From NCBI GenBank assembly GCA_965235115.1, contig OZ249437.1, forward strand, positions 13,764,001 through 13,828,000: a stretch of 64,000 nucleotides of DNA, given 5' to 3'. Numbering within the stretch: the stretch's first letter is position 1; the number at the start of each line of letters is the position of its first letter. The DNA is from Laetmonice hystrix (taxonomy: Eukaryota). The translations under genes and the position numbers were made by a program. Below are positions 1 to 64,000 of this stretch, piece by piece. The notes beneath the pieces are model-generated. The model was not told the DNA's origin, made no database searches, and was given only the letters and a program-made list of their open reading frames with translations.

Positions 1-1526
1 ATGAGAGTAAATGAAAGTTTATTTATCTACACATAGTGTAATATACAGTGTTAATGCAGTCCATATTAACCACAACTGGTGGGTTATTTACTGATGCCAC
101 CTTGATGGTCATGTGGTAGATGTACCCAGTCCATACAGGTGGCGCATAAATCACAGAAACCTGTGTATATCATTAAAAAGAAACCAAAAGATCACAGAGG
201 TCTAGAAAAGTTTACCGGTCGTACATATAGATCCTATAAAAGGCCAAGGATTACTATTCAAAATGTGACCTGTCTGAAATTTTTAACAAAACTACGGCAT
301 CCGAAAAATGGGGAGTCCTAAGAAAGGCTATGACAGATGCAGCTGATGAACTAGCCCCGATGACTGAGTACCTGGTTAAAGAAAATAAGCCGGCTTGGCT
401 AACGAATGAAATCCTAGAATTGCAAAAGGATAGAGACTATTATTACGCAAAACATACACGAACCGATAACCCGGATGATTTGAACATAGCAAGGAACCTA
501 TAAAACAGGGCCAACAATGCAGTTAAATATGCGAAGCAACAATACATCAAACAGCGGGCAATAATTCATGAAAAGGACCCAAGAAAATTCTGGAAAACCA
601 TGAAACAGTTAGACCTAGATGAAACGAGACAAATACTTTCATTAACAGATGAAGAAACTAATAGCACTATAGACCCCCAAAACTTACCAGACCACATCAA
701 TGACTTTTTTTTACACAAATAGGACCAAGGCTAGCAAATGTTTTTCCGAATGTAGCCCAAGCTGACAAGAAATTCCAAGTTCCCTAAAACCCAGCATACA
801 TGGACTTGCATATGGCAAGTGAGGAGGAAGTACTAAAATATGTCAGGAAAATATCCGTGTATAAATCATCAGGAATGGAATAACTTAAATTCTAGAATTG
901 TGAAAGATGCAATGTTAATACTGCTACAGGAAATAACACACGTAATTAACCATGCCATTGACACAGGAGATGTCCCTGACGAATGGAAAGTTGCAACAGT
1001 CGTGCCCATCCCAAAGATTGTAAACCCTAAGACTGCAAATGAACTCAGACCCATCTCCCTCTTACCCATTCAAGGAAAGATTCTTGAAAAAGTAGTACAT
1101 GAACAAATTAAGGAATTCAATGAAACCACAAACTACTTAGTTACCACGCAAAATGGATTAAGGAAAAACAAGTCAACTACAAATGCCCTCTTAATTCTAC
1201 TTGATGACATACTGTCGGAAAAGGATAAAGGAAATGCTACTGCCGCTATTTTCTTAGACTTTAAGAGTGCCTTCGACACAATAAATCATGATATCCTACT
1301 ACAAAAGTAACACAGGAGTGGATTGGGCCCAAAGTGTATATCCTTCTTAACCAACTACCTTACAAACAGGCAGCAAAAAACAATCGTAAATGGTAAAACT
1401 TAGAAAATGAAAGGCATTACAACTGGAGTCCCGCAAGGTTCTACCCTTGGGCCTCTGCTCTTTCTTCTTTACATCAATGATCTACCTAAAGCTATCACTG
1501 ATGTAAATAACTTAATGTTTGCAGAT
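1..1526 (+). mobile_element. Degenerate non-LTR retrotransposon (LINE, CR1/L2-like) ORF2 fragment: tether plus reverse transcriptase, with stops and frameshifts
   Basis: Translations give KPAWLTNEILELQKDRD...DPRKFWKTMKQL (tether), then WKVATVVPIPK...LRPISLLP...GKILEKVV...QNGLRKNKST...IFLDFKSAFDTINHDILL (ORF 840-1310). After an in-frame stop comes [21 protein letters not shown]...LMFAD, ending at 1526. A weak ORF2 C-terminal-like stretch (LTNLTQRREQHL) lies near 1880-1920. Confidence 0.93.
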
Positions 1527-2149
1527 GTACCTTTGAACACCAGTAACACCATATAAAGTGTCTAAGGTCACACCGATAAGTGGAACACTGTCAACGGCGA
1601 CTTTTTAAAAATACTGCCCGGGTCATTCGCTATTTCCCACGCGAGACAGCGGGAGCTATATCTATTAGATAAGGGCCAAATAGGGTAAACAAACGGACGA
1701 ACCCAGCGGGAGAATGTCTCTACATTTCGGTTAATTATTCCTTTATTAAAGATCAGATAATCACAGAATTGTAGGTAAGAACAAGCTTGTTCATGCTGAA
1801 CACCCTTATATTGATAGTTTGAACTTTTCTATTCCCTTTAATAAGTAGTATCGTGCAGACGAACTCCATCATGAAAAGTCCAACTTAACAAACCTAACAC
1901 AAAGACGGGAACAACACCTGTATAGAATCTGTTAATGAGGGCAGGCCCCGTCAAATTATATGCACAAAGGTTCGAAATGTAAAGTCCCCGTATGGGGTGC
2001 AGCGGTCATAGGCAGACCAATTAAATTTTACAAATTGATATATCTATCTGTAATAAAAACTAATTGAACCAAAAAAAAACAAGTTTGCATGTAAAGCCAT
2101 TGTTTTTCAATTAAATAAGGGCAAACCTTTAATTTCCAACTTTCGTGTA

Positions 2150-3100
2150 TCAGGAATGATTTATTCTTCTGATTTCTGAAATTGATTTTGATATTTTCCG
2201 GATCCATGTTGGCTGTTGGCAAATGATGGATACAAGCTCCTTACGGAAGGACCTCCCACTGATACTGTAGAGTACAAAGTTGATAGCATTGTTCACTAAG
2301 TTAATCTGGTTGAGTATCAAAAAAATATGATTGTTGTAGATACGCTGTATATTAAAGACCAAGTAACAATAATAAAGTGGAAGGGGAATAGTAAAGATCA
2401 TAAATGAAATTCCAATTACAACACAAATGACGGTAATTCGCCGGGTGTTTTTATGGGTTATTGCATCTTGCCCTCTCGTTGTCTCACTGGCAGCCTGGAA
2501 AACTGCCCTACGCCGGTACAGGTGGCATAATAATATAGTGTTACATGTCATAATAACTATAAGTGGCAGGATGCCGTATAATATCAGATAGCACACCGGC
2601 AGGGCACCTTTGTTGAATGCATCATCCACAACGCAAATCCCATAGCGTGGGACGTACGGCATCATCATTGGGCTGGCAACGTGGATCAAATAGACAACAA
2701 GGGCCATCAAACCGAGCGCCAGTGCTGCCCTCTGCCGTGTAACTAATGTTTTTGCCCTCAGCGGCCATTTTGTGACGATCACCCGCTCCACGTTCACGGC
2801 TGAGATAACCCAGCTCCCATACATCCTCGATGATTGAAAAATGTACTCAACTGTCTTACACTTCTCTGGCGATGAGAGTATCAGGTTCCCAGATATACGG
2901 TACAGCCAGGAAAAGACGGAAGGATTGATTATCAAGACCATCGAGTCCGATATCGCCAACACAATCAGGTACAAAGCTATATTTGTGGCGCGAAACCGTT
3001 TGGACGTGTAGACAACGATGGAAAGTATGTTGCCTAGGAGACCCAGGAGGACGATGGTTGGAGTAGTAGTGAGTACAAACCAGTCTTGGTAAGTCACCAT
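2150..3100 (-). CDS. Intronless class A (rhodopsin-like) GPCR, peptide-receptor-like (FMRFamide/sex-peptide-receptor-related expansion), 316 aa
   Basis: Seven hydrophobic segments. TM1 GLLGN, TM2 LAISD, TM3 Cys (KCKT) with ERV in place of DRY followed by WPL, ECL2 Cys (GICVV), TM6 FTIP, TM7 NNAINFVLY and helix-8 SGRSFRKEL. An in-frame TGA lies 8 codons upstream of the ATG. Confidence 0.93.
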   Translation of the reverse strand: MVTYQDWFVLTTTPTIVLLGLLGNILSIVVYTSKRFRATNIALYLIVLAISDSMVLIINPSVFSWLYRISGNLILSSPEKCKTVEYIFQSSRMYGSWVISAVNVERVIVTKWPLRAKTLVTRQRAALALGLMALVVYLIHVASPMMMPYVPRYGICVVDDAFNKGALPVCYLILYGILPLIVIMTCNTILLCHLYRRRAVFQAASETTRGQDAITHKNTRRITVICVVIGISFMIFTIPLPLYYCYLVFNIQRIYNNHIFLILNQINLVNNAINFVLYSISGRSFRKELVSIICQQPTWIRKISKSISEIRRINHS

Positions 3101-3297
3101 GTTCGAGTTGGTCTCTCCAATTCACGGCTGTATATCCTTCACGTATCCTGGCGCCTTGGCTGAAGTGAAGGAAACAGTTTGATTGCGATACTGTAGGCCT
3201 ACTAGAAGATGACAGGATGGTCAAACTTCTGGTGGGACTTCAGGATATGTTGTTGGCTGAGAGTGGGTTACATATCGTTACATATATGCCTAGATAC

Positions 3298-4339
3298 CAT
3301 TGGCGGATCCAGGGGGGGGGGGGGGGGGGCCAAGGGGGTTTTCATGCTATAGCCCAAGTTGCTGTTGGACTTGAGGAGGCCCTTTTGCCCTTGGTCATAT
3401 TGGTATTTGAATAGCTTATTTTGTGCTCCAAAATGCATCGGATTGCAACCAATTACACCTTGAATTTCTAAGTTTTTCGAGGGGGGGGGGGGCATTCCCC
3501 CGGACCCCCCTAGGAAGGCTTCGCGCCTTCGGCGCTTGCAGACTTCCCGCCTTAGGCGCTCGTACAGTCACATCTGTGTCGCCCCTAAACAAATCCAGAT
3601 ACACACATTTTAACTTAAGGGGGTTCAAACATTATAATTTAGAAGGTTTTTTTTTTTCTTTCAGTCGCAAGATAAAAACCACTTAAAAATTTTTTTTGCC
3701 TCGCTACGCTCGGCATGATTTCATATAACAAAACTTGCTGTTGGACTTGAGGAGGCCCTTTTGCCCTTGGTCATATTGGTCATTGAATAGCTTATTTTGT
3801 GCTCCAATTAAAACGCATCGGATTGCAACCAATTACACCTTGAATTTCTAAGTTTTTCGGGGGCATGCCCCCGGACCCCCTAGGAAGGCTTTCGCGCCTT
3901 CGGCGCTTGCAGACTTCCCACCTTCGGTGCTCATACAGTCACATGTGTGTCGACCCTAAACAAATCCAGATACACACATTTTAACTTAGGGGGGTTCAAA
4001 CATTATAATTTAGAAGGTCTTTTTCTTTCAGTAAAAACCACATAAATTTTTTTTGCCTCGCTACGCTCGGCAGGATTTCATGCTATAGCTAAAGTTGCTG
4101 TTGGCCTTTTTGCCCTTGGTCACATTGGTCATTGAATAGCTTATTTGGTGCTCCAAAATGCATCGGATTGCACCTTGAATTTCAAAATTTTCCGGGGGGC
4201 ATGCCCCCTGACCCCCCCGCGCCTTTCGCAGACGTGCAGACTTCGCGCCTTCGGCGCTCGTACAGTCACGTCTGTGTCGCCCCTAAACAAATTTAGGAAA
4301 ACTTGGCCCCCCCCCTACGAAATCCTGGATCCGCTTATG
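3298..4339. mobile_element. Non-autonomous TIR element (MITE) with 5-bp TSD and an internal ~3x duplicated segment
   Basis: Left end CATTGGCGGATCCAGG; right end CCTGGATCCGCTTATG (reverse complement CATAAGCGGATCCAGG). GATAC flanks both sides (3293-3297, 4340-4344). An internal ~350-380-bp block recurs near 3340, 3735 and 4077. Confidence 0.85.
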
Positions 4340-5297
4340 GATACCAACGTTTCCCTGTGAGTTGATGGAACATACCTACATCAATAAACACGTAGGCCTA
4401 CGTTGTTACTAGGATCATAGGCCAGGTAGAACACTAAATTCCGCTCTAGTTAACGCACTATTCAAACCCCTAACTTTCCTAGACTCTCGCCTGATAAATA
4501 GATCTAAAGGTAGCGTCACACCATTCCCTTCCTGTTTGACTCGAAATATGAACATGGCCCACACCAGGACGATATCGTAATAATTAACCAAACTTACCGA
4601 TAGACGATACCGATTTCTGGTTACCTGGTTAGTATCAGTCAGCAACAGGACTTTACATGAGCCACTTGAAATGAGTTCTGAAGTCAGCACCGTATGAAAT
4701 AGGTCAAGCGGAAATTTGAGAGAACACGGTCGCAGTATCCATTTAGGGAGGAAATATCATCGCCCCTTAATTTAAAGGGGCATGCTATGGAACACTTTTT
4801 TGAGGATTTCCGGCAATTATCCAACATGACCGTGTACTAGGGATTCAAGTAAATAATCCTACCACAGCATTTTGTCCTCCGACGTGTTTTCGCTGCGTAT
4901 GCAGCACAAGTAGGTTATATACGACCAAACCTATAGATTTCTCCCGATAGCACATCTCCCGCCATAATTTGGTAGACAACCTACCATCAACCCGTGTATT
5001 TGCATACTGCGTCACATCCTGCGTGTGCACTCTCTGCATGTGCTTAGTCACGTGCTTTGTTTAGCTGTAAACAATTCAGCAGTTGCACTCGACCCAAAAA
5101 ATATTTTACGAAATCGGCAGAGAAGCGGGCAAGGGAGCTTCATAAACTTCGATTTCTCACGCAAAATGAAACTGATCAAGTCTGTTTTTGTTTACCAAGC
5201 AATTTTAATGAAGGATCTCTTTATGAAAACAGCAAAAGTTCTTTGAAATACAGATTTTTCACGTTTCCTCATAATATGCCCCTTTAAAGTTAATCTT

Positions 5298-5632
5298 CAG
5301 TGGGGGATCCAGGATTTTGATAAGGTGGGGGGGGGGGGGGGGGGGAGGGGGGCACCTAAAACTTTTTTTTAGCCCCGCTACGCTCGGCATGATTTTATTG
5401 TGATTGTGGCCATTTTGGCCCCCTTTTGGTCTATTTCCAGAGTTATCTTGCTGCTGGACTACTGAGAAGGCCCTTTTGGGCCCGATGTTACTATCACGTA
5501 CAATATAGGAGGCTTTTTAAAAGATTTTTTTTGGAATTCTGGTTGTAGGTTTCGGATAAATAATGTATCTTCATAAAAAAGGAAAATTTAAGAGGGGCCG
5601 GGCCCCTGGTCCCCCCTCTGGATCTCCCAGTG
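5298..5632. mobile_element. MITE of the same GGATCCAG-TIR family, 5-bp TSD
   Basis: Left CAGTGGGGGATCCAG; right CTGGATCTCCCAGTG. ATCTT lies at 5293-5297 and 5633-5637. It shares the internal GCTACGCTCGGCATGATTT motif with 3298-4339. Confidence 0.85.
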
Positions 5633-5980
5633 ATCTTATGAATCCTTGTTAATCCTGACTTCTGTTGTCTTTATGTAAACAAATAAGGGATCTCACAGGG
5701 GCCATCAGGCATGCGTAGATGTTTATAAAGTGGTGGCCAAGTGGGAATAAAAATAGGAAAAGTTTACCAGGACATTGCCAAAGGTCACTTAAAAAGCCTG
5801 AAATGTAACAAATTCAGCAAGTTCTTTAAAGGATTATCGTACAGGTCTCAAATGGAAGGGTTTACAAGTTAAAAATTGTAATTTGAATTCGACCGAATAA
5901 CTTGACTTCTGTTTCATGCCTTGAGTTGGCATCGAATAAGGAATGTTTCGTCGTGGTCATTTGCAAGCCCTCTGGGGTCT

Positions 5981-6108
5981 CCGCTAGGGGGCCAAGGCCA
6001 AGCGTTCGGCAGTGAACGTGAGCGGGGGCCAGCGTGGGTCATTTGTTCTGCTGACTCTATTCACAGAGGGCGCCACTGAGAACTACGCAGACCCTATAGA
6101 TGGCAGCA
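5981..6108 (+). promoter_or_regulatory. Cluster of three co-oriented CTCF-like motifs
   Basis: CCGCTAGGGGGCC (5981), CACAGAGGGCGCCA (6062) and CTATAGATGGCAGCA (6094) resemble the bilaterian CTCF core CCASYAGRKGGCRS. Motif match only. Confidence 0.4.
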
Positions 6109-8010
6109 CTATAACTACACTGAAATCGCACTCCCGCTCCAGAGCGTAAATGCTCACTCGTATAATATAATACCCACTCAGAACAACCGAGGCTGCTTCT
6201 GATTGGCCTTTACTACTTCACCTCGGGAGGCAAACCAGGCCTTGGATGTATGAAGCCGCCTTTTTTTCCAGGATTTGCGCAAAGTCTTGTGAAGCGGTAG
6301 CCATGAATATGAGCGGTAAATAGTCGAATTTCTCCCGACGCACAGGCACATGGTTCAAATCTAATTTCTCAACATACCTATCCTTCTCGATTTTTTACCG
6401 CAAAACAATCTCTAATTTACCCACGAGTAAACCAGATATTCTGGCTCTGTAGGCCTAAATACCTATCGCTAGTCATCCGTTTCATCACCTATGTTGTCCT
6501 GGTTGATGGTGGATACACCAAACAGAGAGTGAGCTGTGCCGGAAGTACCTGGTCACTGAAATCCTCAGTCACTTCTTGTTGCTTTTGTGGGTGGGTAGGC
6601 CTATGGGTATGGGTATATAGGGGTCTGTCCAGATACCGGAAAGAGACATTAGCATAGAGCTTTCAGATTTGGAATTGCTATATATAAAGCAGTAAATGAT
6701 GGCATATTCAACCCAATTACGGCAGAGAAAAGTCTCAAGGAATGGACTACTTTTAAGTGACTTTTTTTTATTTGGTCAGTTATGATGCTGTGCTGCGTGT
6801 CAACGCAAGAAACAAAACATACAACAATACGTAAATAATGATAATCCTTCGTAAAATGCGTTTGCATTATAAAACCGGTAATAACACCACGTTTCCTCTA
6901 TTGCACACAAAATATAAACTGCACAAGAACGCGGAATATAGACACGTCCTTTGAGGACATTACATGAGTCAGCCATTATTATATTAGGCTAGTTGCTTTA
7001 AGTACACTGTTTAACAATGCAAGTCTCATGTGGAATTCCACCTCGTGATCCCATGTTACCTTCCGGCCATACGCGTAAGACAAAACATGCCGGTGTGGTT
7101 CAGTCTGGGAGGTCTCCAAAAACAATTCACATCGCGTCGCTAGGCGTCGCGATGTTAGATCATAGGAGTGGTCCTCTTAGTATAGTATAGATCTACGTCC
7201 GTTAGATGGCAGCACTTTCAGAAGGGCCTCCATCGTGGCACAGACGTTAAACAAGATGTGCGTACTATCTGGGTTTCATGAAAAGCATTGAGAGTGAGGT
7301 GTCCTTAAAGCAGTACTTGTTGGTCGTCTATTAAAGCAGGCTGAGGTTGTTTTAAAGAGGGTCACATCACATTACTTAAGACGCCAACTCGTACGTCCAC
7401 AGCTGTAGCAGGTTTTATATTTGGTTTCTCTGATCGCGTGCTACTGATCCTTTCTTTGATCCACCTTATCCAGGACCTGGCTGCTGTGAATCCTTTGCTG
7501 ATTGTTTTAAAGCGACATATCCCGGCGGGTACGTGTTTTATCACATATATAATGCGAGGTGTTCAAGCATGTCGACGCCAGCAGGGCATTAATTCCTAGG
7601 GTATTGCCATGTTGTGTCTGAGCGTTCGACTGGCTCGTCATTCGGGACCATGCTGTCCTCAATAACGTACTGGATTTTATTGTACACAACATGGTGGTCA
7701 CTGACGTCATTTCACGCACGGCTCGTACAGTCTGATGGGCTCACGCATGCGTAGATGACCATCATGTCGAGCAGTTCTCGTTACATAAATAGTATCAAGC
7801 TAAGTATAGATTAGCTTGAGTTGTGGCCAAACCGAACTCCATCGGAGGAAACTGACTCCAAGCACAGGTTCCTTGACCTAGAGTTAGTGCGCACTTACCC
7901 GCTCTACGGACAGGGAAGGTTGGGGGTTGGGGTGAGATAGGATAGGGGTAAAGGTGTTACCCCGCACGGCAGTGTCTGAAACCCTTGTCCCAGTCCCAAG
8001 TCACGTGGTA

Positions 8011-8332
8011 TCACGAGAACTGAGCGGGACTCTCGTAGATATGCTGTCGGAGTGTACCAGGCGCTGATTGGATAGCAGCCGTGTCCCGTTCGTAATACAG
8101 CGCCGCGTCCTCCACTGCTGTTTTGTAGGTCGATCCGACAAATCCCGAGTCGCGGCCGACAGTAGAGAACGATGAGGTAGCATCCCTAGGATAGCATTCC
8201 TCCACCATGGTGGGCCGGTACTTGTGCTGCTCCCACGCCACCCGGTCCTCTTCTAGGAACTTCGAGGAACGCATCGCCTTATCTTCCTGCTCATCCAACC
8301 TTCTCTCTGGCCTCTGCCTCTGTCTCTGACGC
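8011..8332 (-). CDS. Receptor last coding exon (cytoplasmic tail)
   Basis: Acceptor tttctatatttcaag, phase 2. Encodes RQRQRQRPERRLDEQEDK...RDSGFVGS...RQHIYESPAQFS*. Confidence 0.88.
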
Positions 8333-11300
8333 CTTGAAATATAGAAACATAGTACATGTTTTCATTTAGCTGTCTTTCCGAGAAACAAAATGCAGTGGTG
8401 GCCTACTGATTAAGACGAAAACTGCCACGTCTGGGAGGGTCTTTGGGCCATGCCCTCATGCACGCCCTTGGTATCCAATGACCTATTTTACTGAAGAAAA
8501 AATACGTTTGCAGATTACCATTTCTAACACTCGAGCCTGTTTTAATCGGGAACGTAGCCTACGGCAGCAACCCGTGGCAGTTGGGTTTGTTCTAATTGAT
8601 GCCATAAGAGCCCGGTAGATGGCGTGTTTGCTTACCTCCTCATGTAGACGACCACCACTGTGAGAAGGACGCCTCCAAAGAAGACGCCCAAAGCGACGCC
8701 TATAGCGACCACGATCAGGATACCTGTGAGAAATAGACGAGGCATGTGTATTATACCATACTACTACTTTGCTCATTAACGGCACTAGAAGGGGAAGGAA
8801 AAACAAGTGACAAAGATTATTGGTAAGCTAGGCCTAAATGCTTTGAGAAACTTAACAATTTCTATGTCTATATGCCGGGAAATAGCTTTTTATGGCCTTC
8901 AAAAATTTTCTGGGGAGGACACCTAGCCCCCCTCCATGTTCGCTGTGCCGTGCACTCGAGGGCGTCTCCTTTCGTGCAGTGCTGGATCCGCGCCTGTGTT
9001 TAATCGATGAAAACCCCTCGGGGGGGGGGGGGGGGGGCTGCAAATTGTTACATGAGTTTTCAACACTTAATCTAATCTTTTAAGTGCAGTCTGGGTCAGC
9101 TTTCCCGTGAATATTTCTTAAAAATATGCTGTGTTGAAAACAACTATTCGAATATCTATTTTTGAATTAGTGGAACTCATATTAAAAATACATGGTTCCT
9201 GTGGGCCACCGTACCAGAGAGTGCCCTCCCCAGTGCTGTGATAGACGTGGTGGATCTGTCGTTATAATGGCCGAGAAGACCACCAGGGGGATTAAAATGG
9301 CTGCCGGTAGCGTGGCTGACTGCGAGCCTCGCTTTGAATTTCCCATCGGCCCTTGCGGCACGCAAATACCCGGCCTGGTATTATGGCAGTGGAGTCCGAT
9401 ATGATACAGTGACTGCCACCGGCTAGCAGATCCTTATAATAAATCTTTGCCTTGACCGACACCGTTCTGTCTATACCGGCCAGAAGAAGCGGGGTGTTTT
9501 CTCAGATAATTTCACCTTTAAACCAATCATCGCCATCGAGTAGTTTTTATATTGTAATGTATAGTAGATACACCAGGCTTGAAACCTGTATGTACTGTAG
9601 GCATGTGGTCATGACTTACCATAAGGAAAGGACCTGCCATCGCCCATAATAGTACCGAAGTGCCACTGAGGGTTATCTACAAGATAAAAGTTATTCAAAA
9701 CATTAGGCAATGATACAATGTATACAATGATGTCGAAGGCGTACATTATTCCCTATAATCTCTGAAACATCTTTATAGCTCACTAGAGCCCATGGAGATT
9801 GCAAATCTTTACCGATGATTCAAAAATAGAATCGTTTGATAAAAACATGTCTCCTTTTTTTCTCTAAGCGTTTACATATAGTTTCTTGACTCTTCCATAG
9901 AGTTCGAAAGAGAGGCAAAACATGACACAAACAATCAACGATGCATATAAATTGTCAATGTAATGCAGAGCTTAAATCTCACAGTTAAATAATGATTCTA
10001 AGGTCAGCTACACCCTACAACCTTTTCCAATATTCAGGTACGGTGACACCCCAAGATTTATGAGTGCAGTTCAAAGGTTAGATGAGTTCAGGAGACGCAG
10101 TAATAACAATCATATAAAAGAGTTCTTTTAAAATCATTTCCACATGTATAAACTCGGTATGACTCATCTTGCTGAGAAATCTATATTTTAAATCAAATTA
10201 ATGGGCTGTATCTCCCAATGCGGCATTCTCCGCTGAGAGAAAGACGCTTTGTGCAATTCCAAATCAATCAAAAGAGTCTAGGGAAATCGGGACAGCCTCT
10301 TCTGTCAGTGTGTATCGATCATGATCACGTCGTATATATCCCTTACATTGGCCATATTTATCAACCCTGGCCAGTATAGATTAGAGTGCTTTGAAGTTAG
10401 TTTTATATGACGAAACCGATATGTTAATAAGTAGGTTTATAAGCAGACGGACGATGTCGCACCGAATGATCTGCTTTCAGTGCCAGGTCGATGTTTAACT
10501 CCGGGACAGGAGAGCGTGATGCTGAGGCATGCCGGGAGGTATGAACGGACGCTGGGTCCGGAAGTTGGCCTGCAGGGGATGACGGGACGGCGTAGCGTGA
10601 TGCTGTGGCCCGCCAGGTTTGTTCGGAAACAAAGCAATGGACCCACCAACGATATGCTTTTATTGGGCGTTATTGTTACCGGGCCTTGCCGTCCGTGATC
10701 TAGCACATTTAGCAGGACATACATGTCCTAATGTAATGCATAAACACGGGCATTGCGGATAGGACAATTTCAGTGGATGAATAAAACGGCCATCCTGAAG
10801 AATTGGGTCTTAGCGGCATGTATTCACTTACACAGAATATGTCGTGATCGGCAGCAGATTCAAGTCGGGGTTATTCACTGCCGTTTACTTAACTAATGTG
10901 ACCGTTACATTTATTCTACATTAATGGTCACAAAGGATGCAGACCCAGGCACAGACGCTACGTAGCGGTGCGTAATATTACAATATGTCGCACGCAGGCC
11001 GGGGAAAGGTGAGGCTATTGAATGAATTCACCTTGTTATAGGACTGGTGGCCAGGATTGCAAACATTTATGGTGGAGAGTGAATCATGCAATAACAACTA
11101 CAGTGTGGGACAAAGGCTGGTGACTTATGATGGTGTATAATAATGTTCGTTATACCCGTATAACATGGCCGGGGGGGAGCTACCTCAATACATAATGTCA
11201 CTTCAGACGAGAGGAAATCCAACGCCCGGTTTCTTTAGTGAGCGTTATTGTCTTTTTGTTTTTTGTTTCCCATTTATGGATTATTGCCGATGGAAAATCG

Positions 11301-14300
11301 CCAGTTATATAGTATTCGAAATGAGAAGGCGTGTATTGTTCTTCTTTGTATCCATACAATTAAATCACATATTATTGAATATCGCCACATCAAGGAAGGC
11401 GCCAGCGTTTTATCTCCGCAAACAGCTTTACTAATAAAAATGAATCGAATGTATCTCTGCGGAAGGAGATAAATGAAAGACAAAGATATGTGTTAGGGAA
11501 TACACACAGCAGAGCAATATTACAATATCATGAGCGGGTTTAAAAAATATTTCTATTATCAGTGAAGTCACGTGATAAGAAAAGCTGCTGTGGACCCGCT
11601 CATATCGTGGCTCTGTGTAAACTGAAGGGAGAGGCGATAGATAGAGGGTTGCGTGCGCACACACTTCAGTGCAGCCGCATATATATACAACTCGTTCACT
11701 AATGAAGGCTATTCACGGACAGCCATTGTCTTCCACATGTTCAACCCCCCCCCCCCCCCCACACACACACACATTTCAACCCACATACCCACCCTTTTCT
11801 ACCCTGTGAATTATTCTACCGTCACCAGCTACTCGCTAATTTGTTCATGGCAAACGCCGGACTTGGCGTTGATGGAGGTACGATAGAGAATCCCTGCCCC
11901 CTGCCACCCCCTCCCCCACCCCCACCCAGTCCGCTGTGTTAGAGTATTGTGGCGGGGCGGGTACGGACGACACAGACCTCTCCAGGCAGACTCCGTCACC
12001 TCCATCTAATGAGCCGGCGCGCAGTTCGCCTGCCTGATGCTTGGTGTCACACAATCGGCATCTTGATTTGCCACTCCGTAATGGAAGTTGGCACGTTTGC
12101 CGACAGCCAATTTTCACGATGAGTTGTGCAACCCGAGGACAACGCCCAATTACTCCGGCTTTTCTCAAGGGACCCAGCAGAGTTCGAGGTTACAGTAACT
12201 TGGAGACGAAAAATGTAAACTAATACAGAAATGGTCGAGCACTGGACGGGCGGGCATCGGATTGAGAAAGTATCATGTTTACAAACCTCTAACTTCTCAC
12301 ATCAGTTTTAGTGTTATATGTATGGAATCACAATTTTGATTTTATAAATGATATAATTATACTTCTCATATACGTATGTCTTGAGGTGTACCGTGGCCTC
12401 TATTTCTAAAAGAAAATGTTTTCTGACCATGAATAAAACTAGTGAAACGATCGAATGACAGTTACCGCAAAATGTACCAGTTTGAGATGTTCTGAAATTT
12501 GTTTACCATACGTTATTCAAGCTTTCTATACATGCCCGTCAGATCCAGTTAAGATGGTATTCCAACAGGTGGATTATGTTTGTGAACTTTTTATTGTTTG
12601 AAATGTCGCATGCAATTTCAAATTATCGGGATGAATCATTTAAGAAGAACTCCCCCGGCTCGGGCCCGTCCGTCCCTTTTCAAGGTCATATAACGAGCTT
12701 ATGCGAGGTATTTTACAGACAATATGACGGCTACGGCGACCTGGTCTCTTATGGCTACATAACGCACGTGTACGCACGTGGAGTTATCACGGCGCACACC
12801 TGGGAAGTGTCTGACGCATGTAACCGAACGTGACTTGACGACGCATATAGGCAGCTTGGTGTCCGGTTACCGGTGGCTACCGCCAGATGGCGCACAAGCT
12901 GCCGCAATGTTAACGAAAAACCGCACGCACCCGTGTGAGATACTGCTGAGAACGGAGATTCCACAATACTTTCTATAATTTTGTAAATTATACGTAAAGC
13001 TAGAATGGGAAATTGGCAACCAGTGGTAGTCCGTGGTGATCTACGGTTGTCATAGAGATATTGAAACGGCATTCTCCTCCAGATGGCTCTGTACTCGTTC
13101 TGACGTAGGCCTACTCTAATCTTGATAAATTGACATTAGACTGAAGCACAATTCAATGTCATTTAGTGGGATAATGAATCATTTTCTGACACAGTGATGT
13201 TAAGTGTGAGAAAACGGCATGTCATCAGAGCCTGGATAGTGTATTAAAGTATAACTCTCTCTCTTTCTCTTTCTCTCTGGTTCTCTCTCTCTGTCTGTCT
13301 CTCTGTCTGCCTCTCTCTCTCTCTCTCTCTCTCTCGCGAAAAGATAGGCTACAAATCGCATGGTCGAGACGTCTATCGTCGTACTCGACCACACAGCGAT
13401 ATATTTCTATAAGCCATTTCATCAGGAAAGCAGCAATTCCTAATAGGCCTAATATGTCACATCCTTTTGCCTTTTAAAAGATATGTTAGCTATGCATCTG
13501 GTGCCGTAAAAACATACGTCTGAAAAAAATGCAAAAAAGGAACCTTAGTATCCCTACCTCCCCACCACTATCATCACAATGCATCTGCTTGCTTTGTCAA
13601 CATCCCCTTTACGTACTCCCCCCTATCTCGCTCCAGTTCTGCACACGCCGTATAGCCGTGTTGTGATTGGTTAGCACGAGTAGTTCGGAGAGTGGCCGCG
13701 CAAACCTAAGGTGGCGCTGTATTATGGTTGTAACGCGTTGCGCCAACCGGAAGCTGATAAGGCGGCGCTTGAGACCGCCTCAACCCGTCTGTCTATATCT
13801 TATCCAAGCGCGAGGAAATGATTACAACATAATGAGAAAATACCTCAGGAATAACATCAATAAAATTCCGTAATGAGCTAAACGGACAATAACCGTGCTG
13901 ATTGATGTGTACGTAATAAAAACGGCTCTTTTCAGAGCTGAAGGGGTTTCTTTAAAAAAACACTTTCAGTTTTTGTGTGTATATCTTTCGCCGTGGGACA
14001 GCCTGGGACTTCTTGATAAAGGCACACAGGACAGGGGTAAAAATACCTGTTTCATGTCTGAAGTAGAGAGATCCACAAGTTCCTCTGAAACTTTTCAGGG
14101 TTTCTAAAACGTCAAGACCGAGGGTAGCTATGCAGTTATCGTATAAGAGGTACAAGGGGGTTGGTGTATACGGAGGGATGACGTCATCGGGAAAAAAGGA
14201 GTCGTTCTTGTGAAGGTCCTTGGTCATACATTTCCTACTTGAAATTAGTTTCTGGAGTCACAATTGAATTATAATCATACAATCCTCTGACTCATCGTCA

Positions 14301-17300
14301 TCGAGGGTTTCTGGGGCAGTTTAATGTCCTTATTTTGAAAAAAAAGTTTTTCTACTTATGCACTCAGTATAAGATGATAACTACAGCGCAATAATTAATG
14401 TCAAGATAACCCATTGCAAGCCTGAAGAAAGGGAAGCAAGCCGCAATCGGTACTTTTGGATAAAGAACTCGATTGTTTCGACGAGTAATTATAATCGCCC
14501 TAATTACTCTAATTATTCAAATAATGGTCCTAACGGCCCTGACTAAGTGAACGCGGTGCGGCACGAATTAGTTCTGCTATCGAAGTTCCAACCCTTCCCA
14601 GTAAAAAATGAATGAATAAAAACACTTTCTAAAAATCGTGAAAGAAAACGGAAATGACGACTGGCCATGACAAAGTGTCAAAACGCTATATATGCAGGCC
14701 AGAGTCAATAAGCGCCCGTTATATCTCTCTGGCAGATTTCAAAATGGTACTTTGCTAGTCCCCCTTTTTTCAGAAAACTGGAGTATGTCAATGTCGTCAA
14801 GGAAAAATGTTCTAGCGCAAGGTACCAACTCACACGGGTCAGCGTAAATTTATCATATTTTGATGCCATCGTGACAGAGTTCCTCTTAGCATTTCCTATA
14901 TCCTGAACGGTTTGTCCCATTTACTATATCCTGGACGGGTTGTTACTTTTGCTATATCCTGAACGGGTTGTTCCTTTTGCTATATCCTGAACGGGTTGTT
15001 CCTTTTACTATATCCTGAACGGGTTGTACCTTTTGCTATATACTGAACGGGTTGTTTCTTTTAGTATTATATTCTGAACGGTTTGCATCATTTCCTATAT
15101 CCTGAACGGTTTGTTTCATTTCCTATATCTTGAACGGTTTGCTCCCTTTACTATATATTGAACGGTTTGTTCCTTTCCTATATGCTGAACGGGTTGTTCC
15201 TTTCCTATGTCCTGAACGGGTTGTTCCTTTCCTTTGTCCTGAACGCTTTGTTCCTTTCCTATATCCTGAACGGGTTGTTCCTTTCCTATATCCTGAACGG
15301 GTTGTTCCTTTGACTATATCCTGAGTTTTTCCTTTCCTATATCCTGAACGGTTTGTTCCTTTCCTATGTTCTGAAGGGGTTGTTCCTTTCCTATGTCCTG
15401 AACGGTTTGTTCCTTTTACTATATCCTGAACGGTTTGTTCCTTTTGCAAACCTCGATCTGAAAACAACACGACTTCCGCGATGTGCCACGCCAGTCTTGG
15501 TGTGCCGAGACTAGTTACAGGAATCGGTTAGGGTGTTTTTATGACTTCTTTTTATCTCAAACACAACGACCACAGAACAATGGCATTATGACAAGGACGC
15601 GGCTGCCTCCATAGCCTTGACAACACTGCGCGCCTAACATGCCGATGAGCTGAGAACAAACGAAGAGGCTGGCACGGGTCGAGGTTTAGGAGGATGAGCC
15701 GCGGTAGAGCGCTCCGCAATCGTCACCAAGCCAATCCTTTGTCGCCATTTCACCGGAAGAAAACTTTTCATCTCCGCAGGCGCACCTGCGACCTCTAGCG
15801 GCAGGGTGGGATCAGAACAAGGGCCCTTCTGCTGACTTTAACCACACAATGTGACCACTGTAACATTCATTCTTTTTTTCGAGATATAGAATTGACATTC
15901 AATCAATTTGTTGCAACCCAGCGGAGCATGAAGATCTATAGAAAGGTACTAGAACGCGTAAAGTAGTGACAGATGGGGTGAGGGGGGGGGGGGGGGCTTG
16001 GATCAAAACACAGAATGATGACCCACCCATCACTCTTCAGATGATACCCGTACCTATTGTAGCCCAGATCAGTGAGTGAGATTCCTACAACGATAGTTGA
16101 ACGTGTGCGCCTGACAGACAAAGCCTTCATGTGCGCGCTCCCTGCCTGACTGACCCGGGCCAGGCCCTGTGAATGATACGACATAAGATACTATCGCTGG
16201 TACCCGTAGTACTCTGACATCAACAGGGCAGTGAATAGTACGGGTACATCTAGAACGGGGTTTGCGATCGTATCAAAGTGCACACTATCGCACGTATGAT
16301 AACCATCCACACAAAACAACGCACGCCTGACATTGCATGCGATCTGATTTTCCCGTGGAAAGGCTATATAAATTTCAAAACAAAATTTGTTCAAAAATTA
16401 AATTAGAGAAAAATATACCTATAAAATCAATATAAACATAAATATTAACTTACATTATGTGCTATTACTAAGTAGGCCTAGTGTTATTATGACATTTTGA
16501 AGCTATAAGCATGTAAGATAATCAATGAAAGACCCTATATGTTATGTCGTAAAATGGAAAGACGGGTAAGACTGAACACTCAGCGGATCTGATCACATGA
16601 CACGGGTATTGGCTCCAGCTTTAGGTCAAAGGTCAAGATCAGACGAGGCTGCATGTACAAAGCCGTTACCTCGCACGCTGGGACCCAGCGGCCGGGAATC
16701 TTTCAAGTTCGCATGAGACCGTGCTTCGTCCAAGGTCGGCGGCAAAGTTCTGGGTCGAGAAGTTCACAATTATTCCTGTTTGACAAAAGGACGTCAGAAC
16801 TATCATGCATTGTTATGGCTGTGAAGTCACGCGCGTAGGAATATGTTCCGATCTAATCACTCAATAAGCATAGCCTGGTCCCCAGCTCTATATTGACTAC
16901 GTATATTGAGCCTGGTGAAGGCTAATCGAAGCGAGCATTGTGATTGGCCCATCGAAAACATGGACGCAAACGAGGTAGTTCCGTACCCTCCGTATTTCTC
17001 CAACAAGGTACAGATATTTTCGTCAATCCCTTTAAAATACAAGTGTTAAATGTCCTCGCTTTTCTGGGTGTAAACATAGCGTCATCGGCCCCCACATACA
17101 CATGGGCATGTTGGGCACTCCCAAGCAGAAGTCGGTCACTCTGTTAACGCTGACCAACGGCACGGAAGGTGGAAGTGCTTGGAGTTTAATCACTTCCGTT
17201 TCGCAGCTTTCTGTTAGCCAGCACCTGGCCTAACATAGCGGATGTGTATGGTAGGCACAGGGGACCAGGCTATCTGTTAGCCAGCACCTGGCCTAACATA

Positions 17301-20300
17301 GCGGATGTGTATGGTAGGCACAGGGGACCAGGCTATCAATACGCACGCGCACTGTTATACGGATTAGGAAGTTACTACACACGGACTAATCGGGCAATTC
17401 GTCGACTTGAATGTCTCGCAGTCACTTTTCGTTTTGAGTAAAGGTATAGAAGCGCCAACACACAATTTTAAGATTCAAAACACTTGGACACTTTGACAAT
17501 TTCATTTTTCACTTTTAGCAGTTCCGATTTTTGGGGGGCTGAACTTTCAAGTTTTCAGAAGCAATATTATTAGGTATATACTACAAAGTAATCAGATCCT
17601 GGATGGCAAATCCCACCTCAACATCAATCCACGCCAGAGACGACCGGCTAGCCTTGCTGTTTCTGCCGTGACGTCCTCATGGCATGAATATATTTGATTG
17701 AATGAAGACCATGAACTTTCTATGTAAACTATTTTCTACCATATCTAGTGTAATATAATTATGCAAACGCATGTGCAGATTTTCCTCGTTTTTTCCTGGC
17801 ATGGAATATCCTGTATAATATTATGGGGTTAGTTTTGTCTGAGCGTCAGCCGGAGGGTACGTGGGAGTTCCTCCTATCCTGCTGTCTAGATTGCTAGCCA
17901 TGCACACGAGGCCCGAATCGCCTTCCAAGATGTCAGTAAGGGGTTCGTTTCAAAGCGCCGAGTGTTTTGATGTTGCGCACCATGAGATCAACCTTATGTA
18001 ACCGGATGGAAAAAAAACAAACGAGTTCCCTGGGAAGATGTCTGGAGGGTATTATAGTATGTATATGTAGGGATATCATTGATAGGTAGGCCGGGGATTG
18101 AGGTGGGGGTGGCTGCCTGCGGTCAGGGGAGGCGGAGATGGAGTGTTGTGGCTTGGCAGCGGTCACTCAGTCGAGAAGGGGGTGGGGTGTTCGAAGGTCC
18201 AGCTTTGTACGGAAAACTGTTTGAAGACGGCAATCATCATCTCAGGTGGAAGCTCGCTGGTGCCAGCTAGCGGGAGGTGAGGAGGGGCAGGGGGCATTCA
18301 TTATTTACCAGATGAAGCAGGCGTATCAATGGCCATGACAGCAACGGAAACATGAATACTTGACATGAGGCAACCATGTTGGATAAACAAAACAAAGACG
18401 CTGCTGCTTGTGACAATAGCCCATGCCAGACAATAGTTCCGATTACTTTCTGGGAGAGTTGCCTTCATAGCGCCAGGCCGGATCCTGTCATTGTGGATCC
18501 ATCAAACAATGGGCCGGCTCCGTCAAACAATAGGGCGTCACCGCAGGGTTGGAGGAGGGACAAACAATGGGTTAGTTTGCCGTATGGACGCCAGAGGGCG
18601 GGGAGAAGTCTCACTGGACTTCAGACACTGGCCCAATACGAACCAAAAATTGGCCCACCGCTGACCCACCGCCGGCCCACCGCCAGCCCACCGCCGACGG
18701 AATACCAGCAGAGAGCGACTCATTCGTCACTCTTCCATCAGCGATGTCAATAACAAATTCAAAGTCTCTGATTCTCGTTAAGTGGGACTTGAATGTTACG
18801 TCCGATGGCGGAGGCTATGAGGGACTATTTCCTGCCTCACGAGAGAGGCAAAGCCGTTTCTATAAGTATGTCAATCCCATTGATCATCCATCATGGGGGA
18901 AGGGGTGGGGGCGGATTACAACTAGCTGACGTCGGGAGTAGACGCTGTGGGGTGATCGTAATCTGACCACCGACCTTGCAAGGACATCTTTGATCTCCGC
19001 GCCTTTCTAAGGTTTCTCGTGGACGTTGAGTTACGTTCAATAACAGACCCCAAGGTCAGTGTGTACGTTCGCAAGACCGATTGTTTTTGGCCAAAATAGG
19101 ATTTATAAAGAGGACAGCAAACAGAATAAAAGGTGAAGTCGAAATATATCTATTTCGGATTAAAAAAAAGCCGTTTATATTTGTCCCAGGCGTACCATAA
19201 ATCGCGGAAACCAATCAAAACTTGATGTTGAAGCATACATAGTTTAAATAATCAAAAGATGTCGAAATCCTTTTGGGCTAGACGCTTATCACATGATTAG
19301 GGCAGAATTCTATGGTCCTGATGCATTGACATGTGTTCCCGTAACGTGAAAAAAAACTGGAGGAAGACTAGCTAAGTTGATGATAACTCACGGTGCAATC
19401 AGCCTGTGATTGGCTCATTGGTACGGTGGCCCAAAAGGGACACCGTTATTTTATAGTTTGTATTTTTCCTGTGTATTACAACTTTTTAAAGAAACACTTT
19501 GATTTTTTTCTTCTATTTCCACCGGGGTGAAAAGTATTTCCACCGGGGTGAAAATTATTTCCACCGGGGTGAAAAGTATTTCCACCCAGGTGAAAAGTAT
19601 TTCTACCCGGGTGAAAAAATGTTTCTTTAAAATGTGAAAAAATGTTTCTTTAAAATGTGAAAAAATGTTTCTTTAAAAAGTTGTAATACGCAGGGAAAAT
19701 ACAAACTATAAAATAACGATGTCCCTTTTGGGCCACCGTACATTGGGACCAGCCCCAGCGGTCTCAGATTAAATACACCTAAGTATTCATGTAAGTAAGA
19801 GTGTATATTAAGGGGTGACACGTGCCTGCACCGCACCTTTAACATTAGGCCTATAATATGTAATAGAAAATGACGCCACCAGGTACATACATGTGCCACC
19901 GGTGACAGTGGGCCCACCTTTGCTGCAGTTGCCCGTCTGACCCAGCCAGTTGGTCCCCTTACACGTCAAGTACCATGTCTCGTCTGTGAAGTTACATCTG
20001 ATGACAGCTGTTTCTCCGTCAATCCTAGCCCAGCCGTTCTTTGGGACGGGGAGCTGGGGGCAGCCAATCACTGGAAGCAAGTCGCGCCATTAAATACAAC
20101 GTAGATACATGATCTAACAGCTAAAAGTAGCTACATAATACAGCCTTACTGCAGTTTCATATATACGTCAGTTATTGAAAGTTTAACAATATATGTATAT
20201 AAGGGAAGATATCTATTGACGTATGATATTCTATATATAAGGTTACAGAATAGGATCTTGTGATTAATGTCAAAAGATCAGTGATAAAATTGTGTTGTGC

Positions 20301-23300
20301 AGTTGAACAACATAAACCATGGGGAGGTGAGGATATTATAGCACTGAAGAATATGTACACAACAATGTAAGGACTAAGTAAAGACCTTACAGTAAATGTA
20401 GGCCTGGTGCAGTGTGTCTTTAATGATTACAGCAGAAAATGTAGTATTGCTGTCAAAGGGCCTCATTCATGCAGCTGTTGTTGGACCTCAAAGGCTGGCT
20501 GTTTAGCTAATTATTGATGTCACAAAGGCCAAGTACCCTCTGAGGTCGACATCGACGCTGTATCTAACATTTAGCGACATCTATTGAAAACCTCCACGCG
20601 TGTCAATTAAAAGCGCAACTAAATGCACATATGTAACTGTAGATGAGATCAGTGCAAAGGAAAGGTCGCCGCTTACATCATATGATACTTTCTCCATGAT
20701 CATTAGAAAATAACTGGTCGAAACTGTATGAGCCATCAAACTAATGATTGGGCTTCTAGATAATACAAAAGTGAACTATATGTAGACTTATAACTCAGGG
20801 ACAATATTTTCTACCACGCTTTGACACAGAAAAAAAGAAAAAGAAGAAAACAAAGAGATTGAAATAGGCAATGTAGTGATGCTGTGGCGAAACTCCAGCA
20901 GATGGAAGAATGACAATACAGATACTTCAAAGGCACTCAAATATAGGCCGACGTGCTCATCAGTGGAATACAGCACATATTCACATCAGTGGCGGTCGCT
21001 CTGCAAGCAAGCCAGGCCATTATTTGCTATAAAGCTGCCTCCAAGCGAGAGTGCTAAGCCGTATCATTTGAAAATTAAAGACGTTTCCGTTGTCATAATA
21101 GAGTCGTCATCAAAGGATCTCGAAGGCTAGGCCTGTCCACGGTTGTTTAATCGGCTTAATGCAGATTCAGTAGACGCCTCAGATCTGCGCGTGCCTGTGT
21201 CTGCGCATGTTCGTGACGTCACGGCCGCTCACGCGTGCCGCTCAGACTTCCGGGGATCTATGACCTGTCTGTGTGGACCAGTGATTGTCGCTGTGGGTGG
21301 TTGGGCGCTCAAATGGAGAAAAAGGGGGACACACAACTAATAGGCCCAGACACCCGCTTAAACTGGGATACCAGTAACTGTGGTGCTTATGTATTGAAAT
21401 AAAATATTTTCTTCTTGATCGCCTATCTCTGCTGCTGCTCCACCTCCTCCTTTAAATTTTTCCGCGGATACTTTTCAAACATGTCTTGTATAGACCTTCT
21501 ACGGGCCCGTCCTTTTTTCGCATCGATGCAAGGAAATGGGTAAGTCTGACAGGAAGACAATAGCCGTTGTCATATGTCAGAGTCACGTGTCTTACCCCAT
21601 TATATCTGCTACACAGGTGCCACCCAATATCTCTGTCTATGACAGAGACCGCCGGCTGACAGTGAGGTCATTCAGAACGGCAATGTGCGACTGGAAGACG
21701 AAGAAGAAGAGAGAGAGAGAGGGGGAGAGAGAGGGAGAGGGAGGGAGAGAGGGACAGAGAGAGAGAGGGGGGTAGAGAGGGGGAGAGAGGGAGAGGGAGA
21801 GAGATGGAGGGGGAGAGGGAGAGAGACGGAGAGAGAGAGGGAGAGAGAGACGGAGAGAGAGGGGGGAGGGAGAGAGAGAGAGAGAGAGAGGGAGAGAGAG
21901 GGGGGAGAGAGAGACGGAGAGAGAGGGGGAGAGAGAAAGGGAGAGAGAGACGGAGAGAGAGGGGGGAGAGAGAGGGAAATGGTTAGTCAGGGATGCGATC
22001 ATAACTGAATCAGTTTTCGCCATGGCACACCCCGATACCTAAACATACATCAGTGAACGCACTAATGAATATCATCGAAAAACTCATAAAAGTTTTTTTT
22101 TCAAAGCTGCCGTATATTTGCAAAGTAAATCGTTGCCCCAAGGCTTCAATGCCGTTAGAGCGCAGCACGTTTCCATATTAGACTCGATGTATTTTCTGAA
22201 CCCAGTGCCCTGCTCAAACAGGTGAAGATTCATGATACAACTGGCAAGTTGGGGGGGGGGGGGGGGGGGCGACAACATTTCATGTTATAGGCGTCGAGCT
22301 AATCCTGAAGTATACAGTCAGAGGTCCTTATAGTATTCTGTCATTTGGGCGTGAAGGGAGGTGGGCCGATGACAGCAGCCACATATGGCATGGTCCATAC
22401 TGCACCAAGGCTTTGTGAGATATTGGCTCGGTGATGGTTGGAATACCCACACCCCTACACCCACACCCCACACCCCTCGCTCCCTCAGGTGGCTGCTGCT
22501 GGCTGCATGAAGAGGGGGCCTGATGTCACTGGCAGACAGGTACCTAATGAGGCGGCACATCAAAGAGAGGCGGTGGGGCGTGGAGATTCTTAGCGTTCTG
22601 CGCCGGGAGGATCCGGGCGGGGTGTGGGTGTGTGGGGTGTGGGGTGTGGGGCGTGGGGGTGGAGGTGGAGGTGGGGGTGGGTAGGTGGTGGGGACTCGAC
22701 CACTCGCACCGGCAGCGTTAATTATTTGGGTCCATGGTGGGTGTCATTTAAACCGAATCCGGGACAGGTCTGTAGACACGAGTAGGCCTACACGTTCTCT
22801 GGTTGTGTCCCACTCCAACATGTATCCCTGGATACAGTCACCGGATACATTACATCAAGAACACCGCCCGATATTGCGTGGATATTACGACAACCACAAA
22901 CGTTCTCTGCGGAATGATGGTCATCTCCGAACAACTCGAGTCAACCCCTGAGTCACCGTCCAAAATGCCCGGGGCTTTGTAATAGGGCGGCTGGTCCATC
23001 AAGGGTCATCTCCGTGTGGGTTTGCTTTGACCCCTGAGGTCAGGCCCTGACCTGACCTTGACCCGGTGTGGTGCCCACCCGTGACCTCAATAACGATGTC
23101 GTTGGCCTTTCGTAATGACGGCGTGTCAGAAAAAGACAAAGATACGCGATTCATGATGTAGGGGGGAGGGCGGGGGGTCTCGGTGGGCCCTACTGGCCTG
23201 GACCTCTGCCACCGCCGGGCCCCCGGGACAAATTGACGCAGCCTTTATCGCTCCCAGCCAGAGCGGACGCTGACCTATCATAATCAGAAATAATTTTCTG

Positions 23301-26300
23301 ATTGAAACGACCGATATAATCGAGAATCTGATAAAGCCATGACGATTATGAAAAACAGAAACGAGAGACCAACTGACCAATATAATCAATAGTCACGACA
23401 CACGGACGAATGTCTATTCGTGCAGAAATCTATGGATACAATTACTGCTTCACCAACCTTCATATTTGAGCAGATACGTTCCCAAAGTCTCCAAAACATT
23501 TGGATTTACGAACTTGATCTCAACCTCGTTGGATTGCGACAGGTGGATATTAGTGACGCGACTTTCGCTGCCGCATGAAGTCAAACTTTTGACATGTCCG
23601 CCGTCACGAAGTAGTGCAAATTCATAGCACACATCCGATTTCCCGACATCATCCTCAAATCCAGGCATGAGTTTGAAGGATTCCGCTTGGCGATAGAGGT
23701 TGAGAAGCGACAGCGATATTCGCTGTCCTGGTCGCGCGCGAATAAGCCAGGGACACTGAATTGAGCCGAAGCCACCTTCTTTGGTGATGGTGCTGGCGAT
23801 GTAGCCCGACCCGGCCGTCAGCACCAAATGCTTGTCTCTGTTACACGCTTGTTGGGAGCCCATGGCCACTGAAATCACAAGAATACAGACTGGTAAAAGC
23901 ACAGCATATAAAACTGGATCGTTGAGTTCGTTCCGTTTACCAGCGCAGTGATATATTGAACGGTTCGTTCGCGGATAATGTGAACACGGCCAAGTACCAA
24001 CAATCTGACATGTAAATGACCACCGTCACCCGTTCATAATCAATAACCTAGTCTCTCCCATTTCACTTCAAAGTAACAATAAAATGGAGCGCAATTAAAT
24101 TCAATGATACATCAAAATGATCAACCCATACCAAGCTGTCAGACGGCACATGAAGCCGGCTCACTAATGTTGCACTGCCCATTTGACTGGCAATTATATA
24201 AAACCAAACAATTGCGCAACTTAGACTCTCAACAATTACGCGCGTCGTTTTTGAATGTCAGCTGCCATTTGGCGACCTAATTGAACACATGCGTCTACTC
24301 ATGTTGATAATTGGAATTTGACTTTTTTGTCTGATTTAATTGCTTTAATTCACATGGAGCTCAGCTGAGCTGTCATGCGCGTCTATGTGACGGGAAGATT
24401 ATATGGCATTCCGTAATGCTGACGAGCGATTCCTGCAGTGATAATGGGGGACGCTTAAGCAATCAACCGGCGCTGCTGAAACCGGACTAAATCCGCCGTC
24501 TTCTTGGCGCATTTCCTGAAATACGAGAATTACTGAGACGAATTATACCGCGCTGTATCGACTGAGGTAAAACTCGACTGGTTAGAACACTGATGGGAGG
24601 CGTTCATAACCTAAGGTGATACATGCAAGAATAAAAATATGAAATAACCCACGTTAATATATACTTATGCCTGTATTAAAGTAGCTCATGTTTTCCCTGA
24701 TCTGCCAGATCTGTCGAATTTGAAACACTGACAAATAGAATTCATTCCGGTTTGGATAGGCTTAAAGATTTAACAAAGATTAATTTGTATCATACCTTTT
24801 TATAAATCTCAGTGTGCTAAAACAAATAGTGCTGAACTATTCTATGCTAATGGAGATGCCAAGAGTGGCCTTCCGTGTCTAATAGAATATTAGATAATAA
24901 ACAGCACATCATCTTTGTATGATTTTCTTTCCAATAATTCAAGAAAATATTACAACTGCACTAAAAATATGGCGGAGGCTGTGCAGTAAATCGTAGCATT
25001 TCTTTAGACTTTGGTGGTTTTAATTGGATCAGTAGGAATCATCAGATAACCTTGGAGGTAATTTATATTGAGTGAATATGATAAAGTACACTAGGGAGCA
25101 TTAATCTTTCTGTCAAAATATGCCCCAAAAATATCAAAACAAACGTTGGCTGTCATGAACATAATTCATTATTCAAATGCGGAAACTTCGAGAAGTCGTG
25201 AATTGAAGGCAGCGATCGGTTTCAGTCGGCAGCAAACGGCCCAATGGTGACCGCTGTGACCGGTGGTCACATGGCGAGCCTCGCCGGCTCCTCAACCTGC
25301 CATCTATCGTCGGTCACCGCCGTCAGCTGCCCGCTGCCGCCCGCGCCCCCTGGCGACCAAAGGGCTGACCCAGGCCGCGATCCCGAGGCTCGCAGACGTC
25401 GTAACCCTGTGATCCACAGACTGCCCGGCCAAATGCTGATTTATCGAAATGGCGGGTCATATTTCGCTGAGAGAATAATCAGCGGCGGCTCGGGGGTGGG
25501 GGGTTGTCCCCCGACAGGGCTCTTATGATTATAGGCCGACTTCTGGTTCAGCGGGGTCTAATTGCACGTGACCAAACGCGTGGCCCGCACACGCTGAATC
25601 ACGTACCCCGCGAGACCTAAAACAATACCAGCCAATAGTGGTGATCAAGCTACCTTTTAAAATGTACGCTAATACGATCATTATGTAAATAATCACAGCA
25701 GTGCCATGCTGACTAGAGGTGACCTGAGGTGAACAACCTGAACCTGAGGACGCGAGATCTTGCTCCGTCCTGACATGGCGAAATGTCAAGAGTTCAGGTA
25801 ACGACATCATACGCTCCAGGACTTGGGCATCGCTGTACAATTAGCACGCTAAAAACAGATGCCTCAGTCAAAAGGTACATGGCCAGAAGCACAAGTACAG
25901 GTACGTAAATGTCAGTGTGAAATATTAATACTGTATTAAGTCTGTACATTTGTATTTTTGTTCAGCGCGAACACTATTTTTACCCCCGCAGCAAAACCGT
26001 CGCCATGGCCCTACTTTGCGTTATACAATCCTGCTTAATTCGTCGAATAGAATAAACAGACACACCATAATGTCTAGTAACATCATAATATTATTGTAGT
26101 TCACCTTGTAGTTCAACTTTTCGCAAATATATTGGGAGATTGCTGCTCCCTCCCCCGACCCCCTGAGAAACTCAATCCTCTTCATGACCTATAGGCCTAC
26201 AGGCCTACTGCAGGCATTTCATCCGGTCCAACTCTGCATCGGTTTTGCGAGACCTATAGTAAATTACTGGTATCCCGAAGCATACCGCCACTGAATGTGT

Positions 26301-29300
26301 CTCGTATCGTTGTTTTCTCCCGTCTCTTTTGTTTTTGTTCGGGGCCCACAACCGCAATCATGCTGATGTCTGGTGATAGTGAATGCTGCGAGATAGACCA
26401 CCAGGTGGCGTCACGTCGTCGACGCTGTACGTCAGACGCTCAAACCTGGCCGGATACAACGCGGCGCAGGATTCGGTGACGCTCATGTCAAACATAATTT
26501 CTCATATAAGGAGGTATCGCCTTTGGCCGGAAAGGTAAACGAGATTGAAATTAACAGAGCTGACAGCCTGGAGTATTTCACGGCCGCCTTGGTACTTGGT
26601 GTTGTCCCAAGGCGCCTGAGTTATCAGGCGCGGAGACCAGAAGGACGGATGACCCATCCCACACGTTAATCTCAACGGCAAAATGAGAAACGTGCTCCGA
26701 GTCCTGATTCTACCACGAGGTTAAGTATGCAACACGTCACACCGAGGCGTGGTCCAACAAAGACACAAGAACGAACACTTCATGTACTTTACAGACGTGA
26801 GGGAAACAATTGTCTGTTTGTAAGTCCCTGCCAAACGTTATTGTAGCAGCCCGACCAATGGCTGCTCGTCGACGAGAGAGGTTCAAGACGCAAGAGGTTG
26901 GGGCGATAGGAAGAACATAGTAGAAAAGTGTTTTATCTTTGTGATTACAAAACGTTTGTAAAGAACTGGGACCTCTGGTTATCGGATTATTTAACTCTCT
27001 GGAAAAATCATGAAAAAAATGGAATGAAAATTGAAGAAACGCAGAGAGTACAAGAGACGTATCTCTACAGATGAATTAATGAATCAAAATAAATGAATAA
27101 ATAAACAAAGGCAACCTTTATGAGAAGAGCCTTCACCGTAAATATAGTCCTTATTATTTGGAAATCTCTCCGACAACAGAATGTGTTTTACTGTACTACA
27201 GTAAGTCTGTCTCGGGATTTCTAAAGAAGTTTAGGCAGAACTTCATCTCGGCCAGGCTGAATGTTGTAACACTTGGCACATATTGCATCTTATCGAGTCC
27301 CGCATAAATCCAATCGTAATCAGGCAGTAAAACTGTTCTTGCTCGAAACGACACGAGGGAGAAGCCCGCATCTAGGCTGTCGCGCTGATGTCATGTTTAG
27401 CTGGTACCAGTGCGTGAGATAGAAACACACAATTGATCAAAGACACTGCTGGATGAACAACACAATCCCTCCCGTCAGACAGCGACACAATACATTCTCT
27501 GACTGTGAAGACAAAGGTTAAGTGTTCCTCGTATAGCAGAAATGTCAGTATCAGCACTTAGTGGTTTCGTTTGTTTCATGGAAAGAAGAAGACCTATCAG
27601 CAGGTCTGGTCGAGGGGCAGCAGCTGTAGGGTCTCGGGGCCTTTAGGTCGACCGGGACCTAACATCTGTTCTTTAGCTCAAACAGCTGATAAAGGAAGGC
27701 TTCAATGGACCCAGGTCTTTGGAGGAAGAAACCTTTAAGAAACAACCATCCTTTTGTAGCACAAGTATATAGCAAGCAATACCAGATCTAGAGACTGAAA
27801 CATAATAGACTTTAAAGCGGAGCCTGCACCTGAAATTATCATGTTCACACCTTGAAGAAGGTGATATTAAATTCGACACTCCCAAATAATTAAAGCGTGA
27901 AAGACGAAGCTGGCATACGATCATTGTAAGTGTAATGCTTTGAGCGAACTAATAAATGACAGGGGTCCGCCATGTACGCCTGTGCAATTGTGAATTCAAT
28001 TTATATACACATGAAAAAAAAAGAAGACGAAGGATAACTTCAATATATTAAATATATAAATTGACGGAAGGCATGGCAGGAATAAGTTGTTCCATAGCTG
28101 TCTAGGATGTATGATTTTAAGCCTGACATTATGCATCCATGAAATCTTCCAGTCAGCGACATGGTTTTCATAGCTGATTATTTTCACGGAACACCTGTAC
28201 CTCCGACCTTGCCTTTCAAATCCTATCCAGGCTTCCAGAGGAACCATGCAGGTCAAAGTATAGGTAAATGGGGCAACGTACCCGGTATGCATTCAAAGGC
28301 CGCCTCCAGGTAAGGTGTTGTGTCCTCGGGGCAGGGTTGGGTGGCGTACAATGTCGGGTTCGGGATGCTGAGCTCACAACGTCTCTGACCCGAACATACC
28401 CGGTCCATGAACACCAGCACGTCGACGCTGCACCCCAGGTAACCAAGGTTACGCTTCACGCAGCGCCCAATTTGCATACGGCCGTATCTCGCGGATTTCA
28501 TTAGGATCACGTGATCGCGAGAACACGTTGCGTTGAAGGTGTCCATGTTGCAGTACTCATTGCTTCCTGAAAAATATAAAATAAACCAATGAGATAAATA
28601 AATAGCACAAAGGTCAAGGTCAGTGTTTTTATACCAAAGCCAAGACAGGTCACTCATCTGTGGTCTGACCCATGTGGACAATGCAATGTGTTTCATTTTA
28701 AGGGCAGTTATGTTCTATAACATAGAGAACCTAATGTTTGACAAACAAAAACGACACTAATGGCTGGTAAACGTTGGAACACCGGCATTTATAATTTTAA
28801 TGCCCGTCGGTGCTTACTGCTTGACGTCAGTGCGTATCTGGTCATTAATGCACCTTTAATGTGAACGGCCCTTAGATGCCTTGCAGCGGTGTATCCGGTA
28901 CTTCAAAGTTAATAGAGGAACTATCGGCGGCAAACGACAGAATCAGCAAAATGATGCATTTCCAGAGTTGATCGGCTCGGTCGAAATGATGTCGCCCGAG
29001 GCCGGACTCTGTGTTTTAATGATAAAACCGTGTACCTCCCTCTAAAACAGTCTTCGCCAACAATGGGCCATTATTAGCACGACTACTCACGTGTGTTGTG
29101 AACCGTCGGGGACTACACACAACGACTCTGGGTCAAGGCACCATTAGCAAATGAAAAAATACAATAACTGTATGTATAAGTACCATTTCAATTTTCTCCG
29201 AAAAAAAATTACACAACATGATTTCATCAAAGAGAGAGTTATAAAGGGTAAGGTATTTCCCATCACGAGTTCATTTCATACTGAACTGTATCTGAACACA

Positions 29301-32300
29301 AGGATCTAATATTTCGATATGGGACTACAATAATACTCAATGCTTTTTAAGTTACATTTCTCGCTCAAGACAAACTTAATTATCATTTCAGGTGGGATTA
29401 CGATATATTCCGCATAGTCCTTACCTAAAGAATTCACAATGCTGTCTCCCTATACCACGGGGACGGGTACTAGTAACCCTCTGGTGTTGTCACACGCCTA
29501 CACACAGAATATGCTAACACATACCAGGAGGGTATAAGACTTGGGGCCCCCAGCCCCCCAGCCCCCCCCCCCCTCGCGGTGAGGAACCCAGATCAAACAT
29601 TGTCAAGGAGACCGAAGGCGTTACGCATTCCGCGACGTTCCCTCCCCGTCCATTCAGCCAGTATGGATTTGAGAGACGCTAACACGATTAGAGCGGCTTA
29701 GTGTTTAAGGAGACCGATGGCAGCGTCTGACAAGGGACGCCATGTGAAACCCAAACAGATGGCGCCCTGGAGAGAGATAAACCAACAGGCGGTCGGTCGG
29801 TACGTCCCTCCGTACGTCCGTCTGTCCGTCTCTGGGACCAGTGGTCGGCCGCGGGGCTGGGACGGTGGCAACCGGTGGGACTCGTACAGACAACTCGGCT
29901 CGGCAAACAGCGGGACTCGGCAAACAGTCGTACTCGTACAGACGACTCGGCTCAGCAAACAGTGGGACTCATCAAACACTCGGACTCGTACAGACGACTC
30001 GGCTCGGCAAACAGCGGGACTCGTACAGACGACTCGGCTCGGCAAACAGCCGGACTCATCAAACAGTCGGACTCGTACAGACGACTCGGCTCGACAAACA
30101 GCGGGACTCGGCAAACACTCGGACTCGTACAGACGACTCGGCTCGGCAAACAGTGGGACTCAGCAAACACTCGGACTCGTACAGACGACTCGGCTCGGCA
30201 AACAGTCGGACTCGTACAAACGACTCGGGTCAGAAAACGGCAGGCTGGGACTCGGTAAACTGCGGGCTGGACGGTGGGACTCGTGGGCTCAAACCGCCTG
30301 GCGTTTAAAGGAATCACATAGAGATGATGTTGAGATGGTGATGAGGATGGTAGAGGTTGGGAAGGGTCTATGTTCTGTACCATTCCAATAACTAAGATCT
30401 CTCTGTACCTAATGACCTCATCTCACACATCTCCCATATAAACTCCATATCAATCTCTGTTGTCGCATCAACCACATCTTTCCGCACATCTACCATGACT
30501 CCGTCAGTAAGCATGCCTTGTGCAGCATTATTGTCCCCCCCCCCCAAAGATGAATCATTACAGAGACCTACAATCAGCTAACTACAAAAATATCATTTAT
30601 GCAGGCAGAACTCGGACACCTTATTGTTGTTGAATGGGTGACACATATTTATTCAATATTAAAACAAAAGGATGTAAATATTCAGAAAGTGAGCCCACGC
30701 TGCACTGACTGACAGTGATATACAAGATAAGATTGAAATGTGTCACCACCCAGGGTGAGCCCTCACTGCACCATCCGGGTTAAGAAGAATGTAAAAATTG
30801 AATATGATTCAAACAGAAGAAGATATAAGTTATCTAAGGATAATATTGTGACGATAGTTTCTCCTGGACAGTGAGCCCACACTGCACTGCCTGGAAGGGT
30901 TGTTATAAGTTTGAGGAGACTGGGTGTAATAATGAACAAAGTTGTTGTAAGTGGTATAGATTCTGAATTATGTGTCTGTCAAAAAGGGGTAGTAGGTGGC
31001 GACAGTGCCACGAAGAACCGGAATACGGTAGGAGGAAGATGGGGAGGCGGCGGGATTGAAAAATTCGTGGATGTCCGACTGAAGACGTAATGGCGACGAT
31101 GAGACGCATGTGGAAGATGACCTTGACCTCAACTGTATATCACGTCACGTGTTCCCCTGGCGGAGGCAGGGGCAATTTGAGTTATCCGGAGAAATAGCGC
31201 CCACTTGCGGCTTAGATGAGAATTACCGAGTTCTCCTGCATAAAACTCGTCGAGCCTGCGGCTGCAACGTTCCTTTATGCAGGCAGAACTCGGACACCTT
31301 ATTGTTGTTGAATGGGTGACACATATTTATTCAATATTAAAACAAAAGGATGTAAATATTCAGAAAGTGAGCCCACGCTGCACTGACTGACAGTGATATA
31401 CAAGATAAGATTGAAATGTGTCACCACCCAGGGTGAGCCCTCACTGCACCATCCGGGTTAAGAAGAATGTAAAAATTGAATATGATTCAAACAGAAGAAG
31501 ATATAAGTTATCTAAGGATAATATTGTGACGATAGTTTCTCCTGGACAGTGAGCCCACACTGCACTGCCTGGAAGGGTTGTTATAAGTTTGAGGAGACTG
31601 GGTGTAATAATGAACAAAGTTGTTGTAAGTGGTATAGATTCTGAATTATGTGTCTGTCAAAAAGGGGTAGTAGGTGGCGACAGTGCCACCAACCTGCCAG
31701 TTGGCAGGTGGAGCCACCAAAAGAAAAAAGAACTGACGACTCAACAACAAAATGAGTCAAATTGACATCTTATCTGGGGTTAAGAGAACCCGAGCTGATC
31801 CACATGGAATGTCACACCAAATCCAAAGGTTGACGATTGAAGGTGCCGTATCCAGGTCTGGTTAAATGGGTTTAACTGTGAGGAGCGGGCTCTACGGAGA
31901 GTCTGTGTGTTAAAAGCCCCTGTACAACTCCAAACCATCGTCTCCCGATGACATGAAACATAAGAAGATCTGGTCAGTAAAGTATGAACTGTAAGTCATT
32001 CTCAAGGTGAGGTTGAAACTCCGATGTAGGAATTCGACGGAAGATACATTCAGATGAACTTTCCAACTACAGTCAAGGCACGCACACAAGCTAAAACCCA
32101 CTCGCTATATAAAGGAGAATAACGAAACGATGGCGAGAACCATCGGCGAGACGGGTAGTCACTGCCAACACTTGCTAAGTGAATGATAAATCGCACCCAA
32201 AGGTGCAACGTCCCAACCACACGGGGCAAGGCACGGCAGATAAATAAAGTACCACTCGCTAAGTAAAAGAAAATGGACCAAACATTGGCACAAATTCAAT

Positions 32301-35300
32301 CACATGGGGCGAGACTGACGGTACAGTGCAACTTTGCTAAGTGAATGAGAAATCGCACCCAAAAGCGAACATCCCACCACAGGGGCAAAGCACGCACACC
32401 TAACAGTGCAACACTTGCTAAGTGAATGAGAAACCGCACCCAAAGGTGCAACGTCCCCACCACACGGTGCAAGGCACGCACACAGAATAACGTGCAACCT
32501 TGAATAAATGAATTTGAGGAAATATAAGTAATGGAATAATCACCACATGGGCAAAGCACGAACACCTAACAGCGGAACACTTGCTAAGTAAATGAGAAAC
32601 AGCACCCAAAGGAGCAACGTCCCCACCACACGGTGCAAGGCACGCACACAGAATAACGTGCAACCTTGAATAAGTAAATCTGAGGAAATATAAGTAATGG
32701 AATAATGACCATCATATACGTCAATAGTACCTCAGATGGATCAAAATGTAAAAAAATGGGAAGGCAGGGGGATAATAACCTGTATCATGGCCCAGAATAA
32801 TATTAGGTATACGTAATAATCGATTATTACGATAGAAATATAATTGTCCAAGAATTGAAATACCTGATGAGCCAAAATATAAAACTGTGGTTCCAGAAGA
32901 ACAATACGTACCATGATGTCCAATAATAGAGAAGTAAAGATATAAGAAAACCAATAATAATGACACAATCCCGTGATCCAATCACTAAAGCAGTAGCCTT
33001 AATGAGATGATTCAACATAAAAAACCTGTGAACCCATCAGGACTATAATATATTATGATGGGTAAATATAGATAAGTAAATATATTACAATAATAATAAT
33101 AACGACAGAATATCACTTGTCCAACCACTGTACCAGTGGACCAATAACCTATAACCTAACCAATAACCTATCATGATGTCCCAGTATAGGGAAGTAAAGA
33201 TAGGAGAATAATAATAATAATGGCACGGATCCATTGATCCAACCAAAACCCATCAGGACCATAACACATTATAATGGGTAAATATAGAAAAGTAATATAT
33301 TATAATAATCAATAATCATGATAGAAATATGACTTGTCCACCCCGTACCAGTGAACCAGTAGTATAAGATGGATAAACTATAAAACTGTGTTTCAATGAA
33401 CAATACCATATCATGATGTCCCAGTATACGAAAGTAAAGCTATAAGAAGATAATAACAATGGCACGGATCCATTGATCCAACCAAAACACCAGGACTATA
33501 ACACATTATGGCACGGATCCATTGATCCAACCAAAACATCAGGACCATAACAGATTATGGCACGGATCCATTGATCCAACCAAAACACCAGGACTATAAC
33601 ACATTATGGCACGGATCCATTGATGCAACCAAAAACCAGGACTATAACACATTATGGCACGGATCCATTGATCCAACCAAAACACCAGGACTATAACACA
33701 TTATGGCACGGATCCATTGATCCAACCAAAACATCAGGACTATAACACATTATGGCACGGATCCATTGATCCAACCAAAACATCAGGACTATAACACATT
33801 ATGGCACGGATCCATTGATCCAACCGAAACATCGGGACTATAACACATTATGGCACGGATCCATTGATCCAACCAAAACATCGGGACTATAACACATTAT
33901 GGCACGGATCCATTGATCCAACCGAAACATCGGGACTATAACACATTATGGCACGGATCCATTGATCCAACCGAAACATCGGGACTATAACACATTATGG
34001 CACGGATCCATTGATCCAACCAAAACCCATCAGGCCCATAACACATTATAATGGGTAACTATAGAAAAGTAAATATATTATAATACTCAATAATCATGAT
34101 AGAAATATAACTTCTCCACCCAGTACCAGTGAACCAGTACTATAAGATGGATAAAATATAAAACTGTGTTTCAAGGAACAATAACATATCATGATGTCCC
34201 AGTATAGGAAAGTAAAGATAAGAAAATAATAATAATGGCACGGATCCATTGATCCAACCACTAAACCAGTCTCTCATGTGATGACATGATTCCGCATAGA
34301 AAACTGGGAACCGATCAGGACCATAACACATTATGATGGGTAAATATAGAAAAGTAAATATATTATTATAATAATCAATAATAACGATAGAGATATCACT
34401 TGTCCAAGGAGTACCAGTGAACCATTACCATAAGATGAGTCAAAATATAAAAAGAAAAGTAAAGATATAAGAATAATAATAACGGCACGGATCCATTGAT
34501 CCAACCACTAAACCAGTCCCTCAGGTGAGACAAAATATAGTCAGATTAAAAGTGTAACCCGATCGTATCCTAACAACTTATAATGGTTACAAACGTAAAT
34601 ATATAAATAATAATTATAAATTCAACTGATCCAACCATTAAAGATCAGTCAGTACAGATGAGTTATGAAAAACTGTGAAATGTCGAGTTGTCCGCTAGAC
34701 AACCTATATAATATAGAATCATGGTTGTCTGCAGGAATTTCTGCCAATTCTGGTTGACCCGCACTGTACCAATGCCTGGAACATCCTTTTGCTCTTCTTC
34801 TTCTTCTTCCTACGCTCCTGTTCCTGGTTTGTTTGTGTGGAATTGGGACTACCCAGTGAACAGGAGACGATTATGTCACCTATCATCCACTCGTAGAGAG
34901 TCGAACAATCAGGCGGTCGGCCTGCTGTTCCAGAGCCAAATTTGAGGTTATCAAATGGACAACCGTGCCATAAAGGCAGGGTTGTAACTTGTACGACCTC
35001 GCTTTATGTTGTCTCGTACAACCGTACAACCACTTACTTGAATGGTAAAAGGTATTAAATATATTATAATAAACAGAATAATGTATGAATCCACCGGTCC
35101 CAGACCGAACCAGGGCAATCAAATTAAGTAGAAGAAATGAAAACCATTAAACAACAAGATTAGATCTGGGGATATAAAGAATAATAATACTCCATGGTGA
35201 TGATAAAATTTGACTGGTCCTAGACCGAACCATTAGATAAAACAGGGCAAAGCTACATTAATGAGGAGTTAATAAAGATGAATGCCAGAGCTGAACATTT

Positions 35301-38300
35301 ATTTACACTGGACAGACTGAGGGAACTAAGGTAGATGATCATGATATATTGTGACTGTAATATAACGTATAATTATAACGTCTAGAAGGAGATACCGAAT
35401 TAAATAATATAGTATGGTATAGTAAGTAGATGTATACCGGTACCATAATGATATTATAGAGTATAAGGAGGGATTCAAGCCCCTGTACCTGTGCTTAAAC
35501 GAAAGAATGGTAGGGCTAGAATGGAATCATTGTAAATATTAATATAACAGAGAGACGTCGTTGGAGAACGTACTACTTGGATCAGATTATATATCCTATA
35601 TTATATTAAGGTATAATATAATGTAACTATGACATTTCAATTCAAATAAGCGGCAGGCTAACGTGACTAGGGCTACTACAGCTCCTATAACTAAGTTATA
35701 GGTACCAGGACGACAGAGTGAAAAGTAGTTTTATTAGAGACAATTGAAAACTAACGTTAGGCCTAACACTGTAGATAGAGTGTTGTAACACTAACGTCGT
35801 TAGTTAGGCTACGTTATAATATAAATTATGAGGTTAGGCTATCGTGAATCAATAATTATAGCCTAAATTAGGTCACAAGCAACCTAATGATGCCGAATTT
35901 AACAGTAGGGCTAGGCCTTTTAATGAGACCCTATCCTACTTAACTTATCGTCGACGAGACATCTTCCCCTTGAGGCTTGACATGCGGGCGACTCCCAGTC
36001 GGGACGCAGACGCGCACGTGTCCAAATTCAAGGACGACGGGCTGCCCTACAAAACTCTTGAGACGGAATAGGCTACAGGCCCGGCCTGGGTCGTCAAGCG
36101 GGGGGAATGGGATCCCGATCGTCACGAAACCATGGTATCAAACGGCAAAAGAACACGTCCAGCAAAACCAGTGATAAACGTCCCATGACGTAGCCAACAC
36201 GACAAGGAAGGCGCAAGGCAGAATCAACGCTGCATGCCAAATTGAAAAATTCGTGGATGTCCGACTGAAGACGTAATGGCGACGATGAGACGCATGTGGA
36301 AGATGACCTTGACCTCAACTGTATATCACGTCACGTGTTCCCCTGGCGGAGGCAGGGGCAATTTGAGTTATCCGGAGAAATAGCGCCCACTTGCGGCTTA
36401 GATGAGAATTACCGAGTTCTCCTGCATAAAACTCGTCGAGCCTGCGGCTGCAACGTTCCTTAAACCAAGTCATTTCCTAATATATAATACACGTACCATA
36501 AAGATTAATAACTGATTTAAAAGGCTGATAAGGATTTTTGTCCCCTTTATGATGCGAATGAACGCTTGAAAAAGGACATAAATCTTCACGGAATAATACG
36601 TGCGCGCCAGAGAAAAACACAGATTCATTACCTGAGTAAATGGAAAGGTATAATACCACTGTAACAGTCTCCAGCATAGTGGCAACCGGCATCATCAGGA
36701 ACGGAATAGTTTCAAGCAAGCATATAATATAAAGAAACCAGGGCAAGGAAAGTTTTCTCTGATGCACAACCGACTATATATCGCCTAGCAAAAATAGGTG
36801 CACGGTTATATATGGTGATTTTCTATTTTTGATAATAAGATTCTGGGGGTTATCTGTCTATGTGTATTATCAAAGACCGTCTAAAGTAGATTAGACGGTC
36901 TTTGGTATTATGTACAGCACAGAGTCAAAGCCGTGAAATACTATAATACATTTAGCATAATGCCTTCGGTTTGATATGTGAATATCATACAGGAGATGAC
37001 GATGAGACAAAGTAAAAGCAACTATAATGTATGTTTCATTCGGCATTGTCACAGCGCCGGCTTCGTTAGCTGCTTTTTCACAGGTCCATTTTCTCGGATT
37101 GTGCAAATAATTGCTGCTTCTCCCTCCCGGCCCCACTTTAGCACGACAGAAAATCGTAATTAGTGCTTCCCTGCGTCTCAGCACTCAGTTGTCGCTCGCC
37201 GTTACGCCTCTCCATAATGTAATTAGTATTAATTTCTATCACTGAGTTTTGGACGCTAGAAAAGCAAATGAATAATTTCACAATTAAATCGGGATTTATT
37301 CGTCTTTGTAATGTTTTTCATGTTGACTGTGCAGACGTTGAGGGCCCATCCAGAGGTATAGCTTCCGGCGGTTTTACGTTGACGGAACGTACAGCGCCAC
37401 CTAGTAGAACGCTGGCCAACCTGGGGACTTATCATCCTCTTGCAGTGCCTTCTAATCTAACATATCGAATTAAAACACTGTCGCGCTTTGTTGGACTAAA
37501 TTGGAGTAATTCTTTTAGCGAAAGCGAAATGGCGTAGCCCTAGGCTTCAGTCATTACCTCAGTCCTGACTTTTCCAATGTGTGTGATTATCTAGTGCCTA
37601 CGACATACAACGATTTAAAATCAAATGAAGGTGAAAACTAGCGGAGCAAGACATTGAGGTTGGGGATGAAGATGGTGGGACAGATAGGTAGATCACTAGA
37701 TCACCAGATCACATCGAATCATGGATGTAACTTATACCAAAGAGATCCTTCTAGCTCGTTGCTTATAAATACTGATGCTGCATTTACTACATGCACATCA
37801 AAGTATGGCCGCCAGAGTGCGTTCATGCTATGGACTCTACTTGACTCTAATAATGATACGAGAGTTTTAAAGGGGGTCTACAGTAAACAGTATAAAATCC
37901 CTTGACGTGTGTACACTGACTGAAGTTGATGCTGGTCGTCTGGGCCCCAACAACTTCCAGATCAACCAAATCACCGGTGTTCCCTTGGGCAGTGCAATCG
38001 TGTTGAACAAATATATCCCCTGACGAACACCTTGGTTCACAACACAGCGCCCTACCTTCCACTTGAGGCAAACTTGATTCAGCGAAACTGGTCATTATTT
38101 TTCCTGTGACACGGCCGGAAATTGCGCAGTAACTCATGGCCCGGCGCCGAGGTTGTAGAAGAACGGGGAGGATGGTGGCATTTTCCCTGCAGAACTCTCT
38201 GTGGATATATTAGTTGTTGCAATCTATGCGAAAACGGGGCGGAATATATGGTTTAATTTGTTAAAAACTGCACACGTCAGCGAGAAGTCAAGCGATGGCC

Positions 38301-41300
38301 ATGGTCATTGTTTCCAACGCGCACGCGCCGGTCATATATCGTAATCAGTCTTTGCGCGTGCGTCATGGCCGGGTTGACGGAGTAGTGTGGCGGGGGTGAG
38401 GGGTGGGGGTGAGGGGGGGGGGTACCCTTCGTATTATAACCGATGTTGGTCGTTAATCACAAGGAACTCATGGATAGCGGTCAGCCACGCTCACAGACAA
38501 AAGGCCGAATTTATGTCATTGGTGGCCGTGACCCCACAGGGTCAACGCGGATTGGGGGTCACGGTGGTCAAGTCACGTGGTCAAGTGCCGTGCGGCGGGC
38601 GAAGGCGGGGTGGTGGGTCAAACCGGAAGTCACCCAACCTGCTGCCGCCGCGGGCTCCGGACACTTGAATCTCGGGTCTGGGGAAGGTTTGATTGAGGAC
38701 CCTGCCGCCAGGGGGCCAAGCGGCTCTCTGTCGGCGGAGGACTCCCCTTCCTCCTGGTGCCGCTGTGCAAGTGTCCAGGAAGCTAAGCCAGTCGCCACCA
38801 CCCACCCCCTTTAGCTTTCCCCCTAGACCGGCACACCCATACGTTACAGGACCGCACTATGTTGGCGGAGTTTCCTTCTGTATGGGCCGTTTGGGAAACA
38901 CTAATGCCCGCCTGGTACATGGGGATGTCGGAATGGGACGATTGTCAGGTAAACATGGCAGTCATTAACGGTCACTGACTAAAAACGGCTACATTTACCT
39001 GGCGACAGCGACCCCCCCCCCCTCCCGGCGGGCCGGCGACCCCCCCCCCCCTCCCGGCGGGCCGGCGACCCCCCCCCCCCATCCCCGTGTGACCGATCGT
39101 GAACTGGAGCCCTTCAAACGAAGTCCCTATCAGTCACAGTCGTACGTGGCGCACGCCTCGCCGCTCGGTAAAAACCCACCGAGGACATTTCTCAAGATGT
39201 ATGTAGATAAACAGTCGTATCGCCCGGTTACAGGGTCACTTCATGTTCTACCGTCGATTCATTGCGAAGATTGGTGGAGATCTAAACATGTAATACCTGC
39301 CAGCTAGTCTTGACAATGCTACCACTGGTTACATTCGGCCTTGTGCACGGGGTCGAGGGGACTGAAGTGTTCTCAAAGGAGCCATAAGAATGGCGCTAAT
39401 GAACATGCAGTATATTTATTTATGTTATCATAATTATAATCTCAATTAGATTCAGTATCTTAGCAACAAACTTTAAGTACGATACAATCAATCCGAAATA
39501 GCAACAGTCCTATAACTGTTTGATTGATTGAATTTGTTTATTCTCAGATCATTGTACAAGTATTCAGCGTTGATGAGGAAGTTCTTGGAAGGAAACTTAT
39601 GATTATCCTTTATAGATGCAAACAATAATAACATGCTTTAATTTGAGTGAATCTTGCCCAAAACAACCGTATGACACGGTGTTATAATTCTGAGAAGGCT
39701 AGCCATTAGAGAGTTATAAAGCTGCATTGCCCGTGATAACTTAAACCTCACGAAATTTTGTCGAAAGTAAAGTTCCATATCCCTAACCTTATCCCTAACC
39801 CCTAATCCCGGACCTTACACTTCCCCCAAAATATCCCTATCCTATCCTTATCCCTGATCCTAACCCGAAGCAGCCGATACGCATGTTCTCCTCTTCTTCA
39901 AGAAGAGAGACTGGCGTTAGTCTCCTGCTCCTTCTGAGAGCAGGTGTATACATTTTGACAAGGAAACTAAATTCTACCCTATCCCTATCCCTGACCTTAA
40001 CCCTAACCCCTATCCCTTTCCCTATCCCTGACCTTAACCCTAACCCCTGCCCAAACATTTCGTGGAAAGTTATCATGGGGGAAGAACCCATTGGCTTAAA
40101 TACCTAGGTGAGATATTCACCTGCTGACCTGCTCGCCGAAGCGGAACCGAGGCGGCAAGGTGATTGGACACCTAGCTAGTCTCCATTGGAAGAAGAAAGT
40201 CTCCATTTCTTATACGCCCACCACTGGGCGGAATGGACAAGGTCTCTGTTCTTGAAGGAGTGGAGACTTACGCCAGTCTCTCTTCTTGAAGAAGAGGAGA
40301 ACATGCGTATCGGCCCTGCAAGCCCTGCCCACAAATTTTGTGTGGAAGTTACCATGGGTTAATAACGGTTATAAATGCTCAGTGCTGATCATTAGTGGAG
40401 GCCTGGTGGGGTGAGGTTGTTAGTGATGTGTATGGTGGTCAAGGCCTCCATGTTCCCTGTCTACTGAAGACAATAGAGGAGGCCACCTGTGGTCTCATCA
40501 AAGGCGACCGTCTTACCTGCCATCATGACTCGTGTCGGCTCCGCCAAAAGGCGCCGAACTGCCTGTTGATAATGTGAGAACGTTAAAAAAAGAAAAACTC
40601 CTAGGCAACCTCCTCCTTGACCCCGCCCCATTTCACTCCGAATAGGTACATGTAGTAGTATAAGTATTCCGAGGTGACGACCATTCTCATAATAATTCAA
40701 TGATAGGTCATGCAGGCCAGTTGATCATGCTACGACAGACGCTCGTGAATAGGTACATGTAGTAGTATAAGTATTCCGAGGTGACGACCATTCCCATAAT
40801 AATTCAATGATAGGTCATGCAGGTCAGTTGATCAGGCTACGACAGACACTCGGGAATAGGTACATGTAGTAGTATAAGTATTCCGAGGTGACGACCATTC
40901 TCATAATGATAGGTCATGCAGGCCAGTTGATCAGGCTACGACAGACACTCGGGAATAGGTACATGTAGTAGTATAAGTATTCCGAGGTGACGACCATTCT
41001 CATAATAAGTCAATGATAGGTCATGCAGGTCAGTTGATCAGGCTACGACAGACACTCGGGAATAGGTACATGTAGTAGTATAAGTATTCCGAGGTGACGA
41101 CCATTCTCATAATAAGTCAATGATAGGTCATGCAGGCCAGTTGATCAGGCTACGACAGACACTCGGGAATAGGTACATGTAGTAGTATAAGTATTCCGAG
41201 GTGACGACCATTCCCATAATAATTCAATGATAGGTCATGCGACAGACACTTAGGAATATTGAACCATCTACAGACCGAGAGATACTGAATTGACAATAAA

Positions 41301-44300
41301 GACCGTTTACTTTGAATTGACAATAAAACAAGCTTCTTCCCCTTCTTCTTTTCTCCTTCTCCCCTTATCTCCTCTTATTCTCTTCTTGTCCCCCTCTTTT
41401 TCTCCTCCTAACAATTTTCTTCTTGTTCTTCTTGTTCTTCTTGTTCTTCTTGTTCTTCTTCTTCTTCTTCTTCTTCTTCTTGTTCTTGTTCTTGTTCTTC
41501 TTCGTAGGGTAAGCATTCCGGTCAAAATCGCGGTTAGGGTCATTTCGATAAATTCAATTCTTGTTCTTTACTGCTAACTGTCGTACAATTCCTTTCATCA
41601 GCAGTTTCTTGTTACTGTGTGACGTCAGCAGTGTGACCGTCTGGCCATGTTTTGAAAGCGAAACACCCTTTTCTCCGCGGGAAATGATATTTTTCCACTC
41701 TGCATTTGCCAGCTCTCAATCTGTTGGCATGGTGACGCGAAGGCAAACGTCCTTTTGCTGTCTGACTACACTTTCCGAATGTAATTATACGAAAAAGCAC
41801 ATCTTTATGTCATGTGTAATTGCTAGGCCACGGTTGAATATGCTGCACTAGTTTTACAGGGTATATTGCAATACTTTTGCCGGTGTGTACTTCTGTACTA
41901 ACGGCACGTAAAATCAATATATTCTAGGTCAGAAATTTTCTGCTTGGCGCCACGTCCTTCCTGAGGCAGGGGGTGTACCTTTCATATAAAGTTTGCCTGG
42001 GGTTGCTTGCATGCGGATACAATAATCATTTTTTGGCGCAGTATTCGACTTCACAGGACCCATGGACTAACTCAGTAGTAGGTTCAAGGTCTCCAATACC
42101 CACCCCTTGATGTGGTAATCCATGTTTAGGGTTGTTTGCCTGAGTTATCGAGCCCTCAGTGAGTCACCCTGTCCCCGGTTGGGACGCCGAGATCCAAGCG
42201 GCGATTGTGGCGCCACCACCGGCCAATCGACCAAAACTCCGCACGGTCCAGCGACCCGCCTCGAGATGAGGCTGGAGATAAGTGACCATGTTCAGAGATA
42301 AGTGCCCACGGTCCAGGATAACTTATCTATACACGACATGAACGCTGACGTGACTACAGTGATTGAGAAATGTCAGGGGACGCGGGCACAACAGCGTGAG
42401 AAACTTTATGGGAGTCTTCGCGGACCCCCTGACCAGTTTATACCCTGATGGGAAGTAGGCTAGCCCAGATTTACCCGGGAGTATAATCCGGGCGAGGGCA
42501 ATTTATACCCCGGGGTAAAATCCAAGTTAGCCAGGACATGGCCGTTGGCCTCAGATACACAGATGGTATCACTAACTCAGTGTGAATGTATCGTATCACT
42601 GACTCGGTGTGAATGTATCGTGTCACTGACTCAGTGTGAATGTATCGTGTCACTGACTCAGTGTGAATGTATCGTATCACTAACTCAGTGTGAATGTATC
42701 GTATCACTAACTCAGTGTGAATGTATCGTATCACTGACTCGGTGTGAATGTATCGTATCACTGACTCAGTGTGAATGTATCGTATCACTAACTCAGTGTG
42801 AATGTATCGTGTCACTGACTCAGTGTGAATGTATCGTGTCACTGACTCAGTGTGAATGTATCGTATCACTGACTCTGTGTGAATGTATCGTATCACTGAC
42901 TCAGTGTGAATGTAAACGAGTGTTGACTGTATCCTGCTATTCTTACTAAGATTTTTCGCAACAGTTATTGTCAGATTGAGACAGGGAAAACTTATGAAAG
43001 ATAACCGACATACCGACTAACATCAGGCTGGAAGAGGATTCGTACCTGGGACCAGAAACTATGTTTTTAGACGAAGAATAACTTTCAGTATCAGTATGAA
43101 AAGATTGAATGGCAAGATTTTAAACATCTTGGCCATTTTCACAATTGGATGTGTTGATTCCATACCAAGGGCAGAGGTATTTAATCTGGGCTCTGGGGAT
43201 GTACTTTAGGTTATTCCTGCGTAATAACACGGGGTATAAACTGGTCTAGCCTAGAATAAACCCAGGCGTATATTCTGGGATAGCCCAGATTATCCACGGG
43301 TATAGTCTGGCGGATGGGATTTTAATCTCAGGTCTTACACCCGCCATTCAGTATGAAACATTTGAAATATTTCGTGCTCTCGAAAGTGGTACAGGGGTTC
43401 CCATCTAAAATGTCCGAGTAAGATGCGGTGGAGGAGGGGGCTTAACCCCCTTTACCCCCTCCATCTCTGCCACCTCTTTAGGCATTTATCGCAGGCTCGC
43501 CAGGCGAGGCGATGATAAGGAACCAACAATGGCGAGGGGTCGGGGAGGGGGGTTATGGTCGTATTTTTTGTCCTTCTCCTTTGAGACACCGTAACCCCCC
43601 CCCCCCCGCCCCCCACTCCCACCCTGGAGTCGGTGTGTCTGTGACGGTGTAGCAGGTCAAGGAAGACACAAGAGTTGGATCGGCGTGACAGCTGTATACT
43701 GGGGATGGGGAGCACGAGCAGCAAGGGCAATGGGAGTCTTTGATGTCTGAATCACTTCATCAACGGAACTGGTAATAACGCCAGGCTCTGAGCCGGTTAC
43801 AACAGTAGGCACGTGGTCGGGGATAAAGTTAGCCACGGAACTGGTAATAACGCCAGGCTCTGGGTCGGTTACAACAGTAGGCACGTGGTCGGGGATAAAG
43901 TTAGCCACGGAACTGGTAATAACGTCAGGCTCTGGTTACAACAGTAGGCACGGGGTCGGGGATAAAGTTAGCCACGGAACTGGTCATAACGCCAGACCCT
44001 GGTTACAACAGTAGGCACGGGGTCGGGAGTAAAGTTAGCCACGGAACTGGTAATAACGCCAGGCTCTGGTTACAACAGTAGGCACGTGGTCGGGAGTAAA
44101 GTTAGCCACGGAACTGGTAATAACGTCAGGCTCTGAGTCGGTTACAACAGTAGGCACGTGGTCGGGGATAAGGTTAGCCACGGAACTGGTAATAACGCCA
44201 GGCTCTGAGCCGGTTACAACAGTAGGTACGTAGTCGGGGGTAAAGTTAGCCACGGAACTGGTAATAACGCCAGGCTCTGGTTACAACAGTAGGCACGGGG

Positions 44301-47300
44301 TCGGGGATAAAGTTAGCCACGGAACTGGTAATAACGCCAGGCTCTGGTTACAACAGTAGGCACGTGGTCGGGGATAAAGTTAACCACGGAACTGGTAATA
44401 ACGCCAGGCTCTGGTTACAACAGTAGGCACGGGGTCGGGAGTAAAGTTAGCCACGGAACTGGTAATAACGTCAGGCTCTGAGTCGGTTACAACAGGAGGC
44501 ACGTGGTCGGGAATAAGGTTAGCCACGGAACTGGTAATAACGCCAGGCTCTTAGTCGGTTACAACAGTAGGCACGTGGTCGGGAGTAAAGTTAGCCACGG
44601 AACTGGTAATAACGCCAGGCTCTGAGTCGGTTACAACAGTAGGCACAGGGTCGGGGATAAAGTTAGCCACGGAACTGGTAATAACGCCAGGCTCTGGTTA
44701 CAACAGTAGGCACGGGGTCGGGAGTAAAGTTAGCCACGGAACTGGTAATAACGCCAGACTCTGGTTACAACAGTAGGCACGGGGTCGGGAGTAAAGTTAG
44801 CCACGGAACTGGTAATAACGCCAGGCTCTGAGTCGGTTACAACAGTAGGCACGGGGTCGGGGATAAAGTTAGCCACGGAACTGGTAATAACGCCAGGCTC
44901 TGGTTACAACAGTAGGCACGGGGTCGGGAGTAAAGTTAGCCACGGAACTGGTAATAACGCCAGACTCTGGTTACAACAGTAGGCACGGGGTCGGGAGTAA
45001 AGTTAGCCACGGAACTGGTAATAACGCCAGGCTCTGAGTCGGTTACAACAGTAGGCACGGGGTCGGGGATAAAGTTAGCCACGGAACTGGTAATAACGCC
45101 AGGCTCTGGTTACAACAGTAGGCACGGGGTCGGGAGTAAAGTTAGCCACGGAACTGGTAATAACGCCAGGCTCTGAGTCGGTTACAACAGGAGGCACGTG
45201 GTCGGGAATAAGGTTAGCCACGGAACTGGTAATAACGCCAGGCTCTGAGTCGGTCACAACAGTAGGCACGGGGTTGGGGATAAAGTTAGCCACGGAACTG
45301 GTAATAACGCCAGGCTCTGAGTCGGTTACAACAGGAGGCACGTGGTCGGGAATAAGGTTAGCCACGGAACTGGTAATAACGCCAGGCTCTGAGTCGGTCA
45401 CAACAGTAGGCACGGGGTTGGGGATAAAGTTAGCCACGGAACTGGTAATAACGCCAGGCTCTGAGTCGGTTACAACAGGAGGCACGTGGTCGGGGATAAA
45501 GTTAGCCACGGAACTGGTAATAACGCCAGGCTCTGAGTCGGTTACAACAGGAGGCACGTGGTCGGGAATAAGGTTAGCCACGGAACTGGTAATAACGCCA
45601 GGCTCTGAGTCGGTCACAACAGTAGGCACGGGGTTGGGGATAAAGTTAGCCACGGAACTGGTAATAACGCCAGGGTCCGAGCCGGTTACAACAGGAGGCA
45701 CGTGGTCGGGGATAAAGTTAGCCACGGAACTGGTAATAACGTTAGGCTCTGGTTACAACAGTAGGCACGGGGTCGGGAGTAAAGTTAGCCACGGAACTGG
45801 TAATAACGTCAGGCTCTGAGTCGGTTACAACAGTAGGCACGGGGTCGGGGATAAAGTTAGCCACGGAACTGGTAATAACGTCAGGCTCTGGTTACAACAG
45901 TAGGCACGTGGTCGGGGATAAAGTTAGCCACGGAACTGGTAATAACGCCAGGCTCTGGTTACAACAGGAGGCACGTGGTCGGGGATAAAGTTAGCCACGG
46001 AACTGGTAATAACGCCAGGCTCTGGGTCGGTTACAACAGTAGGCACGGGGTCGGGGATAAAGTTAGCCACGGAACTGGTAATAACGCCAGGCTCTGGGTC
46101 GGTTACAACAGTTGGCACGGGGTCGGGGATAAAGTTAGCTACGGAACTGGTAATAACGCCAGGCTCCGAGCCGGTTACAACAGAAGGCACGGGGTCGGGA
46201 ATAAAGTTAGCCACGGAACTGGTAATAACGCCAGGCTCTGGGTCGGTTACAACAGTTGGCACGGGGTCGGGGATAAAGTTAGCCACGGAACTGGTAATAA
46301 CGCCAGGCTCTGGTTACAACAGTAGGCACGGGGTCGGGGGTAAAGTTAGCCACGGATCTGGTTATTCAGGATATTTGGTATAATAACGCCAGACATGGAA
46401 CCGTTAAACATTTATCACATCATACGTTATACTGTAAGTTAAAAATAATATATTAAAGCAGCATACCGGACCGTTTTCTCTGATTACGTTAAAACATTAC
46501 CCTTCAGGCGAAATCCTGCAGACTTGAGTACGGACTACAATAATCAATTCTTCTCACATTGATTACCGGGTACCAGGCGGTGTACATGCAGTGATCAATA
46601 GATCAGAACCGGCGAACAATAAAGAAAGTGAAAGATACCGAGTGACCTCCACGCCTTGGTGCGTCCGTCAGAGATGGAAACTCGGCCACGTGGGGCGGAG
46701 AGAGACGGTACGACCGACCCACAGCAGTTGACGGACGTTGTAGGTTCGGCGCGGACACTCAGGTTAATTATTCATTCTAAACTCGAGGGCGTGGTGAAAT
46801 AAGTGAGGATTGGTGATATGTAACTGAGTGCAATACATGGAGGCCAACCTCATCGTACGCCCTCAGTCCAGTGGGGGGGGGGGGGGTTTAAAAATTGATG
46901 ATGGTGGGGGGGGGGGCACCAGACAGAGTTTTAAATGGGCGAGTGCATCGCAGAGAGTGGCCTAAGCTATTTAACCCATCAGTTTACGCACGCAGAGAAA
47001 CGGCTACCCATGCTGCGATGAAAAAAATCACCTTTACCATCTTACATTGTACGTGTAGTTTGTAGGCGAAATATTTCTCTAAAAAAACGGTGAACGAACT
47101 TTACCGGCCCCTGTTTTACTAACGGGTGTCTGCTTCCTCCTTGCAGGCATTGACACATTATTAATTGACTTAACGTCAATGCCACGTTAATGTTGTATGT
47201 GTCTTAATGAGACCTGAGCCTGGAGCGGTGGTCTTGTTGCTGTAGCCAACCTCTTCTTGTAATCAAGGTCCCATTGTCCCGCTGACAATATGTCTCAATA

Positions 47301-50300
47301 GTTCTGACGAATGGGCCCTTTCCGTGCTATTCATCAATTATTGAGGATTTTTGTGTCGAGGTCGCCTTAAAGGTCCCATCTCGAGTGGGGAAAGCGTCTC
47401 CATCTGTAATTGATTTCACACCTCCAATAATGCAATCTGATTGGCCCTCTGGACCCTACCCAAGAAGACACTGGGTTGCGGCTAAGTCGACCCCTCCCCC
47501 TACCCCCCCCCACCCCCCAGTCGGGGCCTTTTCATGTCTCAGTGCTGGGATGTTTGCCTGGCGTCGGCTCTGGTGGGATTTTTTATCCAGGCTACCACGT
47601 GTTCTCGTTAGTTCTCGCGAGTTCTCGGCCAGTTCCCAGGCACAATCATGCGGAATATTCGCTAATTTCCGAATTCATTCATTCCTTACTTTCTGGACTG
47701 CTTCAAACACCGCCAAATTGGCAAGGATATACAAAAGCAGAAACAAAAAGACCTTTGTTAACACGCGACAGCTCTCAAGCGTATCAAACAGGTTTTCCGT
47801 GACCTAAGGTCTCAGATCAGAGATTCGTATTGGCCTGAGACGGGCTCCGACAGTCGCGCCGGGTGATCTGACCTATCGCAGCGACGATCGATTCGCTGCC
47901 AACAAAGGGATTCCATGCAGTCAGGACCACGTGATAGATGGCAGCCGGCCACCTTACGTATTCTCCCGTCGTCCTCAGAAAGTCATTGCCACGCGGTACA
48001 AGATGCAGAGCGCAAGATGTGGGGGCACAAGGCTAGGTGAGGACGGCACTTGAGAACGGGTAGCTCTAAGCCTCGCCTCAATGGCTCGCCGGTATCGCAC
48101 GCTCGTCGATAGGGGGCGCCCCTAAATCCCGCGGATCTACAGCAGGGTCCTCGTTGCAACATGTTAAACACCGATAGCGCGGGGGGCTCTATATTTCATG
48201 GAGTGCTCCCACAAGGGCGGTGATCTTTTTTTAGCCAGGTTTTCAGCCCAAATCCTACCCACCGCAAATGGCCACCGCCCAAGCTGGCCACAGCCGACTC
48301 CGTAAGATTATCTATTGTCCCTGAAAGTCCTGTCCTGTCAATACTGACCAATGTATCACTGGATGAGCCACTCACGACGATCACGTGGGGCTCATGTCGG
48401 CCGGCATGGGCTCATGTCGGCCGTAACAAAGTCGCCACTATTTGTGGCCCAGAACTGAGCACCCGACTCTCTACAACATCAGTGTTTCTTATCTTACCCG
48501 ACCGGCGTCCATGCTATTCCCGATTCACTAAAAGAAATCCCCCTTGATACCACACGAAGGGAGTAAAAACCCCTTTAAGCTGTCACTCCCTGAAGGACTC
48601 TAAAATCAAGGCCCGATGTTTAATTAGAATTTTAATTAGCACAATTGAAAGTATCCATTTCTACCAACGGTTGGAATAAAGCATTTATACTGATTAGGCT
48701 AATTACGCGAGTCTCCCATGGTACACGTTGCTAGCTTCCCTATCGTATTGCCTATCACCAAGTGCATAATTATCGGGGTCTTCGCCGACCCAGCACATTT
48801 TCTATCCCCTTGAGTGCAGCCACCAAGCGTTCCGGCTACACCTGTTTAATTAATAGGCTCCTCAAAACGCGGGAATCGTCTCAACCTGCCTTCATCTGGC
48901 GGATAACGGTGTGCGGCATCGTCTAGGTGGGTGGCAATCCTAATGATCTATGATAAAATGATAACGACCAAGTTAGTCGAGCTCATTCTGAGAACATCCT
49001 CAAGGGGGATGAGATAATGAGAGAGGAAAGAAAGAGAAATACAGAGATTTTTATCCGGGGGAAAACTGAGCAGTTCCTCAATAAATATCCTGGGGGTAAA
49101 GTCGGCTAGAATTCCCCATGGCATGATAAAAACAAATTCGAAATGGAAATATAGAACTACGAAAACGTACGAAAACGTTTGTTATACGGAACAGTTGCAC
49201 GAAATCAAAATTTTGTTTCCGTAGACGTTTTCTCAAGGATCTTTCACTGATAATGTTTTTGGGGACTTTTTTTTTTAGTTGGTTCGCATTTGTCATCCTA
49301 AATAATAACCCTCCCCCATCCAGCAAATCCTTGTCGCCACAATATAGCAGGTGTTTAAGGGTAGGTAGGTTTAAGGGTAGGTACGTAAAGAAAAAGAGAG
49401 AGGGGGACAGGGACAGAAAGAAAGAGAGAGAGACAGAGAGAGTGTGAGAGCGCGAGTGAGAGCGAGAGGGAGAGAGTGTGAGAGNNNNNNNNNNNNNNNN
49501 NNNNNNNNNNNNNNNNNNNNNNNNNNNNNNNNNNNNNNNNNNNNNNNNNNNNNNNNNNNNNNNNNNNNNNNNNNNNNNNNNNNNNNNNNNNNNNNNNNNN
49601 NNNNNNNNNNNNNNNNNNNNNNNNNNNNNNNNNNNNNNNNNNNNNNNNNNNNNNNNNNNNNNNNNNNNNNNNNNNNNNNNNNNNNNNNNNNNNNNNNNNN
49701 NNNNNNNNNNNNNNNNNNNNNNNNNNNNNNNNNNNNNNNNNNNNNNNNNNNNNNNNNNNNNNNNNNNNNNNNNNNNNNNNNNNNNNNNNNNNNNNNNNNN
49801 NNNNNNNNNNNNNNNNNNNNNNNNNNNNNNNNNNNNNNNNNNNNNNNNNNNNNNNNNNNNNNNNNNNNNNNNNNNNNNNNNNNNNNNNNNNNNNNNNNCC
49901 CTTGGATTCCGCCTCAAAGTTAGAGTACCGTGATCAGCGTTGAAGCCGGCCACACCCCACTCCTCACCCTCGCCCCCGCCTCACACACCCACTTCCCTTC
50001 CCCTCTCCAGTCTGCCCCGCCCCTCACCCAGCCCCCACACGGCCACCCCCAACGTAACCGTCCCAGCTCGGGTTCCTCCAATATTTAAACACATGCTGCC
50101 CTCAGCAAACACACATAGAACACATCCAACCTCAATTTACCATGCACCATCAACACACTTTGAGATACACTTGGTAAGTCTGTATTGTGGAGTGAAAAGT
50201 GGTCCTTTTGGGACAACTCTATATAAATACGCTGCACAATATGCCAGTTTTGAGACCTCCTATCAGATAAATAGTCCATAGATCTATACCGCCCCAGTCG

Positions 50301-50424
50301 AGTGAAGAAAAACGATGCACATAGGAACACACAAAAGGCAGAAAACTTTAAACCTACCATATGCATTAGCTCCCGCTATCCAAGCACTTGCGTACACGAA
50401 TATCCACATTATCCAAGGTAACAT
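8011..50424 (-). CDS. Type I membrane receptor: signal peptide - SUEL/Gal(Rha)-binding lectin - CUB - sushi-like - TM - Tyr-motif cytoplasmic tail (~460 aa, 7 coding exons)
   Basis: Exons 50424-50358, 28566-28282, 23868-23458, 20070-19918, 9676-9620, 8723-8636 and 8332-8011 all have GT-AG borders and matching phases (1,1,1,1,1,2). They sum to 1383 nt = 460 aa + stop. The first exon is the least certain. Confidence 0.88.
8636..8723 (-). CDS. Receptor transmembrane exon
   Basis: ctatttctcacag | (G)ILIVVAIGVALGVFFGGVLLTVVVVYMR(R) | gtaag; 88 nt, phase 1 to 2. Not shown in the ORF track in this frame. Confidence 0.93.
9620..9676 (-). CDS. Receptor juxtamembrane linker exon
   Basis: cttttatcttgtag | (D)NPQWHFGTIMGDGRSFPY(G) | gtaagt; 57 nt, phase 1-1. 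It joins the sushi exon to the TM exon in frame. Confidence 0.88.
13255..13335. repeat. (CT)n microsatellite, imperfect
   Basis: Direct reading of the sequence. Confidence 0.95.
14892..15446. repeat. 27-bp minisatellite, ~20 copies
   Basis: Unit TTTCCTATATCCTGAACGGGTTGTTCC with point variants. Confidence 0.95.
17211..17336. repeat. 63-bp tandem duplication (2 copies)
   Basis: CTGTTAGCCAGCACCTGGCC...GGACCAGGCTAT at 17211 and 17274. Confidence 0.95.
19422..19740. mobile_element. IS3EU-like non-autonomous DNA transposon (MITE)
   Basis: ~75-bp TIRs begin TACGGTGGCCCAAAAGGGAC and end GTCCCTTTTGGGCCACCGTA. CATTGG flanks both sides (6-bp TSD). Internal 21-22-bp tandem repeats. TAY..RTA ends with a 6-bp TSD are the described IS3EU signature. 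Confidence 0.8.
19918..20070 (-). CDS. Receptor sushi/CCP-like domain exon
   Basis: ttgcttccag | (V)IGCPQLPVPKNGWARIDGETAVIRCNFTDETWYLTCKGTNWLGQTGNCSK | gtgggc. Shows a C-P...C...C...W...C pattern; 153 nt, phase 1-1. An alternative in-phase donor lies at 19891. Confidence 0.9.
21709..21976. repeat. GA-rich low-complexity/microsatellite tract
   Basis: Imperfect (GA)n/GGAGAG run; the source of spurious RE-rich and SL-rich ORFs. Confidence 0.95.
23458..23868 (-). CDS. Receptor CUB domain exon
   Basis: atttcag | (V)AMGSQQAC...SGYIAST...CPWLIRARPGQRISLSLLNL...C...SQSNEVEIKF...YLLKYE | gttggt; 411 nt, phase 1-1, with CUB hallmarks. Confidence 0.95.
28282..28566 (-). CDS. Receptor SUEL/galactose-binding lectin domain exon
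   Basis: tttttcag | (G)SNEYCNMDTFNATC...ARYGRMQIGRC...GCSVDVL...CSGQRRCEL...PCPEDTTPYLEAAFECIP | gtacgt; 285 nt, phase 1-1. Shows the SUEL YGR/CSG/PC/YL signature. Confidence 0.95.
29879..30226. repeat. Composite minisatellite built from GACTC-initiated modules (35- and 52-bp periods)
   Basis: GACTCGTACAGAC + GACTCGGCTCGGCAAACAGCGG, with or without GACTCGGCAAACACTCG, repeated. Confidence 0.9.
32160..32690. repeat. Dispersed ~100-bp repeats inside the long unit
   Basis: ACTTGCTAAGTGAATGAGAAATCGCACCCAAAGGTGCAACGTCCCCACCACACGGTGCAAGGCACG recurs about 4 times. Confidence 0.85.
33459..34050. repeat. 49-bp minisatellite, ~12 copies, embedded in larger AT-rich repeated blocks (32700-34500)
   Basis: Unit ATTATGGCACGGATCCATTGATCCAACCAAAACACCAGGACTATAACAC; starts at 33505, 33554, 33603, and so on. 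Confidence 0.95.
36632..36695 (-). CDS. Alternative candidate first exon of the receptor
   Basis: MMPVATMLETVTVVLYLSIYS G | gtaatg. The phase-1 donor is also compatible with the SUEL exon, but the signal-peptide character is weaker. Confidence 0.3.
38280..39090. promoter_or_regulatory. CpG/GC-rich promoter-like island
   Basis: Locally high CpG, GTCACGTGG E-box (~38574), CCGGAAGT ETS site (~38623) and GC boxes. Ends with a short tandem of GCGACCCCCCCCCCCTCCCGGCGGGCCG. No transcript evidence. Confidence 0.3.
39873..40314. mobile_element. TIR element (53-bp TIRs) containing degenerate CCCTAA/CCCTAT repeats, nested in a related repeat
   Basis: GCCGATACGCATGTTCTCCTCTTCTTCAAGAAGAGAGACTGGCGTTAGTCTCC (39873-39925) versus its reverse complement at 40262-40314, one mismatch. 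No clear TSD. Confidence 0.75.
40640..41258. repeat. 107-bp tandem repeat, ~5.8 copies
   Basis: GAATAGGTACATGTAGTAGTATAAGTATTCCGAGG... starts at 40640, 40747, 40854, 40953 (8-bp deletion), 41060 and 41167. Confidence 0.95.
41417..41503. repeat. (TTC)n/(TTCTTG)n microsatellite
   Basis: Direct reading of the sequence. Confidence 0.95.
42566..42914. repeat. 27-bp minisatellite, 13 copies
   Basis: Unit GTRTCACTRACTCAGTGTGAATGTATC at a strict 27-bp period. Confidence 0.96.
43763..46356. repeat. 2.6-kb VNTR of 72-bp and 67-bp units, ~37 copies
   Basis: Unit GGAACTGGTAATAACGCCAGGCTCTG(AGTCG)GTTACAACAGTAGGCACGTGGTCGGGGATAAAGTTAGCCAC; the 5-bp deletion variant gives 67 bp. Confidence 0.97.
49485..49898. 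other. Assembly gap (N run) following a GA-rich tract
   Basis: 414 N. Confidence 0.99.
50358..50424 (-). CDS. Preferred signal-peptide (first coding) exon of the receptor
   Basis: ATG...MLPWIMWIFVYASAWIAGANAY G | gtaggt. Hydrophobic core with an A-N-A cleavage motif. The phase-1 donor fits the SUEL exon, and a CpG-rich region lies just upstream. Confidence 0.65.
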
Positions 50425-50689
50425 CGTTGACTTGTCCGGTACTTTAAAGTGACTAGCACAAGAGAACTCTGCTGGTCTGCGGCAAGTTCGCTTGTATCCG
50501 GGTACACGGCCGCATACCCCGACTCCACCAGTCATACTCCAATAGTCTCCAGTTGGGGCGGCGACACAAGCCCTGCTTTCTGGGAAACTAGTAAAATAAA
50601 ACGAACTTCGTAAAGTCTCAATCCAGTGTCAGGGCAGCGGTGGTTATGTCCTGGTAGTTTGTATGTCGTAGACTAGTAGTACATGGAGA

Positions 50690-50940
50690 TAGGGGTGTCT
50701 CCGGGTTGGGAAGCGGCGAGCAAGCCAGCCAGTCAGTCAGTGCGGGCGTCGGTCCGTGCGCTCTCGTCTGCTTCCCGCGCGCCACTGATGCCGTAACGTG
50801 TCGTCTGCTCGACTGGCGGAAAGCGTTGCGCGGCGGCGGGCAATGATTCGCACCACGCACAGCCGCGCACCATGCGACAGTCACGTCACTTCTTAACCAT
50901 CAGTCCGTTCTGGCTTCTTCAAGAAGTCCGCATGGCAATG
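50690..50940 (-). promoter_or_regulatory. CpG-rich candidate promoter/5'UTR of the receptor gene
   Basis: Dense CpG, with GTGACGTGAC and Inr-like TCAGT/CCAGTC on the minus strand, 270-500 bp upstream of the signal-peptide ATG (50424). Confidence 0.45.
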
Positions 50941-50966
50941 TGATGAGATAATACACATATTATATA

Positions 50967-51815
50967 TCGGGTGGATAAAAAAAAACGCCCCGAACTTTAA
51001 ACTTTAAGATCTCAAAAACTATGCATTATAATTCAATAAAATTTCTCTTAGTATCACTTCATGATATTATCTCTAGTATGTTAAAACCTCAGCTCAATAG
51101 CTTTAATATTAATCCCGTGGCGCTAAAAACAAAAATCAGTGTCTAAAAACGCAATGCCGGAATTAGGTCAAATATCATGCAGCTGCCAGGTGTCCAATTT
51201 GAACCTGTTTGATGCACTGCATTGTACCTTGGGTAAAAAAATTCAATATTTAGTTTTTGCATTTTACAATATGTAATAATGCTGTAGACCACGAGATATA
51301 ATCAAATATGTGCTATTCCTAGCACTTTTAGAGAAAACAATGTTTAATGTGCCAAACCCTGCAGAGAAACTGCAACATTAGGACGATATGACTGTAATGA
51401 GAAGTTCAAGGGAAATCGTATCATTATCACGTTTAGAAACACGTTCAGAACGTTGCGTATTTCCCAGTGTTGGGAAGATATTTCCCCATCAGAGATCGGG
51501 AAGTGCATTGGCTCATGAAAAAAGAGACTGAGAGCAGTATGAAGTGAAAACGGGGGACCGATTGACCACCTACTCTAGTGTGAGGCCAGGGACTCTTGGT
51601 GCGACTACCACTCGCTTTAGCCCGGCATTGCACTTTTATACAATGATTTTTGTTTTTAGCCCCACGGAAATACTATCCAAGCTATTGAGTTGTAACACTA
51701 ACATCTAGAAGACAACATCATGAAGTGATATTAAGAAAAATTTCATTGAATTACAATCATTACTTTTTGAAATATTGAAGTTTAAAGTTCGGGGCGTTTT
51801 TTTTTATCCACCCGA
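50967..51815. mobile_element. Tc1/mariner-like non-autonomous element with ~230-bp TIRs, inserted at TA
   Basis: TA|TCGGGTGGATAAAAAAAAACGCCCCGAACTTTAAAC ... GTTTAAAGTTCGGGGCGTTTTTTTTTATCCACCCGA|TA. Inverted similarity continues to about 51170/51620. Confidence 0.88.
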
Positions 51816-53402
51816 TATATAGCCAACTCTGAAGATTTTTCTCTGGCCAAATAACAACACTCGAAATTAGAGGGGAAAGGAGGGAACGGCCGGGTGCAGT
51901 GGATGTGTGTTCACTCAGGCAAAGGGACATCGCCTGGAGAAGGCTACACAGCAGCCTGGTAAACTCCAGACACAATATGCGTACAGTCACGTGTGGTTCA
52001 GGAAAACGTTCTGATCAATATTAGGTGACTATAACCATAACCGTCTTTGTGTGAAACGCTTCCTTGATAGGCCTTAAGTTGTGTCTCTTTTAGAAGTTCT
52101 TGGTAAGAATGAACTCTATGATTCAACTGCGTACATTTGGAATCAGATGGTTGCCGTCGTGCAGTACAAACAATCAACACTAGAAACGAAGAAAGATCTG
52201 CAATTTAGATGACATACGAAACTATGTATGAGCTATACTTCTGGTGCCTCTCGTTCTAATGGTCAGAGAGTAGAGGTGTAGTTATCTCTTCAATAATCCT
52301 GTTATAGTGGGTCCTTCGTGAAACCAATCTAACTCTTTCACAAAAAACAATATCAGGTTGGCGTAAGTCCTCGCAAATCACCACACATCTAGGGTTTCAT
52401 TAAAACTTTCAGCAATAACGTCGCTTTTTCAATAAGCTCGCACCCTATAGGATTTCACACTTTAGTTTAATAGTACAAATAACTGCGTCTTATCAGTAGC
52501 TATTTGTTCTGCTACTTCTGGCTGCCGATAGGTGGCTTCCGGTTACTTGCTGGGAGCCTCATAATCACGGGGGATTATTTTTCCAGCCTCGACAGGTTGT
52601 CTAAAGAAAAACACTTTCATCACCTGCTGGTTCACACGACCGCCACAGGCAACTCTTCCCGTTCAAGACAATGCCAGGGCATCTTCATTGATTTTTAAAC
52701 AAATATACGAAACATATTTTCTAGGTTGAAGAGTTCTTTATTTCCATTTTTTAAAGTTATATTCACCATGTTTAAAGAGCAATAGCATCTATATCCATCC
52801 GCCGTCTAATAAAAATAAAAGTAGCCTTTCCACCGTAAACATTGTGCTGATGAATATGTTGCCATATATCATATAATTGCATTTTCTGAGAAAAAGTAAT
52901 AAGGTCTCAGGGCTGTATACGATTGAGACACTGGTTATATTTGGGATGTCTTGATTAGACTGATTTCTAGATCTAGTGTGTATAACACGGAAGGGTCTTC
53001 TTTTATGTAGAATCTAACTTAAAATGTCGTATAGGGTGACCAGGTCCTGCGTTTGAGTGGGTGGGATAACAGATAAAACTTTTAGGATTGGCCCCAATTT
53101 GCAGACAGAAAAGAGTTACTGCAAACATGATATCTTTTTAAGCACTAGCTACAGCTACATAATAAATCAACATCAAAATTTGGACAACGTCAACACACTA
53201 GACAGCTACACGCACAGCTATTGGCCAATCACATTGTTCTTTCGGCCAAATGAACAGAAATTGCAGGTCAGTTGTGGTACTGCTCTGTCGATGTTTTTTT
53301 TTAGAATGTTCGTCAATGAACACTGTTGATTCCTTTGCATATAACTTTATGACCATCTTGGGTTTGGCAAGCAAATGCATGGGATCCTCATGTTGTTCAC
53401 CA

Positions 53403-53576
53403 NNNNNNNNNNNNNNNNNNNNNNNNNNNNNNNNNNNNNNNNNNNNNNNNNNNNNNNNNNNNNNNNNNNNNNNNNNNNNNNNNNNNNNNNNNNNNNNNNN
53501 NNNNNNNNNNNNNNNNNNNNNNNNNNNNNNNNNNNNNNNNNNNNNNNNNNNNNNNNNNNNNNNNNNNNNNNNNNNN
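53403..53576. other. Assembly gap (N run)
   Basis: 174 N. Confidence 0.99.
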
Positions 53577-56500
53577 ATTGCAATGGAAGCCAAAGAACGA
53601 GTTTCAACCCTGCTGGGGGCGAGAATCCAGTTTCTCATGCACCAGCAGACGTAGCCTGGGGCGTCGCCAGCAATATGTAAATACCGATCAGTAATGAGGC
53701 CTCATTAGAAGGACCAGCACTTAACGACTAGTTGTCGGACTCAATCCTGGCCACCCCACCCTCGGTCTGTGGCGTGAAGATCCAGTGTACTTGTAGAAAC
53801 CCGATCCGTACCTCTCTCCAACGTCTAAACCTCATCGCTTAATTGGAACAGGCTGTATGCTAACAGGTTTGCCTTGGGACACGGTTTTCCATATATTAAA
53901 ACTGGCACACTCATGGCACGAGGCTGTGAAATACAGGGTTTACCACCCTCTGATTCCGAGAATAGGCATGTTTAATATTTACTTAACATTTAAAACATTT
54001 GTTTATAGTAATGTGATGATAACATAATTTGCTAAACCATCCTCCTGTAGAAAAAGGAAGAATTGTGATCCCTCCTTTAAGAACAGCCAGAGAAAAGGAG
54101 GCGGTGAAAGACTGAAACTGTATTTGAAAAGGTGGTGGTGCTTAGCTTCCATGGCCAGTCGTAATAGTTGGAGGGTCGAAACTGTTTCACTGCACCGGCC
54201 TCACCGCCGGAGGTCAGACAAACTCATAACAAGTTTGCTCATTTCTATTGTTATCGAACACAATATGCTTAATTACATGTGTCCAATTGGTAATAGATCC
54301 ACGTTATTTATATTGTTTGAGCGGAAATCCAAGTAGATATTGTCATAAATATACACAATACTGTATAGCTGTATGCAACATGACATTATAATACACATGT
54401 ACATGTAAACTCTCCAGTTATTCTGGTCTTTGTGGTGTTTTGTGGTCAGAACAGCTCAATATTGTCGCGAATTAATAAATCGTCCAAAATGGATTTTGCG
54501 CTTCCTGTTTCATACTGCATTGACGTTGGTTTTTTTCGGCAATGGCGGATAGGAGTGCGCTATGACGCTAGAGGTTTTGAGCGATAATATGCTAAGCTCG
54601 TTAGCTTTGTCCAACTTGTAGTACCCTGACTGTAAGATGGCGGTTCAAATTTAGGGGACATAAGTCATGTTTAGTAAGTAAGATACCATTGCAAAGATAG
54701 AAAGAGAGACTTTGTTGCCCCCCCCCTCCCAACTGGACGGGTATTTATGGGTCCTATTTCTATACTTCTGTCCGTATGTTGCATGATAAGAATATTTTCC
54801 ATGTTGAATGCCAATTTCTAAAGTGATTCAGTCATGTGTCACCTGTTAAGTAATCCAATGTGTCTCTCGCCCAATTCCAAGAGCTATTTAAGAGCTGTTG
54901 TCCGTCGAACATGACGTCGGGGATGTCACAATATCGTCCTTGGTCCTGCGGCCATATCGACGAATTGTATACATATCGCTAGTTAGGGCAAAAGGACAAT
55001 GCCGCTAAGTGTGCCTCTATAAAAAGATGGGCGGAGGAGTTGACCAGTGGCTGTTTAGTGACCATGACTGTAGCGGATATACTCCTTGAGAAAGGCCACT
55101 GTCAGTACGTAGGTCCAGCGCTGATCGATTTTATTACTGGGGCGATTCGATTGATGGACAGCTAAAATTGAAATGTCTGGCTATCAAGGCGACTTGTGAC
55201 GTCTTCTCAAAGGCGAGCCGATTGGCGGGAAGCCATGACGTCCCGATAGAGGGCGCTGCAGACGATAGCAGCGCCGCGTCCAGAATGGGATCATGGGAAA
55301 AGAGGCCAAGGCAGATTATAAGGCTTGCATCATCTCAGAAGACGGAGCTTTGATGGCAGTTCCCTTGAGAGCAAAGTGCATGTTGGTTTTATCCCTGCTC
55401 GTATTACATTGGCTGGTGATAGTCGCCAGATCCTTGTGTTTTACGGGGCCTGGCGTTCAACGGGCCCAGATCGAAGAGGGAGGTAGGAAAGGGGCGGGGT
55501 CAAGGGCGGGGGTAGGGGGAGAAAGGGGTTGATCTCCGGTCAAAGATCGTACCTCGGAATAGGGCTGGGGGTGGGGGGTGTAACTGCCCTTATGAAACGT
55601 CTGTCTAACCTAAAGGCTTGATTGCTCCACTCCGGTGTGTCATGTTAAAACTCTGTCATGAGAATAGGGCGTGCAAGTCTCGAGCACTCATGCAAATGAG
55701 CAGAAAATAGCCTCGAAACGCATCACTCTGGCACCTAACGCTTGCGACGTCACAATTTTCCCATTGGTTTAACATAGGATGAGAAAACACACTTTCAAAC
55801 ATTAACCATATTTTTGTCAATGTTGACATCTAAAACATGAAACTTTTTTTTTGTGCTCTTGTTTTGTTTTGTCCCCTATAGATGACAAGACAAGGGGACA
55901 TTGGCACGTTATTACCATACAAAACCACCAGAAAAAATTAACGTATCGGTTCCAGGTATAATCCGATGTGACCGTTCCTTTCTATGGTTGTTCCCCCTTG
56001 ATAAATCCTAGGTCCAATCTGAAGATTTTTATACAGAATTCCCATGCCGGATTATGATAGAAAACATATCATGGCAGATTGTTCTACAAGACAACCACAT
56101 GCGGAAGGTTTACCCTGGTAGATCTTCATACCAGTATAACAGCTTGTGATATACGTCACCCTATCAGGGCGTGATTAAAATAGGTTTTGCAAGAATAATA
56201 TACACTTTTCTAGGTCACTCAGACTGCAAGATTTCGTTTTCTATTGACAGAAAATATGTTATGCTCAAGACGTCTTTCGCAGTGTCGTCCTCGGCTAGAA
56301 TAAGGCGCCAAGGCTGAATTAAAAATAACCCCTGCACTGTTTAAAACCTGCAGCTGCGACAATGCCATAGCGAAGAATGTATGCAACATATTGTCTCTGG
56401 TTTTTCTAATCTCCAGGGTAAAATAAACGGAACATCGTTCGTATATTGATTAAATCAACTGCGAGTATATTAAACATATCGTTGTCGGATATTACTATAC

Positions 56501-56830
56501 AATATCCTATACGTTACTATTTGTATCAGCTCGGGGAGATAAATGAACCAAAAATCCTTCGTGCAGAAAAAAACCCAAGCTATGGCGCCTTTGTCGTCGA
56601 AAAACAGGATGAAGATGGTGAACAATAAGAAGATCGCCTAAAAATATGTATAGGTTATGTAAATGTATATAAAACAGTTTTATTACAAGTTATAAGTCAG
56701 ATATAAGAAGAATCCCATAATAGAAAATACGGTGAATCATATCAAACATAGATCTAGAGAATTGTGGTTTCGTTAATCTTGTTATCCTGTGTAACAGTTT
56801 CTCACTAGCTGGGACGTTAATTATAATAAA

Positions 56831-57066
56831 TTAAACATGCTTCGTAAATCTGTCGTTTTGGAGTTGCTTTTTCTGAATTTCAGTCCAATATTTAAGGAAA
56901 TCGTTCACATGGTTCAGTTTATCCGCCGCACTGTATGTCCTATTTCTTTGAATCCTTTCCTGACATTGTGTAGAAAGGTAGGGATCCATGGAAAGTAACA
57001 CCGTCAATATTGGGAGTTTTCTTTCCCCAAACTGATCCAAGAAAAAGCGTTCAGTGAATTGCAGTT
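56831..57066 (-). CDS. Unknown gene, terminal exon F
   Basis: tttacttgactgtag | (E)LQFTERFFLDQFGERKLPILTVLLSMDPYLSTQCQERIQRNRTYSAADKLNHVNDFLKYWTEIQKKQLQNDRFTKHV*; phase 1. Confidence 0.72.
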
Positions 57067-60000
57067 CTACAGTCAAGTAAACTTGATTTGGGTATCTGTA
57101 TTAGGATTTTCCGGCCCAAGAAACCAGAGTACCCGGAGAAACCACCGACCTTGCAGGTATTTATTGGAGGGGGTTCGAACCCACCGACCTTGCAGGTCAT
57201 TATCGGAGGGGGTTCGAACCCCCCGACCTTGCAGGTCATTATCGGAGGGGTTCGAACCCACCGACCTTGCAGGTCATTATCGGAGGGGTTCGAACCCAGA
57301 GATGAGAGGCTAAACGCCACGTATTAACCTCATTCTTTATTTTGTTTATGTGTCACAGGTTTAGCAGCCTCCAGAAGTCAGTCCGACCCATCCCACTGAT
57401 AATTGAAGCCCCTTATAAGGCCCTGTTCCGGACACCAGTACTCTGAGACTAAGATTATGTAGCCAGCTGTTTGGTTCGATGCTCTCCGACAGTTACCGAC
57501 CACATTCCTAGCTGTTTACCTCTTCGGCGTTGGAGGCCTCATGCATTTGGCACGCACACTATGTGGAATAGTTGCGCTGTCTGACACTTGGCACGCACAC
57601 GATGCCGGATTCCTATGCAATCTGACACTTAGCCGTGTTAAAAATAAACCTCCCAGATACAGGTACCCTCCAGCTTGCAGTACGTGTGAAGGGGGAAAAA
57701 CTTAGACTTGATGTGTTTTCCTGTTTATTGGTCTACAGTGCGTGCCTGGTCTAATACAAACCTTGTGACATACCACCAAGATAAAGGACGCATGTCTTGA
57801 TGACGTCATTGCACACACTTACCTTACAGACCTATAAAACATCACCGCCACGACCTGTCCTCTATAAACATCGACCTATTACGTTTAAGAACATGATTTA
57901 TGGTATGGAGCATTAAAACAGCTTTTGACCATTTTAAGAAATTATGTTTGAAAAGTATATAAAGAGATTTTACGGAAATTATATTTTGAACCCTGATTTT
58001 TTTGCACCTCCTAGTGGCGATGCCAAGATAGAAAACAACAACAGCATTCACCTATATTCCCACTTATTCGCAGATAGGTATACATGTATTCCCATTAACA
58101 ATTGTGTCAGCAAAATGTATATCATAAATATCAAGTTCTCAGCATCGCCTCGGTTCTGTAATGATAGCGCTGAACTCAAAGGTCAAGATAATTCCCTGGT
58201 TCTATATGAGAACTGCATTTGATATACGTTCATATCAACGACTTACTGATACAGGTGACATCTCTTTTCATTTCATGTATCACAGCTTTTGTTAGTGGCT
58301 GTGCAGTCTGCATAGTGTTCAGTGAATTATGAAGTCTTGGCCAACTTTTATCAGGCGACAATGGTCCGGACGTAATGTGGAATCGCTGACAAAAGGATGG
58401 CAGGTGAGAACGTTTGGTAATAAGAAAACAATATCTTTATGTCTCTTATCGATTTTGCATTGTACAATCAGGGCTGTAGTAGCTAAGGGTATGCATATAT
58501 GAGTGTTGCTGACAGGGGTTCGAATCCCTTTTGTGATTTATTATATTGGAGGAAGTTGTTAGGTGCTTCATGATTGTTGGTTTTGCCGGGTAGTCCGGTG
58601 TTTTTCACGAGTTAGACTGATTCAGTCGATTTAACCCTCCCCGTCCCATAGCAAGCTCGTCCCATCCGATAACAGTATTTTACAGTATTTGCAATTTTTT
58701 TAAATGATTTCTTATTCATTTCAAATTTTACGTTAAGACAAAAACAAATGTTGACGTAGTTACACATTTCAAAGCGATAGGTTGCTCTGATTCAGACAAG
58801 ACTTGTTTGGGCGTTATTGAGAGAGAGAGAAAAAAAATTGGCAAAAATCATTGGATAAGTCATGGAAATATATATCCACTAGTTAATGTATAGCTTCCAT
58901 TCCCAAATCTACACTTAGTCTGCGTCCTCCTTGACATCGTTCTGACCTTTACGGTGGTCCAGGGGTCCTTGAAAACAAAAGTCATGGAAAGGTCATGGAA
59001 TTTATCAGTGCTGAGGAGTACGAAGTCCCCCTATGCCATTTACATTGAATCCACTAGTCTTTGGTTTCATCATGAGAATAAAACGCTGAAAGCCTGTTCA
59101 CAGTTGTACACAGTAAGTAAGTGATGAGCAAGACATATATAGTTCCTTGCAAAATCTGTGACCCAAATCGGATATTTTCAAATTTTGAAAAAGATGATCG
59201 TCTTTTGCCCAGTTTGCTTTGGTTTCTTTGGTCATCAGTCAAGGGAAAACGATTATATTTCTACCTAGGCCCCACTAAGACAAAAAAGAAAGTGTTCTCG
59301 TATCGGTCAAGTCGTACAGATATGGCTGGACATACCAAAGCAGTGGATGACTCAGTTCTGGAGCACTGGGGAGGGCTGAGACAAATAATACTGAATCGAT
59401 CTAAACCCATTCATGCCACGCATATCCGATCCTTAACCATTTCACCCCGACCCATTACCTAAATTACAGAGGTACAAAGTATGGTGGATACCAAGGCACA
59501 CCAATGTAAAGACATTTACAATCGCTGTCAACATAGTCAAAGTTATCATATAAAGTTTACACTGTTACCTTTTGCTTCGAGAAAAACCGGCGAGACGAAG
59601 ATAGAACACAGGCGACGATTCCAGTTTCCAAGTTTCCAACATCCTGTGATTGCGTTGGTAAAGATTAGCACGCATCTAATGCTCGCTGTGTTTGTTCTCC
59701 GACACGTCAGTACGAACCCAATGCTCGCCGAGCTAGTTTCCAGACACAGTGTGTACCCGCAGCTTGTATATCCCCCACCACGTAGGGCCGGGAGGAGGAT
59801 GACGTCACAGACTGAGGTCTGGGGTGGGGCTGGTCGGGTTACCCCAGCGACCATGTACACATCTTGGCTCCGGGGGACCTACAGTAGTATTGGGTGGGAG
59901 CGCACGTGGCTGAGGCTTAGATTCAACATTGTGCTTTAACTTAAAGAGATCCACCAAGCAACTTGTCTCATATCAACACAGGCCCAACCTACATCCCCAG

Positions 60001-62776
60001 TCTGAATTAGGCTTACTTCGTTAGGCTATGACGTTAAATTATTTTGAGGTCGGTCCAAAGAGTCAACCGCCATCTCACAGCTCTTACCATGCAGATTATG
60101 GAGGTAGACATCATGAGACACAAATCATGAAAAACCAGAACCTTGTTTTCCTACCCTGGGGCCAACAATGAGTACCCCCCCACTATTACAGTAACATGGA
60201 CCGGGGATTCAGAAGAAGACTGTGCGTGTACGGGCTGTATCAGTTCCACCTTACAAAAGTACAGAAAGGTCACACGTGACCAGTTGTATGGGTGCGGATT
60301 CAAATAACCACCCACAGCTATACAAAGATGATTTGTATTGTGTCATGGAATATTGAAACTTGTAACATAAAGGCGGGACAATTGTGAGTTATATCTGTTC
60401 GCTGTCTCCTTTAGTCAGTAGCGGTCACAATAGAACGTCTTTAACATATCAGTGCAGGATAATTGTAGACTCTATGGGAGGCGCATGAGCAAACTAAACA
60501 GTTAAAATTACACCGCACGTAACTTCGAAACACTTACCTGTCACCCGTAGCAACCTATTGACATTGTGAAGACACACTGTTGCTGCAGTACTGCAGTATG
60601 ATGATCTTTGTTAACTAGGATTCGGGTCGAAGGTATAATGATAATAGGAGGAATTTGAATTCGCCTGTTCTCTCCGAAAGTGGCGCTGCAAATGACGTCG
60701 AACAACATCCCATAATAGTCCCAAGTTCGAGGGAATGCTAACTTCTCTCCACCATATTTGAACATCCGCTTGCTTTGCCAATATGCCTCGGAGGAAAGGG
60801 CTTTTAAGTGACGAAAATCGATGTATCCAACAGAATCAGCTAAAATGCTGAAAAAGACAGCGGAAGTAGATCATCTGCGCACACATAAAAGAATTCGCCT
60901 GTTTTCGGCTGTTGACCGGTTTTCCAAAATAGCCTAGCGAAGCGGTTCGAAGACAGAGCGTTAGATCGCAACAGAGTCCGCTGAGCATTCTCACATTACA
61001 TGTGGTTGGTCTCACTTCAACTTATTTGAGTTTTGCATGTGATACTAAGCTGGTTTTACAAGTTTTTAAAACGGCGGATCTTTAAGCACCACGTCAAAAA
61101 CACAACACGTTCTCACTGAAGAGCGATTCTAGCTTCACTCAAGGCGTTCACCTCTCCGAGGTTCATTGTAACTTCGCCATGGGTGATTGTATTCCCTATT
61201 GGTTCTTTGAAACGTCAAGCTTTGTATGGTCCTATGGAAGGTACTTTAAGTTGAAGACGCTGATTCGTACTGGCGTTCTGTCGGCGCTGGATCCGTTCAG
61301 AGACAAGTAAAAAACACAATAATGTGCAGAAAGTATTGACAAATACTTCTACCTCTTATTATGACCATCTGGTTGTTGGCCAAGAGATTATGATCTTATA
61401 TCCTAAATTAGGTAGAAATATCATTGTTTTCCTTTGACTAATGACCAAACACACCAAGGCAAACTCGGTAAAAAGACGATCGTTTTTTTTCAATTGAATT
61501 GAAAATATTCGATAAGGATTTGGGTCACAGATTTCGCAAGGAACGATGCCTTTCTCATCCCTGTGTACAAGCGTGTCCTAGAGGCAGACTTGGCGGGGGG
61601 GGGGAGCAGTCCGTTTGTTTGGCAGCAGTCCACACCACAGACTGAGTCTCGTTGAGTATATAGCCTACATAATTAGGTTTGTTACAATAACTGCTCCCTG
61701 ATAATTGTTCTCTTTCTGACCTTGTCGCATAGCTTCGCTGAAAAAAACCCGGCTTCGTTGGAGAAACCCAAGAATGTCAATACAGCTCGCCACATGAACA
61801 AAACGAATCGGCCATGCACCGACAAAGCCGATTTTCCCCGGTAGGATCCCTTGGTTTTTGTTTGTCTGGATACTATTTACTGGAGGCAGGGTTCGAACAT
61901 TTGAAAAAATGGGGAGTGGGGTGCGGCTGGAAGACTGAACCGATTGTACAGATTATTTACAACGTGGTCTGAGTAACAATGGTATTTGCCACATCATTTT
62001 GAGAGATAACATCAAGAAGATGGTAGATAAGAGGACACTTTCCCTAATCACTGTCTGCCGCAGTCTCCATCTTAGCAAACCTCTAACTCACCCTCGCTTC
62101 ATCGAGTGAAGACAAATGTGTATACGGGACTGCATAATTAGAGAACAAAAATTAGCACCATCGCAGGAAAAACCCAACGTTGAGGTCGTAGGAAGGCAGC
62201 AATGAAGGCAGTCAATATATCTAATAATATATAATATGGTGACTTTAAAAGAAATCCCATGGAAACAACATAAGATCTGCAGATGCGCGCTTTTTTGGCA
62301 TATGAAAGAGAAACTCCTAAAGTTTTTTTCTTTTTTTAGCAGTCTAATCAATATTCCATATGAATCTTGCCCGCAAAACATCGAGATGATATTCCGGTTC
62401 ATGCCTTGTATAATAGTCGAGTTTAAATCAATTGATACCATCACGTATTCTGGTTTTGAACGTGTCTAACCGTCTCTGATAACATATATAATATATGCCC
62501 TTCTTAAAGTCACATATGGTTGATGGCAGCTTTTAAGGATAAAAGATAATATCGATTTTCTTATATTATTTGGAGAGGCTTATGTATCTGGTTCACAATT
62601 ATCATAAGTCTTTAAAAAAACACGTTAAATACACACTAACTAGTAGAAGACACTGTGATGATGGCACATTGGACACGGTTATTAAAAACCTGTATGGTGA
62701 GCGCCATCTAATCTACCAACGGCTTACCCCAGAAACCATTATGAAATATATGTACGAAACTGACCACCTTCCACTC
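56831..62776 (-). CDS. Uncharacterised multi-exon protein-coding gene (>=6 exons, 5' end unresolved) carrying a frameshifting 8-bp duplication: null allele or young pseudogene
   Basis: Exons 62776-62728, 62129-62092, 61865-61721, 60839-60538, 59643-59569 and 57066-56831 all have GT-AG borders with consecutive phases 1,0,1,1,1. Joined product: EWKVVSFVHIFHNGFW-VPYTHLSSLDEAR-TNKNQGILPGKIGFVGAWPIRFVHVASCIDILGFLQRSRVFFSEAMRQ-ADSVGYIDFRHLKALSSEAYWQSKRMFKYGGEKLAFPRTWDYYGMLFDVIC...DHHTA/ATVCLHNVNRLLRVT-GCWKLGNWNRRLCSIFVSPVFLEAK-ELQFTERFFLDQFGERKLPILTVLLSMDPY...FTKHV*. AATAAA (minus strand) lies ~150 nt past the stop. Confidence 0.75.
57110..57322 (-). mobile_element. tRNA-derived SINE-like element with a 4x tandem B-box segment
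   Basis: The minus strand reads (GGGTTCGAACCCCTCCGATAATGACCTGCAAGGTCGGT)x4, then GGTTTCTCCGGGTACTCTGGTTTC, which resembles the V/Meta-type SINE central domain. Units are 38-39 bp at 57144-57297. Confidence 0.7.
58471..58620 (+). mobile_element. Degenerate tRNA-derived SINE-like copy
   Basis: A-box-like GTAGCTAAGGGT (~58479), B-box GGTTCGAATCCC (58517) and central-domain-like GGTTTTGCCGGGTAGTCCGGT (58579). Confidence 0.55.
59569..59643 (-). CDS. Unknown gene, exon E
   Basis: CTAAT branch-like site ... caatcacag | (G)CWKLGNWNRRLCSIFVSPVFLEAK | gtaaca; 75 nt, phase 1-1. Confidence 0.68.
60538..60839 (-). CDS. Unknown gene, exon D (frameshifted; 302 nt, 294 nt without the duplication)
   Basis: tttttcagcattttag | (A)DSVGYIDF... 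with a strong donor CAG|GTAAGT. Premature TGA at 60543-60541; CTGCAGTA is duplicated at 60583-60598. Confidence 0.78.
61721..61865 (-). CDS. Unknown gene, exon C
   Basis: gtatccag | TNKNQGILPGKIGFVGAWPIRFVHVASCIDILGFLQRSRVFFSEAMRQ | gtcaga; 145 nt, phase 0-1. The acceptor is weak. Confidence 0.68.
62092..62129 (-). CDS. Unknown gene, exon B
   Basis: tttttgttctctaattatgcag | (V)PYTHLSSLDEAR | gtgagt; 38 nt, phase 1-0. Confidence 0.7.
62728..62776 (-). CDS. Unknown gene, exon A (start uncertain)
   Basis: ctatagtgcag | EWKVVSFVHIFHNGFW | gtaagc; phase-1 donor. The frame is open upstream to ~62830, so the acceptor may lie further 5'. Confidence 0.58.
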
Positions 62777-62959
62777 CTGCACTATAGAGTAACTGTATGC
62801 ATACAAGATTCGGCAAGATAACATCGACTTTTAGATTTGGCGTGGCCATCAGCCTGACATCGTTGGCGATCCTGGACGGTGGAGCAGGACGCGCCCCGCC
62901 ACCGGAGATCTGGACCGTTTCCAAACAGATTTAATTTGTCAGATTCCAGCTGCCAGGGC

Positions 62960-63190
62960 CTGGAAGAAACGAGCATGGCCTCCTGTGTGGGCGGGGTGGG
63001 GCGACGTTTATCTGGACCAGATCGCTGCCCCTCAGTCTGTCTCGGTCCATGCCCTGTCTTAGATCGTATCGTACGTCTCCAAATCAAAATCCCGCAATCT
63101 CTCGGCCAACTCTCCCCCCGATGTCACGTGAGCCGTGACACTATCGCGAGCGCCAGAGACGTGTTTTCCCGCGTGAATTGAGTCCCAATA
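62960..63190. promoter_or_regulatory. CpG-rich candidate promoter of the unknown gene
   Basis: Dense CpG, GTCACGTGAG E-box (~63123) and TTTTCCCGCG E2F-like site (~63164), just upstream of exon A on the minus strand. Confidence 0.35.
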
Positions 63191-64000
63191 CTAGAATGTA
63201 GCATTTTAGATACAAAACAGGGCATAGGCCGGGCCGGGGGTGGGGGGGGGGGGGTAAATCTAAACTATTCGTGTAGTGTTGTTGGAGACTAGACCAGTAG
63301 AAAACGGCGCCTCAATATCGACCAGAGCCAACAGGGAAATTAGAACACATTAATCTAGATCTGCCGTAAATCGTTGGTAGTTTTGTAAACTGCTAAGATG
63401 TAAATCGCTGTATACCTCAGATTGTAGCAGCAGTAGGTCCGCATAAATCCATTTCTACATCTATTTCTATGAATGATGTGCCTACATCAGTGCAGTTTAT
63501 GAAACATTTTCTATGTAATGAGACTGAAGGAGGGGAGAGGTGGCAGACCTCTTTACTCCTCATGGACTGTCACATGTACGGCATTTATTCACCATTCCCC
63601 TTGTTTTATGAGGATGAATGGTAGTTTGGTTAAGTGTAATGACGCCAGGGCAGAGTCGTGCCGCCATAACGGACAAACTATCAGTTCTCCCCGGCCCCCT
63701 CCCCCGGCCCTCTTCCCTCACCTCCTAGCCGATCTGTGATAGGGTTACCTATTGGAACAGCTCCGGTTCTTGTATCAAAGGAACACAAAGGGTGTCGACC
63801 CGTACGAATGGTGACATGACCCCTTATTTTACATCGGACCGAGAAAAGGTCGGAATGCCATGGGGGCTTTTTGTTACAATCCACATGGCAGGTTTAATTA
63901 GAGGGAGTGCACATTACAATCAGGCGCGAGGACGGTAAGTCGAGTCGCCCCAGCCAAGAGGCTAAGACGCTTCCGACCTAGAGCAGAAATTATTACTGGC

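What the first reader, a model, noticed from the sequence alone, without database searches (positions are those of the whole stretch)
30596..36461. X-Y-X...Y element with asymmetric inverted repeats and TT boundaries: rolling-circle tandem or split-direct-repeat retroelement with no coding capacity
Seen in the sequence: X (416 bp) + 43-bp unique spacer + Y (221 bp), then X again, ~4.55 kb of repeat-rich non-coding DNA, and Y again. Both pairs are identical by eye. The internal junction is CGTTCC-TT-TATGC and the inferred empty site is TATCA-TT-AAACC. The first 20 nt of X are the inverse of a 19-mer ending 31 nt inside the Y end, followed by small hairpins (CTCGTCGAG). Established: a terminal 5' inverted repeat, a subterminal 3' inverted repeat with hairpin, TT insertion and internal satellites describe Helitron2/Helentron non-autonomous elements; an A1...B1-A2-B2 layout describes Ngaro/PAT tyrosine-recombinase retroelements. 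Inference: this is either a head-to-tail dimer of a 0.68-kb and a 5.2-kb Helentron-like unit, or a non-autonomous SDR retroelement read on the minus strand. The unique 43-bp spacer fits the second model; the asymmetric IR fits the first. It looks recent and sits 170 bp from a candidate receptor exon.
Basis: partly seen in the sequence, partly recalled or inferred. Interest (0 to 1): 0.75.

Follow-up and report, generated by a model that had tools for sequence, protein, structure and literature searches.

The report
Gene-less Ngaro-type jumping element copy
This is a very young, protein-less copy of a tyrosine-recombinase (Ngaro-type) retrotransposon read on the minus strand; it must borrow its enzymes from an intact relative elsewhere in the genome, and it is a well-documented example of a known kind, not a rolling-circle element.

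Summary

It is not a chance tandem or an assembly artefact. Twenty loci with unrelated flanks carry the same X-spacer-Y-X-internal-Y order, and none of 22 tested has the permuted order.

One diverged relative on contig C29 has the same layout, with repeats 78-81% identical. On the minus strand it encodes an SGNH/GDSL hydrolase, a gag-like zinc-finger protein, RT-RNase H and a tyrosine recombinase with an intact R/HxxR/W/Y set. This is the Ngaro layout A1-[ORFs]-B1-A2-B2.

Empty sites show insertion at TT(T) with no target duplication. They come from satellite monomers and from a contig joint across this locus in the sample's own runs.

The "asymmetric inverted repeat" is a hairpin that forms only across the B1|A2 junction. 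It is kept, with compensatory changes, in other Ngaro families of this genome.

No Rep/helicase lies between these ends, so the Helentron reading fails.

Non-autonomous relatives of this kind are already known (TOC1, SIRE). The scan had already met gene-less Ngaro-type elements several times on other DNA of this genome. Interest is modest.

The parts
36241..36461 (-). The last two bases, TT, are the crossover dinucleotide.
   Evidence: 221/221 identical to 31055-31275. Homologous to the repeat upstream of the ORFs in the coding relative L031.
31690..36240 (-). Non-coding internal region that replaces the ORFs. It occurs only in copies of this family.
   Evidence: No ORF over 89 aa and no tblastn relic of the relative's proteins. 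Genome hits for 34600-35940 and for the 49-bp array fall only in family copies.
32166..32711 (-). 84/166-bp tandem array. Apart from the repeats themselves and about 30 nt beside X2, this is the only internal stretch with homology to the coding relative.
   Evidence: TRF. 71-77% identical to L031 6155-6402, which lies between the hydrolase and gag-like ORFs.
33459..34049 (-). 49-bp x 12 tandem array, specific to this family.
   Evidence: TRF score 1045, 96% matches. The genome search finds it only inside family copies.
31274..31689 (-).
   Evidence: 416/416 identical to 30596-31011.
31055..31275 (-).
31012..31054 (-). 43-bp unique spacer between A2 and B2. It is conserved in all copies and in the coding relative.
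   Evidence: SIRE of VIPER has a comparable ~30-bp exclusive stretch between A2 and B2 (PMC6681497).
30596..31011 (-). The first two bases, TT, are the crossover dinucleotide.
31226..31295 (-). Hairpin across the B1|A2 junction. The two inverted arms flank a ~33-nt inner part with a small stem-loop, and the crossover TT lies at the base of one arm.
   Evidence: Sense-strand fold -42.9 kcal/mol, z -7.7. The same fold occurs in 3 other families, with 6 of 28 pairs changed on both sides. About 60 nt are nearly invariant against the coding relative.
30648..30653 (-). AATAAA on the sense strand, about 50 nt before the end of B2; repeated in B1 at 31326-31331. Inferred polyadenylation signal.
   Evidence: These columns are invariant between the window family and L031. 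No RNA data, so this is inference only.

Best explanation
The element is a non-autonomous member of a Ngaro-type tyrosine-recombinase (YR) retrotransposon family. Its sense strand is the window's minus strand, with the layout A1 (221) - non-coding internal (4,551) - B1 (416) - A2 (221) - 43-bp spacer - B2 (416).

Shown: the layout is inherited as a unit at 20 loci. A relative with homologous A and B repeats, spacer and junction encodes SGNH hydrolase, gag-like protein, RT-RNase H and YR on that strand. Insertion is at TT(T) with no gain or loss of target bases. The copy is very young and probably still heterozygous.

Inferred: the element is transcribed from A1 to a poly(A) site in B2. It is reverse-transcribed by RT supplied in trans; the intact single-copy relative on C29 is the best candidate donor. 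The B1|A2 junction serves as the internal copy of the joined ends. The YR then recombines the B|A joint of the cDNA with a genomic TT(T) site. [quoted passage not shown]

Recombination between the two Y copies gives solo X-spacer-Y. Recombination between the two X copies gives X-internal-Y.
For: - Exact repeats and layout.
- Same order at 20 loci with unrelated flanks, with 20 Y|X junctions genome-wide against a control of 0.
- 0 of 22 internal-Y ends are followed by X.
- Coding relative L031 has X1, spacer, Y1, X2 ... Y2 at 78-81% identity.
- Its minus-strand ORFs hit GDSL lipase (5.6e-9) and RVT_1 (6.6e-13), with weaker RNase H and Phage_int_SAM_1 matches.
- The YR carries the motifs FFRMGEL / GHSFRIGAA / GRW / FRKYIR, and the hydrolase carries GDSH / GGND / DGVH.
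- The nearest protein-atlas clusters are eukaryotic Phage_integrase proteins (score 0.97).
- TT precedes the element at 30 of 31 5' ends and ends it at 23 of 25 3' ends; the next target base is T in 21 of 23.
- Empty satellite monomers read ...AAACC-TTTA-CGGC..., while filled ones carry CCTTTA at both ends and the element's own junction is CC-TTTA-TGC.
- An empty-allele joint exists at this locus.
- The junction hairpin is conserved with compensatory changes.
- Literature: the SDR definition and hydrolase ORF of Ngaro (PMC9210276, PMC4157794); junction bases defining integration, so that they flank both ends (PMC7192593); isolated AB repeats arising by recombination (PMC8547959).
Against: - No RNA data exist for this organism in the runs offered, so the transcript, its strand and its ends are unproven.
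- The candidate helper's repeats are only about 80% identical to this family's, so trans-mobilisation by that copy is plausible but not shown.
- RT placement in the Ngaro clade was not tested with reference sequences.
- If the cDNA circle holds two identical B|A joints, it is unexplained why only one is ever used (0 of 22 permuted).
- The empty-allele joint has only 28 letters on its shorter side.
Confidence: 0.9

Rival explanations
1. Head-to-tail dimer of two Helentron/Helitron2-type non-autonomous rolling-circle units (0.68 kb and 5.2 kb) that share ends. It would arise by read-through of the first 3' end and then be propagated as a dimer.
For: TT boundaries without target duplication. A 5' terminal and 3' subterminal inverted repeat followed by small hairpins. 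Single units X-spacer-Y (6 loci) and X-internal-Y (4 loci) exist on their own. The genome holds 125 Helitron_like_N matches, many with very long open frames.
Against: The only coding element with these ends encodes RT-RNase H and a tyrosine recombinase on the opposite strand. No Helitron_like_N match lies between an X and a Y, except one 42-kb case where family-internal sequence flanks foreign DNA on both sides, i.e. a nested insertion. The order is invariant: no X-int-Y-X-sp-Y, no homodimers, no trimers in 20+22 ends. Single units are the expected products of recombination between the direct repeats. The inverted arms are kept in other RT/YR families of this genome.
Confidence: 0.02
2. The family is of Ngaro descent but now moves as DNA, without reverse transcription. 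Recombination between A1 and A2 releases a circle A-internal-B with a complete B|A joint, and the recombinase re-inserts it at TT(T), as a Crypton would.
For: Four X-internal-Y copies sit at distinct sites with precise ends. This is what such a circle would give. Solo X-spacer-Y copies are what it would leave behind.
Against: This route cannot produce the complete A1...B1-A2-spacer-B2 form, which is the majority: 20 junction-bearing copies among about 32 insertion loci, the latter estimated from 52 Y ends. The copies are spread over many chromosomes at 94-100% identity. The window copy is complete and young.
Confidence: 0.06
3. Assembly artefact, or a local tandem duplication of one element's ends.
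For: Only short contigs (unitigs) of the same sample were available, so no single read was seen to span X-spacer-Y-X at this locus.
Against: The same arrangement occurs at 20 loci with unrelated flanks, and in a relative that is about 20% diverged.
Confidence: 0.01

Closest known systems
Ngaro retrotransposons (Goodwin & Poulter 2004; e.g. DIRS-53_XT of Xenopus, Cafeteria Ngaros)
   Same: Split direct repeats A1-[internal]-B1A2B2. Family members encode gag-like protein, RT-RNase H and YR, with no methyltransferase and an extra SGNH hydrolase ORF. No target duplication. Isolated AB repeats are scattered in the genome (PMC9210276, PMC4157794, PMC8547959).
   Different: The window copy has no ORF at all. 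A 43-bp unique stretch separates A2 from B2. In the coding relative the hydrolase ORF comes first, before the gag-like ORF, whereas in amphibian Ngaros it follows the YR (PMC9210276).
TOC1 of Chlamydomonas reinhardtii
   Same: An active non-autonomous retroelement of the DIRS order (bioRxiv 10.1101/2022.06.16.496473, citing Day et al. 1988).
   Different: TOC1 is from a green alga. I recall, but did not check, that its coding partners are of the PAT/DIRS group and carry a methyltransferase. There is no sequence relation.
SIRE / VIPER of Trypanosoma cruzi
   Same: SIRE equals the A2-B2 part of VIPER with about 30 bp of exclusive sequence between them (PMC6681497). This has the same anatomy as the solo X-spacer-Y copies here.
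   Different: SIRE is a short unit only. The family here mostly keeps the complete A1...B1A2B2 form with a 4.5-kb non-coding interior.
Helentron / Helitron2 non-autonomous elements (HINE)
   Same: TT boundaries, no target duplication, a 5' terminal and 3' subterminal inverted repeat with a hairpin, and internal tandem repeats.
   Different: No Rep/helicase relative. The coding relative has RT and YR on the other strand. The two-unit order is invariant. The inverted arms form one hairpin across the joined ends.

Membership tests
Ngaro (YR retrotransposons with split direct repeats) | Split direct repeats: A1 at the 5' end and B1-A2-B2 at the 3' end, with A1=A2 and B1=B2. | tested here: met
   On the minus strand: 221/221 and 416/416 identical, with B1 directly abutting A2. 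The same holds at 20 loci. A 43-bp spacer between A2 and B2 is an addition.
Ngaro (YR retrotransposons with split direct repeats) | Encodes RT-RNase H and a tyrosine recombinase. For a non-autonomous member, a coding relative must share its repeats. | tested here: met
   The window copy has none. Relative L031 has homologous repeats and encodes RVT_1 6.6e-13 with weak RNase H matches, plus a YR with R/HxxR/W/Y motifs.
Ngaro (YR retrotransposons with split direct repeats) | No methyltransferase domain. This separates Ngaro from DIRS1-like and PAT-like elements. | tested here: met
   Pfam finds no methyltransferase in any of the four ORFs. The RT-RNase H ORF (616 aa) overlaps the YR ORF, which leaves no room for one.
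Ngaro (YR retrotransposons with split direct repeats) | Optional SGNH hydrolase ORF, reported only for Ngaro among YR retroelements. | tested here: met
   Lipase_GDSL_2 5.6e-9, with GDSH, GGND and DGVH motifs. Its position, before the gag-like ORF, differs from the one described.
Ngaro (YR retrotransposons with split direct repeats) | Insertion without target duplication. A few bases at the joined ends are also present at the target and so flank both ends. | tested here: met
   Empty and filled satellite monomers, the flanks of about 30 copies and the empty-allele joint.
Ngaro (YR retrotransposons with split direct repeats) | RT and YR group with reference Ngaro sequences in a tree. | not testable with these tools
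   No named reference Ngaro sequences could be fetched. The RT's relatives are unnamed proteins of cnidarians, molluscs and hemichordates.
Helentron / Helitron2 | Autonomous relatives between the same ends encode Rep and helicase. | tested here: not met
   125 Helitron_like_N matches in the genome. None lies between X and Y except inside one nested 42-kb case. The coding relative has RT and YR.
Helentron / Helitron2 | Insertion between T and T without target duplication. | tested here: met
   This does not discriminate, because YR insertion at TT(T) looks the same.
Helentron / Helitron2 | Units are independent, so tandem forms should vary in order and number. | tested here: not met
   Only X-sp-Y-X-int-Y occurs among two-unit forms. 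0 of 22 are permuted, and there are no homodimers.
DIRS1-like | Inverted terminal repeats plus an internal complementary region. | tested here: not met
   The repeats are direct. Only 17-19-nt inverted arms flank the junction.

The most novel reading that the evidence does not exclude
A roughly 60-nt hairpin that exists only where the element's two ends are joined may be the actual site, as DNA or RNA, that the family's enzymes recognise. It is nearly invariant between this gene-less family and the single intact coding relative. It is also kept, with compensatory changes, across other Ngaro families of this genome. If it is the recognised site, one single-copy master whose repeats are 20% diverged could drive about 30 gene-less copies. 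It might also explain why only the newly made B2|A1 joint, and never the identical internal B1|A2 joint, is used for insertion (0 of 22). Such a control element and such directionality are, as far as I could find, not described for Ngaro.
Probability: 0.3. Interest if true: 0.55.

Novelty: new member of a known kind. Interest (0 to 1): 0.3.

Why it matters
The finding settles an ambiguous anatomy. TT ends, an asymmetric inverted repeat and internal satellites can mimic a Helentron, yet this element is a tyrosine-recombinase retroelement. That matters for repeat annotation in invertebrate genomes that hold both kinds.

It also gives a clean natural system for studying how YR retrotransposons insert, which remains poorly understood:
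- about 20 complete gene-less copies;
- their recombination products;
- one intact candidate helper;
- many empty and filled target sites;
- a probably still segregating insertion.

As a kind of element it is not new.

Tried and rejected
- **Helentron dimer:** rejected (see rivals).
- **Coding relics in the window copy:** tblastn of the four L031 proteins against the element gave only chance-level hits, E >= 0.13.
- **A closer coding partner:** the genome search with the L031 RT found that copy alone at 100% and the next at 59-60% amino-acid identity. The helper is therefore single-copy, as far as the scored candidates show.
- **The element as a seed of a genome-wide satellite:** the 49-bp array and the unique internal part occur only inside family copies.
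- **Neighbouring 'receptor exon':** no Pfam match for the adjacent ORFs.
- **Expression:** no RNA run was offered for this organism.
- **Long-read check of X-Y-X at this locus:** only short contigs of one sample were available.
- **Junctions of more Ngaro families, for a larger covariation test:** The hairpin test therefore rests on four families.
- **NCBIfam scan of the ORFs:** added nothing.
Full report
**Observation.**
- X is 30596-31011 and 31274-31689, 416/416 identical.
- The unique spacer is 31012-31054 (43 bp).
- Y is 31055-31275 and 36241-36461, 221/221 identical.
- The interior is 31690-36240 (4,551 bp).

The interior holds an 84/166-bp array, a 49-bp x 12 array and many dispersed short repeats. 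Its longest ORF is 89 aa. The junction reads ...CGTTCC-TT-TATGC..., and the flanks read ...TATCA-TT and TT-AAACC....

**It is a family, and the order is inherited.**
A search of the window's own genome (627 Mb, 35 contigs) with X-spacer-Y found 25 full- or near-full-length matches at 94-100% identity, and one more at 85%, on many contigs.
- Mapping the parts on 26 loci gave 20 with X-spacer-Y-X-internal and 6 with X-spacer-Y alone.
- An exact pattern for the Y|X junction occurs 20 times genome-wide (control 0), and the Y end occurs 52 times.
- That suggests roughly 32 insertion loci, 20 of them complete.
- All 22 internal-Y ends examined are terminal, so the permuted order X-internal-Y-X-spacer-Y never occurs.
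- Four X-internal-Y units lack the upstream X-spacer-Y.
- Complete elements are 5.5-7.0 kb long. A few are longer because they hold nested insertions (coordinates).

This excludes an assembly artefact and a one-off tandem insertion.

**The coding relative.**
One diverged copy on C29 (locus L031) has the same layout: X1 1001-1426, spacer, Y1 1469-1681, X2 1680-2106 and Y2 7595-7784. Its repeats are 78-81% identical to the window's. Between X2 and Y2, on the minus strand, lie four open frames:
- a 202-aa SGNH/GDSL hydrolase (PF13472 5.6e-9; GDSH, GGND and DGVH motifs);
- a 362-aa protein with a Cys/His-rich C-terminus and no Pfam match, which I read as gag-like;
- a 616-aa RT-RNase H (RVT_1 6.6e-13, with weaker RNase H matches);
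- a 308-aa tyrosine recombinase.

The recombinase has only a weak Pfam match (Phage_int_SAM_1, 4e-4). However, it shows the catalytic set directly: FFRMGEL, GHSFRIGAA, GRW and FRKYIR. Its nearest clusters in the protein atlas are eukaryotic Phage_integrase proteins, score 0.97. There is no methyltransferase and no room for one.

Read on the minus strand this is A1-[ORFs]-B1-A2-B2. That is the structure defining Ngaro, and an SGNH hydrolase ORF is known from some Ngaros (PMC9210276, PMC4157794, PMC7192593).

In L031 the two X copies are identical over 423 nt and the two Y copies over 215 nt, so it is young and looks intact. A genome search with its RT finds this copy alone at 100% and the next at 59-60% amino-acid identity. 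The coding relative is therefore single-copy, while the gene-less family has about 30 loci. RT relatives elsewhere are unnamed proteins of cnidarians, molluscs and a hemichordate, the best at 64%.

**What the window copy keeps.**
Homology to L031 is confined to three stretches:
- X-spacer-Y-X plus about 30 nt;
- the 84/166-bp repeat region, which in L031 lies between the hydrolase and gag-like ORFs;
- Y2.

There is no coding relic. The rest of the interior, and the 49-bp array, occur only in family copies. The spacer is conserved in L031 too. SIRE of Trypanosoma cruzi has the same anatomy: A2, about 30 bp of exclusive sequence, then B2 of VIPER (PMC6681497).

**Insertion.**
- TT precedes TATGCAGG at 30 of 31 5' ends in unrelated flanks.
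- TT ends the element at 23 of 25 distinct 3' ends.
- The next target base is T in 21 of 23.

Four copies lie at the same position of an ~833-bp satellite on four contigs. The many empty monomers read ...AAACC-TTTA-CGGC.... Filled ones read ...AAACC-TTTA-TGCAGG...GTTCC-TTTA-CGGC.... The element's own internal junction is GTTCC-TTTA-TGCAGG.

Nothing is duplicated or lost, and the target shares 2-7 bases with the junction. This matches what is proposed for YR retroelements: a few bases at the joined ends are also present at the target and so flank both ends after insertion (PMC7192593; TTT ends in Xenopus DIRS-like elements, PMC9210276).

At the window's own locus, contigs of two runs from the only available sample join 30595 to 36460, skipping the element exactly (depths 42.6 and 37.5). 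I read this as an empty allele in the same individual or sample. Two cautions apply. The shorter side is only 28 letters, and the sample is probably the one that was assembled.

**The 'asymmetric inverted repeat'.**
On the sense (minus) strand, the end of B and a stretch 33 nt into A are inverted arms. They are therefore adjacent only at B1|A2, or in joined ends.
- The 90 nt around the junction fold at -42.9 kcal/mol (z -7.7).
- The same two-storey hairpin forms in L031 and in two other RT/YR families of this genome whose 3' regions I fetched.
- In a five-row alignment covering those four families, 6 of 28 pairs change on both sides and stay paired.
- About 60 nt around the junction are nearly invariant between the gene-less family and L031, while the neighbouring parts of Y diverge.
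- A loose pattern for arm-gap-arm matches 83 sites against 1 for the control, with at least four junction types.

So the feature that suggested a Helentron is a conserved junction element of these Ngaros. This agrees with earlier notes of the scan (s1-306524, s1-333042), which I tested only on these four families.

**Mechanism, and what remains inferred.**
I infer transcription of the minus strand from A1 to a poly(A) site after the conserved AATAAA in B2 (30648-30653). I infer reverse transcription by enzymes supplied in trans, restoration or joining of the ends using B1|A2, and YR recombination of the B|A joint with a TT(T) target.

Solo X-spacer-Y and X-internal-Y copies are the expected products of recombination between the two Y copies or the two X copies. 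Isolated AB repeats are reported for Cafeteria Ngaros (PMC8547959).

Three things are not shown:
- the RNA, because no RNA run was available;
- the helper's identity;
- why the internal B1|A2 joint is never used for insertion although it is identical to the outer joint.

**Rivals.**
- **Helentron.** The genome has 125 Helitron_like_N matches, but none lies between an X and a Y. The one exception is a 42-kb case on C21 where family-internal sequence flanks foreign DNA on both sides, i.e. a nested insertion. The invariant order and the RT/YR relative also argue against it.
- **DNA-only mobilisation of single-unit circles.** This could explain the four X-internal-Y copies, but not the 20 complete ones.

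**Comparison and novelty.**
Active non-autonomous YR retroelements are known: TOC1 (bioRxiv 10.1101/2022.06.16.496473) and SIRE (PMC6681497). I found no paper describing a gene-less Ngaro family in an animal, but the kind is not new. The scan had already reported gene-less Ngaro-type elements on other pieces of this genome (s1-323315, s1-333029, s1-356004). One of those notes could not name a helper. Here a coding relative with homologous repeats is identified.

Noticed in passing
L064-L075 (G000:C6:7202338-7281197); also the flanks of L005 (C10), L006 (C7) and L076 (C21): A satellite with a monomer of about 833 bp forms an array of over 70 kb on C6 (2,585 first-look candidates). Copies of the Ngaro-type family sit at the same monomer position (AAACC-TTTA-CGGC) on four different contigs. 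The flanking monomers differ by several substitutions, while the elements are 99-100% alike. This suggests repeated insertion into a preferred site and not one spread event.
   Followed up: partly
L031:6804-7412 (minus strand): In the coding relative the SGNH/GDSL hydrolase ORF is the first ORF, between A1 and the gag-like ORF. In amphibian Ngaros it is described as following the recombinase (PMC9210276).
   Followed up: no
window 30685-30708, 30755-30773, 30865-30888 (and the same in X2); L080 1009-1201: A motif of about 18 nt, GTGAGCCCAC(A/G)CTGCAC, occurs three times in X (= repeat B). It recurs, also repeated, in repeat B of a different Ngaro family whose RT is only 59% identical. It may be a shared cis element.
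   Followed up: no
G000, whole genome: 125 Helitron_like_N matches. Most are inside uninterrupted frames of 2,000-3,600 codons, so large Helentron/Helitron-type elements are numerous and look intact in this genome.
   Followed up: no
window 29867-30238: A 52-bp (also 87/104/139-bp) tandem array lies about 360 bp upstream of the insertion. The long ORFs through it (up to 224 aa, both strands) have no Pfam match and look like repeat artefacts.
   Followed up: partly
G000:C21:3187013-3229086 and G000:C3:6097725-6115766: Two family copies are split by about 38 kb and about 11.5 kb of foreign DNA. The C21 case includes a Helitron_like_N match at 3210755-3211348. These look like nested insertions into the element's interior.
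   Followed up: no
L031:4591-4865 (minus strand): The gag-like ORF and the RT ORF overlap by about 275 nt in different frames. This is compatible with a frameshift or another coupling between them.
   Followed up: no
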